From Candidatus Binatia bacterium (GTDB lineage: Bacteria; Desulfobacterota; Binatia; Bin18): a DNA stretch of 64,000 nt. The notes under the pieces are model-generated. The model made no database searches and was not told the origin of the DNA. It was given only the letters and a program-made list of their open reading frames with translations. This document shows positions 1 through 64,000 of this stretch, piece by piece. The stretch is taken from positions 192,001 to 256,000 of the forward strand of contig CAXXHG010000043.1 of the NCBI GenBank assembly GCA_963666315.2, given 5' to 3'. Numbering within the stretch: position 1 is the first letter of the stretch; the number at the start of each line of letters is the position of its first letter. Position numbers and translations under genes: made by a program.

Positions 1-430
1 CAGCCGTACAATGCAAAGGCAGACTTTCACCAATATGTGACACGATCCGTACAGCCTGATCAGGCTCAACCATGTCGATAGGGACAACTTTACCCTGCCG
101 CATGACGGTGACATAAACGGTCTCACGACACGCCTGGACCACATCCAGCATAACCGACTTTGCTTGTCGCAAGAGTCCCATATGTTGGATATAGGTCTGC
201 CCGAGCTGTAAACATTGTGTGCCCAAACGATAGTTTTCGGTCGAACGATTTTGTTCGATATAGCCGCGGGATTCCAATGTTGCTAGGATTCGGAAGACAT
301 TGTTTTTGTGTAGCGTCAGCCGTTTGCTCAGTTCGGTTACCCCAAGTTCTGCATCGGTATGGAATTGCTCAAGAACATCAAGAGCATGGGCGACTGCTTG
401 AATGATATAGTTGCTTTTTTCTCGTCGCAC
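1..430 (-). CDS. IclR family transcriptional regulator (runs off the left edge)
   Basis: Not in the ORF track; translated by hand. GTG at 430 follows AAGGAG and gives VRREKSNYIIQAVAHALDVLEQFHTDAELGVTELSKRLTLHKNNVFRILATLESRGYIEQ (IclR HTH) and ...IGESLPLHCTA (IclR effector-domain motif). Confidence 0.9.
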   Translation of the reverse strand, partial: MRREKSNYIIQAVAHALDVLEQFHTDAELGVTELSKRLTLHKNNVFRILATLESRGYIEQNRSTENYRLGTQCLQLGQTYIQHMGLLRQAKSVMLDVVQACRETVYVTVMRQGKVVPIDMVEPDQAVRIVSHIGESLPLHCTA

Positions 431-520
431 AACGAGATCTCCTTAATAGAAAAACTGTTCTAATTTAATTCGTATTCATTTGTCAACACAGTTATAAACT
501 TGGACTGTAGGAAAATTCCG

Positions 521-1285
521 GTGAGTACACATGCTCCTGTTACGGTTCTCAACCCGGACGGTCGCTTTCCCGTCGTGCTCACGTGCGAACATGCCTCGTG
601 CGCAGTGCCGACCGAATACCAAAACCTGGGGGTCAGCCCTGAACATCTCAAAAGGCACATCGGCTGGGATATCGGCGCTCGGGCGGTTGTCCAAGAAATT
701 ATACAACATATTGATTCTCCAGCAGTTTCTTCAGGTTATTCACGACTCCTGATCGACTGCAACAGAGATCTGTCCGACCATGACCTTATTATTCCAGAGA
801 GCGATGGTATACGTGTGCCCGCCAATAGGCAGGTCACAGACTCTGAGCGACAGCGCCGTATCACTGACTTCTACAACCCTTATCATGCAGCGATTGATTA
901 CGTTCTGGCTCAAAAAAAATCTCAGCCGAAAAAATCTCACCCGATCATGCTGCTGAGCGTGCATAGCTTCGCCCCTATTCTCGGTGAGAAGAAAAGACCG
1001 TTTGATTTAGGCATTCTGTTTGACCGCTATGAAGACCTTGCCCTGGAGTTCGGCCAGCGACTGAGCCACAACGGCTATCAGGTGCGTCACAATGAGCCCT
1101 ACTCCGGCTATGACGGCCTCATTTATAGTGCGGGGAGTCATGGCGAACGCAACGATTTAGTGTATCTCGAAATTGAAATGAATAACCGTTTACTATTGAA
1201 TCCGGCCGGCATTGCAGAAATGGGACAGAAGCTGAGCCAGGTGCTCAAAGACTTGTTTGCTCCACAGGAAAACCACACAGCATAA
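521..1285 (+). CDS. N-formylglutamate amidohydrolase family protein
   Basis: Motifs TCEHAS, HIGWDIGA, SRLLIDCNR, YNPYH, SVHSF, NEPYSG, EIE. Start is probably GTG 521 (track gives 500). Confidence 0.88.
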   Translation: MSTHAPVTVLNPDGRFPVVLTCEHASCAVPTEYQNLGVSPEHLKRHIGWDIGARAVVQEIIQHIDSPAVSSGYSRLLIDCNRDLSDHDLIIPESDGIRVPANRQVTDSERQRRITDFYNPYHAAIDYVLAQKKSQPKKSHPIMLLSVHSFAPILGEKKRPFDLGILFDRYEDLALEFGQRLSHNGYQVRHNEPYSGYDGLIYSAGSHGERNDLVYLEIEMNNRLLLNPAGIAEMGQKLSQVLKDLFAPQENHTA

Positions 1286-1298
1286 AAGGGGGAGAGCC

Positions 1299-2213
1299 AT
1301 GCGCATTATTCTCATTGGTCAAGCCGCGTTCGCGGAAAAAACACTCGATAAACTTTTAGATAGGGGAGAAGAAGTCCTGGCCGTGTTTTGTCCACCGGAT
1401 AAAAACGAAGGCAAGTTTGATCCGGTCAAGCAGCGCGCTATAGAACTCACCATTCCCGTCTATCAGCAAAAATCGATGAAAGGTGCAGAGATTTTGGAGA
1501 AATTCAAAGAACTCGACGCGGACCTCGCCGTTCTCGCCTTTGTAACCCAGATCGTTCCAGCACCAGTATTTAATGCCCCCAAACATGGCAGCATTTGTTT
1601 TCACCCCTCTCTGTTACCAAAATATCGCGGCGGGAGTGCGATTAACTGGACGCTGATCAACGGTGAGACCAAGACCGGGATCTCCTGGTTCTGGGTTGAC
1701 GACGGCATAGATACCGGCCCGCTCCTGGTGCAGAAAGAGGTCATAATCGGTCCGCAAGAAACAACTGGGAGCCTCTATTTCAACAAGCTGTTCCCGCTCG
1801 GTATCGAGGCGATAGACGAGGCAATAGCCCTGATTAAAGCCGGCGACCCACCACGCATTGTGCAAGACGAGTCCCGGGCAAACTACGACCCGCTGTGCCG
1901 CGATGAACACTCGGGTATTGATTGGTCCAGACCCGCTCAAGAGGTCTACGATCATATCCGTGGCTGTGATCCGCAGCCTGGCGCATCAACACTGTGGCAG
2001 GGAAAAAAGATTCGGCTGTATGACTGCGGCCTCCAAAAGTCTGGAGGCGAAGCCCCCCCTGGACAGGTCGTTGCTATTGGCGGTGGCAGTGTCAATATTG
2101 CCGTCTATGGCGGAGCCGTTGTTGCAAAAAAAATACGCGCTGAGAGCGGAAAGATTGCTGCCGATGAACTCGCCGTTCAAGTCGGCTTGCAGCTAGGTTC
2201 GCAGTTAGGCTAA
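1299..2213 (+). CDS. Formyltransferase family protein (Fmt-like / 10-formyl-THF hydrolase-like)
   Basis: MRIILIGQ start after GGGGAG; HPSLLPKYRGGSAINW and DDGIDTG motifs; Fmt C-terminal domain (IDWSRPA...IRGCDPQPGA). Confidence 0.85.
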   Translation: MRIILIGQAAFAEKTLDKLLDRGEEVLAVFCPPDKNEGKFDPVKQRAIELTIPVYQQKSMKGAEILEKFKELDADLAVLAFVTQIVPAPVFNAPKHGSICFHPSLLPKYRGGSAINWTLINGETKTGISWFWVDDGIDTGPLLVQKEVIIGPQETTGSLYFNKLFPLGIEAIDEAIALIKAGDPPRIVQDESRANYDPLCRDEHSGIDWSRPAQEVYDHIRGCDPQPGASTLWQGKKIRLYDCGLQKSGGEAPPGQVVAIGGGSVNIAVYGGAVVAKKIRAESGKIAADELAVQVGLQLGSQLG

Positions 2214-2237
2214 GCAACTCAATTTCATATCAAATGA

Positions 2238-2257
2238 GGCAGCCCGATGTGGCTGCC
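2238..2257. terminator. Hairpin between convergent genes
   Basis: GGCAGCC-cgatgt-GGCTGCC inverted repeat. Confidence 0.5.
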
Positions 2258-2274
2258 CTCTTGCTTGTATACCT

Positions 2275-2793
2275 TTACTCCGTTTCAAGTGGCTCTAGTT
2301 CGACGAGTTCAACGAGAACCTGGCCTAGGTCAACGAGATCTCCGTCAGATACATGGATTTTTGTGATCCGTGCACTGCCCTCGGCAGTCAACGCATTTTC
2401 CATCTTCATGGCTTCGAGCAGGATAAGTGTCTGTCCGGCTTCGACAGTCTCACCTTCGGCGATTTTGACTTCGAGAATTTTGCCGGGCATGGGGGAGAGA
2501 ATCTCAGGCTCAAAACTACCGCCGGCTCCGCGTTGTCGAGTACGCGATTGCTTGGGCGGCTCATGATCGAACTCGTAGGGTAGACCTGCAATCGAGACCA
2601 AACTGCGGGTTCCATCGCGAACAACATAGGCCTGTAGCGGGTTTCCATCGACTATAAGCGTCACCGCTCCATCACGGCTAGCGACAACTTGCGTGCGTCG
2701 GGATTTTCCGTTGAGAGCGACGTCGTATGTGTCACCGTCTTTATTATATTCTAGCGTCAGCTCTTCGCCGTCAGCGTATAATGTTGTTTTCAT
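2275..2793 (-). CDS. Biotin carboxyl carrier protein with N-terminal BT-like domain
   Basis: SPMPGK and EAMKME biotinylation motif; start probably ATG 2793. Confidence 0.9.
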   Translation of the reverse strand: MKTTLYADGEELTLEYNKDGDTYDVALNGKSRRTQVVASRDGAVTLIVDGNPLQAYVVRDGTRSLVSIAGLPYEFDHEPPKQSRTRQRGAGGSFEPEILSPMPGKILEVKIAEGETVEAGQTLILLEAMKMENALTAEGSARITKIHVSDGDLVDLGQVLVELVELEPLETE

Positions 2794-2822
2794 GGATGTA
2801 TTCAGTAGGACGGAACGGTCAA

Positions 2823-4322
2823 CTAGGAAGTAATTCGCCATCCGCCAAGCTGCTGCCATGGCGTCGCGGTCTGCGCTGACGGCAAGGAAGTCTCTCCAGC
2901 GCTGCCACTGCTGCTTAGACTACGATGCAAGGCAGCGGCTAACACAGCGGCAAGCGTATGCGGCTTTTCGCCGGGCTGCCAGTCTGAAAAGTAATCGGGA
3001 AGAAATGCTGTATGCGTCTCACCTGCAGTAAAGGCGGGATGATCTATGAGTTCGATCAGGAATGGTAAATTCGTGGTCGGACCGAGGATAGCGGTCTGGC
3101 GTAAGGCCCCAGCCATGCGTCTGCGGGACTGCTCACGATCCGTACCCCACGTCGAAATTTTGGCCATCAGGGGATCATAGTGTACGGGCACATCGGTCTG
3201 TGACTCCACGCCCGCGTCTACCCGTACACCGGGCCCGTGCGGTGCATGCCACGCCAAGACTTTTCCAGGCGACGGCAAAAAGCCGTGCGCAGCGTCTTCG
3301 GCATATAGGCGGCACTCTATGGCGTGCCCTGTGAGGTGGACGTCGTCCTGACTGAAGCCCAGCGACTCGCCGGCGGCAATGCGAATTTGTTCGCGCACCA
3401 GATCCAGGCCGGTCACCCATTCGGTAATCGGGTGCTCAACCTGGAGCCGAGCGTTCACCTCAAGGAAGTAAAAGTTGCCTTCAGCGTCGAGAATGAATTC
3501 CACAGTTCCGGCATTATAGTAGCCAGCAGCCTGAGCAATAGTGAGTGCTGCCATCGTCAGCTTGTTACGGAGAGACTGAGACACGGCTGGAGAAGGGGTC
3601 TCTTCTACAATTTTCTGATAGCGCCGCTGAATCGAACACTCACGCTCGCCAAGATGGACCAGATGACCAGTAGTATCTCCCAGAATCTGGACTTCGACAT
3701 GATGCGGCCGTTCGATAAAGCGCTCCACATAGACCGCGCCTTCGGCAAAGGCCGCCAGGGCTTCGCGTTGCGCCGTAGACACAGCCTCCACAAGTTCGGC
3801 TTCCTGACGCACGACACGCATGCCTTTTCCACCGCCCCCCGCCGCAGCTTTGATGAGCACAGGATAACCCAGGGATTTGACTTGTTCGTGCAAAACAGCT
3901 GGATTGGATGCTGGATTCTCAAGGGCGGGAATGACCGGAATGCCGAGCTTGGTTACCGTCTGCCGTGCGAAAATTTTATTGCCAATCGCAGACAGAGCCT
4001 CAGGGGACGGGCCAATAAAGGTCAGGCCGGCGGCGTGCACTGCACGTGCAAACGTCGCATTTTCGGAGAGAAAGCCATAACCGGGATGTATGGCGTCGGC
4101 TCCCGTCCGCTGAGCCGCAGCAAGCACCGCCTCAATATTGAGATAACTCTCACTTGCCAAGGCCGGTCCAACACACACTGCCTCATCTGCTGCATACAGA
4201 TGAGGCGAGGAACGATCCGCCTCCGAGTACACGGCGACTACAGCAATATCCATTTCGCGACACGTCCGCGCAATGCGAGTGGCAATTTCTCCTCTGTTTG
4301 CGATCAGAATTTTTTTGAACAC
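2823..4322 (-). CDS. Biotin carboxylase subunit of an acyl-CoA carboxylase
   Basis: KILIANRGEIA, HPGYGFLSEN, GGGGKGMR, ERECSIQRR, EVNARLQVEHP. Confidence 0.95.
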   Translation of the reverse strand: MFKKILIANRGEIATRIARTCREMDIAVVAVYSEADRSSPHLYAADEAVCVGPALASESYLNIEAVLAAAQRTGADAIHPGYGFLSENATFARAVHAAGLTFIGPSPEALSAIGNKIFARQTVTKLGIPVIPALENPASNPAVLHEQVKSLGYPVLIKAAAGGGGKGMRVVRQEAELVEAVSTAQREALAAFAEGAVYVERFIERPHHVEVQILGDTTGHLVHLGERECSIQRRYQKIVEETPSPAVSQSLRNKLTMAALTIAQAAGYYNAGTVEFILDAEGNFYFLEVNARLQVEHPITEWVTGLDLVREQIRIAAGESLGFSQDDVHLTGHAIECRLYAEDAAHGFLPSPGKVLAWHAPHGPGVRVDAGVESQTDVPVHYDPLMAKISTWGTDREQSRRRMAGALRQTAILGPTTNLPFLIELIDHPAFTAGETHTAFLPDYFSDWQPGEKPHTLAAVLAAALHRSLSSSGSAGETSLPSAQTATPWQQLGGWRITS

Positions 4323-4416
4323 AGACGGACCGCTTCCTCTTGCTGTCTACTTGCCATCTGCTTGAAGCAGAGTAAGACCTTGTACTTACACGTGTTCCGC
4401 CGAGGGAGGGTAGTCT

Positions 4417-5442
4417 TCATCTCGCCCCGGCATGGATCTTTTGGTATTTCCGATAGTCATAGCCAGTTGCCATGGTGAGCAGCATCTGATCCATTCCACC
4501 GGCTCGTTCTCGACGCAGAATCTTCAGACGCTCGAAAAAGTCACGAAAATCTTTATTGACCCGCACCTTCTCGTCCATATGCCGAAAGAAGAAATCGCGC
4601 AGCCGGGTGAGTGTAAAACGGAGGGCTGAAAACCGCAGTTCATTTGGAAACGTATCCCACTCAGCAAGTGTGAGAGTACGTTCAGACTGATAGCCATGGA
4701 GTAACGCGTCAAATCGGTCAATGTGATAATGGTCCTCGTGGTAACACATGGCATTCACCACTGTTGCCAGATCATAAATGAATTTACCCGAGCAAGCGGC
4801 TTCAAAGTCAAGCATGCCGGTCACTTTTCCGCCACGAAAAAGAACATTGTCAGGAAACAGGTCCCCATGAATAATGCCTTTAGGTAACTTTTCCTCTCTG
4901 TATTCTTCTTGATAGGCGATTTCGTCATCCAGGATGTGAAGAACATGCTTCAAATGGTCCGCAATACTCCCACGCAAGTCGTGGTAGAGAGTCTGCAACC
5001 GCTCAAAACTAAATCGGTTCGGAATAGACTTTTTATACTCCTGGCCAACGAGATGCAGCTGGGCGAGAGCCTGGCCGATTTTCTCTAAATGCGCACTGGT
5101 GAGCGTCTCCTCAGAGAAAGCTTTACCGGAGATATTACGATAGATTGAGACCGCTTTCTCCTGGTAGCTGCGCAAGTAGCGCCCATGTTTGTCGGTCACA
5201 GGCCGAGGGCAGGGTATCCCATGCTTACGCAAGAAGAGCAACAGGGCGAGTTCGTCCCGCACTTCTTCTTCACTCTTCACTTCATCTATTTTTAGAAAAA
5301 ACTTCCCCTTGGGGAACTCAAGATAGTAGTATGTGCTCACCGATCCGGCAGGAATGCCCTTGGCGGTTGATAGTCGTCCAAAGCCATAGTCTTTGATCAG
5401 ACCTTGGACAGTTTTTCTGTCGAGGGCTGTGTAGACCGCCAT
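4417..5442 (-). CDS. thrB: Homoserine kinase type II (APH-like)
   Basis: MAVYT N-terminus, IHGDLFPDNVLF, LDFEAA, ALRFTLTRL. Confidence 0.85.
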   Translation of the reverse strand: MAVYTALDRKTVQGLIKDYGFGRLSTAKGIPAGSVSTYYYLEFPKGKFFLKIDEVKSEEEVRDELALLLFLRKHGIPCPRPVTDKHGRYLRSYQEKAVSIYRNISGKAFSEETLTSAHLEKIGQALAQLHLVGQEYKKSIPNRFSFERLQTLYHDLRGSIADHLKHVLHILDDEIAYQEEYREEKLPKGIIHGDLFPDNVLFRGGKVTGMLDFEAACSGKFIYDLATVVNAMCYHEDHYHIDRFDALLHGYQSERTLTLAEWDTFPNELRFSALRFTLTRLRDFFFRHMDEKVRVNKDFRDFFERLKILRRERAGGMDQMLLTMATGYDYRKYQKIHAGAR

Positions 5443-5601
5443 TCCTTCTTCCCCAGATTGCTGTCTCGACCTCTGCCACCACAGACTCCTGCTGCCTGTA
5501 TTGTCATACTATCGAGACAAGGGCTTTGTCAAGAAAAATTGACTGAGTGTCCATTCAGAATACAGCTCAAAAGGGCAGCACGCGGAGGGGTCTTACCGAT
5601 T

Positions 5602-6006
5602 TTATGACGCAGATTGAGTGTGGTGGATATGCGGAGTCCGAAAATGTAGAGGTACTCCCTTTTCTGCCAGTTGGCGGATAAGCGTGGTACTCACGGCGCA
5701 CAGCACATCGACCTGGAGTCCGGCATATGTTGCAGGAAACGTATTCAGTGTCTGACAGCCGCGCTCAAGCAATTTTTGCGCGCCGCGATATTGGGCGCTG
5801 GAAAGTTTGAGATACCCGACAGCAAGTTGAACCAAGCCCTGCACAAAGCGTTTCTCTTCACCGACACTCTCGTTCCAGACGGTCTCCCAGATCTCGTGCG
5901 CTTCGAAAAAATGGCCAGCGTTAAAGGCTGTCACTCCACGCACAAGAAAAGTATTCGACATGGCTTTTCTCTCTTCGTTTGCCGCGTTTGTCTGCTCATT
6001 CCTCAT
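5602..6006 (-). CDS. DUF309 family protein
   Basis: FNAGHFFEAHEIWETVW...QGLVQLAVG. Confidence 0.85.
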   Translation of the reverse strand: MRNEQTNAANEERKAMSNTFLVRGVTAFNAGHFFEAHEIWETVWNESVGEEKRFVQGLVQLAVGYLKLSSAQYRGAQKLLERGCQTLNTFPATYAGLQVDVLCAVSTTLIRQLAEKGVPLHFRTPHIHHTQSAS

Positions 6007-6009
6007 GCC

Positions 6010-6605
6010 TCATTCCTCTTGGTCACTATAGCGCTCCTCGGCCCACGGATCGCCCCGCGTATGATAGCCGCGCACCTCCCAGAATCCGCGCCGATCTTCA
6101 GCCAAGAACTCCACACCACATACCGATTTGGCGCTCTTCCAGGCATAGAGTTTGGGCACGACTAAGCGCAGCGGCCAGCCATGATCGGGGTCTATATCGT
6201 GTCCATCATGACGCTGAGCAAAAATCACATCCTCGTCTAAGAAGTCCGCCAGCGACAAATTGGTCGTATACCCGCCGTTACAATGAATCAGCACCCAGCA
6301 CGCTTCAGGATTGGGGCGGACGAGATTCACAACACGCCGAGCAGAAACGCCCTCCCACACGTTGTCCAACCGTGACCAGGTGGTCACACAGTGGAAGTCA
6401 GCCGTCAGCCGGGTTTTGGACAGTGCGCAAACTGCTGATAGTTGAGCCGAACCGGCTTTTCCACCAGCCCAAACAGGCGAAACTCCCATGTTGCGGGATC
6501 AAATCGGGGAGTTGGCCTGTAGCTCAAGACGGGGAATTTTTCAACCAGAAACTGGCCGGGTGGAACTCGGCTGCTTGGATCGTTATCCGGGGTGCTTACC
6601 ATCAT
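6010..6605 (-). pseudogene. Sulfite oxidase-like molybdopterin oxidoreductase, frameshifted near 6425
   Basis: N-terminal part RVPPGQFLVEKFPVL is in one frame; DFHCVTTWS, HGWPLRLVVPKLYAWKSAK and GFWEVRGYH are in another. One nucleotide is missing near 6424-6430. Confidence 0.85.
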
Positions 6606-6661
6606 CGACGCCCTCTTTCGGGCGTTCTAGTGTGTTTGAGAGGCTTTGACAAGAGGGTTTT

Positions 6662-8008
6662 TCAAGTCGAAGGAGGAGACACGAGCGCAATTTTAATGTC
6701 CATGACATTTGTCCCGGTCGATCCCGGACGAAACAGGTCGCCGAGAGCGGAAAAGAATGCATAGGTATCGTTATTGCGTAAAAAGCCGGACGGGTTGAGA
6801 TGTTTCAGTCGAGCTTGCGCTATTGTTTGTCCGTCAGCAAACGCGCCTGCCGCATCAGTCGGACCGTCGATCCCGTCTGTTCCTGCACTGAGAAGAGTCC
6901 AGCCCTTTTCTCCTTGGAGTTCTTGCGCAACAACGAGCGCAAATTCTTGATTGCGCCCGCCTTTTCCGTTGCCGCGGACCTGGACCGTAGTTTCTCCACC
7001 GGCAAGGACGCAGGTTGGAGCGGAACAGGTATGCAGCACCGAGCGTAGCGTTGCAGCAAATTCGCGAGCTACTTGGGTTGTCTCGCCGGCAAGCCCATGC
7101 GAAAGAAGACGGGATCGCATGCCACTTTGTTCTGCCGTGTTTTCGGCAGTTCGCAGCGCAACACGGTTCGATCCGATTAAAATATTATGTACCCGAGCAA
7201 ACATCGGATCACCAGGTTTTGGTGTGTCGGGCACTGCTCCACGGAGTCCCTGCCGCAGATATGAGCGAACTGAGACAGGCAGTTGCATTTCAATTCGATA
7301 GTGTTCGATCTCCTGCCACACATCTGCAAATGTGGTGGGGTCAGGCACAGTCGGACCAGAGCCAATCACACTCAGATCATCACCAATGACGTCTGAGAGT
7401 ATCAAACTCACCACAGTAGCCGGCTGTGCATAGTACGCGAGCCAGCCGCCTTTGATCTGAGACAGGTGTTTGCGCACCGTATTGATGGCGCGAATATCAG
7501 CCCCACAAGCGAGCAAGACCTGATTGGCGTGTTTCTTATCGGCAAGCGTCATCCTTGGGGCTGGACTCACCAACAAACTCGACGCACCACCAGTCAAACA
7601 AAAGAGCACCAGGTCTTGAGGCTGCATCTGCGAAAGGCTGTTGACAAGCGCTTCTGTCCCGGCCAGGCTGCCCTGCCCAGGGAGTGGATGCTCGCCCTGT
7701 ATGACGGTAATCCCCGGCAGTCTGAGCGTCTGCTCGCTGGGGATAATAATACTCCCGCCAGCGATCCGATCCCCGAGCAAGGACATCAAGGCTGCGGCCA
7801 TGGGTCCTGCCCCCTTTCCCACGCCAATCAGAAAAACACGTCCGTTCAGAGAAAAAGTGGACCGCTGGGCATGCTTTCCTTTGAGCTGAACGACGAGCGC
7901 TTCGTTGTCAATCGAGACAATATGTTGGACAAGACGGAGCGGATGTACCGCCTGCACGGAGGCGCGAAACAGCGTCGTGAGGAGGGAACGGGCGTCTCCT
8001 GTTACCAT
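6662..8008 (-). CDS. Glycerate 2-kinase (MOFRL family)
   Basis: GGASSL, RKHLSQIKGG, SDVIGDD, GGETTV, GGRNQE, GTDGIDG, TGTNVMD. Confidence 0.93.
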   Translation of the reverse strand: MVTGDARSLLTTLFRASVQAVHPLRLVQHIVSIDNEALVVQLKGKHAQRSTFSLNGRVFLIGVGKGAGPMAAALMSLLGDRIAGGSIIIPSEQTLRLPGITVIQGEHPLPGQGSLAGTEALVNSLSQMQPQDLVLFCLTGGASSLLVSPAPRMTLADKKHANQVLLACGADIRAINTVRKHLSQIKGGWLAYYAQPATVVSLILSDVIGDDLSVIGSGPTVPDPTTFADVWQEIEHYRIEMQLPVSVRSYLRQGLRGAVPDTPKPGDPMFARVHNILIGSNRVALRTAENTAEQSGMRSRLLSHGLAGETTQVAREFAATLRSVLHTCSAPTCVLAGGETTVQVRGNGKGGRNQEFALVVAQELQGEKGWTLLSAGTDGIDGPTDAAGAFADGQTIAQARLKHLNPSGFLRNNDTYAFFSALGDLFRPGSTGTNVMDIKIALVSPPST

Positions 8009-8154
8009 CTCACCACATGGCCATGGAGGATGGTGAGAGAGTTGCTCTCTCGGACCACTTCCCCCTTAAGCAGCATTGATGACACAACACGGGCGAAGAA
8101 TATGCGGTGTGTTGTGTAGCCAACAAAAATACGTGGAAAAATAGAAATCCGGCA

Positions 8155-8577
8155 TTACCCGTCGTCGTCGAGATCGACCGCGTTTGACCGCCGGGGAACA
8201 CTACCATCATCGACGCGGCGCTGGAAGCGGGCTTCTTTTTCAAGCTGCTCTTGGCACGCTACGCACAGCCGGGTGAACGGTAAGGCTTCGATCCGCGCTT
8301 GGGCGATCTCTTCTTCGCATTTTTCACACAGCCCGTATTCGCCTTCTTCGATCCGGTCTAAGGCGTCTTCTATAGCCTGGAGTTTATCCCGGTCGCGATC
8401 ACCCAGGATGAGATTAATTTCCCGATCCCGCTCCTCGCTCGCAAGATCGTAGGTGTCCATCCCTTCGTCGAGTTCGTTCTCTTTGCCCTCCCGAATTTCC
8501 TCATCGAGCTGCTGCAAGATTTGTTGCTTCTGTCGAGTCAGCGTAGTACACATCTTTTTGAGGAACGCTTTTCTCAT
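8155..8577 (-). CDS. dksA: DksA/TraR C4-type zinc finger protein
   Basis: Coiled coil with DTYDLASEE (DxxDxA) and CEKC...CVAC; ATG 8577 follows GAAGG. Confidence 0.85.
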   Translation of the reverse strand: MRKAFLKKMCTTLTRQKQQILQQLDEEIREGKENELDEGMDTYDLASEERDREINLILGDRDRDKLQAIEDALDRIEEGEYGLCEKCEEEIAQARIEALPFTRLCVACQEQLEKEARFQRRVDDGSVPRRSNAVDLDDDG

Positions 8578-8623
8578 ATCACCTTCCCTCTCACCGAAAT
8601 CAGGACGAAAAAGGAGGCACAAC

Positions 8624-9964
8624 CTAAAGGGAAGTATCAATAAAGTCAATCGCCACTGACGCCACTGGATTTTGGGTATGCGTTTCGAACAAGCAGGTTG
8701 CCCGTATATCGTAACCGTCCACACCCGTCATGCGGGCTGGAATAATCTCGCCGATATCGGCCTGACAGTTTTCCAGCAACACAATTCCATCAATGTCGGA
8801 GGCTTGTCCCTGGGTTCGTCCCCACCAACGGCCCTGATCGTCTTGACCGCCGCCTAAAACCGCCTGTTCTTTTCCCACACGAGCGAGGTTCTTTTTACGG
8901 GCAACATGAGCCTGCCGTTCCATGAACCTGTGCCAGCGGTCTTCTTTGACCTCCTCAGACACTTGGTCCGGCATGGTTCCGGCCGTCGTCCCCTCTTCTT
9001 GGGAGTAACGGAATACCCCAACGTTATCTATGCCGGCCTCCGTCACAAAATCACACAGCTGTTGCAAATCGTCTTCCTGCTCACCAGGGAAGCCTACGAT
9101 AAAGGATGAGCGTAACACTACTCCAGGAAGAGTGCTTCGAATACGATCGAGCAGTCGCCGAATCCCCTCCCCACTTTTCTCACGTCGCATACGCCGCAGC
9201 AGGGGTGTATCAAGATAATTCGGATAACAATACAGCAACCGAATCCAGGCCAGTCCGGCTATCGTACTCAGGGCCTTGAGCAAGGCGAGCAAGGTCGTTC
9301 CATCCCGGCGTTCTCGCCCATACGCCGTCAGATCTTCGGCAATCAGATTAATCTCTTTCACCCCTTGCGCGACAAGGCCCTCAGCCTCGGCAACGAGGGA
9401 AGCGATAGGTCGGCTTTCCTGCCGTCCACGGATTTTGGGAATAATACAGAAGGCGCATTTGTGATTGCAGCCCTCGGCGACCTTGAGGTACGCCGAGTAA
9501 AAGTGCGTCGTCGGGAAACGCGGGACCGTATGATCCGGCAGCACGTGAGCCGCACCGATATAGGTGACCGGACCGTCGAGCAGGCGACGCTTGTGTTCGA
9601 TAATTTCGGTGATGTGAACGAATTCGCCCGTTCCCACAAAGACGTCCACTTCCGGCAGCATGTCCCGTAACTCTCGCCCATAGCGTTGGGCTAAACAACC
9701 AGTCACAATCAGTTGTTTATGTGTACCCGCAGCCTTATAGCGAGCAAGATCCAGAATCGTCTCAATAGACTCTTCCTTGGCCTCGTTAATAAAACTACAC
9801 GTGTTGACCATCAGGACTCCGGCCTGTCCCGGGTCGAGGCTGATCGTATACCCTTACTGCGCCAGGAGCCCCAGCATCACTTCCCCGTCGACCTGGTTTT
9901 TTGGACACCCCAAATTGACCAGATAGACGGCCTTGTCTGAGGACGGATTGCGTTCAGTCGTCAT
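8624..9964 (-). pseudogene. rimO: Ribosomal protein S12 methylthiotransferase RimO, disrupted
   Basis: LGCPKNQVD, NTCSFI, GCLAQRY, CNHKCAFC and a TRAM domain. In-frame TAA at 9856-9854, and the conserved YxDxPLQH segment is absent near 9200. Confidence 0.88.
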
Positions 9965-10853
9965 CTTTGCGCTCCTTGCGCTGCTGCAAAAAACGTTGGA
10001 GTTCCTCAGCCATGTCTTTGCCATTGGCATGACCATTGCCCCCATTTTCCGCAGAGACAGTGTCCATGTGTAGCCCTTCTTCCAGACTCTGCTTTTCCAG
10101 TTGCTTCACGTAGGCGGCCATGTTCGGATTCTCCGCAACCGCCTCGGCCACCTGCGTGTCAAATTCCGCCGCCCCCGAGACAAGCTCAGTCGTATCCAGG
10201 GCCACCTGGAGAAAAGACTCGAGCCGGGTCACTAAGGCTAAGGCCGCCTTTGGATTTGGGGATGCGGAAATATAATGTGGCACGTTGGCCCAAAAACTGA
10301 CCGAGGTCACCCCGGCTTGGCGACAGGCATCGTTGAAAACGCCAACGATGCCTGTTGGCCCCTCGTAGCGGGACTGCGAAAAATTGAGTTGGGCAGACAG
10401 CTCAGAATCGCTGCTAAATCCTATCACCCGGACGGGACGGCTATAGGCGACATCAGCCAGCAGGGCTCCAAGCGTAATGACTAAGTTCACCCCGCACTGT
10501 TTCACGATATCGATCAGGGCGGCACAATACGTTTTCCAGCGCAGCTGCGGCTCGATTCCCAGCCCCAGCACGATGCTGCGCTTGAGTGTTGCGGCGCGAC
10601 TCGCAAAGAATTCGTTTGCCGGCCAAATAATCTCTCGGTACACCCCGTCCCGCAGACGAACGTGCGGTCGTTGCTCGCTGAAATTATAAAATTCTTCGGG
10701 ATCTATGCTCGCAAAACGGTCGGCTTGGAGTCGTTTGATAAGGAATTGCGTAGCATGAGTCGCGGCGCCTCCAGCGTCGTTCCAGCCGGCAAATGCCACA
10801 ATCAGAACTGGGTCCGTCAGTTCCGGGATTTTTTCAACAGTCAACGCGCTCAT
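9954..10853 (-). CDS. PAC2 (proteasome assembly chaperone) family protein
   Basis: AFAGWNDAG, IDPEEFY, RYEGPTGIVG, WANVPHY. Confidence 0.9.
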   Translation of the reverse strand: MSALTVEKIPELTDPVLIVAFAGWNDAGGAATHATQFLIKRLQADRFASIDPEEFYNFSEQRPHVRLRDGVYREIIWPANEFFASRAATLKRSIVLGLGIEPQLRWKTYCAALIDIVKQCGVNLVITLGALLADVAYSRPVRVIGFSSDSELSAQLNFSQSRYEGPTGIVGVFNDACRQAGVTSVSFWANVPHYISASPNPKAALALVTRLESFLQVALDTTELVSGAAEFDTQVAEAVAENPNMAAYVKQLEKQSLEEGLHMDTVSAENGGNGHANGKDMAEELQRFLQQRKERKDDD

Positions 10854-10959
10854 GGTCTCCCCTCCCTGGAGGCGCTTTTTCCCTTGTCGCATAGGGGTAA
10901 GCGTCGCAGAAGTGTACCTGCTTCAGCACTGATTGCCAAGAGATTTATTGCCAAAAGAT

Positions 10960-11339
10960 TTAGTTTGGATCGCCGCGAGACAGCAAGAACAGGACGACGC
11001 CGAGGAAGAGGGCGAGTAGGGCAAGAGACACCGCCCAGGATGGGATACGATCGGCGTGAAAGATTGCAGTAGAGCCTTGTTTTTCGTGGATATCCCCTCG
11101 CGGCAAGTCGGCAAGAAACTGACTAATGATGTCCGCAGAGTCACGATCAAGAAAGGTAGCATACCCCGCGGCAGAAAAGGGATAAGATACAGTACATCAG
11201 CTACGATATAGGGATCTCCGTCGCCCTCAAGCAGCCTGAGGTAATGAACGGGAATTTTCGTGTCATGTCCCACTGCATCAATTGAGAGCCCACGTTCTAT
11301 CCGAGTGCGTTTCAGCAACCCTGCCACCTCGTCAGTCAT
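10960..11339 (-). pseudogene. RodZ-like HTH plus transmembrane protein, frameshifted near 11165-11172
   Basis: HTH reads LKRTRIERGLSIDAV...YLIPFL. The shifted frame continues YATFLDRDSADIISQF...WAVSLALLALFLGVVLFLLSRGDPN* (TM helix). Confidence 0.75.
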
Positions 11340-11399
11340 ATCCCGTACTTTCTTGTACTAGCACGCGCTCTGTTCTCTTTCCGCTGGTTAATGGCTACA

Positions 11400-12501
11400 T
11401 CAGTCCGCAGTCGCCTCCTGTAGTAAATAAGCCTCAATAAACTGATCGATCTCGCCATCCAGAACCGCATCGGTATTGCCGACCTCGACTCCGGTACGAT
11501 GGTCTTTCACCATCCGGTAGGGATGTAGGACATATGAGCGAATCTGACTCCCCCAGGCAATGTCCTTTTTACTTTTATGCAAATCTTCCATCTTCTCCTT
11601 TTGTTTCTCCACCTCCAATTCATACAGCCGGGCGCGGAGAATCTTCATCGCCAGGGTACGATTGCGGTGCTGGGAGCGTTCATTCTGACACGCCACGACA
11701 AACCCGGAAGGCAGGTGTGTCAGGCGAACGGCTGAGTCGGTTTTGTTCACATGCTGGCCGCCTGCGCCGCTCGCCCGGTAGGTATCGACCCGTAAATCTT
11801 CAGGACGAATGTCCACCTCAACCGTTTCATCAATGTCAGGGTAAACAAAAAGGGAGGCAAATGAAGTATGCCGACGGGCGTTGGCATCAAAGGGTGAAAT
11901 ACGGACAAGACGGTGAATACCCGCCTCCGCCCGCAAATAGCCGTAGGCGTACGCGCCATTCACAGTAAAGGTAGCGCTTTTGACCCCACCGCCTTCACCC
12001 GGGAGATGTTCGGCCATATCCACTTTGTAACCGCGCCTTTCCGCCCAGCGGAGATAGAGCCGCAGGAGCATGTCGGCCCAGTCTTGGGCTTCGAGGCCAC
12101 CAGCCCCTGGGTGGAGACTGACGATCGCACCCTGGGCGTCGTGTTCTCCACCCAACATACGTTGAAACTCGGCCTGGTTGACTCCAGCCTCAAGCTCAGA
12201 GAGTGCCCGCTCAACCTCTTCAATGGCTTCGGCATCTCCGTCTTCGGCGAGTTCCAAGAAGACAAGAACGTCAGCAGCAGCCTGATCCTGCTTTTTCCAT
12301 TCCTGTATTGAATCAAGCAAGGTGGCGCGTTCTTTTAAAACGGCTTGGGCCTTCCCCCGGTCTTGCCAGAATTCGTTGGCGAGGGTCTGCTCTTCAAGTT
12401 CTACGGCGCGGGCTTCTTTTCCTGGAATGTCAAAGATGCCTCCCAAAACTCTGAATGCGCACGCTCAGCTCATGCAACTTCTCTTTCATTTCTACGAGCA
12501 T
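11400..12501 (-). CDS. prfB: Peptide chain release factor 2 with programmed +1 frameshift
   Basis: ATG 12501 after GGAGG gives MLVEMKEKLHELSVRIQSFGRHL, then CTT TGA C (12435-12429) with internal SD GGGAGG. SPF and GGQ motifs lie downstream. Confidence 0.96.
12429..12444 (-). promoter_or_regulatory. prfB +1 frameshift cassette GGGAGG-CAT-CTT-TGA-C
   Basis: Matches the canonical RF2 autoregulatory shift site. Confidence 0.95.
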
Positions 12502-14038
12502 ACCCGTTTCCTCCGTTTCGTCGAAAAGACGCTTTGATGTATGGGTATCCTAACATAACCAGTGTACTAACAGCGCACAACTTGGCGAACCAATCCCCGT
12601 ACTGGGTGTAGACAGACGTAACCTGCGGCCAAGCCATCTCTTCGGCTAAAAAAGCTGTTTCAAAAAGAGCTGTTTGAGCCCGTACCTGCCCGTCTATGCC
12701 CACAATGGCCGAAATGCCAGTGTTTGCCGCACGCACCAAGGGAACTCGATTCTCAACCGCCCGCATGGCCTCCATGGCGAGATGTTGGTACGGCGCCGAG
12801 GTGTTCCCAAACCAGGCATCGTTCGTCATATTGATGAGCAGAGTTGCCCCGTTGTGGACAAAACGACGAGCCAAATCCGGAAAGACTCCTTCGTAGCAAA
12901 TTAGGACCCCAAATTTGCCAAAGGGAAGAGAAAAAACAGTAGGCGTCGTCCCTGGTGCAAAGTCCCCAATCCCTTCGACCCACTTATCCAGGAAAAAGAG
13001 AGCACTGTGCTGAAAGGGAATGTATTCTCCAAAGGGTGTCAGAATAATCTTGTCATATTGTCCCAGGATAGTTGCCTCGGGAGACATCAGATAGGCCCGA
13101 TTAAACAGTGTGGGCATGTCCGTTCCATTCATGAGAAAGGCCGGGCTGCCAAATAGGAGGGGCGTTTTCGTCTCGTGCGCAAGATCCAGGATCCGGCCGC
13201 GGTAGGTCACGTCAGATTGAAAGAAGAAGGGTATTGAGGCTTCTGGCCAAACAATCAAATCCACCGTTTGCTCAGCAAGCCGACGCGTCAACTGCTCATA
13301 CCGGGCCAGCGTGGTCTCTTGGTAGTCTGGGTCCCATTTTTTGTCTTGGGCGATATTACCCTGCGCAACGCCAACCCGTAGCGTGTGGGTTTTCGGCAGA
13401 GCGGCAAGCTGCTCTCGACGCCAGCCGCCCCAGCCCGAAAGTCCCGCAACGAGGAGCAGCAAGACCAGGAGCAACCGGCCACGCCCAGGGCCCTGACGAG
13501 ACAATACGCTAAAGATAACAATATTGCCGAACACCACAATCGCCGAGAGGCCATACATTCCAGTAAATTCGACGAACTGGATCAGGTTTAAGAAGTTATA
13601 CTGCGAATAGCCCAGGCTGACCCACGGAAAGCCAATAAAAAAGAAGGAGCGCACCCATTCCAAGGCGACCCACAAGAGGGGCCCAAGCAGGACAATGGGC
13701 AAACCGTGTTGCATATAGATACGTACTCCGGCGGCAAAGGCTCCCGTGTAAGCCGACAGAATAGCGCACATGAGCAGCAGCGGGCCAACGGCAATGAGGT
13801 AAGGGATATTGCTGTATAGGCCAATTGTGTGCACGATCCAGTAGAGCGTGCCTATATAAAACCCCATGCCGGCAATCCAGCCTAACGTAAAGGCGCGCCG
13901 TAGCGTTTGGCCCTGAATAATCCATAGGAGTGGCACAAAGGCGACCCAAGCCAAAAAATTCCAGTCTACTTTTGGGAAAGCGAGGGCAAGCAGGATACCG
14001 CTTAGGGCGGCCAGCCCGGTTTGCTGCAGGCGACTCAT
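12470..14038 (-). CDS. lnt: Apolipoprotein N-acyltransferase
   Basis: Multiple TM helices, QGNI, WPE, YDK...PFGEYIP, ICYE, NDAWFG, RAANTG. Confidence 0.95.
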   Translation of the reverse strand: MSRLQQTGLAALSGILLALAFPKVDWNFLAWVAFVPLLWIIQGQTLRRAFTLGWIAGMGFYIGTLYWIVHTIGLYSNIPYLIAVGPLLLMCAILSAYTGAFAAGVRIYMQHGLPIVLLGPLLWVALEWVRSFFFIGFPWVSLGYSQYNFLNLIQFVEFTGMYGLSAIVVFGNIVIFSVLSRQGPGRGRLLLVLLLLVAGLSGWGGWRREQLAALPKTHTLRVGVAQGNIAQDKKWDPDYQETTLARYEQLTRRLAEQTVDLIVWPEASIPFFFQSDVTYRGRILDLAHETKTPLLFGSPAFLMNGTDMPTLFNRAYLMSPEATILGQYDKIILTPFGEYIPFQHSALFFLDKWVEGIGDFAPGTTPTVFSLPFGKFGVLICYEGVFPDLARRFVHNGATLLINMTNDAWFGNTSAPYQHLAMEAMRAVENRVPLVRAANTGISAIVGIDGQVRAQTALFETAFLAEEMAWPQVTSVYTQYGDWFAKLCAVSTLVMLGYPYIKASFRRNGGNGYARRNEREVA

Positions 14039-14087
14039 ATACGCAGCAGACTAGCGTGACGGTCGCAGGCTGGGAAGGCCGTATAGG

Positions 14088-14594
14088 TTATAGACGCCGG
14101 CTCTCCAGGAGGGCTTGCACTTCTCTCTCCTTTTTATGCATCCGAATAGCTTCGCTCCGCGAGATTTCATGATCGTAGCCAAGCAGATGCAAAATGCCGT
14201 GGATGAGCAGCGTGAGAACCTCCTCTCGCAAGGAGTGCCGTCTTCGCCGCGCCTGACTCTGCGCGGCATCAATCGAGATGATCACATCTCCCAAAAGCCA
14301 GGGGTATAAGTCGTCGGCGAGAGGAAAAGACAATACGTCAGTCGGCTCGTCTTTGTTCCGATACTGACTATTCAGCTCGTGGATCGTCTGATCCGTCACG
14401 AAGACGAGGCTCAGCTCGGCCGCTTTCTGTTCCAGGTGACGTAGGATCGTTCGGCTCCAGCGTCGGATCTCGATCCGGCTCACTCCCGGAACCGTGCCGG
14501 AGATGTCGATGGTCAGGCCGGGCCTGGAGATGACTGCGACGGCGCGTCCGGCGTTCTTCGTCGTGGCGCTCTTGTTCATCTTGGTCGCGTTCAT
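14088..14594 (-). CDS. ybeY: rRNA maturation endoribonuclease YbeY (start uncertain)
   Basis: LNSQYRNKDEPTDVLSF and HGILHLLGYDH. The conserved part begins near 14516. Confidence 0.9.
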   Translation of the reverse strand: MNATKMNKSATTKNAGRAVAVISRPGLTIDISGTVPGVSRIEIRRWSRTILRHLEQKAAELSLVFVTDQTIHELNSQYRNKDEPTDVLSFPLADDLYPWLLGDVIISIDAAQSQARRRRHSLREEVLTLLIHGILHLLGYDHEISRSEAIRMHKKEREVQALLESRRL

Positions 14595-15540
14595 ATGCAG
14601 TGATCACATCTTGGACGAGACGATGGCGGACCACGTCTTTTTCCGTAAACAGCGTAAAATTTATCCCGTTGATATTGCGTAAAATGCGCTGAGCTTCTTT
14701 CAAGCCCGACCGCGTCCCGGTGGGCAGATCAACCTGCGTGACATCACCGGTGATCACCGCTTTGGACCCATAGCCCAACCGTGTAAGAAACATTTTCATT
14801 TGCTCGCGGGTAGTATTCTGCGCTTCATCCAAGATCACAAAAGAGTCGTTCAGCGTCCGCCCACGCATGAACGCCAAAGGGGCGACTTCAATCACTCCAC
14901 GCTCGATCATTTTTTGGGCGCGGTCAAAATCAACCATGTCGTGGAGCGCATCGTATAGGGGCCGTAGATACGGATTGATCTTCTCGGCCAGATCGCCGGG
15001 CAGAAAACCCAGTTTCTCCCCAGCCTCAACCGCAGGACGGGTCAGAACGACACGACTCACTTTGCGTTTCATCAGCTCCGCAACCGCAACCGCCATCGCC
15101 AAATACGTTTTTCCGGTCCCAGCTGGACCTATGCCAAACACGATGTCATAGCGACGAAGGGCATCGATATAGGCTTTTTGGGCAAGACTCTTAGGCGTAA
15201 TCGTACGACGATTCGATGACACATAGACAGTGTCGAGAAAAATGTCTTTCAGATTCGCAGAGTGATCCTGGCTGAGGATGCGAATCGCGTAATCCACATC
15301 ACTCGGATACACGGGATAACCGCGCTGAATCAGGTCGTATAATTGTGTTGTGACACGACTCGCAATATCACGCTGGTCTTCATCTCCAGTAATGATGAGC
15401 GAGTTTCCCGAGGCGGAGATTTTGACCCCAAGCGCGTTCTCAATGCCCCGCAGATGTACGTCTTGCTGGCCGAGGAGATCCCGCAAGAAACGTTGGTTGC
15501 CAAACTCGAGTTGAGAAGTTGCCGGTGTTGCTTGATCCAA
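14368..15540 (-). CDS. phoH: PhoH family ATPase with run-on C-terminus
   Basis: GPAGTGKT, RPAVEAGE, MRGRTL, DEAQN; TTG 15540 follows GGAGG. Confidence 0.92.
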   Translation of the reverse strand: MDQATPATSQLEFGNQRFLRDLLGQQDVHLRGIENALGVKISASGNSLIITGDEDQRDIASRVTTQLYDLIQRGYPVYPSDVDYAIRILSQDHSANLKDIFLDTVYVSSNRRTITPKSLAQKAYIDALRRYDIVFGIGPAGTGKTYLAMAVAVAELMKRKVSRVVLTRPAVEAGEKLGFLPGDLAEKINPYLRPLYDALHDMVDFDRAQKMIERGVIEVAPLAFMRGRTLNDSFVILDEAQNTTREQMKMFLTRLGYGSKAVITGDVTQVDLPTGTRSGLKEAQRILRNINGINFTLFTEKDVVRHRLVQDVITAYERDQDEQERHDEERRTRRRSHLQARPDHRHLRHGSGSEPDRDPTLEPNDPTSPGTESGRAEPRLRDGSDDPRAE

Positions 15541-15550
15541 ACGTCCTCCG

Positions 15551-18193
15551 TTACACGCCTCTTTCAATCAGCTCATACACCTTTTGCAAGGCTTCATCCA
15601 GTCGCGCGGGATCTTTTCCACCGGCTTGTGCAAAGTCAGGCCGGCCACCCCCGCCGCCACCAACGATAGGGGCAATCTGTTTGATGATATTCCCGGCATG
15701 ATACCGCTTGGTCAGATCTTTACTGACCGCAGCTAACAATGAGACTTTCTCTCCCCGCGTCATGCCCAGCACGATGACGGCAGGCTGCAGCCTGCCGCGT
15801 AGCTGGTCCGCCATATCCCGGACGGCTTTATCATTCACCCCTTCGACCCGGCAGGCAACGACATTCACGCCGTTTGTTTGACGCACGCGGGACGCAATAT
15901 CATCGCTCTGCGAGCTGGCAAGTTTGCCCTGGAGCTGACTCAACTGCCTTCCCAGTTCACGCTGCTGACTCAGCAATTTCTCCAAACGCTCGACCGCATC
16001 GTACTCGGAGCCTTTGAGGATACTCCCCATCTCCTTAAGGACGTGCTCACGGTGTCGGACCCAGTCGAGGGCGCCTGCCCCAGTGACGGCTTCAACGCGT
16101 CGTACGCCGGATGCCACACCTGCTTCGGCTTTGATTTTCAGTAGTCCCACATCTCCGGTCCGGCTGACATGCGTTCCACCGCACAGCTCGGTCGAAAAAT
16201 CACCCATCCGCAACACTCGGACACGCTCACCGTATTTTTCACCAAAGAAAGCCAGAGCGCCTTTTTCGATAGCATCCGCAAAGGCCATTTCTTCACTAGT
16301 AACTTCAGCATTGTCACGAATATGGGCATTAATCAGGTCTTCAATGTCTTCGAGTACATCGTCCTTGACCGGGCTGGCATGCGTGAAGTCGAAACGTAGT
16401 CGGTCCGGCGTCACCAGTGAGCCGGCCTGACGAACGTGCGAGCCCAACACCTGACGCAGCGCTGCGTGAAGGATATGGGTGGCAGAGTGATTTAAGCGGA
16501 TCGCCTCGCGTCGTCCGGCATCAATACTGAGCTGAACCGTATCGCCTTTCTGCACAGCCCCTTGGACAACCCGACCGGTGTGCACAATGAGTGCCGGGTG
16601 GGGCCTTTGGGTATCAAGAATCTGTATCAGATCTCCCCGGCTGGTTTCGATCTTGCCGATATCACCGACCTGTCCACCCGACTCGCCGTAAAAAGGCGTC
16701 TCTGCAGTAACGATTTCAACCTCTTGCCCTTCACCCACGGCATCAGTACGCGTCTGTCCATCAACCAAGGTCGCAAGCACTTCAGACTCATATTTCACCT
16801 GGCGGTCACCGACAAAGCGAGAATGCAGATCTGAGTCTGTGAGTCCGGCGCTGATATAGACGGTACCCTTTTGCCCTGCGCGGGCACGCGTGCGCTGATC
16901 TTCCATGGCGCGCTTAAATTCGTCTTGGTCCACGCTCAAACCTTCGGACGAAAGGAAATCTTCAGTCAGATCAAGCGGAAAGCCATACGTGTCATATAAA
17001 CGAAAGGCGGCTTCTCCCGGCAGCGTCGTTGCTTGGCGCTGGCGCAGATCATGGATTTCTTGTTCGAGTAGAGCGAGTCCTTTCTCCAATGTTTCCGAGA
17101 AACGCGTTTCCTCATTGCGAATGACTTCCGTCATATAGTCACGACGGTCAATCAATTCAGGATAGGCTGATCCCATGAGGCGCACCACGCTGTCCGCTAC
17201 TTGTGAGAAGAACGGACCCTCAAAGCCGAGTCTCCGCCCATGTCGCAACGCACGCCGCATAATCCGCCGCAGCACATAACCACGGCCCTCGTTCGTCGGC
17301 ACGACCCCATCCGTAATGGCAAACGCCGCCGTGCGTGCATGGTCGGCAATCACGCGGAAGGAGACATCTTGCTCGCTCTCGTCACCGTAGCGCTTGTCAC
17401 CTACGCCTTCGGTAAAAGTAATGATATCTCGGAGCAGGTCGGAATCATAATTACCGGGCACGTCTTGGAGCACAGAGACAATGCGCTCTAAACCCATTCC
17501 GGTATCGACGTGAGTTTCCGGTAAATCGCTAAGCGATTGGTCGGCATTGCGATTATACTGAATAAAAACAAGATTCCACAGCTCGATATAGCGGGGACAA
17601 CCACCGTTCACCGCACATATGTGACCGGACGTATTGGCCAGCTCGCATACATGTGGACCGCGGTCGATGTGAATTTCCGAGCAGGGTCCGCATGGACCAT
17701 ACTCGCCCATTTCCCAGAAATTATCTTTTCCGGCAAAACGCAGGATCTGTTGCGGGTCAATGTCCGTCTGTTTGCGCCAGCATTCGTCGGCTTCATCATC
17801 GGTCGTGTACACGGTTGCCCACAGTTTATCCTTGGGCAGTTTCCAGACGTCGGTCAGTAACTCCCAGGCCCAGGTAATCGCTTCTTTTTTGTAATAATCA
17901 CCAAATGACCAATTCCCCAACATTTCAAAAAAAGTATGGTGGTAGGTATCGCGCCCGACTTCTTCGAGATCGTTATGTTTACCGGACACACGCAAACATT
18001 TTTGTGAATCAACGACACGAGTATGGGTCGGTCTATCCATACCAAGAAAAATATTCTTGAACGGCACCATGCCTGCATTGGTAAACATGAGGGTCGGGTC
18101 GTTAGCCGGAATCAAAGACGCACTCGGCACAACATGATGACCGCGATCAGCAAAGAACTGAAGGAAGCTGTTGCGTATCTCATTCCCTGTCAT
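15551..18193 (-). CDS. alaS: Alanine--tRNA ligase
   Basis: FTNAGM, FFEMLGNWSFGDY, DTGMGLER, editing motifs HSATH and ELCGGTH, GGGGGRPDFAQAGG. Confidence 0.98.
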   Translation of the reverse strand: MTGNEIRNSFLQFFADRGHHVVPSASLIPANDPTLMFTNAGMVPFKNIFLGMDRPTHTRVVDSQKCLRVSGKHNDLEEVGRDTYHHTFFEMLGNWSFGDYYKKEAITWAWELLTDVWKLPKDKLWATVYTTDDEADECWRKQTDIDPQQILRFAGKDNFWEMGEYGPCGPCSEIHIDRGPHVCELANTSGHICAVNGGCPRYIELWNLVFIQYNRNADQSLSDLPETHVDTGMGLERIVSVLQDVPGNYDSDLLRDIITFTEGVGDKRYGDESEQDVSFRVIADHARTAAFAITDGVVPTNEGRGYVLRRIMRRALRHGRRLGFEGPFFSQVADSVVRLMGSAYPELIDRRDYMTEVIRNEETRFSETLEKGLALLEQEIHDLRQRQATTLPGEAAFRLYDTYGFPLDLTEDFLSSEGLSVDQDEFKRAMEDQRTRARAGQKGTVYISAGLTDSDLHSRFVGDRQVKYESEVLATLVDGQTRTDAVGEGQEVEIVTAETPFYGESGGQVGDIGKIETSRGDLIQILDTQRPHPALIVHTGRVVQGAVQKGDTVQLSIDAGRREAIRLNHSATHILHAALRQVLGSHVRQAGSLVTPDRLRFDFTHASPVKDDVLEDIEDLINAHIRDNAEVTSEEMAFADAIEKGALAFFGEKYGERVRVLRMGDFSTELCGGTHVSRTGDVGLLKIKAEAGVASGVRRVEAVTGAGALDWVRHREHVLKEMGSILKGSEYDAVERLEKLLSQQRELGRQLSQLQGKLASSQSDDIASRVRQTNGVNVVACRVEGVNDKAVRDMADQLRGRLQPAVIVLGMTRGEKVSLLAAVSKDLTKRYHAGNIIKQIAPIVGGGGGGRPDFAQAGGKDPARLDEALQKVYELIERGV

Positions 18194-18207
18194 AGGTGCT
18201 ACTCTTT

Positions 18208-18693
18208 CTATTCGTAGTCGTCCTGCCCGTCCCTTCCTAGCACGCTTGCTACGACACTGGGAGAGTATCCCCGTCGCAGCAAGAACCGAAACGCACGGGC
18301 GCGCACCTTGGGGTCTTTGAGTGCTGAAGAAGAGAAGCGCCGCTGCACGAGCCGCTGCGCAACGCCGACATCCGTCTGCTCGACGTGCCCGCTGAGCGCC
18401 TCTTCAATCGCGTCTTCGGTCAGCCCTTTTTGCTTAAGCTTAACCCGAATAGCGCGTGGTCCAAAGCCTTGGTTTTGGAACCACTCCGCAAGCCCGACGG
18501 CCAGCCGCGTGTCGTTCATATGGCCGCGCTGCCTGAGCGTCTCAACTGTAGCGGTCGTGGCCTGTGACGAGAACCCCTTGGAATGTAATTTTTCGACTAA
18601 CCGAGCCTCACTATAATCGCGCTGTGCGAGCAGTCGATACGCGTAGTTGAGCGGCGTTTGCACACAGGCGCGAGAAGAACGAACAGTACGCAT
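18208..18693 (-). CDS. recX: Regulatory protein RecX
   Basis: Downstream of recA; LLAQRDYSE, GPRAIRVKLKQKG, RFLLRRGYS. Confidence 0.88.
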   Translation of the reverse strand: MRTVRSSRACVQTPLNYAYRLLAQRDYSEARLVEKLHSKGFSSQATTATVETLRQRGHMNDTRLAVGLAEWFQNQGFGPRAIRVKLKQKGLTEDAIEEALSGHVEQTDVGVAQRLVQRRFSSSALKDPKVRARAFRFLLRRGYSPSVVASVLGRDGQDDYE

Positions 18694-18710
18694 ACACGAA
18701 GAATACGTCC

Positions 18711-19766
18711 CTACGCTTCCTTAGCCACTTTCTCAGCCGCTTTCTCCGTCTTTGGCTTTGTCTTTGGCGTGCCTAGGCCAAACTTCTCCCGGACTTGGCG
18801 TTCGATATTATTCGCGATCTCAGGCTGCTCTCGTAAATATTCCTTGGCGTTCTCTCGCCCTTGGCCGATCCGATCACCGGAAAACGAGTACCACGCGCCA
18901 GCTTTCTCAACAATGTTTTGATCCACACCGATATCGATCAGCTCACCTTCTTTGGACACGCCGTATCCATACATAATGTCGAACTCGGCCTCTTTAAACG
19001 GAGGAGCAACTTTGTTTTTGACTACTTTGACCCGGGTGTGATTCCCAATGATTTGATCGCCTTGTTTGACCGCGCCGATACGCCGGATGTCCATCCGTAC
19101 CGAAGCGTAGAATTTGAGCGCATTGCCTCCGCTTGTGGTCTCTGGGTTGCCGAACATGACTCCGATTTTCATCCGAATCTGATTGATAAAGATGACTAAA
19201 GTTTGTGAACGCGCGATCGTACTCACCAGTTTGCGCAACGCTTGGGACATGAGCCGGGCTTGCATTCCCATCTGGGGATCACCCATATCGCCTTCAAGTT
19301 CAGACCGCGGGACGAGGGCGGCAACAGAATCGATCACAATCACCTCCAGCGCTCCGCTCCGGACTAAAGTATCCGTGATTTCCATGGCTTGCTCACCGTG
19401 GTCGGGCTGAGAGACCAGCAGCTGAGCAGCTTTTACGCCAAGTCGGCTTGCGTAGCCTATGTCCATCGCGTGCTCAGCATCGATATAGGCGCACGAGCCG
19501 CCGCCTTTTTGCGCCTCAGCGACAACGTGCAAGGCTAGGGTTGTTTTTCCAGACGACTCAGGTCCATAGATTTCAACCACCCGTCCGCGCGGCAGGCCGC
19601 CAATGCCGAGCGCAAGGTCCAAGCCGAGCGAGCCGGTCGAAATCGTAGGAATGTCACGTTCGATGGCGTCCTCGTCCAGCCTCATGATCGCGCCCTTCCC
19701 AAACTGCTTTTCGATCTGACTGACAGCTAAACCCAGCGCTCGTTCACGATCTTTTTCTTCTACCAT
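18711..19766 (-). CDS. recA: Recombinase RecA
   Basis: [36 protein letters not shown]; ATG 19766 follows AGGAG. Confidence 0.98.
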
Positions 19767-19800
19767 ACGCTTGCTCCTTACTTTTGTGGACGGGGGAATT

Positions 19801-20361
19801 TTACGCGACACTCAAGGCAACCGATCCCAATGGTGTGTAGACCGCTCCGCGGGGCTGGAGGTCGCTCTGATACAGGGTCAGGGTGTCAATAATACTCTCG
19901 CCAAAATCTTGCTGCAGGTGTTCTTGTATCTCTGCCAGCACTCGAGCCCAGCCGCGCTGAGACCGTAGCCGCCCGAGGGTGATATGGGGTCGAAACGCTC
20001 GACCGTCTGCGGGGAAGCCGAGTAGCGTCAGCGCCGACTCAATACGTTCACCAAGTTCGCTCAGTCCTTCTCCGCTCAGACGAGTCCACAAAACTCGTGG
20101 CCGCTTGAGAGTGGGAAACGCGCCTAGCCCGTACGTCCGAATTCGCAGTGCGGCTTGAGTCTTCACCGTTTCCTGTAAGACGTGCAGGATAGGCTCGATT
20201 TTGGCTTGATGCATATCGCCAAGAAACTTGAATGTCAGGTGCAAGCCCTCGGGTCGAACCCAACGAATATCGCCTTCCGCCTTTCGTAGAACAGATTGGA
20301 CTTTCGCTATTTCTTCGACTACCGATACGGCTAGATTAGCTGCGATAAAGGCCCGAATCAA
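19801..20361 (-). CDS. thpR: RNA 2',3'-cyclic phosphodiesterase (2H family)
   Basis: Two HxT motifs (HLTF, HITL); cinA-thpR-recA synteny. Confidence 0.92.
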
Positions 20362-20379
20362 CAGGGGGTCTCCTCTTTT

Positions 20380-21663
20380 TTAGCGACGTATAAACCCTGA
20401 TTCTACAATAGGAATTTCTAATAGCGCACGACGCACCCAATCAAGAGAAAGTTGTGAAAGCAAGGTTTTAATCCATTCACGGTTGCCCCATAGCTTGTAC
20501 TGTCGAGAAACGAGCGTTCCATCCATAGAAAGGGCGAGGCAGGCGGTCCCAACCGGCTTGTCTGGCATTCCACCATCCGGTCCGGCGATCCCTGTTACGG
20601 CGACACCGATATCTGTCCCCAGGCACTTGCGGACCCCGTCTGCCATCTCTTTGACCGTCTCTTCACTGACGGCACCATGCTGACGCAGCGTTTCTTCACT
20701 GACATCAAGGATCTGGGATTTTGCACTGTCTGAATACGCAATGATCGTACCGAGAAAGTAGGCCGAACTCCCAGGGACGTTAGTCAGTCGATGGCTGACT
20801 AAACCGCCAGAACATGCCTCGGCAAAGCTAACGGTTTTGCCCTGCTCTTTAAGGAGTCGGCCCACCACCGCTTCCATAGTGACATCACCTTCCCCGTAGA
20901 CATACGCGCCGATTTTCTCACGTAGCCGCTGGGCCAACGTCTCTACCCGATCTTCGACCTCGTCCTCTTTGCCACGTACAGTCACGCGCATGGAGATCTG
21001 CGGGAAATTGGCCCGAAAGGCCAGTTTCCCTTCATCTTCGGCAATGACACCGGAGACCATCTCATCCAGCCCTGACTCACTAATGCCAAAGGTCTGAAAT
21101 GTCCGGGTCAGAAAGACTTCGCCACCGCCACGCATCTCGCCTAGCCACGCCAGAACGGTTTCTTGCATCATGGGTTTCATTTCGCGCGGCACACCAGGCA
21201 AGACGATGAGGTGTCGGCGGCCATGCGGCGTATCGAGATCGAGCCGATAGCCTGGCGCGGTACCAAGATGATTCGGAATGATAGTCGCGCCCTCTGGGAA
21301 CTGGGCCTGCTTGAGGTTGTTCTCCGGCATTGTACGGTTGAGCGACGCAAAGATTCGGCGGATATTCTGTGCGACTTCTTCCGAGAACGTCAGCCCCACC
21401 CCGGCGACTTTTGCCACGAGTTCAGTGGTCAGGTCGTCCGCCGTAGGGCCTATGCCACCGGTAGAAATAATCACATCCGCATGCATCATGGCCTGTTCCC
21501 AGGCCCAGAGAATACGCTCGGGAACATCACCCACCGTGATAATTGAAGTTACGTCCAGCCCGGCTTCAATGAGTTTGTCGGCAATATAGTTGGAGTTGGT
21601 ATCAGCAACTTTGCCGGTGGTGATTTCGTCGCCCGTACTCAGAATGGCAGCCCGTTCAATCAT
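20380..21663 (-). CDS. cinA: CinA-like protein (COG1058 pyrophosphatase plus NMN deamidase PncC)
   Basis: GDEITTGKVADTN, GGIGPTADD, LPGVPREM, GAVSEE, TGIAGPDGG. Confidence 0.92.
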   Translation of the reverse strand: MIERAAILSTGDEITTGKVADTNSNYIADKLIEAGLDVTSIITVGDVPERILWAWEQAMMHADVIISTGGIGPTADDLTTELVAKVAGVGLTFSEEVAQNIRRIFASLNRTMPENNLKQAQFPEGATIIPNHLGTAPGYRLDLDTPHGRRHLIVLPGVPREMKPMMQETVLAWLGEMRGGGEVFLTRTFQTFGISESGLDEMVSGVIAEDEGKLAFRANFPQISMRVTVRGKEDEVEDRVETLAQRLREKIGAYVYGEGDVTMEAVVGRLLKEQGKTVSFAEACSGGLVSHRLTNVPGSSAYFLGTIIAYSDSAKSQILDVSEETLRQHGAVSEETVKEMADGVRKCLGTDIGVAVTGIAGPDGGMPDKPVGTACLALSMDGTLVSRQYKLWGNREWIKTLLSQLSLDWVRRALLEIPIVESGFIRR

Positions 21664-21816
21664 ACTAGCCCCCTCACGATCCGATTGGTTCCCGACTGGC
21701 AGCACAGGAGAGCGTACAAGAGTAGCGCCAGCAAGAGCTTGAGAGTATCAAACGGGCACAAGAGAAAAAAGGCGAGAGAACGACGAAGGAGAGGAACGAC
21801 AGAGCCTGGCTCAGCT

Positions 21817-21842
21817 CAGAATGGACTTTTTGGGCACCCTCT
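21817..21842. repeat. Isolated end of the MITE at 30192-30354
   Basis: CAGAATGGACTTTTTGGGCACCCTCT matches 30329-30354 at 25 of 26 positions. Confidence 0.75.
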
Positions 21843-21847
21843 TAAGA

Positions 21848-23092
21848 CTACCCAAGGCTCTGTTCGAGTTCCGGTCTGAAATCCGGGTGGGCGATTTCGA
21901 TCAGCGCTTCGGCGCGGCTTCGCAGGTCTTTGCCCTTCATACGGGCCGCACCATATTCAGTCACAATATAATCCGTACAGAAACGGGGCGTTGTGACAAC
22001 TGCGCCGATGGCGAGGCTTGCGACGATTTTTGAGCGCTTGCCGTCTGCGGTTGCTGACGGTAGGGCAATGATGGAAACTCCGTCCTCAGCCAGGGCGGCC
22101 GCTTCAACGTAATCGAGGCTACCGCCTACCCCGCTGATTTGTACCGGCCCAATCGTCTCGCCATTGCTCTGGCCGTGGAGATCGATCTCTACTGCGGAAT
22201 TAATGGACACAAAGCGAGGAAGCTTTACCAGCTCCATAATATTATGGGTCACATCAACGGTTGCCATTTCAACCAGCGTACTCCGTGCACAGAAGTCAAA
22301 AAACTCCTGGTCACCAGCCAACTCGCCAGTCACGATCTTGGGCGTGTGCTTCACGTTCTCGATAAACTGGACGAGTCCCTGCGAGAGCATACCCGAGTAG
22401 AGATTCACGCCTCGTTTGTCAGCCAATCGACCAAGGACCGCGTCGGGCACAGAACCGATACCGAGCTGTACCCAGGCAAAATCGGGCACAAGGTCGAGCA
22501 CATAGTCAACAATCTTGGTGTCCCGTTCACTGGGGTGCGGAGTCCTATACGTGCCCAAAGGTTCAGCAGATTCAAGTGCCAGCTCAATCTTCTCAACCGG
22601 CACCCGGCTGTTGCCATGCGTAACCGGCATATTGGTGTTGATCTCGGCAATGACCATTTTGGCACTGTTAATAAAGTCCTGGTAAATGCTGACAGAAATA
22701 CCTAAGCTAACCGTTCCATCCTGATCCGGTGGAGAGACTTGCGCTACAACCACATCCGGCTTGATAATCCCGTCTTTGTTGATAATGCGCGTGATCTCGC
22801 TAAACCGCATGGGAGCGAAGCCGACCTTGCTCGGATCGTTTTCTTTGAACAGACGGCGAATCTGCGGGGCCGCTTGCCAAGTGACATAGCGAAAGTTCGT
22901 TCCCAGCCCCTTATTCAGAAACGGATACTTCCCGAACGCCAGTCCGGAGTACACACAGAGATTTTGAAATCGCTCGACCTCTTGCTGAAATGCCGTGTAA
23001 AACGCCGTAGGCTCGACACACCCATGGGGAAAAATCACAACGCTGCTGTCTGGGATAGCGCGAACGGCTTCTTGGGGTGAGACGATTTTCAT
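21848..23092 (-). CDS. Acetyl-CoA hydrolase / 4-hydroxybutyrate CoA-transferase family protein
   Basis: QLGIG, INSAVEIDLHGQ, SGVGGSLDY, IVTEYG, IAHPDFR. Confidence 0.88.
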   Translation of the reverse strand: MKIVSPQEAVRAIPDSSVVIFPHGCVEPTAFYTAFQQEVERFQNLCVYSGLAFGKYPFLNKGLGTNFRYVTWQAAPQIRRLFKENDPSKVGFAPMRFSEITRIINKDGIIKPDVVVAQVSPPDQDGTVSLGISVSIYQDFINSAKMVIAEINTNMPVTHGNSRVPVEKIELALESAEPLGTYRTPHPSERDTKIVDYVLDLVPDFAWVQLGIGSVPDAVLGRLADKRGVNLYSGMLSQGLVQFIENVKHTPKIVTGELAGDQEFFDFCARSTLVEMATVDVTHNIMELVKLPRFVSINSAVEIDLHGQSNGETIGPVQISGVGGSLDYVEAAALAEDGVSIIALPSATADGKRSKIVASLAIGAVVTTPRFCTDYIVTEYGAARMKGKDLRSRAEALIEIAHPDFRPELEQSLG

Positions 23093-23138
23093 ACAGTTCT
23101 CGGGTTCGGTTGGTCAGAGCCGGACACCCTGAGACGGC

Positions 23139-24170
23139 CTATATAACAGGCACCACTTCGTATTTGATTCCCTCTCCACGCTGCATCCGGTCAAAGGCTT
23201 GACGCAGATCGGTGAGTGGATATCGGCCACTGATGAGATGTTGGATTGGAATCTTGCCAGAAATCAGCATCTCGCAAGCTTGACGCACGGCGGCCGGGTT
23301 AAAGTGGAATGGACTCGACAAGCGAATTTGATCGTAGTGTAGCCGAGTCGCATCCAGTGAGACTTTGGTGCCTTGAGGACAACCGCCAAAGAGAATGACC
23401 TGCCCACCAGGACGGGCAAAGAACAGCGACTCTTCCCACACGCGGGGCTGGGCGGTGCACTCGATCACAAGATCAGCGCCTCGACCACCAGTCACCTCGA
23501 GGACCTGTTCGCGCGCCTCTTCAGCCGGACAAGCGATCACGCTATACGCCCCAAGCTCTCGGGCGACTTTGGCGCGGGCCGGAGTTTTAGCCACCATGTG
23601 CACCCGCTCCATGCCTAGCATCTTCAGGAGCATCAGGTGCAACAGTGCAAACCCGCCTGCACCAATAATTACCGCCGTATCATCCGGAGTAAATTTTACC
23701 TGCTGCAGTCCAAATACTACGCACGACACGGGTTCAAGCAGGGCCGCCTCAACAAAGGGTAGGCTCTTAGGCTTCTCAAACATATTCGTGCGTATAATAC
23801 GGCCAGGTAGACTGACGTATTCGGCATAACCACCAAACGCCATGGTCGACATGAGTGAGGTACACAGGTTTTCCTGCTCATGTTGGCAGTAAAAGCAAGT
23901 CCCACACGGACCGGTTGGGGCAAGCATGACCTCGTCACCCTCGCGAAAGTTTTTCACGTCGGCCCCACGTGCGGCAATCGTCCCAGAGTATTCATGGCCA
24001 AAGCGGGTTGGCGGTGGCATCTTGGGGTGGCCGCGCAAAAAAGCCTTGAGATCGGTGCCACACGTCAGGGCCGAACCAACCCTGAGAACAACCTCTTCGG
24101 GGCCCGGTTCAGGCACCGGTAATTCTTCACAGATCATCTGTCTTGGGCCGAGCAACATCACTGCCTGCAT
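23139..24170 (-). CDS. Zn-dependent MDR alcohol dehydrogenase (sorbitol/threonine DH-like)
   Basis: CGTD, GHEYSG, CGTCFYC...C, GAGG; ATG 24170. Confidence 0.9.
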   Translation of the reverse strand: MQAVMLLGPRQMICEELPVPEPGPEEVVLRVGSALTCGTDLKAFLRGHPKMPPPTRFGHEYSGTIAARGADVKNFREGDEVMLAPTGPCGTCFYCQHEQENLCTSLMSTMAFGGYAEYVSLPGRIIRTNMFEKPKSLPFVEAALLEPVSCVVFGLQQVKFTPDDTAVIIGAGGFALLHLMLLKMLGMERVHMVAKTPARAKVARELGAYSVIACPAEEAREQVLEVTGGRGADLVIECTAQPRVWEESLFFARPGGQVILFGGCPQGTKVSLDATRLHYDQIRLSSPFHFNPAAVRQACEMLISGKIPIQHLISGRYPLTDLRQAFDRMQRGEGIKYEVVPVI

Positions 24171-24201
24171 AGTCACAACTTCTCTCCCCTCGCCACTCGC
24201 C

Positions 24202-24768
24202 CTACCATAACAATGGGCGGACATGAAAATGATAATGATCCGGAATCTGCCGCATATTATGGTCGAACATCCATTTCGGAAATTTCCCGGTATACTTTTG
24301 TTCGGCAACCATATTCAGAGCGTCTTCCATAAAAGTAATCTCTTCCGGGTTGACGTCGACCCGGTGCTCGCCAAGGACCGCAATCGGCACTTCACACGAA
24401 TCACAGTCGAGAATGGTAAAACGGAAAGGAGCATGAAACTCGGCATACCATTGCGTATAGTGGGCCATCTCACACAAATCACAGATCCGACCAGTCGCCG
24501 TCTTTCCGGTCGGAGATGGTTGAGGGCCAAGAGGCTGGGGCCGAACTTTCCCACTATTTTGCTGTTCTGTCACAAACTCTAGGACCTTTTGCATATAGAC
24601 CCGCTCTTGCGGGCTGATATCACCGATCTTCGTTTCCACCACAACACCCGGTGCTGCACCGGCTTCTTGGTCAAGAATGGTAAACGTGAGCGGATAATGG
24701 AAGGTGACGAGCCGATTTCTTTCCCCTTGGGGGGCACCCTGTGAGAGCCACGCTGGGTGGTCAGCCAC
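24202..24768 (-). CDS. HIT-like protein (CxxC, HxHxH) with internal duplication
   Basis: CDLC, CDSC and C-terminal HYHFH. Confidence 0.65.
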   Translation of the reverse strand: MADHPAWLSQGAPQGERNRLVTFHYPLTFTILDQEAGAAPGVVVETKIGDISPQERVYMQKVLEFVTEQQNSGKVRPQPLGPQPSPTGKTATGRICDLCEMAHYTQWYAEFHAPFRFTILDCDSCEVPIAVLGEHRVDVNPEEITFMEDALNMVAEQKYTGKFPKWMFDHNMRQIPDHYHFHVRPLLW

Positions 24769-24934
24769 CGTGTGTCCTTCCTGTGCGATTTTCAGTCACC
24801 TCAATAGCGCTCTTCAACGCTCTTCCTCATTGCGCGCTCGCCGATCCGATGGGCTATAATACGGGGCAAGCAAACGAATATCAACCTGACCGGGCGGTCA
24901 GCCCTGACTTTTTTGTGATGGGTAGGAGAATTCT

Positions 24935-26350
24935 ATGAGTATACAAAAATCTCGCTACTCTGCGGTAGAAGCCGTTGCCGACGTAGCAGATGGAGCGACC
25001 ATCTTGGTTGGAGGATTCGGCGTACTCCAGGGATGGCCCCATGAATTACTATTTGCCCTGCGAGATCAGGGAGTTAAGGGCCTTACGCTGATCTGTAATT
25101 CAGCTGGATTCGGACCGCTTTCTCCTCAAATTTTGTCAGAAAACGGCCAGATCAAGAAGTTAATCGCCTCATTTGGCGGCTACTCCTACCGCACAACCCC
25201 GTTGTCTGAGCAAATTGGACGGGGTGAAGTTGAGTTCGAAATGGTGCCGCAGGGGACATTAGTCGAGCGGATTCGAGCCGGCGGAGCGGGAATTCCCGCT
25301 TTTTTCACACCCACGGGTATTGGAACGGTGGTCGAAGAGGGGAAAGAAAAGCACGTCTTCAATGGCCGCGAGTACCTACGGGAAACAGCTCTGCGGGCCG
25401 ACTTTGCGCTGATTCGGGCCCATAAAGCCGATATCTCAGGCAACCTGGTCTACCGCCGGACAGCCCGGAATTTCAACCCACCGTTTGCCACCGCTGCTGA
25501 CGTTACCCTTGCTGAGGTCGATGAGATTGTCGAGCCTGACCAGCTCGATCCAGAAGCGATTGCCACGCCCGGCATCTTTGTTCAACGTCTTGTGCAGCGG
25601 GAAAAGCTCCTCGAACGCAAGACCATTCTTGAGCTCATGCGCAAACAAGGCAGAAGCGTAAAAGTAGCAGAAAGTGCAGCAGGGACGGCAAATGGCTTAA
25701 CCCCGGAACTCATGGCCCTACGGGCTGCACGTCTTTTAGAGCCCGGACAATACGTGAACCTTGGTATTGGTATGCCGACTTTGGTGGCGGACTTCGTCCC
25801 TGCCGATGTGACGCTGCACGCAGAGAACGGTCTTCTGGGTTACGGTCCATTGGCAGCTGCGGGTGAAGAAGATCAAGAAGATTTGGATCTGTATAACGCC
25901 AGCTCTCAGCTTGTGTCCTTACAGCCTGGGGCAAGTCTTTTTCATAGTGCAGATGCCTTTGCTATGGTTCGAGGAGGGCATGTGGATAGTGTCATACTGG
26001 GTGGATTTCAGGTCGCATCAAACGGCGATCTCGCCAACTGGAAAGCTCCGCATATGCCTGCGGGGTCAGTAGGCGGAGCCATGGACCTCGCAGCAGGAAC
26101 ACGGACGCTTATTGTCGTCATGAGTCACACCACCAAGAATGGCGAGTCAAAACTCCTCCCAACCTGTACCTACCCGCTCACCGCGCGTGCATGCGTCTCG
26201 TGGGTAGTTACGAATTTGGGGCTGATTCAAGTCACATCCCAGGGCTTTGTCTTGAAAGAACTCGCTCCAGGCGTCACGCTCGGTGAGGTACAGCAAGCCA
26301 CCGTTGCACCATTGCTCGTTGCGGAAGATCTGAAAGAGATGGAGTTTTGA
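24935..26350 (+). CDS. Fused 3-oxoacid CoA-transferase (A and B subunits)
   Basis: PQGTLVERIRAGGAGIP, ARNFNP, NLGIGMP, HAENG (catalytic Glu), GGAMDL. Confidence 0.93.
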   Translation: MSIQKSRYSAVEAVADVADGATILVGGFGVLQGWPHELLFALRDQGVKGLTLICNSAGFGPLSPQILSENGQIKKLIASFGGYSYRTTPLSEQIGRGEVEFEMVPQGTLVERIRAGGAGIPAFFTPTGIGTVVEEGKEKHVFNGREYLRETALRADFALIRAHKADISGNLVYRRTARNFNPPFATAADVTLAEVDEIVEPDQLDPEAIATPGIFVQRLVQREKLLERKTILELMRKQGRSVKVAESAAGTANGLTPELMALRAARLLEPGQYVNLGIGMPTLVADFVPADVTLHAENGLLGYGPLAAAGEEDQEDLDLYNASSQLVSLQPGASLFHSADAFAMVRGGHVDSVILGGFQVASNGDLANWKAPHMPAGSVGGAMDLAAGTRTLIVVMSHTTKNGESKLLPTCTYPLTARACVSWVVTNLGLIQVTSQGFVLKELAPGVTLGEVQQATVAPLLVAEDLKEMEF

Positions 26351-26529
26351 CATGACCGTATCTCAGGAACCATTTGACAAGCGTGCTTTCCGCTTAGGGA
26401 CGTTCCTCGGCGGGCTCGCCGAAAAAGGCAGCGGAGGAATTGCCTCGGACGATGCGGGAGTTAGCCGGAGCGTAAACGCGCAATGTCTGGAGACAGGGGG
26501 AACGAAGCCGGAGCGCAGCCCCCTGCCCT

Positions 26530-27019
26530 TCAGTGCCAGCTCTGTAACGGGTTTCCTTTTTCCGTCAACAACCTGTGATACTGCTCTTCCAGGAATCGCT
26601 TATGCTGCTCTTCGGCCTGACAGATCGCATGCAGGACGCGCCGTGCCAGCGGCTCTTCGATCTGTCGCTCCAGCGCATGATAATACCCGAGGGACTCCTG
26701 TTCTTTGGCAAGAGCCAGCTCAAAGAGCGTCTGCACAGGGTCGGCTACGTCATCATGCCGACAGGTCTCAAGCCATTGTCTCACCGTTTCTGTTTGGGGT
26801 GATTGGTCGTACTGTAGGAGACGATTCTTTGGTAACGCAGCCTGTAATTCTGGATCGTCCTCCCATTCAATCCATTCGACAAGGTCGTCGAAATGCTGTT
26901 CTTCTTCTCTGCCAAACTGCCGGGGTGGGAGCAACATCAGCCGCGAGTACATAAAAATCGATGGCTCGGAGCTCGTCCTTGAATGACTCGCTAAGGATCT
27001 TGTAGGCAAGGTCTTCCAT
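26530..27019 (-). pseudogene. Rubrerythrin/ferritin-like protein, frameshifted near 26915
   Basis: ATG 27019 gives MEDLAYKILSESFKDELRAIDFYVLAADVAPTPAV; the shifted frame continues REEEQH...KEQESLGYY...AEEQH (two ExxH motifs). Confidence 0.75.
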
Positions 27020-27059
27020 CTGTTGCCCCTTTCCTTCTTAGGTGCGCGCTCTCTCCGCG

Positions 27060-27087
27060 GCCCTTCATCATGTTACTGATGAAGGGC
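27060..27087. terminator. Hairpin downstream of hpf
   Basis: GCCCTTCATCA-tgttac-TGATGAAGGGC, an 11-bp perfect stem. Confidence 0.55.
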
Positions 27088-27177
27088 AAGTGCGGGACAG
27101 CCGGCCTCTCGCACCCTCTTCTCAGTCCGACGGCCTAACAGCAAATGAAACATTCCGGTGAAGTGGTTCCGAGCGCA

Positions 27178-27528
27178 TCAATGCCAGGCTTCTGCCAGTA
27201 CGGAATGGGTTTTCACCGCACCGCGTTGTTGGCGCGTGTAGTCTTGCAACTGGCGCGTGAGGGCATCAAAGGCGTCACGGATAGCGACTTTGAGATCCTG
27301 GTTTTCGTGATGATTCACCACAAGTTCCGAACCGGGAACGGTCAGATCAATCCGAACCTTATAGGATTTACTCTTCCAGTGGTGATGCGTTGGTGATTCA
27401 ACGACCACTCGGCAGCGCGTAATACGGCTATAAAAAGTGCCGAGCTTTTCTGCCTTCCCACGAATGGTTGTCGCCAGGCTTTTAGAAAGATGAAGATCGC
27501 GAGAAACGATTTGCACTGGAAGTTGCAT
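27178..27528 (-). CDS. HPF/RaiA family ribosome-associated protein
   Basis: MQLPVQI...ITRCRVVVE...VRIDLTVPG...AIRDAFDALTRQL. Confidence 0.88.
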   Translation of the reverse strand: MQLPVQIVSRDLHLSKSLATTIRGKAEKLGTFYSRITRCRVVVESPTHHHWKSKSYKVRIDLTVPGSELVVNHHENQDLKVAIRDAFDALTRQLQDYTRQQRGAVKTHSVLAEAWH

Positions 27529-27884
27529 AGTCCTACTCCTCTAGGTGTTGATGTTCACAACGCACAGAAAAAGCTTTGGCCAGGATTGTCATACACAGCG
27601 GAGGGGCACGCGGCTGGTAAGAAAATCGACGGCTCGGAAAAGGCCGTACAATCTGAATATCGTATATCTTTCGGGCGCTTAGGGTGGCAATGAATGCCGG
27701 ACTCGGACAGTCTGGTTGAATGGGTGTAGGAAGTCGGAGCTTCCGAGCTGAGGGAGCGGACCAGCCGTTTTGCTCCTGAGCGCGCATGTGTAGCAGGTGG
27801 CCTCCCGTGCTGAGTGCCATGGAGACTGAGTGTCGTGGACGGCTTCGCCCTCGTCACAAGCCTTCCGCAAACGCTACCGACTTC

Positions 27885-27912
27885 TACCTAACACTCTCCC
27901 TGTCGGAGTCAA
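27885..27912 (-). promoter_or_regulatory. Putative sigma70 promoter TTGACT-N16-TAGGTA with AT-rich upstream tract
   Basis: Resemblance to consensus only. Confidence 0.4.
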
Positions 27913-27997
27913 GAGCTAAATTTTAATTTTAGTTTTTCTAATACATGTTTCCACGATATTTCAGTGAGATTTCACGCTCTAAAGCCTACAGCGAGGA

Positions 27998-29749
27998 CTA
28001 CCAGGCAATGATATGTGAGGGCATACGTTTACTATATTCTCCTCTCAGGTCTGCGCCGCCGTGCAAGGTTCCATGTTTTTTATCAATGCGAATACCGAGC
28101 ACGTCACCTTCGCTCCAAGCAGGTTTGACTTCGACTTGATGCCCGCGTGCTTTGAGTTCGCGGCATACGTCTTCGGGAACCCGATCTTCAACACGGAGCA
28201 AGCCAGGAAAAGACGCATGCGGAGAGAAACTCGACGGAAAATGCGCGCTAGAGAAGCGCGGCGCTTCAATGGCGTCCTGCACCTCCATCCCAAAATCAGC
28301 GACATTCAAGAAAAACTGGAGCGTCCACTGATCTTGTTGATCTCCGCCCGGCGTACCAAACACCATGCACGGCTTGCCGTCCCGCATGACCAGCGTCGGG
28401 GTGAGTGTGGTGCGTGGGCGCTTGCCCGGCACCAATGCGTTAGGGTGACGCGCATCCAGGAAAAACATCTGTACTCGGGTACCAAGTGGAAAGCCGAGAC
28501 CATCAATCACCGGCGAGGACGGAATCCAGGCCCCACTTGGAGTAAAGGAGGCCATATTGTGCTCTTTATCGATCACGGTCACATACACCGTTCCCGGGCC
28601 CCAGTTGCGTGCGGCAAAGACCTCTTCACCTTCAAGCAGAGCGGCTCCAGTCCGCGGATTGCCTGGCCGCTGATCCAGAGACGCTCGGCCGTTATCGATC
28701 AATTCACGCCGGCTGGCCGCATAGTCTTTGGAGAGTAAACCAGCCAGCGGAACATCCACAAAATCCGGATCGCCGTAATACTGCTCACGATCAGCAAAAG
28801 CCAGCTTGGCCACTTCTGTCACGGTATGAATATAATCTGCGCTATTGTGACCCATGCTGTTGAGCTCAAAGCCTTCGAGCAGGGCAAGCTGCTGGAGGAA
28901 CACTGGCCCCTGGCTCCAAGGTCCGCATTTATAGACATCATACCCATGGTAATTAAGCGTAACCGGCTCTTCGAGTTGACACTGAAAGGCAGCCAAGTCC
29001 TCTGCCGTCACGAGTCCTGCATGTTCCTTGCTATGTGCAGCAATAATCTGAGCAATTTCGCCTTCGTAGAATGCAGCACGGGCGGCTTTGAGGCCACTGA
29101 TTCGGTCGCCCGTACAGCGTTCCTCTGCTGTCATAAGGCGGCGAAACGTACGGGCTAAGTCCGGATTGGTAAACACCTGTCCCACATCGGGCAGCCGTCC
29201 ACCAGGCAAGTATACTTTTGCCGAAGAGGGCCAGTGTTTCTGAAAGTGTTCCGCATTGCCGGCAATGGAAAAGTCTATATTCAGATATTCCGGTGCCGGT
29301 CCACGCAGCGCCGCATGCATAGGGAAGCCGTCTTGGGCCAGCTCTAGAGCCGGTTCAACCACTTGGGTGAAACTGCATGTGCCCAAGCGCTGGAGGATAG
29401 ACAGGTAGGCATCTGGCGCAGCGCACGGCCCGGCGGACAGCACCCCGTTAAACGGCAAAAGCGTAATATCGTGCTGTTGAAACCACTCAATAGTTGCAGC
29501 CTTCGGAGCGACCGTATTGCCGTTGATGGAAAAAACTTTCTTATCCGCTGCGCTGTAGGCAAGGGCGGAGAGCTCGCCGCCAAAGGTATGCATATGGGGA
29601 TTCAACACCCCCTCAGCAAGCGCGGCCGCGACAGCCGCATCAAATGCGTTGCCCCCAGCGCGGAGCATGCGCATCCCAGCTTCAGCGGACAGATAGTGTT
29701 CAGTAGAAATCATACCTTTGGTGCCCATCAGGGTCGGACGATACGTCAT
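27998..29749 (-). CDS. Gamma-glutamyltransferase family protein
   Basis: GGNAFDAA, PWSQGP, AFADRE, PGKRPRTTLTP, GTPGGDQQDQ. Confidence 0.92.
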   Translation of the reverse strand: MTYRPTLMGTKGMISTEHYLSAEAGMRMLRAGGNAFDAAVAAALAEGVLNPHMHTFGGELSALAYSAADKKVFSINGNTVAPKAATIEWFQQHDITLLPFNGVLSAGPCAAPDAYLSILQRLGTCSFTQVVEPALELAQDGFPMHAALRGPAPEYLNIDFSIAGNAEHFQKHWPSSAKVYLPGGRLPDVGQVFTNPDLARTFRRLMTAEERCTGDRISGLKAARAAFYEGEIAQIIAAHSKEHAGLVTAEDLAAFQCQLEEPVTLNYHGYDVYKCGPWSQGPVFLQQLALLEGFELNSMGHNSADYIHTVTEVAKLAFADREQYYGDPDFVDVPLAGLLSKDYAASRRELIDNGRASLDQRPGNPRTGAALLEGEEVFAARNWGPGTVYVTVIDKEHNMASFTPSGAWIPSSPVIDGLGFPLGTRVQMFFLDARHPNALVPGKRPRTTLTPTLVMRDGKPCMVFGTPGGDQQDQWTLQFFLNVADFGMEVQDAIEAPRFSSAHFPSSFSPHASFPGLLRVEDRVPEDVCRELKARGHQVEVKPAWSEGDVLGIRIDKKHGTLHGGADLRGEYSKRMPSHIIAW

Positions 29750-29785
29750 ATGTCACTCCTTTGAGAATAGAGACAGAGCGAGCGG

Positions 29786-30094
29786 TCATCTGCGCGCTTC
29801 CTCACTCACCGCCTGCACCTGCTCCTGTACCACGTCTGGCGGGCACAAGGAAAGAAACCAGCGCCCGGCAAGTAAGAGAATCGCGATGTCATCGGCAACG
29901 CCAAAGAAAGGCAGAATATCAGGCACAAGATCGATCGGCAGAACCAGATAACACAACGCGCCGACCACAATCGCCTTGGCACGCAACGGCACCCGCCGGT
30001 CTCGAAACAAGCGCCAGAACAACTTTGCGAACTGGGGCAGGTTACGCACCAGCTTCAGGAGCTGAAGGGAAGGGAAACGCGCCAAACGTCTCAT
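29786..30094 (-). CDS. DUF1232 (YkvA) family membrane protein
   Basis: YLVLPIDLVPDILPFFGVADD. Confidence 0.9.
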   Translation of the reverse strand: MRRLARFPSLQLLKLVRNLPQFAKLFWRLFRDRRVPLRAKAIVVGALCYLVLPIDLVPDILPFFGVADDIAILLLAGRWFLSLCPPDVVQEQVQAVSEEARR

Positions 30095-30191
30095 TATTAT
30101 AGACTTTAGCCTCAGCCGGATCAGTGAAAAATGGGTCTCCGATACTCTGCGTGTCTGCTACAATACGCGCATTCGGACGATTCGTGAACTA

Positions 30192-30354
30192 AGAGGGTGT
30201 CTAATAAGTGTCTCTGTGGCCAAAGCCCGGCTGCAAGCGGCGTGACCGAGGCGCTCGAAGCAGCCATATCCGTTGTGCTATGGCGATGGAGGGCAACAGG
30301 GTCACGCCGCTTGCAGCCGGGTGACGCCCAGAATGGACTTTTTGGACACCCTCT
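30192..30354. mobile_element. 163-bp MITE-like palindromic element
   Basis: 18-bp terminal inverted repeats (AGAGGGTGTCTAATAAGT / ACTTTTTGGACACCCTCT, 2 mismatches) and an inner perfect 22-bp inverted repeat CCCGGCTGCAAGCGGCGTGACC. Confidence 0.75.
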
Positions 30355-30378
30355 GAAGCGAAAGGCTGAGATATAAGC

Positions 30379-31056
30379 ATGCACATCCTCGTAATTGAAG
30401 ATGAAGCAAAAGTCGCTAGTTTTATTCGACGTGGCCTGGAGGCGGAGCATTATAGCGTTGATATCGCCTCGGACGGCGAGGCCGGGCTGATCCAAGTCTT
30501 TGACCAGGATTATGATCTGATCATCCTGGATGTCATGCTGCCCAAACGCGACGGCCTAAGCATCCTGCAAGAGCTGCGTACGCATAAGCTGCAGGTGCCG
30601 GTCTTGATGCTCACCGCGCGTGATACTGTGGCCGACAAAGTCGAAGGCCTGGATCACGGGGCGGATGATTACCTGACCAAACCGTTTGCGTTTGAAGAGC
30701 TTCTGGCACGCATTCGGGCATTGCTCCGCCGTGGGAGTCAGACCCAGGCTGCAGTATTGACCTTGGCCGATCTTCGGCTCGATCCCGTCTCACGTGAGAT
30801 TACACGTGCAGGAAAGCGGATTGAGTTAACCGCAAAGGAGTTTGCGCTGCTCGAATTCTTTTTACACCAGCCGGGCCGGGTGCTCAGCCGCGTCGTGATA
30901 GCCCAACATGTATGGGGCGTGGACTTTGATACGTTTACGAACGTCATCGATGTGTATGTGAATTATGTGCGCAAGAAGATAGATGCTGACTTTAGCTCAA
31001 AGCTGATCCATACCGTGCGTGGCGTCGGCTATGTGCTGAAGGAGGCTGAGGCCTAG
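30379..31056 (+). CDS. OmpR-family (CusR/CopR-like) response regulator
   Basis: IEDE, LDVMLP, GADDYLTKPF, NVIDVYVNYVRKKID, TVRGVGY. Confidence 0.95.
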   Translation: MHILVIEDEAKVASFIRRGLEAEHYSVDIASDGEAGLIQVFDQDYDLIILDVMLPKRDGLSILQELRTHKLQVPVLMLTARDTVADKVEGLDHGADDYLTKPFAFEELLARIRALLRRGSQTQAAVLTLADLRLDPVSREITRAGKRIELTAKEFALLEFFLHQPGRVLSRVVIAQHVWGVDFDTFTNVIDVYVNYVRKKIDADFSSKLIHTVRGVGYVLKEAEA

Positions 31057-31059
31057 CCT

Positions 31060-32529
31060 ATGATGCCCCACAGTCTGCGCGCACGACTCACGCTGTGGTA
31101 TACGGCGTTACTGACCGGGATGCTGATCTTCCTCGGGGTGGCGGCGTTGATCCTGCTCGACCGCGGTTTGCGCGAAAACATTGATGCCTCGCTCAAGTCG
31201 GTTGCCGTCTCTATTGCCGAATCAGTGCGGCGTCCCTCACGTCCAGGACGCGACTTGGGGGCTGCCTTAGAGGCGATGCTCGGGCCAGGACCAGCGGCCC
31301 GGTTCTTTCGTCTGCTCGATCCGTTTGGTCGACCCGACCCGCGCGTTGTTCCGCGTAGCCGGATGAAATTCCCGCTGAGCCGAGAAGCGCGGCAGAACGC
31401 GCAGCGAGGACGAGAAACCTACCAGACGATCACCCTGCCTGAGGTAGCCGCCTCACCGCTTCGACTCTTGACCCTGCCGGTTATCGAGCGCGGAAGGATG
31501 ATTCATCTGATTCAGGTCGCAATGCCGCTTGAGAGCGCGGAGATGGCCCGTTCCCGATTTCTGCTCATTCTTCTCGGACTCATTCCACTTGCCCTTGGCG
31601 GGGCAGGCGTTGGCGGCTGGTTTCTCGCTCGTCGGGCGCTGGCACCAGTAGACACCATGGTTGACGCAGCACGAGCAATTGAAGCCGAGGATCTTTCGCG
31701 ACGGATTGAAACCGCAGACAGTAACGACGAGTTAGGCCGGCTAGCAACCGTACTCAACGACATGTTAGCGCGGCTGGAGCGTTCGTTTACTGCCGTGCGC
31801 CATTTTAGTGCGGATGCCGCCCATGAGTTACGCACGCCGTTAACCATTCTCAAGGGCGAGATCGAGGTTGCACTGCGTTCACCTCCAGCAGAAGACGAGT
31901 ATCGTCGGGTCTTAACGAGCTGTCTTGAAGAGGTGGATCGGCTCAGCGCGCTCGTGGCTGATCTCCTCTTTCTGGCTCGCTCTGACAGCGGCAACGTGCA
32001 GATTTCGCCTGCCCCGGTCAATCTCACGTCGGTCCTACACGATGCGGGTGGCGCCCTCCAGGCCCTAGCAGAAACGTCGCATACCACCTTTGTTTTTAGC
32101 GCCGCAGCCGATGTCTGGACGCGGGGAAGCGCAAGCATGCTGTTTCGACTCATTTTTAATCTGGGCGAAAACGCTATCAAATACACACCGGCTGGTGGCT
32201 CGGTTGAGCTGACGCTTGAGCAGACTGAAGGAAGGGCAAGGCTGTCCGTCAAAGACACAGGGCCGGGTATTCCTCCTGAGGAGCAGCAACATATTTTTGA
32301 TCGGTTTTATCGGGCTGATCCTGCTCGCAGTCGTGGCGGAACCGGCCTTGGGCTCGCCTTGGCCCGTTCGATTGTGCTCGCCCATGGCGGACAGATCAGT
32401 GTCAACAGTATCCTCGGGAAGGGGAGCTGTTTCATGGTGCAGCTGCCGCTTATTCCCCAGGACACACTTCGTGCTGAACAAGACAGAGAGGGAGAAGGGC
32501 AACGGGTTGAAGGAGAAACCGCAGAGTAG
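31060..32529 (+). CDS. CusS-like sensor histidine kinase
   Basis: Two TM helices, HAMP, AAHELRTPL, NAIKYT, DTGPGI, GTGLGL. Confidence 0.95.
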   Translation: MMPHSLRARLTLWYTALLTGMLIFLGVAALILLDRGLRENIDASLKSVAVSIAESVRRPSRPGRDLGAALEAMLGPGPAARFFRLLDPFGRPDPRVVPRSRMKFPLSREARQNAQRGRETYQTITLPEVAASPLRLLTLPVIERGRMIHLIQVAMPLESAEMARSRFLLILLGLIPLALGGAGVGGWFLARRALAPVDTMVDAARAIEAEDLSRRIETADSNDELGRLATVLNDMLARLERSFTAVRHFSADAAHELRTPLTILKGEIEVALRSPPAEDEYRRVLTSCLEEVDRLSALVADLLFLARSDSGNVQISPAPVNLTSVLHDAGGALQALAETSHTTFVFSAAADVWTRGSASMLFRLIFNLGENAIKYTPAGGSVELTLEQTEGRARLSVKDTGPGIPPEEQQHIFDRFYRADPARSRGGTGLGLALARSIVLAHGGQISVNSILGKGSCFMVQLPLIPQDTLRAEQDREGEGQRVEGETAE

Positions 32530-32539
32530 GGGGGCTCTC

Positions 32540-33034
32540 ATGCGATCTCGCAACGACGTTGTCTCATCCGGTCGTTCCGGCTTTTTCTGCCAGACTGTTC
32601 TGGCGGTCTGTCTCTTGATGTTTCTCCTTGTGTTAGGAGTAGAGCAAGTCGAGAGCGACTCCCCTGTCCGCGTCCGGTTTTTCGGCAAACTCTATCTCGT
32701 TCCCACTGGAGAGCCAGGCAGGCATGGCGATTTACTGGCGCTTAGGATTTCCCAGGAGGAGGAAGAGGAGCGCATTGTCTATCTTCAAGTCGAAGAATTT
32801 CTCAGCCCTTCAAAAGCGCAGAGCGAGTTCTCGCTTCTCCGGGACATACGCGAGGTCAAACCTTATGTGCGTGTTATCAATGGCCGGCTGCTGATTCCTC
32901 TACTCACAGAGGAGAACCTTCGGAAATCCATCATGGTCGGCGGTCTCTTCTATCGTTTGGCCGGCAGGCTCGCCATACTGACGGCCCACCTTGAAGAAGA
33001 AGAGCCCAGCTCCGAGCCAAAGCAGAAGAAATAG
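32540..33034 (+). CDS. Exported hypothetical protein, probable paralog of 62819-63259
   Basis: ATG 32540 follows GGGGG; hydrophobic N-terminal segment; VRFFGKL...GLFYRLAGRLAILTA. Confidence 0.6.
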   Translation: MRSRNDVVSSGRSGFFCQTVLAVCLLMFLLVLGVEQVESDSPVRVRFFGKLYLVPTGEPGRHGDLLALRISQEEEEERIVYLQVEEFLSPSKAQSEFSLLRDIREVKPYVRVINGRLLIPLLTEENLRKSIMVGGLFYRLAGRLAILTAHLEEEEPSSEPKQKK

Positions 33035-33120
33035 CAGTACTACTGGTAAGCGGAGAGGCTGTTTGAGAATTCCGGGTGTGGTACAGTGCCGACGAAAAAC
33101 CGGACACAAAGGAGGTGAGC

Positions 33121-33627
33121 ATGGCGGTCAAACCAGGCTGGGAAGGGCGCTGCTACGAAGATTTTGAGATCGGCGATATCTATCGCTGCCGTTTGGGGCG
33201 GACGATCACAGAGACCGATAACACTTGGTTCACGCTATTGACCTGCAATACAAACCAGATTCACTTCAACACCGAATACGGAAAACAAACCGAGTTTGGG
33301 CAGTGTCTGATTAATAGCGGCTTAACGTTGGCCATTGTTGCCGGACTCGGGGTCGCTGATGTGAGCGAGAACGGCTTTAACTTAGGTTGGGATAATATCA
33401 CTTTACCCAATCCGGTCTTTGCCGGCGATACGCTCTATTCCGAGTCTGAGGTCATAGAGAAACGCGAGTCCAAATCAAAGCCGCAGTGGGGCATCATCAA
33501 GGTTGAAACACGCGGCATCAAGCAAGACGGCACTCTAGTGTGTCAGTACAAGCGGAACGTGATGGTGTGGAAAAAAGCCCATCTCCCCAAGCGTGACTTG
33601 TTTCCGCAGTTGAAGAAAGAAGCGTAG
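33121..33627 (+). CDS. MaoC family dehydratase
   Basis: GRCYEDFEIG, GRTITETDN, NQIHFN, PVFAGDTL; SD AGGAGG. Confidence 0.92.
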   Translation: MAVKPGWEGRCYEDFEIGDIYRCRLGRTITETDNTWFTLLTCNTNQIHFNTEYGKQTEFGQCLINSGLTLAIVAGLGVADVSENGFNLGWDNITLPNPVFAGDTLYSESEVIEKRESKSKPQWGIIKVETRGIKQDGTLVCQYKRNVMVWKKAHLPKRDLFPQLKKEA

Positions 33628-33732
33628 AGAATCTGAACTCTTGGCTCACCTTCGGCCCCAGATTCCCGCCCCCGGCGGAGTCGGTCCCGTTGGGGCTGGT
33701 GTAAGGGCGGCGAGCGCGGGGGAGGGCTGCCA

Positions 33733-34389
33733 TTAGTCAGGCTTTGGAAATACCTCTCCGTGGCGATTCAACCAGGTCACTTCTTCGACCGGCCTGCGGG
33801 TCACTGGACCAAATTTTCCTTTTGGATAGCCTATCGGAATGAGCGCCTGGGTCGTGATGAAGTCGGGCAGGTCAAGAATTTTTCGCATCTTAGCCTCAGC
33901 CAGAGTTGTAATAGTTGTGAGCGAGGCACCTAATCCGAGTGCCCGGCAGGCTAGTAAAATATTCTGGACGGCAGGATAGATGCTGCCGCCCAGAATCCGC
34001 AGAAACGTGTCTCGATCAGGCCCTTCCAGGCGTTCTTGGTGACTCTTGCGCGATCGTAAGCAGGGAATAAGCAGCACCGGCGCCTCGGCCAGGTGTTCGG
34101 CAAGATAGGCAGCAGCGCCGACGTTCTTACTATTTTCCGGAGTAAGCCCTGCTTTGGCATAGGTCACTTCAGCAGCTCGCCAGCCACGCTGATAGAGTTC
34201 GGCAATCTGATCTTTTTGCTGTGCTTCGGTCACGACGACAAAACGCCACGCCTGCACTCCGCCCCCACTCGGCCCCTGCGTCCCGGCTTCAATGACTTTG
34301 TAAATAAGCGCTAACGGAACCGGATCGGGTTTGAGCCGGCGCATACTCCGGCAGCTGTACATAATGTCAAACAGATCGGTATCGGCCAT
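33733..34389 (-). CDS. Nitroreductase family protein
   Basis: RSMRRLKPDPV, PSGGGVQAWRFVVV, SIYPAVQNILLACRALGLG, PIGYP. Confidence 0.9.
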   Translation of the reverse strand: MADTDLFDIMYSCRSMRRLKPDPVPLALIYKVIEAGTQGPSGGGVQAWRFVVVTEAQQKDQIAELYQRGWRAAEVTYAKAGLTPENSKNVGAAAYLAEHLAEAPVLLIPCLRSRKSHQERLEGPDRDTFLRILGGSIYPAVQNILLACRALGLGASLTTITTLAEAKMRKILDLPDFITTQALIPIGYPKGKFGPVTRRPVEEVTWLNRHGEVFPKPD

Positions 34390-34492
34390 ACACAGTCCGT
34401 GCTCCTTTTCGTTTCGGCTGCGCCAAACATAACGGTTGTACGAGTACAGCACTAGGCAGCATGAGAGGGTGTTTGGAAAAGGGAGAAAACGT

Positions 34493-34566
34493 GTCATTGC
34501 GAGGAGCTAGAGGCGACGAAGCAATCTCTCGTCCCGCTCAGATTGCTTCGCTACGCTCGCAATGAC
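34493..34566. repeat. Nested palindromic element GTCATTGCGAG...GAAGCAATC...GATTGCTTC...CTCGCAATGAC
   Basis: Two nested perfect inverted repeats. Confidence 0.8.
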
Positions 34567-34647
34567 GTGTCCCGCGAGTCCAGATCGAGAGAAGTGGCCA
34601 TTGTTACTGCGTATATTCCCGACTCAAAGGAATGGAAATCCAATTGG

Positions 34648-34980
34648 TTAATCATTTATCGAGCGCTTTAGAATTTCAGACACCCATTGATTGATGCTTT
34701 TATTCGCGGCCGTTGCCTGAGCTAATATTTCGCTATGCAAACTCGGCGGAATTCTAAGATTGAATTTTCCCGAAAACTTCTTGGTTGGGGGTATACCCCT
34801 CTCTTCACACACCTCCAGGAGGACTTTTAGAGAATTCTTGAACTCCTTTCGATGGCTACTCGGACTTTTACCATAGATATCTGCACTTCCATTTAGCCCA
34901 AGAATCTCTCCCCGAAACTGATCGAGCTCTGGATCATATTCAATCTTCGCTTTGTAACCATCGATTTCCATCATATTCAT
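34648..34980 (-). CDS. hicB: HicB family antitoxin
   Basis: GYKAKIEYDPELDQFRGEILGLNG; C-terminal RHH FSGKFNLRIPPSLH. Confidence 0.88.
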   Translation of the reverse strand: MNMMEIDGYKAKIEYDPELDQFRGEILGLNGSADIYGKSPSSHRKEFKNSLKVLLEVCEERGIPPTKKFSGKFNLRIPPSLHSEILAQATAANKSINQWVSEILKRSIND

Positions 34981-35231
34981 GGCTTCACCTCATATAGCTC
35001 TAAGAATTTGCGAATACTGGCAATTGCGCCTTTATCTGTATTGGGGGATGGATGTGGTCTATGAAATACGCGGACTTCACCGACAAGCACTACCGCAACC
35101 CGTGAGCCAGCGCGTTCTGAGACATTCGCACCTAGCGCTTTGAACAGAGATTCGATATCCGACCAGGGGATATTGCCGCTAGTTGGTCGTTTGTAGATTT
35201 ACTCTAGCGTTTTCTAATACTTGCGCCTCAT
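34977..35231 (-). pseudogene. hicA: HicA toxin with two premature stops
   Basis: MRRKY*KTLE*IYKRPTSGNIPWSDIESLFKALGANVSERAGSRV...FHRPHPSPNTDKGA...; ATGA overlap with hicB. Confidence 0.88.
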
Positions 35232-35237
35232 TTATGA

Positions 35238-35271
35238 ATAGTACCATATAGTGATACTATATAAAGTCCAA
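35238..35271 (-). promoter_or_regulatory. hicAB promoter (TTGGAC-N17-TATGGT) overlapped by palindrome ATAGTA-N11-TACTAT
   Basis: Spacing and palindrome are seen directly; a HicB operator role is inferred. Confidence 0.6.
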
Positions 35272-35341
35272 GGCATATAACGCTTGGATAACCTGTTTTT
35301 AAATCGTAAATCGAGTCAAACTGAATGAAGGAGGGCCGTGT

Positions 35342-35911
35342 ATGACATCCCCAACGATTCGTGAAATTCCGGTTGAACCCGCAACCCCGGAGTCAGTTGC
35401 CCCATTCGGACAACTCCTCGGCGTCCACGATCAGGTCAAGCCGCTGCCGATTGGCTTCTACGAAGGCAAGGTGCGCGTGTATGCCCCGGTCGATTTTCAG
35501 TCTGATGAAGAGACCCAGCTGACCTTAGCTAGCGTTGATCGTCGCGATATGCAGGTGCAATACATGGAGCGCCATTTCAAGCACACCCAAACGTTTATTC
35601 CGCTTGAAGGAAAATCGTTTGTCGTCGTGCTGGCTCCTCCCAGCGAAGATGATATGCCGGATTTAGATCAGATGCGCGCGCTTCTGTTTGACGGCTCCTG
35701 CGGCTTTACTATGAAGATAGGCACCTGGCATGAGTTTCCGTTTGCTCTGATTGACCATTCGAATGTGATTGTGATCTTACGCCGTGAGACCACGCAGAAC
35801 TTGATGAAAGACCACGTTGTCGAAGGCGAGGCCCACGGTCCGGACCTGGATAAAAAGAATCTAGTCGCTCGGACTGGTGTGACGGTACAGGTGAAAATGC
35901 CGAACGCTTGA
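35342..35911 (+). CDS. Ureidoglycolate lyase family (cupin) protein
   Basis: APFGQ, MERHFKHTQTFIPL, GTWHEFP. Confidence 0.8.
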   Translation: MTSPTIREIPVEPATPESVAPFGQLLGVHDQVKPLPIGFYEGKVRVYAPVDFQSDEETQLTLASVDRRDMQVQYMERHFKHTQTFIPLEGKSFVVVLAPPSEDDMPDLDQMRALLFDGSCGFTMKIGTWHEFPFALIDHSNVIVILRRETTQNLMKDHVVEGEAHGPDLDKKNLVARTGVTVQVKMPNA

Positions 35912-35950
35912 GGTTGCAGTGAGAAGGCTCTTAGGGAAGTATGAGAAGGA

Positions 35951-36271
35951 ATGCAGCTAGACACAAACATCGCCGTTGCTCCAGAGCAAATTGAAGCGTT
36001 CTGCCAGCGATGGAAGATCACAGAGCTCTCCTTCTTTGGCTCTATTTTGAGAGACGACTTCCGGCCTGATAGTGATGTGGATGTCCTTGTGACTTTCTCC
36101 CCGGAGGCAGACTGGAGCCTCTTCGACCACCTTGGTATGGAAGAAGAATTCTCTACGATTCTTCATCGCAATATCGATCTCGTCAGCCGCCGAGCGATTG
36201 AACGAAGTACGAACTGGATTCGCCGTCGGGAGATCTTGGGGTCTGCGGAGCCGTATTATGTCGCGCGATGA
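35951..36271 (+). CDS. MNT nucleotidyltransferase antitoxin
   Basis: GSILRDDFRPDSDVDVLV (GS-x10-DxD). Confidence 0.9.
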   Translation: MQLDTNIAVAPEQIEAFCQRWKITELSFFGSILRDDFRPDSDVDVLVTFSPEADWSLFDHLGMEEEFSTILHRNIDLVSRRAIERSTNWIRRREILGSAEPYYVAR

Positions 36272-36703
36272 TGCGGCGCTCTTAGATATTGTAAAAGGCT
36301 GTCAGTTAGCGACTGATTTCAAGGGAGAGATTGACAAGAGAATTTTTCTTGATGATCTCAAAACCCAGTCGGCGATTCTCCACCTTAGATATTGTAAAAG
36401 GCTGTCAGTTAGCGACTGATTTCAAGGGAGAGATTGACAAGAGAATTTTTCTTGATGATCTCAAAACCCAGTCGGCGATTCTCCACCAACTGCTCCTGCT
36501 CGGCGAGGCAACGAAACGTTTGTCTCTGGAATTTCGGAGCGCTCACCCTGATATACCTTGGGGGCAAGATGGCTGGAATGCGGGATAAACTCATCCATGA
36601 CTACGATGAGGTAGACCTGGATGAAGTATGGAAGACGGTCGCCTCAGATATTCCTAAGCTCCTTACCGTCTTAGTCCCGTTAGTACCGCAAGAGAAACCG
36701 TAA
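36258..36703 (+). pseudogene. HepT/DUF86 HEPN toxin disrupted by a 103-bp duplication and a +1 G
   Basis: MSRDDAALLDI...LGEATKRLS...HPDIPW/KMAGMRDKLIHDY (R-x4-H). Confidence 0.88.
36281..36486 (+). repeat. Exact 103-bp tandem duplication
   Basis: 36281-36383 is identical to 36384-36486. Confidence 0.95.
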
Positions 36704-36728
36704 ATGGGTCTTGCGTCCTGTATTCTTT

Positions 36729-36753
36729 CTTCGCCACCTGAATCAGCTTCCAG
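36729..36753. repeat. Direct repeat of the Mo-hydroxylase 3' end (att-like copy 1)
   Basis: CCTGAATCAGCTTCCAG is identical to 39917-39933; 23 of 25 positions match with flanks. Confidence 0.7.
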
Positions 36754-37188
36754 CCAGTAGCATAGCGATTTTCTTTCCTTCTCATTTCAGGCCTCAAAAG
36801 CCAGGTGGCGGTGAGGATTGCTGTTGGGAATCAGAACACAGCGCAGAAGGTCTTATTCAATCTCGCGTTTCTTTTCCTGCTGAGTTGTCCATCAAGCATA
36901 AAGTTACCTGCACGACGGTTTTCAACGGCGACTCACAACTCTGTTTGTTTTCCTCTCGTGCCGAGTTTGCTACGGAATGGGGCAAATTCTGAAGGACCCC
37001 GGTGCACGGTCGCCGACGGGTCGCCTAGCTACTGACAACTTACTCTAAAACGGGGGAAAGCGGTGAACAGTCGGCTCATACGCATGCTGGTTCTGACCTA
37101 TGGCTTGTTGCTCAGCCCCGCGCTGGGTGCGAAAGGGTCAAGGGAGAACAGAGTGGCGGTAGATGGTGTCCCGCTTACATTGCTGCCA

Positions 37189-38031
37189 CTATCCTGACGC
37201 TACTGTTTGATACAGACATCTCCAGCCAGATTGTGCTCCGTGGCAACGTAGAAACCGAGAGTGGTCATCGTTGTAGCCCTCGAAAAACGCGACGCCCGAA
37301 AAGAGGTACTTCGTGGGTGAGCCAGGAACAGCATGCCACAGCCCTCCTCCACTGCACCCCTCAAACGACTCGGGCTGTAACTCGGGCTGGCTGTAATCCA
37401 CGTGAGAAAAGATGACCTGGAGGTCACAATAATCAAATCCATCGCGCTCGAAGACAGAAGGCGTCGGGCCGGTCGCCCAGTTCAAGCGGGAAGTATAGAT
37501 CGCGGGAAACAAGCCCTGGGCTCGCTCCGTAACCAGCCCGCGTTGCCACGGGTAACCTGCCACGTACCACAAACCAACCTGTGGATCGGGCCATTGTCCC
37601 TCTTCAAACTCACGCATGCGTTCCTCGTCCATTCGGTAAAACGCGTGCCGAGATTTGATATAACCGATACGACTATCGTCGGGTAAGTCGATAAACGCAA
37701 GATCAGGTCCCTCCGAGTCTATTGTTCCTTTCACTCGGTAGTCAAATACCAGGGTGTCTCTCTTTAAGTGAAAAGATGACGTGGAACCCTGGAGGACAAA
37801 TCCTATCTTTGCATCCTCTTGTTCGTTGCGGAGCATGTCTGAGACGTGAGCTGCTGTGATAATCCCTCTGCGACCAGTAATAATTACGAAGACGCCTGAA
37901 CCTGACGCAATTATCTCCGTGTCGCCATCCCTTTGTCGGTAGCGAACAAATCCAACGGTGTAGTTTAGCAAATCGTCCTGAACTTGATGGAATGTCTGTC
38001 TCTGCATTGATCGATAGTGTAAGGCTGCCAT
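37189..38031 (-). CDS. Standalone trypsin-like serine protease
   Basis: GSGVFV, ITAAHV (His), PDLAFI (Asp), GCSGGG (Ser); no signal peptide. Confidence 0.7.
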   Translation of the reverse strand: MAALHYRSMQRQTFHQVQDDLLNYTVGFVRYRQRDGDTEIIASGSGVFVIITGRRGIITAAHVSDMLRNEQEDAKIGFVLQGSTSSFHLKRDTLVFDYRVKGTIDSEGPDLAFIDLPDDSRIGYIKSRHAFYRMDEERMREFEEGQWPDPQVGLWYVAGYPWQRGLVTERAQGLFPAIYTSRLNWATGPTPSVFERDGFDYCDLQVIFSHVDYSQPELQPESFEGCSGGGLWHAVPGSPTKYLFSGVAFFEGYNDDHSRFLRCHGAQSGWRCLYQTVASG

Positions 38032-38278
38032 TGGTCGGTGGCACGGTCAAGGGATTCGTCACAACAAGTAGAAACTGGCATTACGATTGCGCACGGGCTC
38101 TTACCGAAGGCGAGATTGAGGAAGTAGTTAATACTGGTAGATACGTACTACAAACAGCCAAATGCGGCCTCTGGAACACAAGCTAGAAGATCCCGGAAAG
38201 TATCCTTACCCCAGGCAGATCAATCTTTTGAGTAGGCGGAATTGGAGGAAAAGCGTCAGACTCGTCTGACGGGGAGGT

Positions 38279-38341
38279 ATGACTGAAATGCTCGACTACA
38301 CAGAACTCAAAGACAAGGGCGGGCTTGAGCCCTGGCCGCCG
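38279..38341 (+). pseudogene. 5' fragment of an unidentified gene
   Basis: Strong SD GGGGAGGT, then MTEMLDYTELKDKGGLEPWPP, which runs into antisense PAS sequence. Confidence 0.45.
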
Positions 38342-39729
38342 CCATCGCCAATACTCGTCAGCGTCACATTCAGCCGCTCGGTGTACTCTTCAAGCAACTC
38401 TTGCAGCTGCCTGTGGAGAGTAATGTCGCGAATCGAGCCCGCCATCCGGGTCGGTTTTCCATCCGCAGCCCAAATACCTTGGGCTCGTGCGCTGAACCAA
38501 CGGTAGTCGTCGCTCTTCGTTCGCAACCGAAACTCCAGGTCAAACGGGACATTCTGTTCGAGGTGGTTGCGCAAGGCGAACATCACCCGGTCATGATCAT
38601 CCGGATGCAGAGCAGATTCCCACGAAGCGAACAGGTCGGGAAATTCGTGCTCCTGATATCCCAGGAGTTCCTTGTAGCGGGGGGCATAATACATCCGGTT
38701 GGACACAATGTCCCAGTCCCAGATACCTTCATCTGTCCCTCGGACGGCTAAAGCAATCCGTTCTTCACTGACCCGGACGGCCTCTGCTGCCCGCTTACGT
38801 TCCGTAATATCTTCAGTCGTGCCGACGTGGCCAAAAAGCGTACCGTCCTCCCGATACACAGGAGCGGTTCGAGAATGAACCCAGCGGATCGAACCGTCCG
38901 GCCGAAGCAGCTGAAACTCCCGCGAGAACTCGCGGCCTTCGCGTGCACACGCTTCCCATTCGGTCAGGACAGCTGCTCGTTCTTCCGGGACAATGCTCTG
39001 CGTCCAGTCGTCGCCTAGGCTGTCTTCTTTTGTACGTCCAGCGATCTCTAACCAACGTTGATTGATATACGTACACTTGCCGTCAGGATCGTTCTGAAAA
39101 ATTCCAATGGGGGAGGCCGCCGCAAGGGACTGATAGCGGCCCTCGCTCTGGCGGAGCGCTTCGTTACTTTCGATAAGAGCTCTCGTCCGTTCTTGAATTT
39201 GCTGCTCAATGTCCTGGCAGGCCTTTTGGAGGGTCTCTGCAGTATTTTTTTGCTCCGCAATGTCGGTAATCGTTCCGACATAGCCAACTACCGCGCCATC
39301 CTCTCCTCGCTCTGCTTCGGCCTGTCCCAGGACCCAAATAATCTCACCGGTAGTTCGCTGAAAGCGATATTCCTCACGAAATGGAGTGCGATCTTGTGAA
39401 GCCCGATTCCATGCAGAGAATATGCGCTCCTGATCTTCGTGGTATAGGGTCCGACCCCAGCCTTGACCCTGAGCTTCCTCAGCCGTGAGGCCGGTTATTT
39501 CGCTCCAGCGAGCATTGACATAGAGACAATGGCCCTGAAGATCCGTCCGGAAGATGCCTATAGGAGAGACTCTTGAGAGAATACGGAGCCACTTCTCATC
39601 TTCGAACGTGCTTATAGCCGCGGTTTCTTCCTGGCCGGCTACAGCCGCTAGGTGGGTAACACGTTGAGGCAACGCTCCCAGCTCGTCGAGGGGCTCCGAG
39701 CGGCCCTTCTCACCACCGCGCATACTCAT
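38296..39729 (-). pseudogene. Multi-PAS/PAC sensor truncated before its output domain
   Basis: Three PAS/PAC repeats (DITERK-type ends); the frame breaks at TLTSIGDG, the start of a fourth PAS. No kinase or GGDEF domain follows. Confidence 0.8.
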
Positions 39730-39890
39730 GCTCCATTATCTTTCGCACAGGGAGCCCAAGCCTGCGCATGCGGAAGTCCTCTCTCCACAGATAACGAGCA
39801 AGATTGGAAGTTGGATAAGTAGTAGGACAATTATAGCGCTGAGCGACCTGATCCGTAAAGATTTCTCATTATTAGAGAAATGGACGAAAT

Positions 39891-42263
39891 TTACTCTTGC
39901 GCTTGTGGCTGCGCCGCCTGAATCAGCTTCCAGATCCGTTCCGGCGTGAGCGGTAGCTCGGTGATTTTGACCCCCAGGGGCTGCAAGGCGTCTTCCAGCG
40001 CATTGGCGATTGCAGCCGGAGCCATGCCAGGCGTGCCTTCGCCTTTTCCTTTTGAGCCTAAGGGTGTGTGAGGCGAGGGCACATTGTGTTCAATCGTCTC
40101 GATGTGTGGCAAATCGAGAGATGACGGAATGTGATAATCCAACAGTGTCGTTGTGAGCTGCTGCCCATTCTCATCGTAGATGAATTCCTCCATACAGGTA
40201 TTCCCGATGCCCATCGCCACACCGCCGTGGATCTGTCCACGTACGATCATGGGATTGATCGGCTGACCGCAATCATCCACAGCCACGTAACGCAAAATTT
40301 TATATTCACCCGTGTCTGGAAAAACCTCTACCTGGACGGCGTGCACATTACAGCTATGCATGCCGGCTGTCTCCGCTTCAAAGTGAGAAGTATGTTCGAG
40401 ACCGGCCTCCATGCCGGGAGGGAGTTCAGTCGGAGAGAGGAGGGCGACCTCCGCAATTCTTGCTATCGCTACTCGTTGGGTTTCGTCTTGTATCAAAACG
40501 GCGTGTCCATCCCGAAAGACAAAATCGTTCTCGCCGGCTTCGATATTGAGCAGGTGAGCCGCAATATTAGCCATCTTAGGTCTGAGCGCTCGTGCTGCCA
40601 GAACGGCCGCACTCAGCGTGTATGAGGCTCCACGTGAGCCTATTGTACCGGCGGAAAAGGGTCCGGCATGGGTGTCGCCGTAGGTCACGTAAATATCTTC
40701 CGGCGAGAGTCCCAGTTCACCAGAGACCACTTGAGCAATCGTGGTTTCATGGCCCTGGCCGTGGGGTGAATCACCTTCGGCTACCTGGACTTTCCCGTGC
40801 GCATCAAATTGGACGGTGGCAACGCCAAAGCCGGGCTGGCGTTCCATGGGTACCAGGACTTCTGAAGGCACGCCGGAAATTTCGACACCCATGCTGAAGC
40901 CCACGCCGAGATAGCGGCCGTTTTGCCAGGCCTCGGATTGTTTTGTACGAAAATTGCCGTAATCGAGCGCGTCACAGGCTTTGCTAAACGAACCTGGGAA
41001 GTCGCCCGAGTCTACGTTCACCCCAACGGCGGACACATGCGGGAAGGTTTTAATCGCGTTTTTGAGTCGGATTTCGACCGGATCCATCTTCAAGGCACGC
41101 GCCGCGAGGTCGACGGCCCGATCAAGCGCAAAGCGGCCGGCAAATGAACCGAAAGCACGACTTGGGGTGAGACTGGCTTTATTCGTGACGACGCAGGTCA
41201 GGTCAATATCAACATTGGGGATGTCGTAGCCATTGATAAGATACATCGCACCCAAGAACGGCATGGCAAAGCCGACATAGATGGCGGTCCGGGCGTCGCC
41301 GCAATCAGCCAGAATCTTATCCCGCAGACCAATAATGGTGCCGTCTTTCTTGAGGGCGAGCTCGATCTGATGAATCTGGTCCCGGCCCTGTCCGATGTTC
41401 ATCAGACACTCTTGGCGATTCTCGACCCATTTGACCGGACGGCGGAGTTTCATCGCCAGGTGACATGCAAGCAGTTCCTCGCGGTACAGGGGCGCTTTTG
41501 TTCCAAACGCACCGCCCATGTCTTTGGGCATGATGACACGCATCTGGCTGTGCGGAATTTTGAGATATTCTGCTAACAGGTGGCGTTTAATATGGGGTCG
41601 TTGGGTCGTCAGCCACAGGGTCAAGCCTTCGCCGGGCTTATAGATAGCCAGACAGCCACGGGTTTCCATAGGCTGGCCGCCTGTTCGATGACAGCGAAAG
41701 CGTTCACTGATGACAAGATCCGCCTGGGCAAAGGCAGCGTCAGGATCGCCGGCGGGAATATGCTGATGATACAGGACGTTATCACCCCACTCGGGGTAGA
41801 GGAGCGGCGCATCCGGCTGAAGCGCCCGCTCCGGGTCGATCACAACGTCGAGCGGATCGTAGTCGACATCAACCAGCTCAAGCGCATCTTCGAGTGTGTA
41901 TTTGTCGCGCGCCACAACCACGGCGAGCGGATCACCCACATACTTCACCTCGTCTATCGACAGCGGCCAGAATATAGGCCGTTTGGTTACACCCGGCAGA
42001 TTCGGCGTATTCATATCCGACAGCACCGGACCGAGGTGCCGGACGTCCTCTCCAGTCAATACCGCCTGCACGCCGGGTTGCGCAGCAGCTTGGGCGGTGT
42101 TGATCTTGGTAATTTTTGCGTGGGCGTAGATACTGCGGACCAAGCCCATCATAACCATACGCGGCAGGACAATATCAGCCAGATACTGCCCCTCACCAAC
42201 CAGCAAACGGCGGTCTTCTTTACGTTTAATAGATCGGCCGACCCAGGGGTTTGTTGTTGTCAT
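39891..42263 (-). CDS. Xanthine dehydrogenase/CoxL-family molybdoprotein large subunit
   Basis: KRKEDRRLL, PMETRG, GGAFG, HGQGHET, QIHGG, SKGKGE. Confidence 0.93.
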   Translation of the reverse strand: MTTTNPWVGRSIKRKEDRRLLVGEGQYLADIVLPRMVMMGLVRSIYAHAKITKINTAQAAAQPGVQAVLTGEDVRHLGPVLSDMNTPNLPGVTKRPIFWPLSIDEVKYVGDPLAVVVARDKYTLEDALELVDVDYDPLDVVIDPERALQPDAPLLYPEWGDNVLYHQHIPAGDPDAAFAQADLVISERFRCHRTGGQPMETRGCLAIYKPGEGLTLWLTTQRPHIKRHLLAEYLKIPHSQMRVIMPKDMGGAFGTKAPLYREELLACHLAMKLRRPVKWVENRQECLMNIGQGRDQIHQIELALKKDGTIIGLRDKILADCGDARTAIYVGFAMPFLGAMYLINGYDIPNVDIDLTCVVTNKASLTPSRAFGSFAGRFALDRAVDLAARALKMDPVEIRLKNAIKTFPHVSAVGVNVDSGDFPGSFSKACDALDYGNFRTKQSEAWQNGRYLGVGFSMGVEISGVPSEVLVPMERQPGFGVATVQFDAHGKVQVAEGDSPHGQGHETTIAQVVSGELGLSPEDIYVTYGDTHAGPFSAGTIGSRGASYTLSAAVLAARALRPKMANIAAHLLNIEAGENDFVFRDGHAVLIQDETQRVAIARIAEVALLSPTELPPGMEAGLEHTSHFEAETAGMHSCNVHAVQVEVFPDTGEYKILRYVAVDDCGQPINPMIVRGQIHGGVAMGIGNTCMEEFIYDENGQQLTTTLLDYHIPSSLDLPHIETIEHNVPSPHTPLGSKGKGEGTPGMAPAAIANALEDALQPLGVKITELPLTPERIWKLIQAAQPQAQE

Positions 42264-42285
42264 GGGCTGCTCCGTATTTCGCCAG

Positions 42286-42792
42286 CTAGACTGGAAACCA
42301 TTCTTTACGTTCTTCCGGCGGCATGCCCTCAACTGCAGCAATCGCGTGCTTGACCGCTTCAACGATGTGGACATAGCCCGTACAGCGACAAATGACACCG
42401 GACATCGCCGTCCGGATGTCTTTGTCCGAGTGTTTAGGATGCTGCAGAAATTCGTATAAGGTCATGAGCAAACCAGGCGTACAAAACCCGCACTGCAGCC
42501 CATGCTTTTCCCAAAAACCGTCTTGAATCGGATGCAGGACATCGTCTTGAGCCAGGCCCTCAATCGTCAGAATCTTTGCCCCATCCGCCTGAACCGCCAG
42601 CATGAGACACGCCTTGACAGCTTTGGCGTCGAGGATGACGGTGCAGGCTCCGCAGCGACCTTCGACCGAGCAGCCAACGTGGGTACCGGTCAATCCCGCT
42701 ACCTCACGAATAAAATCAACCAGCAGCAAACGATAGTCGACGGCCTCCTCATAGGCTTCACCGTTGATGGTAATACTGATCTCTCGCTTCAT
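42286..42792 (-). CDS. (2Fe-2S) small subunit, CoxS-like
   Basis: GCSVEGRCGAC, QCGFCTPG, CRCTGY. Confidence 0.95.
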   Translation of the reverse strand: MKREISITINGEAYEEAVDYRLLLVDFIREVAGLTGTHVGCSVEGRCGACTVILDAKAVKACLMLAVQADGAKILTIEGLAQDDVLHPIQDGFWEKHGLQCGFCTPGLLMTLYEFLQHPKHSDKDIRTAMSGVICRCTGYVHIVEAVKHAIAAVEGMPPEERKEWFPV

Positions 42793-43673
42793 GCTGACCT
42801 CTTTTCTGCTCGGGCTAGGGCGTGGCGTATTACGGTTGGAACACTGACTCGGATGAGTTGCGTCCGATATATTGCCGAAGCACGTACGTCATCGTCGGTC
42901 TCCACTTCCTGTGCCGCTGCTTCTCCCGCTTGTGTGAGCAGCGCGTCATCAAGTTTCTTACCCTGCAAGAGAGCTGAGACCTGGTTTACCCGACAGGGTT
43001 TAGGCATTACGCCGCCAATAACGATAGCCGCCTGTAGGCACCTACCAGCAGAGTCGAGCGTCACCTGCGCAGCCACGCTGATAATGGCAAAGTCACCGGC
43101 TACCTGGCTATGTTTGGCATACGCGCCGCCTGAGGAAGCCGCTGGAGTTGGAATTTCGATCCGAGTGACAAGTTCATCTTGTGCGATATTACTCATCAAC
43201 GGACCAGCCACGAAGTCGTCGGCTGAGACTGTTCGCGTACTCCCATCTGCTTTGGCAACCACCAGCCGGCCGTCTAAGAGTATAACAGCAGGCGGATAAT
43301 CGGCTGCAGGATCGGCGTGCACCAGACTGCCGGCTATGGTGCCTCGGTTTCGAATTTGTGGATCGCCGATATTTCTAGCTGCGTCAGCCAAAAGTGTGTA
43401 GGGTTGCTGCATAAGCGGGTGGACGGCGATATCCGCATGACGCGCCAGAGCACCGAGGTGTAAGCAACCGTCCTTCTCTTCGATGTCGCTCAGACCGGCA
43501 ACATGGTTCAGATCGATGATAGCTTGCGGCTCAGCCAAACGCAGTTTCATGAGGGGCATCAAGCTCTGACCGCCCGCCAGTAATTTGGCGTGCTCCCCAT
43601 GCTGTTGGAGGAGAGCCAAGACCTCACTGACCTGGGTTGGCGCGAAGTAGCTTTCGATCGCTTTAGGGTACAT
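42789..43673 (-). CDS. FAD-binding medium subunit, CoxM-like
   Basis: LAGGQSLMP, IRNRGTIAGSLVHADPAAD. Confidence 0.95.
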   Translation of the reverse strand: MYPKAIESYFAPTQVSEVLALLQQHGEHAKLLAGGQSLMPLMKLRLAEPQAIIDLNHVAGLSDIEEKDGCLHLGALARHADIAVHPLMQQPYTLLADAARNIGDPQIRNRGTIAGSLVHADPAADYPPAVILLDGRLVVAKADGSTRTVSADDFVAGPLMSNIAQDELVTRIEIPTPAASSGGAYAKHSQVAGDFAIISVAAQVTLDSAGRCLQAAIVIGGVMPKPCRVNQVSALLQGKKLDDALLTQAGEAAAQEVETDDDVRASAIYRTQLIRVSVPTVIRHALARAEKRSA

Positions 43674-43804
43674 GCGGATCCTTCTCCTTATACCGGTCCT
43701 TTACTGCTGCTTCACCGTGCTGCGTAGCAGACCGTGGCCGGAAGTCAAGAAAAGAGACCCAACCTCTGCGCGGCTGGACCATTCTCTGCTAAGGGCAACA
43801 CACT

Positions 43805-44404
43805 ATGCTGGACTCATATGCAAGCCGGGCAGGGTGGCTGGATTCTGTTCTGAACACGCTGTCCCAAGCGGTCATACGCGCGGGTATTAAGGCCAATGCC
43901 TTGACGTATTTTGCCGTGGCAAGCGGCGTGAGTGCAGGAGGATGCTTCTACGTCCACATGCCCGGATTGGCCGTATTCTTTCTTGTCCTGTCCGGACTGG
44001 CGGACGGCATCGACGGCAGAGTCGCCCGTTTAGGCACCGGCTCGACACCCTGGGGTGGAGTGCTCGATCTGGTGTGTGATCGGATAGTTGAGGCTGCCGT
44101 CTTACTCGGCATCGCCCTGCCATACTCACATTTGCATGCGCCGGCGTTGGTGCTTGCCGCAACGTGGTATGTGAACCTATGTGTTTTTATGGCCGTTGGT
44201 GCGGTGAGCGAGCAGCAACGGGTCAAGGCGATTGTCTATTCGCCTGGCTTGGTTGAACGCGGTGAGGGACTCTTTTTCGCGGCTTTTGCCGGCTTCTCGC
44301 CACAGTGGGCTGCAGCAGCGGCATATGTGTATGCGGCCTTAGAAGTGATTACGGCAATACAACGATTTGTGGCTGGCAGGCAGGAATTGCGCGCGTTAGT
44401 ATAA
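43805..44404 (+). CDS. CDP-alcohol phosphatidyltransferase family protein
   Basis: DGIDGRVAR...GGVLDLVCD signature. Confidence 0.9.
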   Translation: MLDSYASRAGWLDSVLNTLSQAVIRAGIKANALTYFAVASGVSAGGCFYVHMPGLAVFFLVLSGLADGIDGRVARLGTGSTPWGGVLDLVCDRIVEAAVLLGIALPYSHLHAPALVLAATWYVNLCVFMAVGAVSEQQRVKAIVYSPGLVERGEGLFFAAFAGFSPQWAAAAAYVYAALEVITAIQRFVAGRQELRALV

Positions 44405-44452
44405 AAATGGGGTAGGGGCATGGCGAGGGATTCGTACTTCGCCCCACGAATA

Positions 44453-45190
44453 TCATTGCACTGAATACGAAAGCAGCTCCGTCACACTCTTGACCGGCGT
44501 GCCTTCACCTTCGCTACTAATAGCTTTGATTAAGCCCACACCTCGGGCATACCACTCGGTGAAGTGGAGGTGGAATTCCGTTGTTTTGTGTCTGGGATCA
44601 GCAACGGTACTGATGGTCATGGTTTCTACTCGCAAACAGTTGTGGAATGTACCGGCGGGAACCTGAACCGCGACCGGATCGATCCACGCGCTGGCTGAGG
44701 CCGTGACATTCTGGCCGCCTTCGAGCGGCCAAGCATTGGTTTGGAACCGGATCTCCCAGCTACGTTCTCCAGTATAGGGTCTCGGCAGGATACGCTCGAC
44801 TCCTTCGCCAAGATTCGTATCCCAGACCTTGTCGCCCTCAGAATCAAGCCACGGATAGCGGAGCAGAAAACCCTCTTTTCGAAGGTAGGCAACCGTACTT
44901 TTCGCCTCGGGGGCCGTATCAGTTAAGGGTTCATATTCCTCAGCGACAACGAACCACGCGCCTTCAAGCAGAGGGAAATCATCGAGAATAACCGTTTCCG
45001 TCATATAGTAGTGATAGTCGCCGCCAGAGAACGTAACCTCATGCGTCCACGTATTGTCCACAGCCAGTGGGAAGAAGTCGTGATTTCCGGACGAAGACGC
45101 CGTCACAGACGAAGACGGCGGCATCAGGACACTGCTCAGCGAGCCGGCAATAAAGAGAGAAACCGCTATTGTGACTATGGAGCGTAGCAT
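44453..45190 (-). CDS. Exported hypothetical protein (VPAGTF-motif beta-rich family)
   Basis: Signal peptide, FFPLAVDNTWT, VPAGTFHNCLRV, EWYARGVGLIK. Confidence 0.7.
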   Translation of the reverse strand: MLRSIVTIAVSLFIAGSLSSVLMPPSSSVTASSSGNHDFFPLAVDNTWTHEVTFSGGDYHYYMTETVILDDFPLLEGAWFVVAEEYEPLTDTAPEAKSTVAYLRKEGFLLRYPWLDSEGDKVWDTNLGEGVERILPRPYTGERSWEIRFQTNAWPLEGGQNVTASASAWIDPVAVQVPAGTFHNCLRVETMTISTVADPRHKTTEFHLHFTEWYARGVGLIKAISSEGEGTPVKSVTELLSYSVQ

Positions 45191-45233
45191 GACACTCGGA
45201 CTGTACCCGCCATGTTTTTTTCATGCAATATTT

Positions 45234-45262
45234 TTCACACAGACGGCCGTGCCGTGTCTTAT
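45234..45262 (+). promoter_or_regulatory. Candidate ECF promoter TTCACACA-N12-GTGTCTTAT
   Basis: Ends 7 nt before an ATG that has no SD; the same motif with the same spacing occurs at 57576-57604. Confidence 0.5.
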
Positions 45263-45269
45263 ATAGAGT

Positions 45270-45827
45270 ATGACGCTTTCTGACCAACAACCCACAACTA
45301 AGAAGTATGATTTTCATGAAATCATAGATCGTCACCAAAGAGCAATCTATTGCTATCTCGTGCGTTGTACCGGTAATATCGACGATGCTCAGGAACTGTT
45401 CCAGGATACTTTTCTTCGCGCATATCGCGCCTACATCAGCCTTTCGCCCGATGCCAATCATCAGGCCTGGCTCTTTCGCATCGCAACCAATCTTGTCAAG
45501 AATTATATCCGCAGCCGTGAACGACGCAGAAAAGTCTTTGTGGATGGAGCAGCACCAGCCGCTTCACACAGCACGAGCTCCAATAGTTCCAATGCGGAAG
45601 ATGATCTCCAGTTACAAGAGACCGCCCATATTTTGCTGAAAGCACTCCAGGCTTTACCGTTCCGGCAAAGAACCGCTCTCATCCAACGCCAATTCGAAGG
45701 TTTAGACTACCGTCTGATCGCCGAAAATCTGGAGTGTTCACAAGACACTGCGCGGGCGCACGTTTATCAGGCACTGCGCAAGTTGCGCATACGCTGGCAC
45801 GAGATAATGAATGATGAAAACGGATGA
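45270..45827 (+). CDS. ECF sigma-70 factor
   Basis: Region 2 DAQELFQDTFLRAY...WLFRIATNL and region 4 LPFRQR...IAENLECSQDTARAHVYQALRKLR; no region 3. Confidence 0.93.
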   Translation: MTLSDQQPTTKKYDFHEIIDRHQRAIYCYLVRCTGNIDDAQELFQDTFLRAYRAYISLSPDANHQAWLFRIATNLVKNYIRSRERRRKVFVDGAAPAASHSTSSNSSNAEDDLQLQETAHILLKALQALPFRQRTALIQRQFEGLDYRLIAENLECSQDTARAHVYQALRKLRIRWHEIMNDENG

Positions 45828-45851
45828 ATACTGAACAAGAGAGGAGACGCC

Positions 45852-46850
45852 ATGCCTACCCAAAATCGTAGCACGAAGCGCAGCACGCTCTCATGTGGAT
45901 TTGCTGAAGACGACCTTATTGCTGAAGCGCTCGGGGAAACGTCTCAAGACGTTCATCAACAGGTACACAGCCATATCACGACCTGCCCTATCTGCGCCCG
46001 GCTTTTGGAACAATACCGGCAGTTACACACCCGGTTGCGCGCTGTGCCGGCTGCTGAGACAGGGCTCGCCTCAGCTCGCCGCGCCCTCGACACTAGCTTG
46101 GTCCTGACCAATCGTCCCCGTCTTTTGCTGAGCGTCTGGGATTCTCCTATCGGTCCCCTACGGATCGGTAGAACGGATAAGGGCGTAGCCTTGGTTGAGT
46201 TTGTTTCTCAGGATGATCCCAAAGACGCAACTGCAGCGCTCGAGAAGAACTTTGCTGTTGAGCAATCCGAGGGCAATATTTCTTCTCTGACCCACAAGCT
46301 CGAAGCGTATTTGAACGGCAAGCGACAAGCGCTTGACTGGGTTATTGATGACGTCCTCATGCGTAGTGATTTTCAGCGCCAAGTCCTCAAGGCCGCGAGT
46401 GAGATTCCGTATGGCACCCTGACGACGTATTTGGGTCTGGCCGAAAGAATCAGTCAGCCAAAAGCCGTCCGGGCGGTCGCCCAGGCGTTGCGCTACAACC
46501 CGGTTCCGATTCAGATTCCTTGTCACCGCATCATCGGCAGTAACGGCAGTCTGACGGGTTATGCAGGAAATCGGATTGCGCTCAAGAGAGATATTCTTGC
46601 TGTTGAAGGCATACCGGTCGTTCAATCAAAAACAGGCTTTGCCATCGCCCAAGACCGGCTCTATGTCGGTCGGCAACAGGACCACATATTTTGCCGACCG
46701 AGCTGTGAAACTTCGAAGGGAATTCGGGCGGGGGATCGTTTATTCATCGCTTCACATACACGAGCAGAAGAAATTGGCTACGCGCCATGTAATATCTGCC
46801 AGCCAGACCTTCATCCGTTACACAAAGAGGCAGAGCCCAGCTTGTTTTGA
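45852..46850 (+). CDS. Fusion protein: zinc anti-sigma (zf-HC2) + Ogt methylated-DNA-protein-cysteine methyltransferase + Ada Zn domain
   Basis: H41-x3-C-x2-C; SPIGPL, FQRQV, IPYG, RAVAQA, IPCHR (C224), TGYAG; C281-x3-C285-x27-C313-x2-C316. Confidence 0.88.
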   Translation: MPTQNRSTKRSTLSCGFAEDDLIAEALGETSQDVHQQVHSHITTCPICARLLEQYRQLHTRLRAVPAAETGLASARRALDTSLVLTNRPRLLLSVWDSPIGPLRIGRTDKGVALVEFVSQDDPKDATAALEKNFAVEQSEGNISSLTHKLEAYLNGKRQALDWVIDDVLMRSDFQRQVLKAASEIPYGTLTTYLGLAERISQPKAVRAVAQALRYNPVPIQIPCHRIIGSNGSLTGYAGNRIALKRDILAVEGIPVVQSKTGFAIAQDRLYVGRQQDHIFCRPSCETSKGIRAGDRLFIASHTRAEEIGYAPCNICQPDLHPLHKEAEPSLF

Positions 46851-46973
46851 TTATTTTGCACTGAGAAACCCATCTGCGCAATATTCGTGTCAGTCCCGTG
46901 CCAGTCTCAGGCCAATCCCGTGCAAATTTGCCTAGGCTTGTAGAAATACGCGCTTTTCTATACAGCCTCAATT

Positions 46974-47834
46974 ATGAAAGCGTTCCGTCCGCTCTTAGCG
47001 CTACTTGTAGCTCCGCTACTTGTAGCCCTCTTCACTAGTGCGGCCTGTGAGCGCCCACCTGACTCGACATCAAAACCGGTTCCCGCCGATCTTCAGCAGG
47101 CAATGACACTCCTTTCCCAGGGGTTGGAAGCCTTTGATACGGAAAAGGTCCTAGCCGTATATGCGGACGACTTCACCAGCGGGACTGGACGGTCCCAGCA
47201 AGGTATAGGAGAGGTTCTGAAGCGGCTTCGAGCCAGCAACGTCACGCTTGCGGTCGAGAAAGTTGACGTCAAAGCTGTAGATAACACCCAGGCAGAGATC
47301 ACAACCTATATGCGTCTGCGCTATAACGACCGTTTCCAGGATATTGGAGAGGGAGAGGTCGCCATCACAGATATCCTGTCCCATATGCTCCGCAAGACGG
47401 ATGGCCGGTGGGGAATCAACGCAGATAAACGGCTGGCCACCTACAGTGAGGGACGGTTCGGCGAGGGTTCGCCAAATGTGACAGTCGAGCTTCCAGACCA
47501 ACTCCCTACAGAGCTTGAGTATATTATAACTGTTTCAGTCCAACCTGAGCGCGCGACCTATTATCGTGTCTCTATTGGAAACTGTCCTGAAGATCCTGGC
47601 ATCCTCCCAACCCCGGATATCGTGACGATGCTGCCCGAGGAGGGGAAGCTAGAAGCACGCTTACTCCCCAATCCACAGGGCTTGAGCGAAATGGTTCGGG
47701 TGACGGTCATTGCCCAGGATTCCGTGGGCAGGCGACTGGGGGCTACGACTATATCCAAACTCGTTCCTGGCAAACAGCCTACGAGGCGACTCAAACAGCC
47801 GCCGCCATCACCTCAGGCCCAGCAGGGCGTGTAA
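46974..47834 (+). CDS. Lipoprotein with NTF2-like domain
   Basis: Lipobox (SAAC); DTEKVLAVYADDF...LRKTDGRWGI. Confidence 0.65.
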   Translation: MKAFRPLLALLVAPLLVALFTSAACERPPDSTSKPVPADLQQAMTLLSQGLEAFDTEKVLAVYADDFTSGTGRSQQGIGEVLKRLRASNVTLAVEKVDVKAVDNTQAEITTYMRLRYNDRFQDIGEGEVAITDILSHMLRKTDGRWGINADKRLATYSEGRFGEGSPNVTVELPDQLPTELEYIITVSVQPERATYYRVSIGNCPEDPGILPTPDIVTMLPEEGKLEARLLPNPQGLSEMVRVTVIAQDSVGRRLGATTISKLVPGKQPTRRLKQPPPSPQAQQGV

Positions 47835-47880
47835 TCAGAGAGGGCGGCGGAGTTCTATCAGGAGGGTTTAAGGACATTAC

Positions 47881-48300
47881 ATGTCAATAACAAAAAACAA
47901 GATCCTCGTCCGGCGTTATTTTGAAGAATGCCTCAACCGGGGCAAGCTCGAGACGATCGACGAGCTGATTTCTCCCACCTATGTCAGTCACTACCCCGCA
48001 GGTTATGACCTGGGCGGCGGCCCGGCAGATGTCAAACAGATCGTGGCTTCTGTTCGGAGAGGATTTTCCGATCTCCATTTCACCATAGAAGATTTCGTGG
48101 CCCAGGGTGAGAAGGTCGTGGCACGCTGGACGTTTCGCGGCACGCATGACGGCAATTTTATGGGTATTGCGCCCACAGGCAAGCAGGCCCAAGTCGCCGG
48201 GGTCGCCGTGTATCGGATCGCTGACGGTAAAATCGAAGAAGTCTGGCTGTCGTGGGACGTCTTTGGACTGCTAAAACAGCTTGACGCGCTCCCTTCGTAA
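47881..48300 (+). CDS. SnoaL-like ester cyclase
   Basis: NKILVRRYFEE, GTHDGNFMGIAPTGK, DGKIEEVW. Confidence 0.9.
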   Translation: MSITKNKILVRRYFEECLNRGKLETIDELISPTYVSHYPAGYDLGGGPADVKQIVASVRRGFSDLHFTIEDFVAQGEKVVARWTFRGTHDGNFMGIAPTGKQAQVAGVAVYRIADGKIEEVWLSWDVFGLLKQLDALPS

Positions 48301-48334
48301 GTGGAGATAAAAGAACCAAGCACTTCTGTGCCGT

Positions 48335-48700
48335 ATGGTCCATCCTACTCCACGTTTTTTCGCCCATGTGTACCGTTTAGTCGCGAGAGTCCCTAAGGGC
48401 AGGGTCGTCACGTATGGACAGGTGGCAGCAATTCTTGGCGCGCCTCGGGCGGCCCGCGCGGTTGGCACGGCCCTGCGACATCTGCCCCGCCCACTCTCGA
48501 AGAAGGTCCCTTGGCAACGGGTCATTAATGCCTCGGGTGGGATCAGTGCGCGCGGCGATGTTCTCCGTGCGGAGGAACAGCGCTGGATGCTTGAGGAAGA
48601 GGGAATTACATTTAGCCGGGGTGGAAAAATCGATCTTGAGCAAGATCGCTGGTCTGGTCCGAAGAATTGGAAGGTGCCGCGGTGGAAAACAAAACTGTAG
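48335..48700 (+). CDS. Alkyltransferase-like (ATL) protein
   Basis: VPKGRVVTYGQVA, ARAVG, PWQRVIN (Trp replaces the catalytic Cys), LEEEGI. Confidence 0.9.
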   Translation: MVHPTPRFFAHVYRLVARVPKGRVVTYGQVAAILGAPRAARAVGTALRHLPRPLSKKVPWQRVINASGGISARGDVLRAEEQRWMLEEEGITFSRGGKIDLEQDRWSGPKNWKVPRWKTKL

Positions 48701-48706
48701 CGGCCA

Positions 48707-48732
48707 CAGGGACGCACGGCCGTGCGTCCCTG
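48707..48732. repeat. REP-like perfect palindrome
   Basis: CAGGGACGCACGG/CCGTGCGTCCCTG between convergent genes. Confidence 0.75.
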
Positions 48733-48738
48733 GAGGAT

Positions 48739-49584
48739 TTACGCGAACTGCGAAATATAGCCAGAGTATTTATCAAGCAGTGGCAGCACCGTATCCGCAG
48801 CGGCTGAGGGGACAAAAAAGACCGTCCGATCAAGGCCTAGCTCTTGGAGCTGGCCGAGCGCTTTTTCATCATCCGGCCCGCCAAAAATCGAAACCGGGAT
48901 CTCTTCCTTAGGTCGGCCAGCTTCGTCGGCCAGGTTGTGCAGTTGTTGAATCGCCGCCGGCATGTCCTGCACTGTTCCGCCAACCGGAATCCAGCCGTCA
49001 CAATAGTTGACCACCCGCTTGAGGCCCTTGTCTGACAGGGTACCCAGAATAATCGGCGGATGTGGTTTTTGAACCGGCTTTGGGTGGCTCCAGATCGGAT
49101 CAAAATTAACAAATTCGCCATGATACTCGGCTTCTTCCTCAGTCCAGATCACCTTCATGGCTTCGATCCGTTCACGGCACACCTTCCAGCGTCGATTAAA
49201 CGACGTGCCATGGTTTTCCATCTCTTCAGCGTTCCAACCACCACCGATACCAAAGAGCAGCCGGCCGTTCGAGAGCTGGTCCACAGAAGCAACCTCGTTG
49301 GCCAGCGTGATTGGATCGCGTTCAATAACCAGGCAAATACCGCTTCCGAGCTTGATCGTCTTGGTGACTGCGGCGGCGGCCCCCAGAGACACAAACAGAT
49401 CGTGGGTATGCCAATATTCCTTGGGCAGTTCTCCGCCGGCCGGCCACGGACTCTTGCGGCTGGCTGGGATATGGGTATGTTCGGGAAACCAGATCGACTC
49501 AAAACCACGATCTTCACACTCCTTGGCCAGCGTGTCCGGCCGAATCGCGTAGTCGGTCGCAAACATGGTAATACCGATTTTCAT
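48739..49584 (-). CDS. LLM class F420-dependent oxidoreductase
   Basis: GFESIWFPEHTHIP, GIGGGWNAEE, PKPVQKPHPPI, DGWIP. Confidence 0.92.
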   Translation of the reverse strand: MKIGITMFATDYAIRPDTLAKECEDRGFESIWFPEHTHIPASRKSPWPAGGELPKEYWHTHDLFVSLGAAAAVTKTIKLGSGICLVIERDPITLANEVASVDQLSNGRLLFGIGGGWNAEEMENHGTSFNRRWKVCRERIEAMKVIWTEEEAEYHGEFVNFDPIWSHPKPVQKPHPPIILGTLSDKGLKRVVNYCDGWIPVGGTVQDMPAAIQQLHNLADEAGRPKEEIPVSIFGGPDDEKALGQLQELGLDRTVFFVPSAAADTVLPLLDKYSGYISQFA

Positions 49585-49747
49585 TGCGTCCTCCTTACTT
49601 GGATGGGCATGACTTGGATGTGCATGAGCTCATTTCATGACAGCCGGGGCAAGTTGGGTCAAGCTGGGTCAATGAGGGAAAGGAGAGCGCCGCCCTGTAA
49701 GAGGGCGCCGCCTGCACAGTCCCCCAGGCGGCCTAGCCCAACGACGG

Positions 49748-50124
49748 TCACAGGCTATACATCCGCGCGGCTTCACTCTGAAGTTGGTCTCGAAAATCAG
49801 GATGAGCAACAGCGATCAACTCCTGGAGGAGACCGGGACATAGTCGAGTTTTCCTTGGTGGAGCATGGGGTGCTCGCGGCGGCTGAGATACCACGACTCG
49901 AAGTGGAAGTACTCGTCCTGACCAGGCAGGTTCCAGTCAAACAGAGAGACCAGCGTATTGAGCCGCAGCCCCCGCAGTTCTTCCTTTTTCTCAACCAAAG
50001 CCCGACACAGGGTAAACGGCGTCTCGGTCAGACCAGCCGTAAAGACCCGGTCTGAGGGGTGAATGATTGCGAGCGCTCGGTCCGGACTCACGAGTTTGTC
50101 ACCACACATGGATTGCCAGGTCAT
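49748..50124 (-). pseudogene. Acetyl-CoA hydrolase/transferase remnant with large internal deletion
   Basis: N-terminus ...GKLDYVPVS abuts the family C-terminus QELIAVAHPDFRDQLQSEAARMYSL* in another frame. Confidence 0.8.
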
Positions 50125-50159
50125 GGGGGTTTCCTTACTGCGTACTCCGTACGCCGTTT

Positions 50160-51128
50160 CTACGGAATCAGCACCAACTTGCCGACCGACTGACGCGACT
50201 CCATATGGCGATGCGCCTGAGCCGCCTCAGCGAGCGGGAAGGACTTACCGATGAGCAATTTGAGCTTGTCGTCGTCCATGAGTTGCAACGATTGCTGAAT
50301 GCCTTTTTTATGTACTCCCGGCATGGCCGAGACGGTGTATAAGAGGAATCCACTCACCTTGATTGATTTCTGAAAGAGCGAAAACAAATTCAGCGGGTCA
50401 GGTGCCCCACCAGCACGACCATACACAATCAGATGCCCAAATGGTGCCAGGCAGGTCAGCCCCTTCTCCAACGTCGGCTTACCAACCGCATCCAGAATCA
50501 GGTCAACGCCTTTGCCCTCAGTAAGCTTAAGCGCCTCTTCCGAAAAGTCATGGGTGGCGTAGTTGATGACCTCGTCAGCACCATATTCTTTGACCAGTGC
50601 GGCTTTCTCATCGCTTGAGACTGTCCCAATCACACGCGCGCCGGCGGCTTTCGCGATCTGGACGGCGACAATGCCCACCCCACCAGCCGCAGCGTGTACG
50701 ATGACAGTCTGGTCTGCAGTAATCGCATGCGAGGTGTGCAGCATATGGTAGGCGGTCAGGACCTGTATCGGAAAGGCCGCACCCTCTTCAAAGCTCACTG
50801 AGTCCGGCAAAAGTATAACCTGCTTTGCCGACATCAGGGAATATTCTGCGTAGGTTTTGATGCCAATAGCCGCCACACGATGGCCCGCTTTGATGCCTTG
50901 GACACCCTCACCAACGGCCTCAACAATCCCCGAGGCTTCCAGCCCTGGAATGTCCGGAAATTTGGGCTGCATGACGTATTCGCCTTGGCGGAAAAGCGTA
51001 TCCGCGAAGTTAATGCCAACGGCGTGATTCTTAATCAGCACCTTGCCTGGTCGAACCTCAGGGGTGGGCGCCTCGCCCAATGTCAGCACTTCCGGACCGC
51101 CTAGCTTATCAAACACAACGGCTTTCAT
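50160..51128 (-). CDS. NADPH:quinone oxidoreductase (MDR family)
   Basis: GGPEVL, GINFAD, AAAGGVG, AAQAHRHMESRQSVGK. Confidence 0.93.
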   Translation of the reverse strand: MKAVVFDKLGGPEVLTLGEAPTPEVRPGKVLIKNHAVGINFADTLFRQGEYVMQPKFPDIPGLEASGIVEAVGEGVQGIKAGHRVAAIGIKTYAEYSLMSAKQVILLPDSVSFEEGAAFPIQVLTAYHMLHTSHAITADQTVIVHAAAGGVGIVAVQIAKAAGARVIGTVSSDEKAALVKEYGADEVINYATHDFSEEALKLTEGKGVDLILDAVGKPTLEKGLTCLAPFGHLIVYGRAGGAPDPLNLFSLFQKSIKVSGFLLYTVSAMPGVHKKGIQQSLQLMDDDKLKLLIGKSFPLAEAAQAHRHMESRQSVGKLVLIP

Positions 51129-51364
51129 ATCGCACTCCTTTTGTTGCACGGCTTTGTGAGCCGTTGTACCGCGCGGTTAGGGGTGAGGATAGGGTAGTTT
51201 GGGTGGAGAAGAACAAAAAGAGGCGCCGGTAGACGCAGTGAGCTTGCCGTCTTAGTTCCGTGCCTCCTCTCTACCATAAGCCACCGCCGAAGACTTGGGA
51301 GCTCGATACACCCCCGGGCTCACGCCCGCGGATCTGCTAAGGTACCATTAGACAACACGTACCT

Positions 51365-51478
51365 ATGGCAACTCTTGATGAGGATACAAAAACGCTTTAC
51401 GAGCGCATTGCACGGATAGAAGCCCGCCTCGGACTTGACCCACCCGCAGAGAAAAACCACGAACACATAGGGGCGTGA
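51365..51478 (+). CDS. Possible 37-aa coiled-coil peptide
   Basis: MATLDEDTKTLYERIARIEARLGLDPPAEKNHEHIGA; amphipathic pattern only. Confidence 0.3.
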   Translation: MATLDEDTKTLYERIARIEARLGLDPPAEKNHEHIGA

Positions 51479-51494
51479 CACCAGAAAACCCCAA

Positions 51495-52160
51495 TTGCTC
51501 ATTACAGTACATATCGGGGAGGAAGCTCCCAATTTTACGGTGGAGACGACACAAGGAACGATGAATTTTCACGAGTGGATTGGGGATGGCTGGGCTATAT
51601 TGTTTTCCCACCCCAAGGATTTCACGCCGGTTTGTACCACTGAGCTCGGCTATATGGCTGGCCTCAAGCCGGAATTTGAGAAGCGTAACTGTTAGGTTAT
51701 CGGGCTGAGCATTGACCCCGTATCCGACCACACGGAATGGGTAAAAGATATCGAAGAGACTCAGGGCAATGCCGTAACCTATCCGCTGATTGGCGATACG
51801 GATCTCACCGTTGCCACGCTATACGACATGATCCACCCGAACGCGAGTGGGACAGCGCAGGGGCGTAGGGCGGTAGATAATGCAACGGTGCGCTCGGTCT
51901 TTGTTGTCGGTCCGGACAAGAAGATCAAACTCATCATCACCTATCCGATGAGCACGGGGCGGAACTTCGATGAAGTCCTGCGTGTGCTGGATTCCTGCCA
52001 GTTGACGGCACAGCACAAAGTCGCGACGCCGGTGAACTGGAAGCAGAGCGACGATGTGATCATCGTGCCTTCCGTTTCCGACGCCGAGGCGAAGGACAAA
52101 TATCCCGGGGGCTAGAAAGCACCAAAGCCGTACCTGCGGATTGTGCCGCAGCCGCATTAA
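51495..52160 (+). pseudogene. 1-Cys peroxiredoxin (Prx6) with two in-frame TAG stops
   Basis: FSHPKDFTPVCTTE, TGRNFDE, PYLRIVPQP; TAG at 51693 and 52113; no ATG at the expected start. Confidence 0.9.
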
Positions 52161-52361
52161 CGGTACTGACTACTGGCGTGGACCAGGGGGGCGGGCGGTA
52201 AGCCATCCCTTCCTTTTTACGAGAAAATTCTACTAGAAGCGTATGGCTAATCCCTGATTTTCGCCGCGGTTGAGCCACCTCCTGTAGCACCGTATCGAAA
52301 CCGCACCTCTCTGTTGAAATGCGCCCGCTGGTCCGGGACGCTCCATGTAACCAACTGAGCG

Positions 52362-53369
52362 CGCGGGACGCGGGACGGGAATGTCGGACCGGGTGGCGCA
52401 ACTGCCCACACTCGAGGAACGCATGGATGATGTCCGGGCGGTGATGGACGCGGCCGGCTCGGACCGCTTCTCTCGTTCTGTACGGGACGAGTGCGCGGTT
52501 CGCGTTGGACCCTGAGTGTCCGTGGGGCCTCACGGCCGCCCAAAATGAAAAATTCCTCCAACATATCGAAGAGGGATGGGGCCAAGGTGTTTCTGCGAAG
52601 GTTTTCGCGCGCAGTCGCGCAAACGACGAGGAGTTTGTCAAGTCGTGGGGGCGTTTCGAGCGTCTGTGCGTCAGCCCGGTTGTCCGGGTTCCCACACTAG
52701 TCGTGAGCCGGACGGGGGATCGGGCGGTCCCGGTGGAAGGCGGCCGGTACCTGACCGAGCATATTGGCGGAGCGAGTTTCGTTGAACTGCCGGGTGACGA
52801 CCACTTCCCCTGGATCGGAGATGTGGTTGCGCTGCTGGGCGAGGTCGAGGACTTTTCTCACGGGCGTCCGCCGCGGGCCGGATATTGATCGGGTGCTGGC
52901 CACGGTGCTGTTCACGGATATTGTCCGCTCGACCGAGCGGGCCGCTGAGCTCGGAGACCTGCAGTGGCGGGACCTGCTGGAACGCCACCATCGCGTGGTC
53001 CGGAGAGAATTGAGCCGCTTTCGCGGCCAGGAGATCGACACGGCTGGCGATGGCTTCTTTGCGACGTTTGACGGCCCGGCGCGGGGTGTCCGGTGCGCCC
53101 GCGCCATCTGCACTGCGGTCACGAGCCTGGGGCTCACGATTCGTGCCGGCCTCCACACTGGGGAATGTGAAGTGATAGGCGAGAAGGTCAGTGGGCTGGC
53201 CATCCATATTGGCGCGCGGGTGGTGGGAGAGGCGGCTCCGAGTGAGGTGCTCGTGTCCAATACGGTGAAAGATCTCGTGGTGGGGTCTGGTCGCCAGTTC
53301 ACCGATCGTGGGGTCCATGAGCTGAACGGCGTCCCTGGAGAGTGGCATCTCTTCGCCACAAAAGGCTGA
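52362..53369 (+). pseudogene. Alpha/beta-hydrolase-adenylate cyclase fusion (LipJ/Rv1900c-like), degraded
   Basis: Fragments RGTGMSDR...TLEERMDDVRAVMDA, VPTLV...LPGDDH, then TVLFTDIV, GDGFF, GLHTGE, AIHIGARV. Deletions are present, plus a +1 T at 52853-52856. Confidence 0.85.
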
Positions 53370-53841
53370 GCGACTCAGCGAAGAGAACAACGCCTTTCTC
53401 CCTCCGCGATGGGGGGTGGATGATCGCTTTACTCCGTCGGCCCCTTACCGCTCCGTTCTGTCCATTTACCGTTGAACGGGTATTTACACAAGCCCACCCA
53501 ACATGCGGCGAACATTCAAGAGCCTTTGTCCAGCCCATTGGGTCGGTGCCGGTATGAAAATTTGAAGAGGAAAAATTCAGCGCCTGAAGAACTGGACCAG
53601 CCACGCCGGGTTGCGTTCGTGCGATGTCGGCCAAATATGGAAGCCGAATTTCCACAGCTCAAATGCGACCAAGACAACCTACCGAAAGCGCTAACGCTCA
53701 ACTGAAATTTTCTTTCCTAACAATTTAATTCCACTACTTTGTTGAGCAGAGCTACCAGCCAAGCTACCAATAAACTACCAACAAAGGATACCCCTTTGTG
53801 GCAAGAAACTAGGGAAGACCAAAACGAAAATAGGAGGGACG

Positions 53842-55242
53842 ATGACACAGGACGATGTGTGTTTTACCTCAGCAGTCGATCTTGCCGCGCTGATTCGGGA
53901 CAAAGATATCTCTCCGGTCGAAGTCACTGTGGCGTTTCTGTCACGCATTGAGCAGATCAATTCGCAGCTCACGGCTTATGTGACGGTGACAGCCGACCTC
54001 GCCCCTCAGGCAGCAAAAAAAGCAGAAGGCGCCGTCATGACGGGCGTTCCCCTCGGCCCGCTGCATGGGGTCCCGTTTTCGGTCAAAGACCTTATCTGGA
54101 CCAAAGACGTCAGAACGACTGCCGGCGCGCTCGTATATCGAGACTTTATCCCCGACGTAGATTCCATTGTTGTCTCCCGGCTGAAGGCGGCCGGCGGCAT
54201 TCTTTTGGGTAAAACCAATACTCCAGAGTTTGGCTATAAAGGCACAACTGAGAATCAAGTCTTTGCCGATACGCGAAATCCATGGGCGCTTGAACGAATG
54301 CCCGGCGGCTCCAGCGGCGGGGCTGGAGCCGCAACAGCCGCTGGACTTTCTCCTCTTTCCGTGGGGACTGATGGTGGGGGTTCGATCCGGATTCCGTCGA
54401 GCTTTAGTGGGATTTACGGTCTCAAGCCAACGTTTGGCCGGGTTCCCAGCGGGCCGGGGTTCGGTGGTTGGACATCGATATCACATACCGGTCCAATGAC
54501 GCGCACGGTTGCCGACGCCGCGCTCATGCTGGATGTGATTGCGCTGCCTGACGAGGCAGATAGATCGAGCATTCCCCAAGCGCCCGAGCCCTATTTCCAA
54601 GCGATTCAAACTCTGCCTCGCCAGCTCCGTATTGGCTGGACGCGGGACCTGGGGTATGCAGCGGTTGATCCACAGGTTGCCCAGGCCGTGGAACAGGCTG
54701 TTCTTGCCTTTCAAGACATGGGTTGGGAAGTTGAAGCGGCCCATCCAGGTTTTGATGATCCGACACCAATTTTCAACACAACCATCCGGGCTGAGAATTA
54801 CATGCTCGCAGGTGATCTCTTGTCCAAGCATGCCGATCTACTCGACCCTGGTATGCGGTCATTTACCCAGTCAGGTAGGGGTATTACTGCACTTGATTAT
54901 CTACGCAGCCATCAAAAGCGTGCGAAGCTGAGCCAACAATTGGCCACATTTTTTGACAGCTACGATCTGTTAGTCAGCCCGACTCTTGCCGTGCCGCCAT
55001 TCGTTATTGATACACGTCCGCAAGAGATCGGCGGACAGCCCGCCCAGCCTATGGGCTGGAATGCGTTTACCTATCCGTTTAATCTAACTGGCAATCCAGC
55101 CGCGAGCATTCCGTGTGGCTGGACGGCAGATGGACTCCCAATCGGTTTGCAAATCGTTGGTCGGCGGGTTGCCGATGCGCTAGTCTTGCAGGCCAGTGCA
55201 GCTTTTGAACGAGCGAGACCATGGCCGACCGGAGACCGCTGA
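53842..55242 (+). CDS. Amidase signature family protein
   Basis: PFSVKD, GGSSGG, GTDGGGSIRIP. Confidence 0.93.
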   Translation: MTQDDVCFTSAVDLAALIRDKDISPVEVTVAFLSRIEQINSQLTAYVTVTADLAPQAAKKAEGAVMTGVPLGPLHGVPFSVKDLIWTKDVRTTAGALVYRDFIPDVDSIVVSRLKAAGGILLGKTNTPEFGYKGTTENQVFADTRNPWALERMPGGSSGGAGAATAAGLSPLSVGTDGGGSIRIPSSFSGIYGLKPTFGRVPSGPGFGGWTSISHTGPMTRTVADAALMLDVIALPDEADRSSIPQAPEPYFQAIQTLPRQLRIGWTRDLGYAAVDPQVAQAVEQAVLAFQDMGWEVEAAHPGFDDPTPIFNTTIRAENYMLAGDLLSKHADLLDPGMRSFTQSGRGITALDYLRSHQKRAKLSQQLATFFDSYDLLVSPTLAVPPFVIDTRPQEIGGQPAQPMGWNAFTYPFNLTGNPAASIPCGWTADGLPIGLQIVGRRVADALVLQASAAFERARPWPTGDR

Positions 55243-55267
55243 TGCAGTAAGAAAAGGAGGAAAAACG

Positions 55268-56929
55268 ATGGGTACTGTTCGAGGAGAAGAACTGATTGCG
55301 CAAAGTTTCCAACGGGAAAACGTGGATACGTTTTTCTTTATGATGGGCGGCCCGACGAGCGGCACGGCAGCAGCCTGCCTTGATCTTGGTATGCGCGGCA
55401 TCTACGTCCGGCATGAACAAGCTGCGGCCATGATGGCCCATGCTTACGCGCGGGTAACAGGAAAACCGGGCATTTGTATCACCCCGTCCGGGCCGGGGAC
55501 AGCCAACGCCGTCACAGGGCTGGCGAACGCCTGGGCCGATGCAACCCCGATTATATCCATTGGTGGATCTGCTCCCATGCGGGCAACACTCCTGGATTCA
55601 TTTCAGGAGATGGACCAAGTCGCCATGATGAAACCGGTTGTGAAGGCCGCCTACCGCATTGATATGGCCCGTCGTGTTCCGGAGTATGTCAGCCTTGCCT
55701 TCCGTGAGGCTATGAATGGGAAGAAGGGGCCCGTCTACCTGGATTTACCGGGTGATATTCTGGCCGAAAAAGTCGATGCCGAAAAAATCTATTGGCCCGA
55801 AAATTATCGAGTCGAAAGCCGACCGGCTGGAGACCCGGCGCTCATCAAACAGAGCATTGAGCTGCTGGCTCAGGCCGAGAAACCCTTAGTTGTAACCGGC
55901 AGTGGGATACTCTGGTCCGGTGCGAATGCGGAGCTGCGTCAGTTTGTTGAAACAACCGGCATCCCCTTTTTCACCACGCCTCAAGGCCGGGGTGTCATTC
56001 CTGAAGATCACGCCTACGCTTTCCCTGCGGCCCGGTCGATGGCGTTTCGCGAGGCTGACGTCGTGCTGGTCATAGGCGCCCGGGCGAATTCCATGCTGTC
56101 GTTTCTGCGCGCTCCGCGTTTTTCTCCCAACGCGAAATTCATCAACGTCAACCTGGACGGCAGAGAGATCGGGCACAACCAGGGAATTGCCGTCGGCATC
56201 ATCGGCGACGCCAAACTTGTCTTGCAGCAGTTGACCGACGAGGCGAGCGGGAAATTCGACCCCAGCCAGGAGACGACCTGGGTCGCCCAGCTTGCCGTCA
56301 AGCAGCGCACCAATAGGGAACGCTCAGCCCCGCTCCTCCACTCAGACGCCACTCCGATACATCCGCTGCGTCTCTGCAATGAGGTGAAAGAGACGATCAG
56401 CCGCGATACCATTTTGGTGGTGGATGGGCATGAAATCCTGAACTTCGCCCGTCAGTCCATTCCGGTGTATGAGGCGGGAACCAATCTCAATGCCGGGCCA
56501 CACGGCTGTATGGGGATAGGAGTGCCCTTTGGTATTGGTGCCAAGGTTGCGTGTCCGGATAAACCCGTCTTAGTGCTGTCTGGTGATGGAGCATTTGGCT
56601 GGAACGGCATGGAGATGGATTCGGCCATTCGGCATGACATCCCTATTGTCGTTGTGGTCTCAAACAACGGCGGCTTCACATCGCGTCAGACCGGCTATAT
56701 GACTGCTGGGGACAGGGAAGGGCGGCAGAACGTCGGTCGCGATCTCGGTCATCAGCGCTATGACAAGATGGTCGAAGCACTGGGCGGCTACGGCGAGTAT
56801 GTCGAGAACCCAGACGACATCAAAGCCGCGATTGAGCGCGCGTTTGCCAGTGGCAAGCCGGCCTTGGTGAATGTCTGTACCGACCCGGACGCCCAGGCCA
56901 CAACCGATATGGGATTTAGCGGGTACTAA
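55268..56929 (+). CDS. ThDP-dependent enzyme, 2-hydroxyacyl-CoA lyase/oxalyl-CoA decarboxylase-like
   Basis: RHEQAA, SGPGTAN, FQEMDQ, GDGAFG...NN; SD AGGAGG. Confidence 0.88.
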   Translation: MGTVRGEELIAQSFQRENVDTFFFMMGGPTSGTAAACLDLGMRGIYVRHEQAAAMMAHAYARVTGKPGICITPSGPGTANAVTGLANAWADATPIISIGGSAPMRATLLDSFQEMDQVAMMKPVVKAAYRIDMARRVPEYVSLAFREAMNGKKGPVYLDLPGDILAEKVDAEKIYWPENYRVESRPAGDPALIKQSIELLAQAEKPLVVTGSGILWSGANAELRQFVETTGIPFFTTPQGRGVIPEDHAYAFPAARSMAFREADVVLVIGARANSMLSFLRAPRFSPNAKFINVNLDGREIGHNQGIAVGIIGDAKLVLQQLTDEASGKFDPSQETTWVAQLAVKQRTNRERSAPLLHSDATPIHPLRLCNEVKETISRDTILVVDGHEILNFARQSIPVYEAGTNLNAGPHGCMGIGVPFGIGAKVACPDKPVLVLSGDGAFGWNGMEMDSAIRHDIPIVVVVSNNGGFTSRQTGYMTAGDREGRQNVGRDLGHQRYDKMVEALGGYGEYVENPDDIKAAIERAFASGKPALVNVCTDPDAQATTDMGFSGY

Positions 56930-56949
56930 AAACAAAGAGACGCAGAGAC

Positions 56950-56989
56950 GGGGAGCCGGAAACAAGAGATTACTCTTCTCCGGCTCTCC
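56950..56989 (+). terminator. Hairpin after the ThDP enzyme gene
   Basis: GGGGAGCCGGA...TCCGGCTCTCC. Confidence 0.45.
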
Positions 56990-57156
56990 TCCTCTTCGTG
57001 AAAGTGTAGCCAAAAAGCCTATTCTGGGCGTCTCCAGGCTGCACGGGCAGGGCAAATGATACCCAAGACTCTGGCAGAGGAGTGATACCTCATGGTATTC
57101 TCTTTTTCCTGCTATCCAGTCAAGTTCTCCAAGACGGTTCTGGAAAGGAACGGGGT

Positions 57157-57531
57157 ATGAAAAAAACACGGTGGTTCTCCCTGACTCTGATCATTCTTCT
57201 TGCCACGGCATGCGGTTCTGCCAAAACGCCAACTATTTCGATCCCATTTTTGAGTGCAAAACCCAAGACCGCGCCTATTCTCGCCAAACGTATGGAATTC
57301 TCTCGGTTCGAGTTGGACTGGGACGGCATGACACCGCTTGCCAGCCGCCCTAAGGAGGAGGTGAGAGAAAACCTGTTAACTAGTATTGAAAACGAATGTC
57401 CAAACTACCAGGTCGTGAACGAGGGCGAAAAGTCCGAAGAGAAGGCGGTGAACACGACAGCCTCGCAGCACAACGCTAAAATCATTCACAAGTATTACTG
57501 GATTCGGTATCGATGCGCAGGCAGCGGGTGA
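57157..57531 (+). CDS. Hypothetical lipoprotein
   Basis: MKKTRWFSLTLIILLATAC lipobox. Confidence 0.7.
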   Translation: MKKTRWFSLTLIILLATACGSAKTPTISIPFLSAKPKTAPILAKRMEFSRFELDWDGMTPLASRPKEEVRENLLTSIENECPNYQVVNEGEKSEEKAVNTTASQHNAKIIHKYYWIRYRCAGSG

Positions 57532-57575
57532 TTGTGTTGTAATGTCGTGAGGAATTTGCTTTGTAGAGAGAAGTA

Positions 57576-57604
57576 TTCACACACGGGAAGGGGAGGTGTC
57601 ATAT
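57576..57604 (+). promoter_or_regulatory. Second copy of the TTCACACA-N12-GTGTCWTAT motif
   Basis: TTCACACA-cgggaaggggag-GTGTCATAT, about 53 nt upstream of the gene at 57658. Confidence 0.45.
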
Positions 57605-57657
57605 GGCATCTGTTAGCCCCCAATATTCCAAGATTTTTGGATTAAGAGAGGAAAACG

Positions 57658-57897
57658 ATGCGCGCTATTTTTGTGATGATGAAGGTCGAACCAGGCACCC
57701 TGGCCGAGGTAGCAGATCGCGTCACCGATTTAGAGAGCTTCTCCGAAGCATATTCAATATCCGGAGCCTATGATCTGCTGGTCAAGCTGTATGTTGACGA
57801 CTTTGAAGATCTGTCTCACTTAGTGACCGATAAAATCCAGAAAATCCCCCACGTTCGAGAGACCTTTACCATCCTCACCTTCCACGCCTTCAAGTAA
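57658..57897 (+). CDS. Standalone Lrp/AsnC ligand-binding (RAM) domain protein
   Basis: YSISGAYDLLVK...IQKIPHVRETFT; no HTH. Confidence 0.88.
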   Translation: MRAIFVMMKVEPGTLAEVADRVTDLESFSEAYSISGAYDLLVKLYVDDFEDLSHLVTDKIQKIPHVRETFTILTFHAFK

Positions 57898-57939
57898 AAC
57901 TGTGCGCTGCAGTTCCGGTTTGTCGGTTTGTCAATTTGT

Positions 57940-59094
57940 TTAGGTAACCCCATCCCCACGCAGTTGCTGAATCTCCTCCTCACCCAGCCCCAGGTCCTTC
58001 AGAATTTCGTCCGTATGCTCCCCTTTCTCCGGAGTTGGCGTACGCAGGCTGGCTGGAGTGCGGCTCAGTGTCACGGGTCGGCCAAGAAGCTGAATAGTCC
58101 CAAGCGTAGGATGTTCAATGGGATGCGCAAGGCCGAGATGCTGTACCTGTTCGTTCTCAAAAACTTGATCAATAGATAAAATCGGCCCGCACGGAACCCC
58201 AGCCGCATTGAGTTCAGCGATCCATTCGTCTGCGGTTTTGTCCTTGAGCTGCTCTTCGAGAAGCAGGCTGAGTTCATCCCGATTCTTGGACCGTCGGCCT
58301 GGGGAGGAAAAGCGCGCGTCTTCGGCTAAGGCTTCATCCCCCAGCACCACACACAGACGCTTCCACATATGGTTGGTCGTGGCAATATTAATGTAGCCGT
58401 CCTTCACCTTGAAAGTCCCGGTGGGGATGACGGTTGGGTGGTTATTGCCCGCCTGGGGGGGGATTTCCTTACCCATGAGCCAGCGGGTGGCTTGGAAGTC
58501 GAGCATGGACACCATCGCTTCTAACAGTGAGGTATGCACCCACTGACCTTCCCCGGATCGTTCCCGCTCTAAAAGCGCAACCAGGATACCCTGAGCGGCG
58601 AGGAGGCCGGCACTTAGGTCTGCCACAGGAATCCCGGCTCGCACCGGGCCACCGCCCGGCAAACCGGTAATACTCATCAGTCCACCCATGCCTTGGGCGA
58701 CCTGGTCATATCCTGGTCGGTCTTTGTATGGCCCAGTCTGCCCAAAGCCGGAGATGCTGGCATAGATGAGACGCGGATTGAGCGGTCGCAGGTCGGCGTA
58801 GTCTATGCCGAGACGCGTCTTCACATTGGGGCGGTAGTTCTCAACAAGGACGTCCGCTTTTTTCACCAGCTGTTTAAGAATCGCTTTCCCCCGCTCGTCC
58901 TTCAGGTCGAGTACCATGCTGCGCTTATTGCGGTGCAAGTTTTGGAAATCAAAACCGTGACGTCCCCATTCCCCATCGTCGGTGGGTTGCTCGACCTTAA
59001 TCACCTGGGCGCCCATATCGGCGAGCTGGCGTACACAGGTGGGCCCGGAGCGCGCGCGGGTCAGATCAATGACATGGATATGAGACAGCGGCAT
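57940..59094 (-). CDS. Class III CoA-transferase (CaiB/BaiF family)
   Basis: LADMGAQVIKVE, RNKRS, ENYRP, PGYD, PVADL, GEHTDEIL. Confidence 0.94.
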   Translation of the reverse strand: MPLSHIHVIDLTRARSGPTCVRQLADMGAQVIKVEQPTDDGEWGRHGFDFQNLHRNKRSMVLDLKDERGKAILKQLVKKADVLVENYRPNVKTRLGIDYADLRPLNPRLIYASISGFGQTGPYKDRPGYDQVAQGMGGLMSITGLPGGGPVRAGIPVADLSAGLLAAQGILVALLERERSGEGQWVHTSLLEAMVSMLDFQATRWLMGKEIPPQAGNNHPTVIPTGTFKVKDGYINIATTNHMWKRLCVVLGDEALAEDARFSSPGRRSKNRDELSLLLEEQLKDKTADEWIAELNAAGVPCGPILSIDQVFENEQVQHLGLAHPIEHPTLGTIQLLGRPVTLSRTPASLRTPTPEKGEHTDEILKDLGLGEEEIQQLRGDGVT

Positions 59095-59340
59095 GAACAG
59101 GCTCCTTTCCAAATGCGATCAGATATACGCAACAGCACTTCTATTCTTGATGCTTTTAAAAGAAAAGGGCTGGCGTTCTCCCTGCCTTCTCCCTACTGCC
59201 TTAACGCAGCCCAAGTTTCTTCATGAGCCGCGACAAGTTGGATTGGGGCAAACCGATTCAGAACAACAGCCCACTCTCCAACATACTTCTAGACAAAGAC
59301 AGCCCATTCATGTCATGTAGACTCCAATAAGGAGGCTGTC

Positions 59341-60855
59341 ATGGCATTACGACAACCCACTAAAGAAGATCTGCATCGTCTGGCTGCGTGGCACAATTTC
59401 GAGCTGAGTGCAGAAGAGGCTGAAGCGTATGAGGCGCTGCTGCCGGATATGTTTGCTGCGCTGGACGCGCTCGATCAGACTCCGGCCAATCTGCCGGAGA
59501 TCACGTATCGTGAGCGTGATCCGGGTAATCGACCCAGCCGTGAGGATGACCCACTCAACGCCATCATACGCCGTTGCTCTATACAGGGCGCGCCGGCAGG
59601 CGCGCTGGCGGGCAAGCGCATTGGCATTAAGGACAATGTGTGTATTGCCGGCGTACCAATGACGTGTGGGTCACTGGTGCTCGACGGCTATGTGCCGGAC
59701 ATTGACGCCACGATTATCACTCGCATTCTCGATGCGGGGGGTGAGATTACCGCCGTCCTGAATATGGACAACTTCGCGTTCTCGGGCGGCGGCCATACTA
59801 GCGCCTACGGTCCGACTCGCAATCCATACAATCCAGACCATCTGGCTGGGGGTTCGTCAGGTGGTTCTGGTGCAGCGCTGTCGTACGCGGACATTGATAT
59901 TACTATTGGCGGGGACCAGGGCGGATCGATTCGGATTCCCGCGTCATGGTGCGGTGTGGTTGGGCTCAAGCCAACGCATAGTCTCGTTCCCTATACCGGC
60001 ATAGTCGGTATTGATAACACCTTCGACCACACCGGCCCCATGGCTCAGACCGTGGAAGACGCGGCCCTGCTGCTTGAAGTGATTGCCGGAAAAGACCCGC
60101 TGGACCCACGCCAGTCCGACGTTCCCGTTCAGCCGTATACGCAAGTACTCGGTCAGGGCATAAGCGGCTTACGGTTAGGTATAATAAAAGAAGGCTTTGG
60201 CACCCCAGTGTCACAATCGGATGTCGATGCCAAGGTTCATGAGGCAGTAAAAGCCTTACAAGATCTTGGAGCACAAGCAGAAGAAGTCTCCATCCCGGCC
60301 CATCTTGAAGCCGGTGGTATTACCTGGGCGTTGATTACCGAAGGTATGGCGGCACTGGTCTACGGTCACGGCGTCGGCCACCACTGGAAAGGATTGTACA
60401 ACGAAAGCCTGGTCAACACGCTGGGCAAGTCACTCAAAGCGCAGGCGCAAGACTTGCCCCATCAAGTCAAATTTGTCGTGCTGGTAGGCGATTATATTAA
60501 TCAAGCGTATCACGGCCGCTTATATGCGAAAGCCCAAAATCAACGCCGCACACTCCAAGCTGCATACGATCAGGCGCTCGAGCGCTACGATATTCTTGTC
60601 ATGCCGACAACGCCGATGACGGCTCATCGCCATGACCCGAACATGGGAGTCCGCGATTCGCTCGATTCCGGCTGGGTTATGTTGGGGAACACCGCCCCGT
60701 TTAATATGACCGGCCATCCTTCACTCACAGTTCCGTGTGGAAAATCAGATGGACTGCCGGTTGGTTTGATGCTGACTGGACGACATTTTGATGATGCCAC
60801 GCTCTTGCGCGCGGGGCATGCCTTCGAGCAGCAAATGCCGTGGCAAAATCGGTAA
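59341..60855 (+). CDS. Amidase signature family protein
   Basis: IKDNV, GGSSGGS, GGDQGGSIRIPASWCG. Confidence 0.93.
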   Translation: MALRQPTKEDLHRLAAWHNFELSAEEAEAYEALLPDMFAALDALDQTPANLPEITYRERDPGNRPSREDDPLNAIIRRCSIQGAPAGALAGKRIGIKDNVCIAGVPMTCGSLVLDGYVPDIDATIITRILDAGGEITAVLNMDNFAFSGGGHTSAYGPTRNPYNPDHLAGGSSGGSGAALSYADIDITIGGDQGGSIRIPASWCGVVGLKPTHSLVPYTGIVGIDNTFDHTGPMAQTVEDAALLLEVIAGKDPLDPRQSDVPVQPYTQVLGQGISGLRLGIIKEGFGTPVSQSDVDAKVHEAVKALQDLGAQAEEVSIPAHLEAGGITWALITEGMAALVYGHGVGHHWKGLYNESLVNTLGKSLKAQAQDLPHQVKFVVLVGDYINQAYHGRLYAKAQNQRRTLQAAYDQALERYDILVMPTTPMTAHRHDPNMGVRDSLDSGWVMLGNTAPFNMTGHPSLTVPCGKSDGLPVGLMLTGRHFDDATLLRAGHAFEQQMPWQNR

Positions 60856-60874
60856 GCAAATCGATAAGAAAAAG

Positions 60875-60894
60875 GGACGCAGCATGCTGCATCC
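60875..60894. repeat. Degenerate REP-like palindrome
   Basis: GGACGCAGCATGCTGCATCC; same stem as 48707-48732. Confidence 0.55.
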
Positions 60895-60917
60895 GTGCTC
60901 AGTATGAGGAACCTCGG

Positions 60918-61715
60918 TCATCCTGCTTTGCGCGCAGACACGACAAACTGCGGTAAGCAAAAGTAATACGCGTCGTTTTTGAGACGTGTCCGAATATCAT
61001 CGCGCCAGGCGTCCGCCTCGGCGCGCGTCACTTTGCCTGAATCGAGCGCGTACTGATACCAATTGTTCTCCAGCATCTGTCTTGCACGCCCTTTGAGATC
61101 AGGGCTGGCGAAAATCTTGACCTTGATGTCCTGCAGGTTGGCGACTATACACAACCCCCGCAGCTTTCGGCCGATACGCGGCTCACGCATGGCGGTGGTC
61201 CTGATCGCCGACATGAGGCGATCCTGCAAAGCTTCGTCACTCACGTCCAGGGCAAGCATTTCCCAATCGCTGTCTATCAACACCACCAAGCCCCCAGGCT
61301 TTGTCACCCGGGCAATGTCTTGGACTGTGGCTTCGGCAGAATCCACGTACTCAAGAACATTTTTACAAAAAACTCGATCAAATGTCTGAGACTCGAAGGG
61401 CAGGGGCGGGAAGTCGCTTTGTTGAAAGCTCACCTGGGGTAGGCCTGCTGCCTGTGCCCGTGCTCCGGCCCGTTCTACAAATTCGGCGTTGATATCAACG
61501 CCAACGAGCGTGCCACTCGGACCAACTCGCCGTCCTAACTCCATGGTTGTTGAGCCAGGACCGGAGCCTACATCCAGAACCGACAGTCCAGGCTGCAGAT
61601 CAAGAGGAGCGAGGAGCGGTTCCATGCGAGGCTCGTAGCGCAGCAGGGTGTCATAGACTGCCAAGCGGTCTGCATCGATCTCGATCCAGTGTTGCTTGTA
61701 ATAGGGCGTGGGCAT
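60918..61715 (-). CDS. Class I SAM-dependent methyltransferase (UbiE-like)
   Basis: VLDVGSGPG, VGVDIN, LPFESQTFD, KPGG. Confidence 0.9.
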   Translation of the reverse strand: MPTPYYKQHWIEIDADRLAVYDTLLRYEPRMEPLLAPLDLQPGLSVLDVGSGPGSTTMELGRRVGPSGTLVGVDINAEFVERAGARAQAAGLPQVSFQQSDFPPLPFESQTFDRVFCKNVLEYVDSAEATVQDIARVTKPGGLVVLIDSDWEMLALDVSDEALQDRLMSAIRTTAMREPRIGRKLRGLCIVANLQDIKVKIFASPDLKGRARQMLENNWYQYALDSGKVTRAEADAWRDDIRTRLKNDAYYFCLPQFVVSARKAG

Positions 61716-61721
61716 ATCACC

Positions 61722-62621
61722 TCATTCCCTCTTGGCAATCTCTGCTGGGTGGTGCGGGAGCCCAAGAATATGCCTAGCTTCCTGAGGCGTTGCCGGCTCA
61801 CGTCCATGCGCACGGGCGACTCCAACCACCCAGGCCACGTAGTCAGCACTACTTGTTGCAAGGGAGCCATCGATCAACGTCGCACGATCCTCAAAGCCAA
61901 CACGGATGTGTGCCCCAGTCGTAATCGCCAGACTCGCGATAGTAAACACGCTCTCTTCAATCCCGTGCGCAATCCACGTGGCTTGGGGAAAGACCTCACG
62001 AACGCAACTGGTGAGATAGAAATAGCTCTGCGGGGTACCAGGCATAATCAGAAAGTTATCGCCAAAGCGTCCGGAGAATTCGACTAACAGATACCGTGGA
62101 GGTGGGAGCGAACCGTCCTGGACCAGAGTGACCACGTTGGACAGAAATCCTGTATCGAGCACTGTCGGTTCAGGAATAATGCCTCGCTCGCGACATATGA
62201 GTATTGTTTGTCGAATATCTTCATAGGAATTGGGAATCGCCACAGTTTGCCGCGTGCCACCCACCAGAGGTGTGTTGAACGTAATACTCCCTGCATTCAG
62301 AGAGGTCATATCGACCGGCTCAGGGGTTTCACGCAAATAACGCAACACCTGATCAATCGAAGCGCCCAGCATACGTGCGGTCGTGTGGTTGACCACCAAA
62401 TCGGTTTGCGCGCGGATGAGGCGGTCGGCTTCCGTATACCACTCGGGGTCGTAGCTAATGCCACCGTCATTCGTACGAGCGTGGATATGCACAATTGCTG
62501 CTCCAGCAGCGGCACACCGCTTAGCCTCAGCGGCAACTTCCTCCGGAGTCCACGGAATATGCGGATTCTGCTCTCGATCACGCGCACCATTGAGACAGGC
62601 TTTGATAATAATTGTATCCAT
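61722..62621 (-). CDS. Beta-keto acid cleavage enzyme family (DUF849)
   Basis: ACLNGAR, PWTPEE, GAAIVHIH, HIRVGFED, ATPQEAR. Confidence 0.92.
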   Translation of the reverse strand: MDTIIIKACLNGARDREQNPHIPWTPEEVAAEAKRCAAAGAAIVHIHARTNDGGISYDPEWYTEADRLIRAQTDLVVNHTTARMLGASIDQVLRYLRETPEPVDMTSLNAGSITFNTPLVGGTRQTVAIPNSYEDIRQTILICRERGIIPEPTVLDTGFLSNVVTLVQDGSLPPPRYLLVEFSGRFGDNFLIMPGTPQSYFYLTSCVREVFPQATWIAHGIEESVFTIASLAITTGAHIRVGFEDRATLIDGSLATSSADYVAWVVGVARAHGREPATPQEARHILGLPHHPAEIAKRE

Positions 62622-62730
62622 GCCAAAGAAACTCTCAGCTCAAACTCACCGAGTCTGACACTCCCGCGGGGTTAGTGTCAATCTACGAAAGAAAGAGAAC
62701 AGGGGGATAAGAAGGGATCGTGAAGTGAGG

Positions 62731-62769
62731 AGTCACGACTCACAGGGGGAGGTGAGCCGTGACTTTTTT
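62731..62769. terminator. Hairpin with T-run
   Basis: AGTCACGACTCAC-loop-GTGAGCCGTGACT followed by a T-run on the + strand. Confidence 0.5.
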
Positions 62770-62818
62770 GAAGGGATGCTCTGCATTCGGACAGAGCAGG
62801 GAGAGAACAAAGACAGCC

Positions 62819-63259
62819 CTAGGGCTGAGACTGTTCAGGCAGGTCGTGTGTGTGTACCTCAGCCGTTGTAATCAGAAAACGGCGGTCATCAACGTATAGA
62901 CGGCCCTCAAGGGTGATCGTCTGTCCTTCGATATCCGGGCTCTGGAATGTATCCATAACCGCGCTTGGTCCGCTCACACGGAGCGTACCTGGGAAGATAT
63001 CCTTCAGGGTGAATGCATCCCGGCGCTCGGGGGCCATCTTCACATCAGTGACCTGGAAGAGCCATTCTTGGCCCCGCACGGAGAAATACAGTGAGTTGGA
63101 ATCACCCGGATGATCTGCATCAAGCATCAGCGTACCAGTAAAACGCACCAGCGGAGGGGGACCAGTCAGAATATGCGCACGTGCAAACGCAGCCGTTGTT
63201 CCGAGCACCATCGCTAAAAGTGCTCCCCATACAACAATTGTTTTCTGTCCAATGTTCAT
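62819..63259 (-). CDS. Exported hypothetical protein, probable paralog of 32540-33034
   Basis: Signal peptide; VRFTGTL...LKDIFP...GRLYVDDRRFLITTA. Confidence 0.7.
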   Translation of the reverse strand: MNIGQKTIVVWGALLAMVLGTTAAFARAHILTGPPPLVRFTGTLMLDADHPGDSNSLYFSVRGQEWLFQVTDVKMAPERRDAFTLKDIFPGTLRVSGPSAVMDTFQSPDIEGQTITLEGRLYVDDRRFLITTAEVHTHDLPEQSQP

Positions 63260-63483
63260 ACTGCTACTCCTTTCTGCAAACTGCAGACTGCAAACTGATT
63301 GACGAGTTGATAGAGCAGCTATCGTGCCAATGTAAATCCAAGAGTTTAAGAGACAGAAAAGTGAGGAATATCAATAGAGTCCGGATTTTTAAGAGAAATC
63401 TAACAATCAATGCAGGTGAGGCAGAATGGCTCACTCAAAATACATTCGGTCACACACGGAAGGGAGAGTCTCTTACGGAGGGC

Positions 63484-64000
63484 TCATTGCAGTTCGAGGC
63501 TAGAAGATTTTTCTAAAGTTACTTTGTCTTTCCGCACGAAATTCTGGCCAACAATGCCGGACGAAACAATGAACTTGAAGGCTTCTTCTACTGTATAGTC
63601 AACTTCAACCACTTCTTCGGGCGGAACCATGACGAGAAATCCCGACGTTGGGTTCGGTGTGGTTGGAACAAATACTGAAAGAATCTGCGAGGCAGATGTG
63701 AGACCTAACGCATCGTCTCGTTCCGCGGCAACCAGGCCCATCACCCACATGCCTTTGCGCGGATACTGAAGCAGGACCACGCGTTGGAAGCTGCCGGACG
63801 GGCCTTGAAAGGTTTCTACCATTTGCTTAACCGCGCTATACACACTGCTGATCAGTGGCAAGCGCAGAATCATGGTGTTGACCGCCTCAAGTACTTGCCG
63901 CCCGATAAAATTCGTGCCAACCAAGCCTAAGAGGAAGATAATGGCTAGCGCCAGGAAGATGTTCACGAATGGCGTGATGGGCTCAAGCCACCAAAAGCGC
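63484..64000 (-). CDS. DUF502 family membrane protein (5' end beyond the window)
   Basis: LPLISSVYSAVKQ, YPRKG, VFVPTTPNPTSGFL, FIVSSG; frame is open to the window edge. Confidence 0.9.
   Translation of the reverse strand, partial: RFWWLEPITPFVNIFLALAIIFLLGLVGTNFIGRQVLEAVNTMILRLPLISSVYSAVKQMVETFQGPSGSFQRVVLLQYPRKGMWVMGLVAAERDDALGLTSASQILSVFVPTTPNPTSGFLVMVPPEEVVEVDYTVEEAFKFIVSSGIVGQNFVRKDKVTLEKSSSLELQ

Follow-up and report, generated by a model that had tools for sequence, protein, structure and literature searches.

In a 64,000-nt stretch of DNA from a Candidatus Binatia bacterium (hereafter, the window), we identified a pair of adjacent genes that we interpret, with modest confidence, as encoding an ECF sigma factor and a cognate soluble anti-sigma factor that doubles as a suicide DNA-alkylation repair protein, such that alkyl transfer inactivates the anti-sigma factor. 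The domain architecture of the second protein, its conservation, the operon linkage of the pair and the autoregulatory motif are supported by computation. The ECF-type sigma factor gene (45270..45827, + strand, ATG start) encodes a 185-aa protein that contains regions 2 and 4 only, with Pfam matches to Sigma70_r2 (residues 19-86, 6.7e-14) and Sigma70_r4_2 (residues 121-172, 3.3e-12) and none to region 3; this region content and length are those of ECF (group 4) sigma factors, and the protein scores 87.7 bits against the NCBIfam model TIGR02937 (cut-off 42.9). Exactly 24 nt further on, as the initial annotation had it, begins an ORF for a 332-aa fusion protein (45852..46850, + strand, ATG start), and both ORFs were recovered at these positions. 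The intergenic gap contains GAGAGGAG (45839..45846, + strand), which reads as a Shine-Dalgarno-like element 5 nt ahead of the fusion ATG.

The initial annotation divided the fusion protein into an N-terminal zinc anti-sigma motif, an Ogt domain and an Ada metal-binding domain. Pfam and an alignment to N-Ada bear out the latter two parts, and all the residues that had been named are present in the protein. The O6-alkylguanine-DNA alkyltransferase (Ogt/AGT) module, comprising N and C domains, spans residues 94-254 (46131..46613, + strand), carries the PCHR motif with C224, and matches Methyltransf_1N (residues 94-162, 5.4e-7) and DNA_binding_1 (residues 173-254, 1.3e-28). The fusion protein also scores 93.9 bits against the NCBIfam ogt superfamily model (cut-off 46.4) and is over the cut-off for TIGR00589, but fails the bifunctional Ada equivalog NF011964 (92.6 bits, cut-off 345) and is thus not filed as Ada. 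In Foldseek searches, the Ogt part matched M. tuberculosis OGT (4wxd, 1.4e-11) as well as E. coli Ada-C (1sfe), with target-normalised TM-scores of 0.80-0.89 against solved OGTs. From our reading of the alignment, H225, E252 and Y193 of the fusion are the probable counterparts of the catalytic residues H146, E172 and Y114 of human AGT (PMC10779285, in excerpt).

The Ada-type four-Cys metal-binding (methylphosphotriester acceptor) domain follows at residues 266-319 (46647..46808, + strand), where Ada_Zn_binding is matched at 4.3e-9 (36.7 bits, cut-off 23; profile positions 13-65 of 65). C281, C285, C313 and C316 align with C38, C42, C69 and C72 of E. coli N-Ada (1adn_A, E 1.1e-5), placing C281 on C38, and Foldseek aligned 54 columns of this part to 1u8b_A with an rmsd of 2.0. 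C224, the four Ada-type cysteines and PCHR are retained in 201/201 sequences, a set that consists of the window, 80 loci and 120 database proteins and whose members are not independent; the Ogt catalytic residues are likewise invariant across it. Alkyl transfer from DNA to the fusion cysteines is a prediction. No AraC/HTH family was found in the protein (Pfam, E <= 0.01), and its maximal Kyte-Doolittle 19-residue mean is 1.23, so that it has no TM helix; both absences had been claimed at the outset. Furthermore, the fusion is the sole Ada_Zn_binding match in its own genome (92% complete), and hence no AraC-type Ada was found there.

A putative zinc anti-sigma (class I ASD-like) domain occupies residues 1-92 (45852..46127, + strand), with C15, H41, C45 and C48 as candidate Zn ligands. 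Of the three Pfam families that the initial annotation expected, DNA_binding_1 and Ada_Zn_binding were found, but zf-HC2 remained under the cut-off in this protein (14.8 bits, E 0.03, cut-off 22.2; profile positions 4-35 of 35). The same family is above the cut-off in 6/10 distant two-module relatives, and PF13490 is annotated on one close homologue in precomputed data. The four candidate ligands are invariant in a 26-sequence alignment with identity down to 36% and are retained, as are all nine Cys/His, in 195 of the 201 sequences; among the six exceptions, four are N-terminally truncated, one lacks C15 only and one has C48Y. Cys, not His, is kept as the first ligand in 196/201. As judged from these alignments, the conserved Cys/His pattern is far beyond chance.

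The predicted structure of the N-terminal domain (pLDDT 79.5) comprises helices at residues 19-27, 32-44, 46-64 and 69-85. When its profile was compared with PDB sequences, ChrR was the best match (E 0.023), followed by DdvA, RsiW and RslA at E 0.15-0.7, and the ten highest-ranking Foldseek matches were all ChrR, RslA or RsiW chains, yet at E >= 1. In a structure search against 48,161 representatives, the top five were RslA (Z 6.0), RsiW (5.4), MucA (5.1), RskA (4.6) and PupR (4.6), values modest enough to mirror a common helical arrangement of small domains. By its best structural and profile matches, the domain looks like an anti-sigma domain.

The initial annotation further proposed modelling the sigma factor with the N-terminal domain. 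In the predicted complex, this domain sits between sigma regions 2 and 4, with ipSAE values of 0.75, 0.76 and 0.76, whereas the best of 3 controls reached 0.00; contact agreement between runs was at least 82% and partner pLDDT at least 81. The ipSAE mark is attained by 58/80 solved complexes and 2/110 mismatched pairs, a calibration set from which our run differs in its custom alignments and a zinc ion. On the sigma side, the modelled interface involves residues 15-53 and 118-177, and on the anti-sigma side, residues 19-29, 54-59 and 61-86; the modelled sigma-2-binding helix abuts the Ogt N-domain, running straight into it at residues 87-90. Since solved ECF/anti-sigma complexes exist, the pass against all three controls may reflect family likeness. 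Sigma binding by the fusion N-terminal domain is, at the level of this model, predicted.

Conserved adjacency to ECF genes, which had been set beforehand as one of the tests of the proposal, was found in all 77 evaluable loci out of 80, each having a co-directional sigma gene immediately upstream; the matches in the three non-evaluable loci are no more than 120 nt from a contig end. These loci are labelled Binatia, Methylomirabilota/Rokubacteria and others. The sigma and fusion genes overlap by 4 nt in 37/76 pairs and by 20 nt in 18/76 (start codons chosen automatically), and overlaps are frequent in sigma/anti-sigma gene pairs. The sigma and fusion identities drop in step, from 85/90% down to 38/36%. 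In a quick tree, sigma factors partnered with three-module fusions cluster together (SH-aLRT 94), but the node uniting all Ogt-linked sigma factors has a support of only 47, and therefore a single origin of the ECF-Ogt pairing is not supported.

Distant relatives combine the zinc anti-sigma domain with Ogt, lack the Ada domain, and still lie behind an ECF sigma gene; thus, the Ada cysteine is not a universal trigger of the wider class. ECF adjacency varies with the form of the Ogt protein, being found in 5/5 loci where the N-terminal domain is full, in 22/26 evaluable loci where it is partial, and in only 7/23 where the Ogt core stands alone. The system is rare and patchy among the genomes searched: eight of 301 sampled genomes of the same phylum, the source genome included, contain a match at E <= 1e-35, and five of these eight matches start at query residue 14 or earlier.

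Together, these observations bear on the reading that the N-terminal domain is a structural zinc finger of the repair enzyme, and that the sigma factor drives the repair gene but is controlled elsewhere. We consider this highly improbable. The zf-HC2 score under the Pfam cut-off would fit it, as would the treatment of ECF122, a group with Ogt neighbours, among those without an anti-sigma factor (PMC8999054, in excerpt). However, anti-sigma domains are the best structural and profile matches of the N-terminal domain, zf-HC2 passes in most of the distant relatives examined, the modelled complex clears its controls, the sigma and fusion genes overlap in many of the loci, and ECF adjacency follows the N-terminal extension, all of which argue against it.

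A candidate sigma-dependent, autoregulatory promoter lies ahead of the sigma gene (45233..45259, + strand), with TTTCAC at 45233-45238, a 15-nt spacer and GTGTCT at 45254-45259. The motif TTTCAC-N15-GGTGTCT, which we infer to work as a promoter, is present ahead of the sigma gene in 70/78 upstream regions. A PWM built from 68 distinct sites scores the sigma promoter at 33.5 bits in the 4.99-Mb genome of origin, where the runner-up reaches 21.7 bits, making it the sole strong match. The sigma ATG is just 10 nt past the motif, a distance that makes a leaderless or almost leaderless mRNA probable. None of the eleven sites above 14 bits in this genome is ahead of a recognisable alkylation-repair gene, and none of its stand-alone ogt, alkB-like, hyp286, SnoaL and ATL genes (the last three described below) has a motif site of its own. 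Across five further genomes, 12 sites matched the strict pattern, compared with 3 for a reversed control. Four of the 12 are the sigma factor's own promoter; two lie just 3' of the fusion gene, ahead of a conserved 126-aa protein without a Pfam family; three precede, one each, arginase-family, DUF2652 and DinB_2 genes; and of the last three, one precedes what appears to be an internal start within a long ORF and two have no ORF behind them. A classical ada-like regulon was dropped from consideration, the predicted regulon holding no other classical alkylation-repair gene.

Three genes downstream of the fusion gene are possibly co-transcribed with it, and no convincing + strand terminator was found between 46850 and 48700. 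The first is a 286-aa ORF (hyp286; 46974..47834, + strand), whose product has a lipoprotein-like signal peptide and matches no Pfam family, and homologues of which are downstream in 28/80 loci, every one with Binatia-type synteny. The second (47881..48300, + strand) encodes a SnoaL-like protein of 139 aa (Pfam SnoaL, 1.7e-39) and is present in 27/80 loci. The third (48335..48700, + strand) encodes a 121-aa alkyltransferase-like (ATL) protein (Pfam DNA_binding_1, 5.1e-25), that is, an Ogt DNA-binding domain in which PWQR replaces PCHR; a separate ATL copy lies 3' of the fusion gene in 30/80 loci, all within L001-L037.

The conserved zinc site itself offers an alternative signal. RsrA-SigR is a further pair of a zinc anti-sigma factor and an ECF sigma factor, and the fusion could work in the same manner, with the N-terminal Cys-His-Cys-Cys site sensing oxidants or thiol-reactive electrophiles, losing zinc and freeing the sigma factor, and with Ogt and Ada as non-signalling repair cargo, fused to ensure joint production with the anti-sigma factor; this we deem unlikely, if deserving of attention. 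Such a site could by itself sense these agents, the first ligand is nearly always Cys rather than His, and the ligands of RsrA, which we take to be C11, H37, C41 and C44, would have the same C-x25-H-x3-C-x2-C spacing as those of the fusion. Soluble class I anti-sigma domains are also enriched in zinc motifs, fitting redox sensing, but zinc may also have a solely structural role in anti-sigma domains, RsiW being an example (both from PMC7406223, in excerpt). Moreover, every catalytic residue is retained in the fusion in 201/201 sequences, down to 36% identity, and the repair operon itself is the sole conserved output; in the genomes searched, the motif preceded no thiol-redox genes, save one DinB_2 gene in one genome. 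Operon co-expression already supplies the repair protein, and redox sensing at the zinc site would therefore leave the covalent fusion unexplained.

We favour instead inactivation of the anti-sigma factor by the repair reaction, with the following sequence of events, whose alkylation-dependent steps are all conjectural. In the resting state, residues ~15-86 would fold into a class I anti-sigma domain of four helices with bound zinc, which, lodged between sigma regions 2 and 4, would keep the sigma factor away from RNA polymerase. When DNA is methylated, C224 of the fusion would irreversibly accept a methyl group from O6-methylguanine or O4-methylthymine, or C281 would accept one from a methylphosphotriester, or both reactions would take place; alternatively, the agent might attack the zinc thiolate directly. 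The alkylated fusion would then lose its hold on the sigma factor, either through a shape change beside the sigma-2-binding helix at the Ogt N-domain or through destabilisation and degradation. Methylation of the N-Ada cysteine is what switches E. coli Ada (PMC7617703, in excerpt), and the alkylated AGT of humans, mice, yeast and archaea 'opens up' and is then degraded (PMC10779285, in excerpt). The free sigma factor would transcribe from its own TTTCAC-N15-GGTGTCT promoter, boosting the supply of sigma factor and of new repair/anti-sigma protein; the downstream ATL gene may be induced as well in this lineage. Once the lesions are gone, new unalkylated anti-sigma factor would recapture the sigma factor, yielding an adaptive response that is stoichiometric and resets itself.

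The fusion might also be a true anti-sigma factor for which covalent modification is not the signal, the sigma factor being released by competition or allostery when the Ogt/Ada domains bind DNA or lesions, by regulated proteolysis triggered otherwise, or by titration via changes in transcription. Both repair domains are DNA-binding modules, the sigma-2-binding helix adjoins the Ogt N-domain in the model, and most evaluable loci in which Ogt has just a short N-terminal extension (the 22/26 given above) likewise have the Ogt gene behind an ECF sigma gene. The acceptor cysteines, however, are conserved in all sequences, although lesion binding without transfer would not need them, and the neighbouring ATL protein manages without its cysteine; we therefore regard release of this kind as improbable.

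Returning to the alkyl-transfer reading, a broader version appears quite possible, if short of probable: suicide alkyl transfer would be the direct trigger, via C224 and here also via C281, each repaired lesion would free one sigma factor and order one replacement repair protein, and Ogt proteins extended at the N-terminus would supply the anti-sigma factors 'missing' from ECF-Ogt pairs, those of the ECF122 type included. The conserved neighbour of ECF122 is a 6-O-methylguanine DNA methyltransferase, and a 2022 review, which gives an example from Cellulomonas and takes the group from the classification of Casas-Pastor et al. 2021, lists it as lacking an anti-sigma factor and as having an unknown mechanism (PMC8999054, in excerpt); the main text of Casas-Pastor 2021 (PMC7826278) contains no mention of ECF122, methyltransferases or DNA repair. 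The sigma factor of the window has the methyltransferase neighbour that characterises ECF122, a comparison made by the description of that group alone. Unlike ECF122 as listed, the Ogt protein here bears zinc anti-sigma and Ada domains, and the loci are labelled Binatia and Methylomirabilota/Rokubacteria. If confirmed, the broader version would explain an ECF group listed without an anti-sigma factor or known mechanism.

The initial annotation knew of no description of this arrangement. That holds insofar as no anti-sigma factor with DNA-repair alkyl-acceptor domains was found described in the literature searched, which lay mostly outside subscription journals, and the available portion of a review of the alkyltransferase family does not mention sigma factors (PMC10779285); it does not hold for the ECF-Ogt neighbourhood, already listed as ECF122 (PMC8999054, in excerpt). 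If our interpretation is correct, the fusion would be the first case of an irreversible DNA-repair reaction inactivating an anti-sigma factor, and two genes and one promoter would make up a compact, orthogonal switch inducible by alkylation. In textbooks, a repair protein doubling as a sensor is exemplified by the adaptive response to alkylation, for which, to our knowledge, all described cases use AraC-type activators. Perhaps only ~17% of genomes conserve an Ada of the E. coli type, and the question of how others cope has been asked (PMC7617703, in excerpt). If the broader version holds, ECF-Ogt pairs would form a widespread sigma-release alkylation response in lineages without AraC-type Ada.

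Among known systems, the zinc anti-sigma factors with solved ECF complexes, ChrR-SigE (2q1z, 2z2s), RslA-SigL (3hug) and RsiW-SigW (5wuq), share with the fusion the HxxxCxxC motif and have a four-helix domain, as the fusion does in its predicted structure, and in all of them the anti-sigma gene is just 3' of the sigma gene and the domain is sandwiched between sigma regions 2 and 4, an arrangement that is modelled in the case of the fusion. ChrR, furthermore, joins a soluble anti-sigma domain to a C-terminal sensor domain, as in the layout of the fusion. In the fusion, the C-terminal partner is a pair of DNA-repair alkyl-acceptor domains, and the presumed signal is irreversible alkylation instead of oxidation or singlet oxygen. 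B. subtilis AdaA/AdaB and M. tuberculosis AdaA-AlkA/Ogt, which are split or re-fused Ada systems, show Ada modules shuffled among proteins of different bacteria (PMC7617703, in excerpt). These systems keep an AraC-type activator and, unlike the fusion, are not known to use a sigma/anti-sigma pair. E. coli Ada contains the same two suicide methyl-acceptor modules and follows the logic that we propose for the fusion, in which the repair protein is the sensor that induces its own gene. However, E. coli Ada has an AraC-type HTH, which the fusion lacks, and the module order is reversed: in Ada, the four-Cys domain comes first and Ogt is C-terminal, whereas in the fusion Ogt is ahead of the Ada zinc domain. 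Methylated Ada binds a promoter, and the output of the fusion would be the release of a sequestered sigma factor; the same two suicide acceptor domains would thus be wired to another device, an ECF sigma factor held by a zinc anti-sigma domain.

The ECF-type sigma factor (185 aa; window positions 45270–45827, + strand; Pfam Sigma70_r2 and Sigma70_r4_2), which passes only the general sigma70-ECF model of NCBIfam, is encoded 24 nt ahead of the gene for a 332-aa three-module protein (45852–46850, + strand), with the intergenic GAGAGGAG located 5 nt ahead of the ATG. Pfam places Methyltransf_1N at residues 94–162 of this fusion, DNA_binding_1 at 173–254 (E = 1.3e-28) and Ada_Zn_binding at 266–319 (E = 4.3e-9) and detects no AraC-type HTH, and the protein fails the bifunctional Ada equivalog of NCBIfam (92.6 bits vs a cut-off of 345). 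The fusion has no membrane helix, given that its highest 19-residue hydropathy mean is only 1.23. In the alignment of the C-terminal part with the N-Ada chain 1adn_A (E = 1.1e-5), FCRPSC falls on residues 37–42 and PCNICQP on residues 68–74; thus, C281, C285, C313 and C316 correspond to C38, C42, C69 and C72 of N-Ada. The ORF coordinates, the gap, the Pfam domains and the individual residues therefore bear out the initial annotation, which had described a sigma gene paired with an anti-sigma/Ogt/Ada fusion that carries the four-cysteine Ada domain and lacks both a transmembrane helix and an AraC HTH. The AlphaFold2 model of the full-length fusion (mean pLDDT 87.2, pTM 0.69) matches solved OGTs (4wxd at 1.4e-11) as well as Escherichia coli Ada-C (1sfe), and its last part resembles methylated N-Ada bound to DNA (1u8b_A; 54 columns, rmsd 2.0, 33% identity).

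The N-terminal module (residues 1–92) contains C15 and H41-x3-C45-x2-C48. Among the Pfam families that the initial annotation expected, DNA_binding_1 and Ada_Zn_binding were recovered, and zf-HC2 remained below the cut-off in the fusion (14.8 vs 22.2 bits, E = 0.03, profile positions 4–35 of 35); zf-HC2 did exceed the cut-off in 6 of 10 distant relatives retrieved by a search of 1.84 billion proteins. With a profile of 26 N-terminal domains, the best solved sequence was ChrR (2q1z_B, E = 0.023), with HxxxCxxC aligned, followed by DdvA (0.15), RsiW (0.62) and RslA (0.7), all weak matches. Modelled alone, the domain folds into four helices (pLDDT 79.5), and the top ten Foldseek rows, none of them with E below 1, belong to ChrR, RslA and RsiW. 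In a ranking of 48,161 representative chains that did not depend on Foldseek, the top five were all cytoplasmic domains of anti-sigma factors (Z = 6.0 for RslA, 5.4 for RsiW, 5.1 for MucA, and 4.6 for both RskA and PupR), with Z values that are middling for helical domains. The profile, Foldseek and structure rankings, along with zf-HC2 in the relatives, point to an anti-sigma domain and speak against a fusion devoid of any anti-sigma function, which we regard as highly improbable.

The sigma factor and residues 1–92 of the fusion were folded together with a zinc ion, using alignments from 26 paired loci, and the three runs yielded ipSAE values of 0.75, 0.76 and 0.76, compared with 0.00 for the best of three controls, with contact agreement of at least 82% and partner pLDDT of at least 81. 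In the calibration, from which the custom alignments and the zinc ion depart, 58 of 80 solved complexes and 2 of 110 mismatched pairs attain the ipSAE mark; similar complexes have already been solved, so that the pass may reflect likeness only. The modelled interface involves residues 15–53 (region 2) and 118–177 (region 4) of the sigma factor and residues 19–29, 54–59 and 61–86 of the anti-sigma domain, the arrangement known for class I anti-sigma domains. The predicted complex supports sigma binding by the N-terminal domain. Outside the confidently modelled interface residues lies C156 of sigma region 4 (LECSQDTARAHV, window 45735–45737), a cysteine shared without exception by the 26 aligned sigmas.

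Of 8000 candidates scored in a word-indexed search with the fusion, 1094 proteins had E ≤ 1e-3. The best 120 of these are mostly 319–341 aa long, with query coverage of 92–100%, except for four of 224–267 aa (67–74%), and the sole name borne by the named ones is methylated-DNA--protein-cysteine methyltransferase. When each species was represented by one genome, scanning yielded 143 relatives, and the best 80 (loci L001–L080) are labelled by record title chiefly as Binatia and Methylomirabilota/Rokubacteria MAGs, with single Polyangiaceae, Baltobacteraceae and others. Several MAG records under the title “uncultured Enterobacteriaceae” or “Klebsiella pneumoniae” (L001, L002, L023, L026, L028 and L030) contain the locus with Binatia-type synteny and 53–90% identity to the window, and these titles appear to be wrong. 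Conservation is complete for the Ogt residues and the four Ada cysteines (201 of 201 sequences, which are not independent), and the four N-terminal ligands are present in 195, the six exceptions being four N-terminal truncations, one loss of C15 only and one C48Y substitution. The system is rare and patchy among the genomes searched; within the host phylum, 8 genomes in a sample of 301, including the host genome itself, have a match at E ≤ 1e-35. In two genomes of the same class, the matches (G209:C23:205071–205826 and G268:C9:20376–21104) span only query residues 72–328 (Ogt plus the zinc domain of Ada) and are part of open frames 336–345 aa long, one with an internal TGA, and the N-termini of these proteins may be divergent or different.

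Directly upstream of the fusion, 77 of the 80 loci carry a sigma homolog in the same orientation, and in the other three the match begins within 120 nt of a contig end; hence, the conserved adjacency to ECF genes that the initial annotation proposed to survey is found in 77 of 77 evaluable loci. With start codons chosen automatically, 37 of 76 pairs show a 4-nt overlap between the genes and 18 a 20-nt overlap. In locus L051 (3473–4981), the sigma homolog is split between two frames (3497–3787 and 3789–3998), and a 502-aa open frame spans the sigma region through the fusion; this is a frameshift or an error of assembly, or else the sigma and the anti-sigma are naturally fused. In a quick maximum-likelihood tree, sigmas associated with three-module fusions cluster (SH-aLRT 94), and the deeper node that would unite all Ogt-linked sigmas has a support of only 47. 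The pair is the sole unit common to the phyla. A lipoprotein-like ORF (46974–47834 in the window), a SnoaL gene (47881–48300) and a separate ATL gene follow the fusion in 28, 27 and, by our reading of the neighborhood table, 30 of the 80 loci, respectively, and are retained only where synteny is of the Binatia type. The window ATL candidate is a 121-aa Ogt-domain protein (48335–48700, + strand), so classified because PWQR replaces PCHR. Divergent from the sigma gene is a 245-aa ORF (44453–45190, − strand) with a hydrophobic N-terminal stretch and a weak, below-cut-off DUF3108-like match (E = 4.5e-4), which is kept beside the sigma gene in 33 of the 80 loci.

Of 78 regions upstream of the sigma gene, 70 contain the motif TTTCAC-N15-G(G/T)GTCT(T); in the window, it occupies positions 45233–45259, with the sigma ATG 10 nt further on. 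By our reading of the alignment, the start codon lies about 8–12 nt past the −10-like GTCT in most loci, a proximity which suggests that the sigma mRNA is leaderless or nearly so. One Binatia subgroup (L081, L082) has the motif about 165–185 nt upstream of the sigma ATG, implying a long leader. The weight-matrix score of the window site is 33.5 bits, the runner-up in the 4.99-Mb genome scoring 21.7; none of the 11 genome sites above 14 bits precedes a recognizable alkylation-repair gene, and no separate motif site belongs to the stand-alone ogt, to the alkB-like gene or to any of the three downstream genes. There is no convincing + strand terminator between the fusion and the ATL gene, so that co-transcription over this interval is possible. 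The strict pattern has 12 matches in five other genomes vs 3 for a reversed control. By this distribution of sites, the one universal target is the sigma's own operon. Two Rokubacteria-labelled genomes (L084, L091) carry a second motif copy directly after the fusion, 1.8–2.5 kb past the first, ahead of the gene for a conserved protein of 126 aa, which has a hydrophobic N-terminus and matches no Pfam family (L084, 1096–1473, − strand; L091, 1551–1928, + strand).

Other than the fusion, the host genome (92% complete) contains no Ada_Zn_binding match, and no Ada of the AraC type was detected in it; Ogt domains are encoded by three genes (the fusion, the ATL and a stand-alone copy on contig C18), and one AlkB-like gene is present. 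We lean, if only slightly, towards reading the pair as an alkylation-sensing sigma switch, an interpretation already put forward in the initial annotation, of which the structural and linkage parts are supported and the alkylation trigger is what we infer. The sigma factor would be held by the zinc anti-sigma domain until the fusion is inactivated or destabilized because C224 and/or C281 has irreversibly accepted a methyl group or, alternatively, because a zinc thiolate has been alkylated directly; the freed sigma would then transcribe its own operon, and fresh unalkylated fusion protein would close the loop. Two reviews give precedents for both proposed consequences of methyl transfer: N-Ada methylation acts as a switch in E. 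coli (PMC7617703), and in several organisms AGT, once alkylated, opens up and is broken down (PMC10779285). The domain could instead be an RsrA-like thiol or redox sensor with Ogt and Ada as repair cargo, but the covalent fusion and the strict conservation of all acceptor cysteines favor signal coupling over mere co-expression, and we consider the cargo reading unlikely. Signaling without covalent modification of the fusion seems to us less likely still.

A profile of residues 1–172 retrieved 2478 proteins at E ≤ 1e-3, 167 at ≤ 1e-10 and 32 at ≤ 1e-30, including relatives of 243–275 aa that combine the zinc anti-sigma domain with Ogt, lack the Ada domain and have invariant HxxxCxxC and PCHR. 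A metagenome scan seeded with these two-module relatives gave 80 Ogt loci (L098–L177), a sample biased towards relatives of the query; an ECF-like sigma occurs within 400 nt upstream in 34 of the 54 with at least 700 nt of upstream sequence, namely 5 of 5 with the full anti-sigma domain matched, 22 of 26 with only a partial N-terminal extension and 7 of 23 with only an Ogt core match. The association of ECF sigmas with Ogt proteins extended at the N-terminus is thus a broader phenomenon, of which the three-module form is the most explicit version, and because relatives without the Ada domain are also ECF-linked, the Ada cysteine cannot serve as the universal trigger of this wider class.

In the literature searched, we came across no account in which an anti-sigma domain is joined to Ogt or Ada. 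A review (PMC8999054), citing Casas-Pastor et al. 2021, lists 6-O-methylguanine DNA methyltransferases as the conserved neighbor of ECF122 and counts this group, with a Cellulomonas example, as one “without cognate anti-sigma factors” whose mechanism is unknown; ECF122 is absent from the main text of Casas-Pastor et al. 2021, the supplements of which may describe the group further. Many metagenome loci (for instance, L102, L103 and L109) encode Ogt with only a short N-terminal extension, roughly 30–40 aa and lacking HxxxCxxC, directly behind an ECF-like sigma (the 22 of 26 evaluable loci given above). Such pairs may be of the ECF122 type, with an extension that may act as a minimal helix for sigma binding. 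With ECF122 reported next to such methyltransferases, the ECF–Ogt gene neighborhood is already in print, and what appears to be new, as far as we searched, is the anti-sigma domain inside the Ogt protein, the Ada domain, the promoter and the proposed switch.
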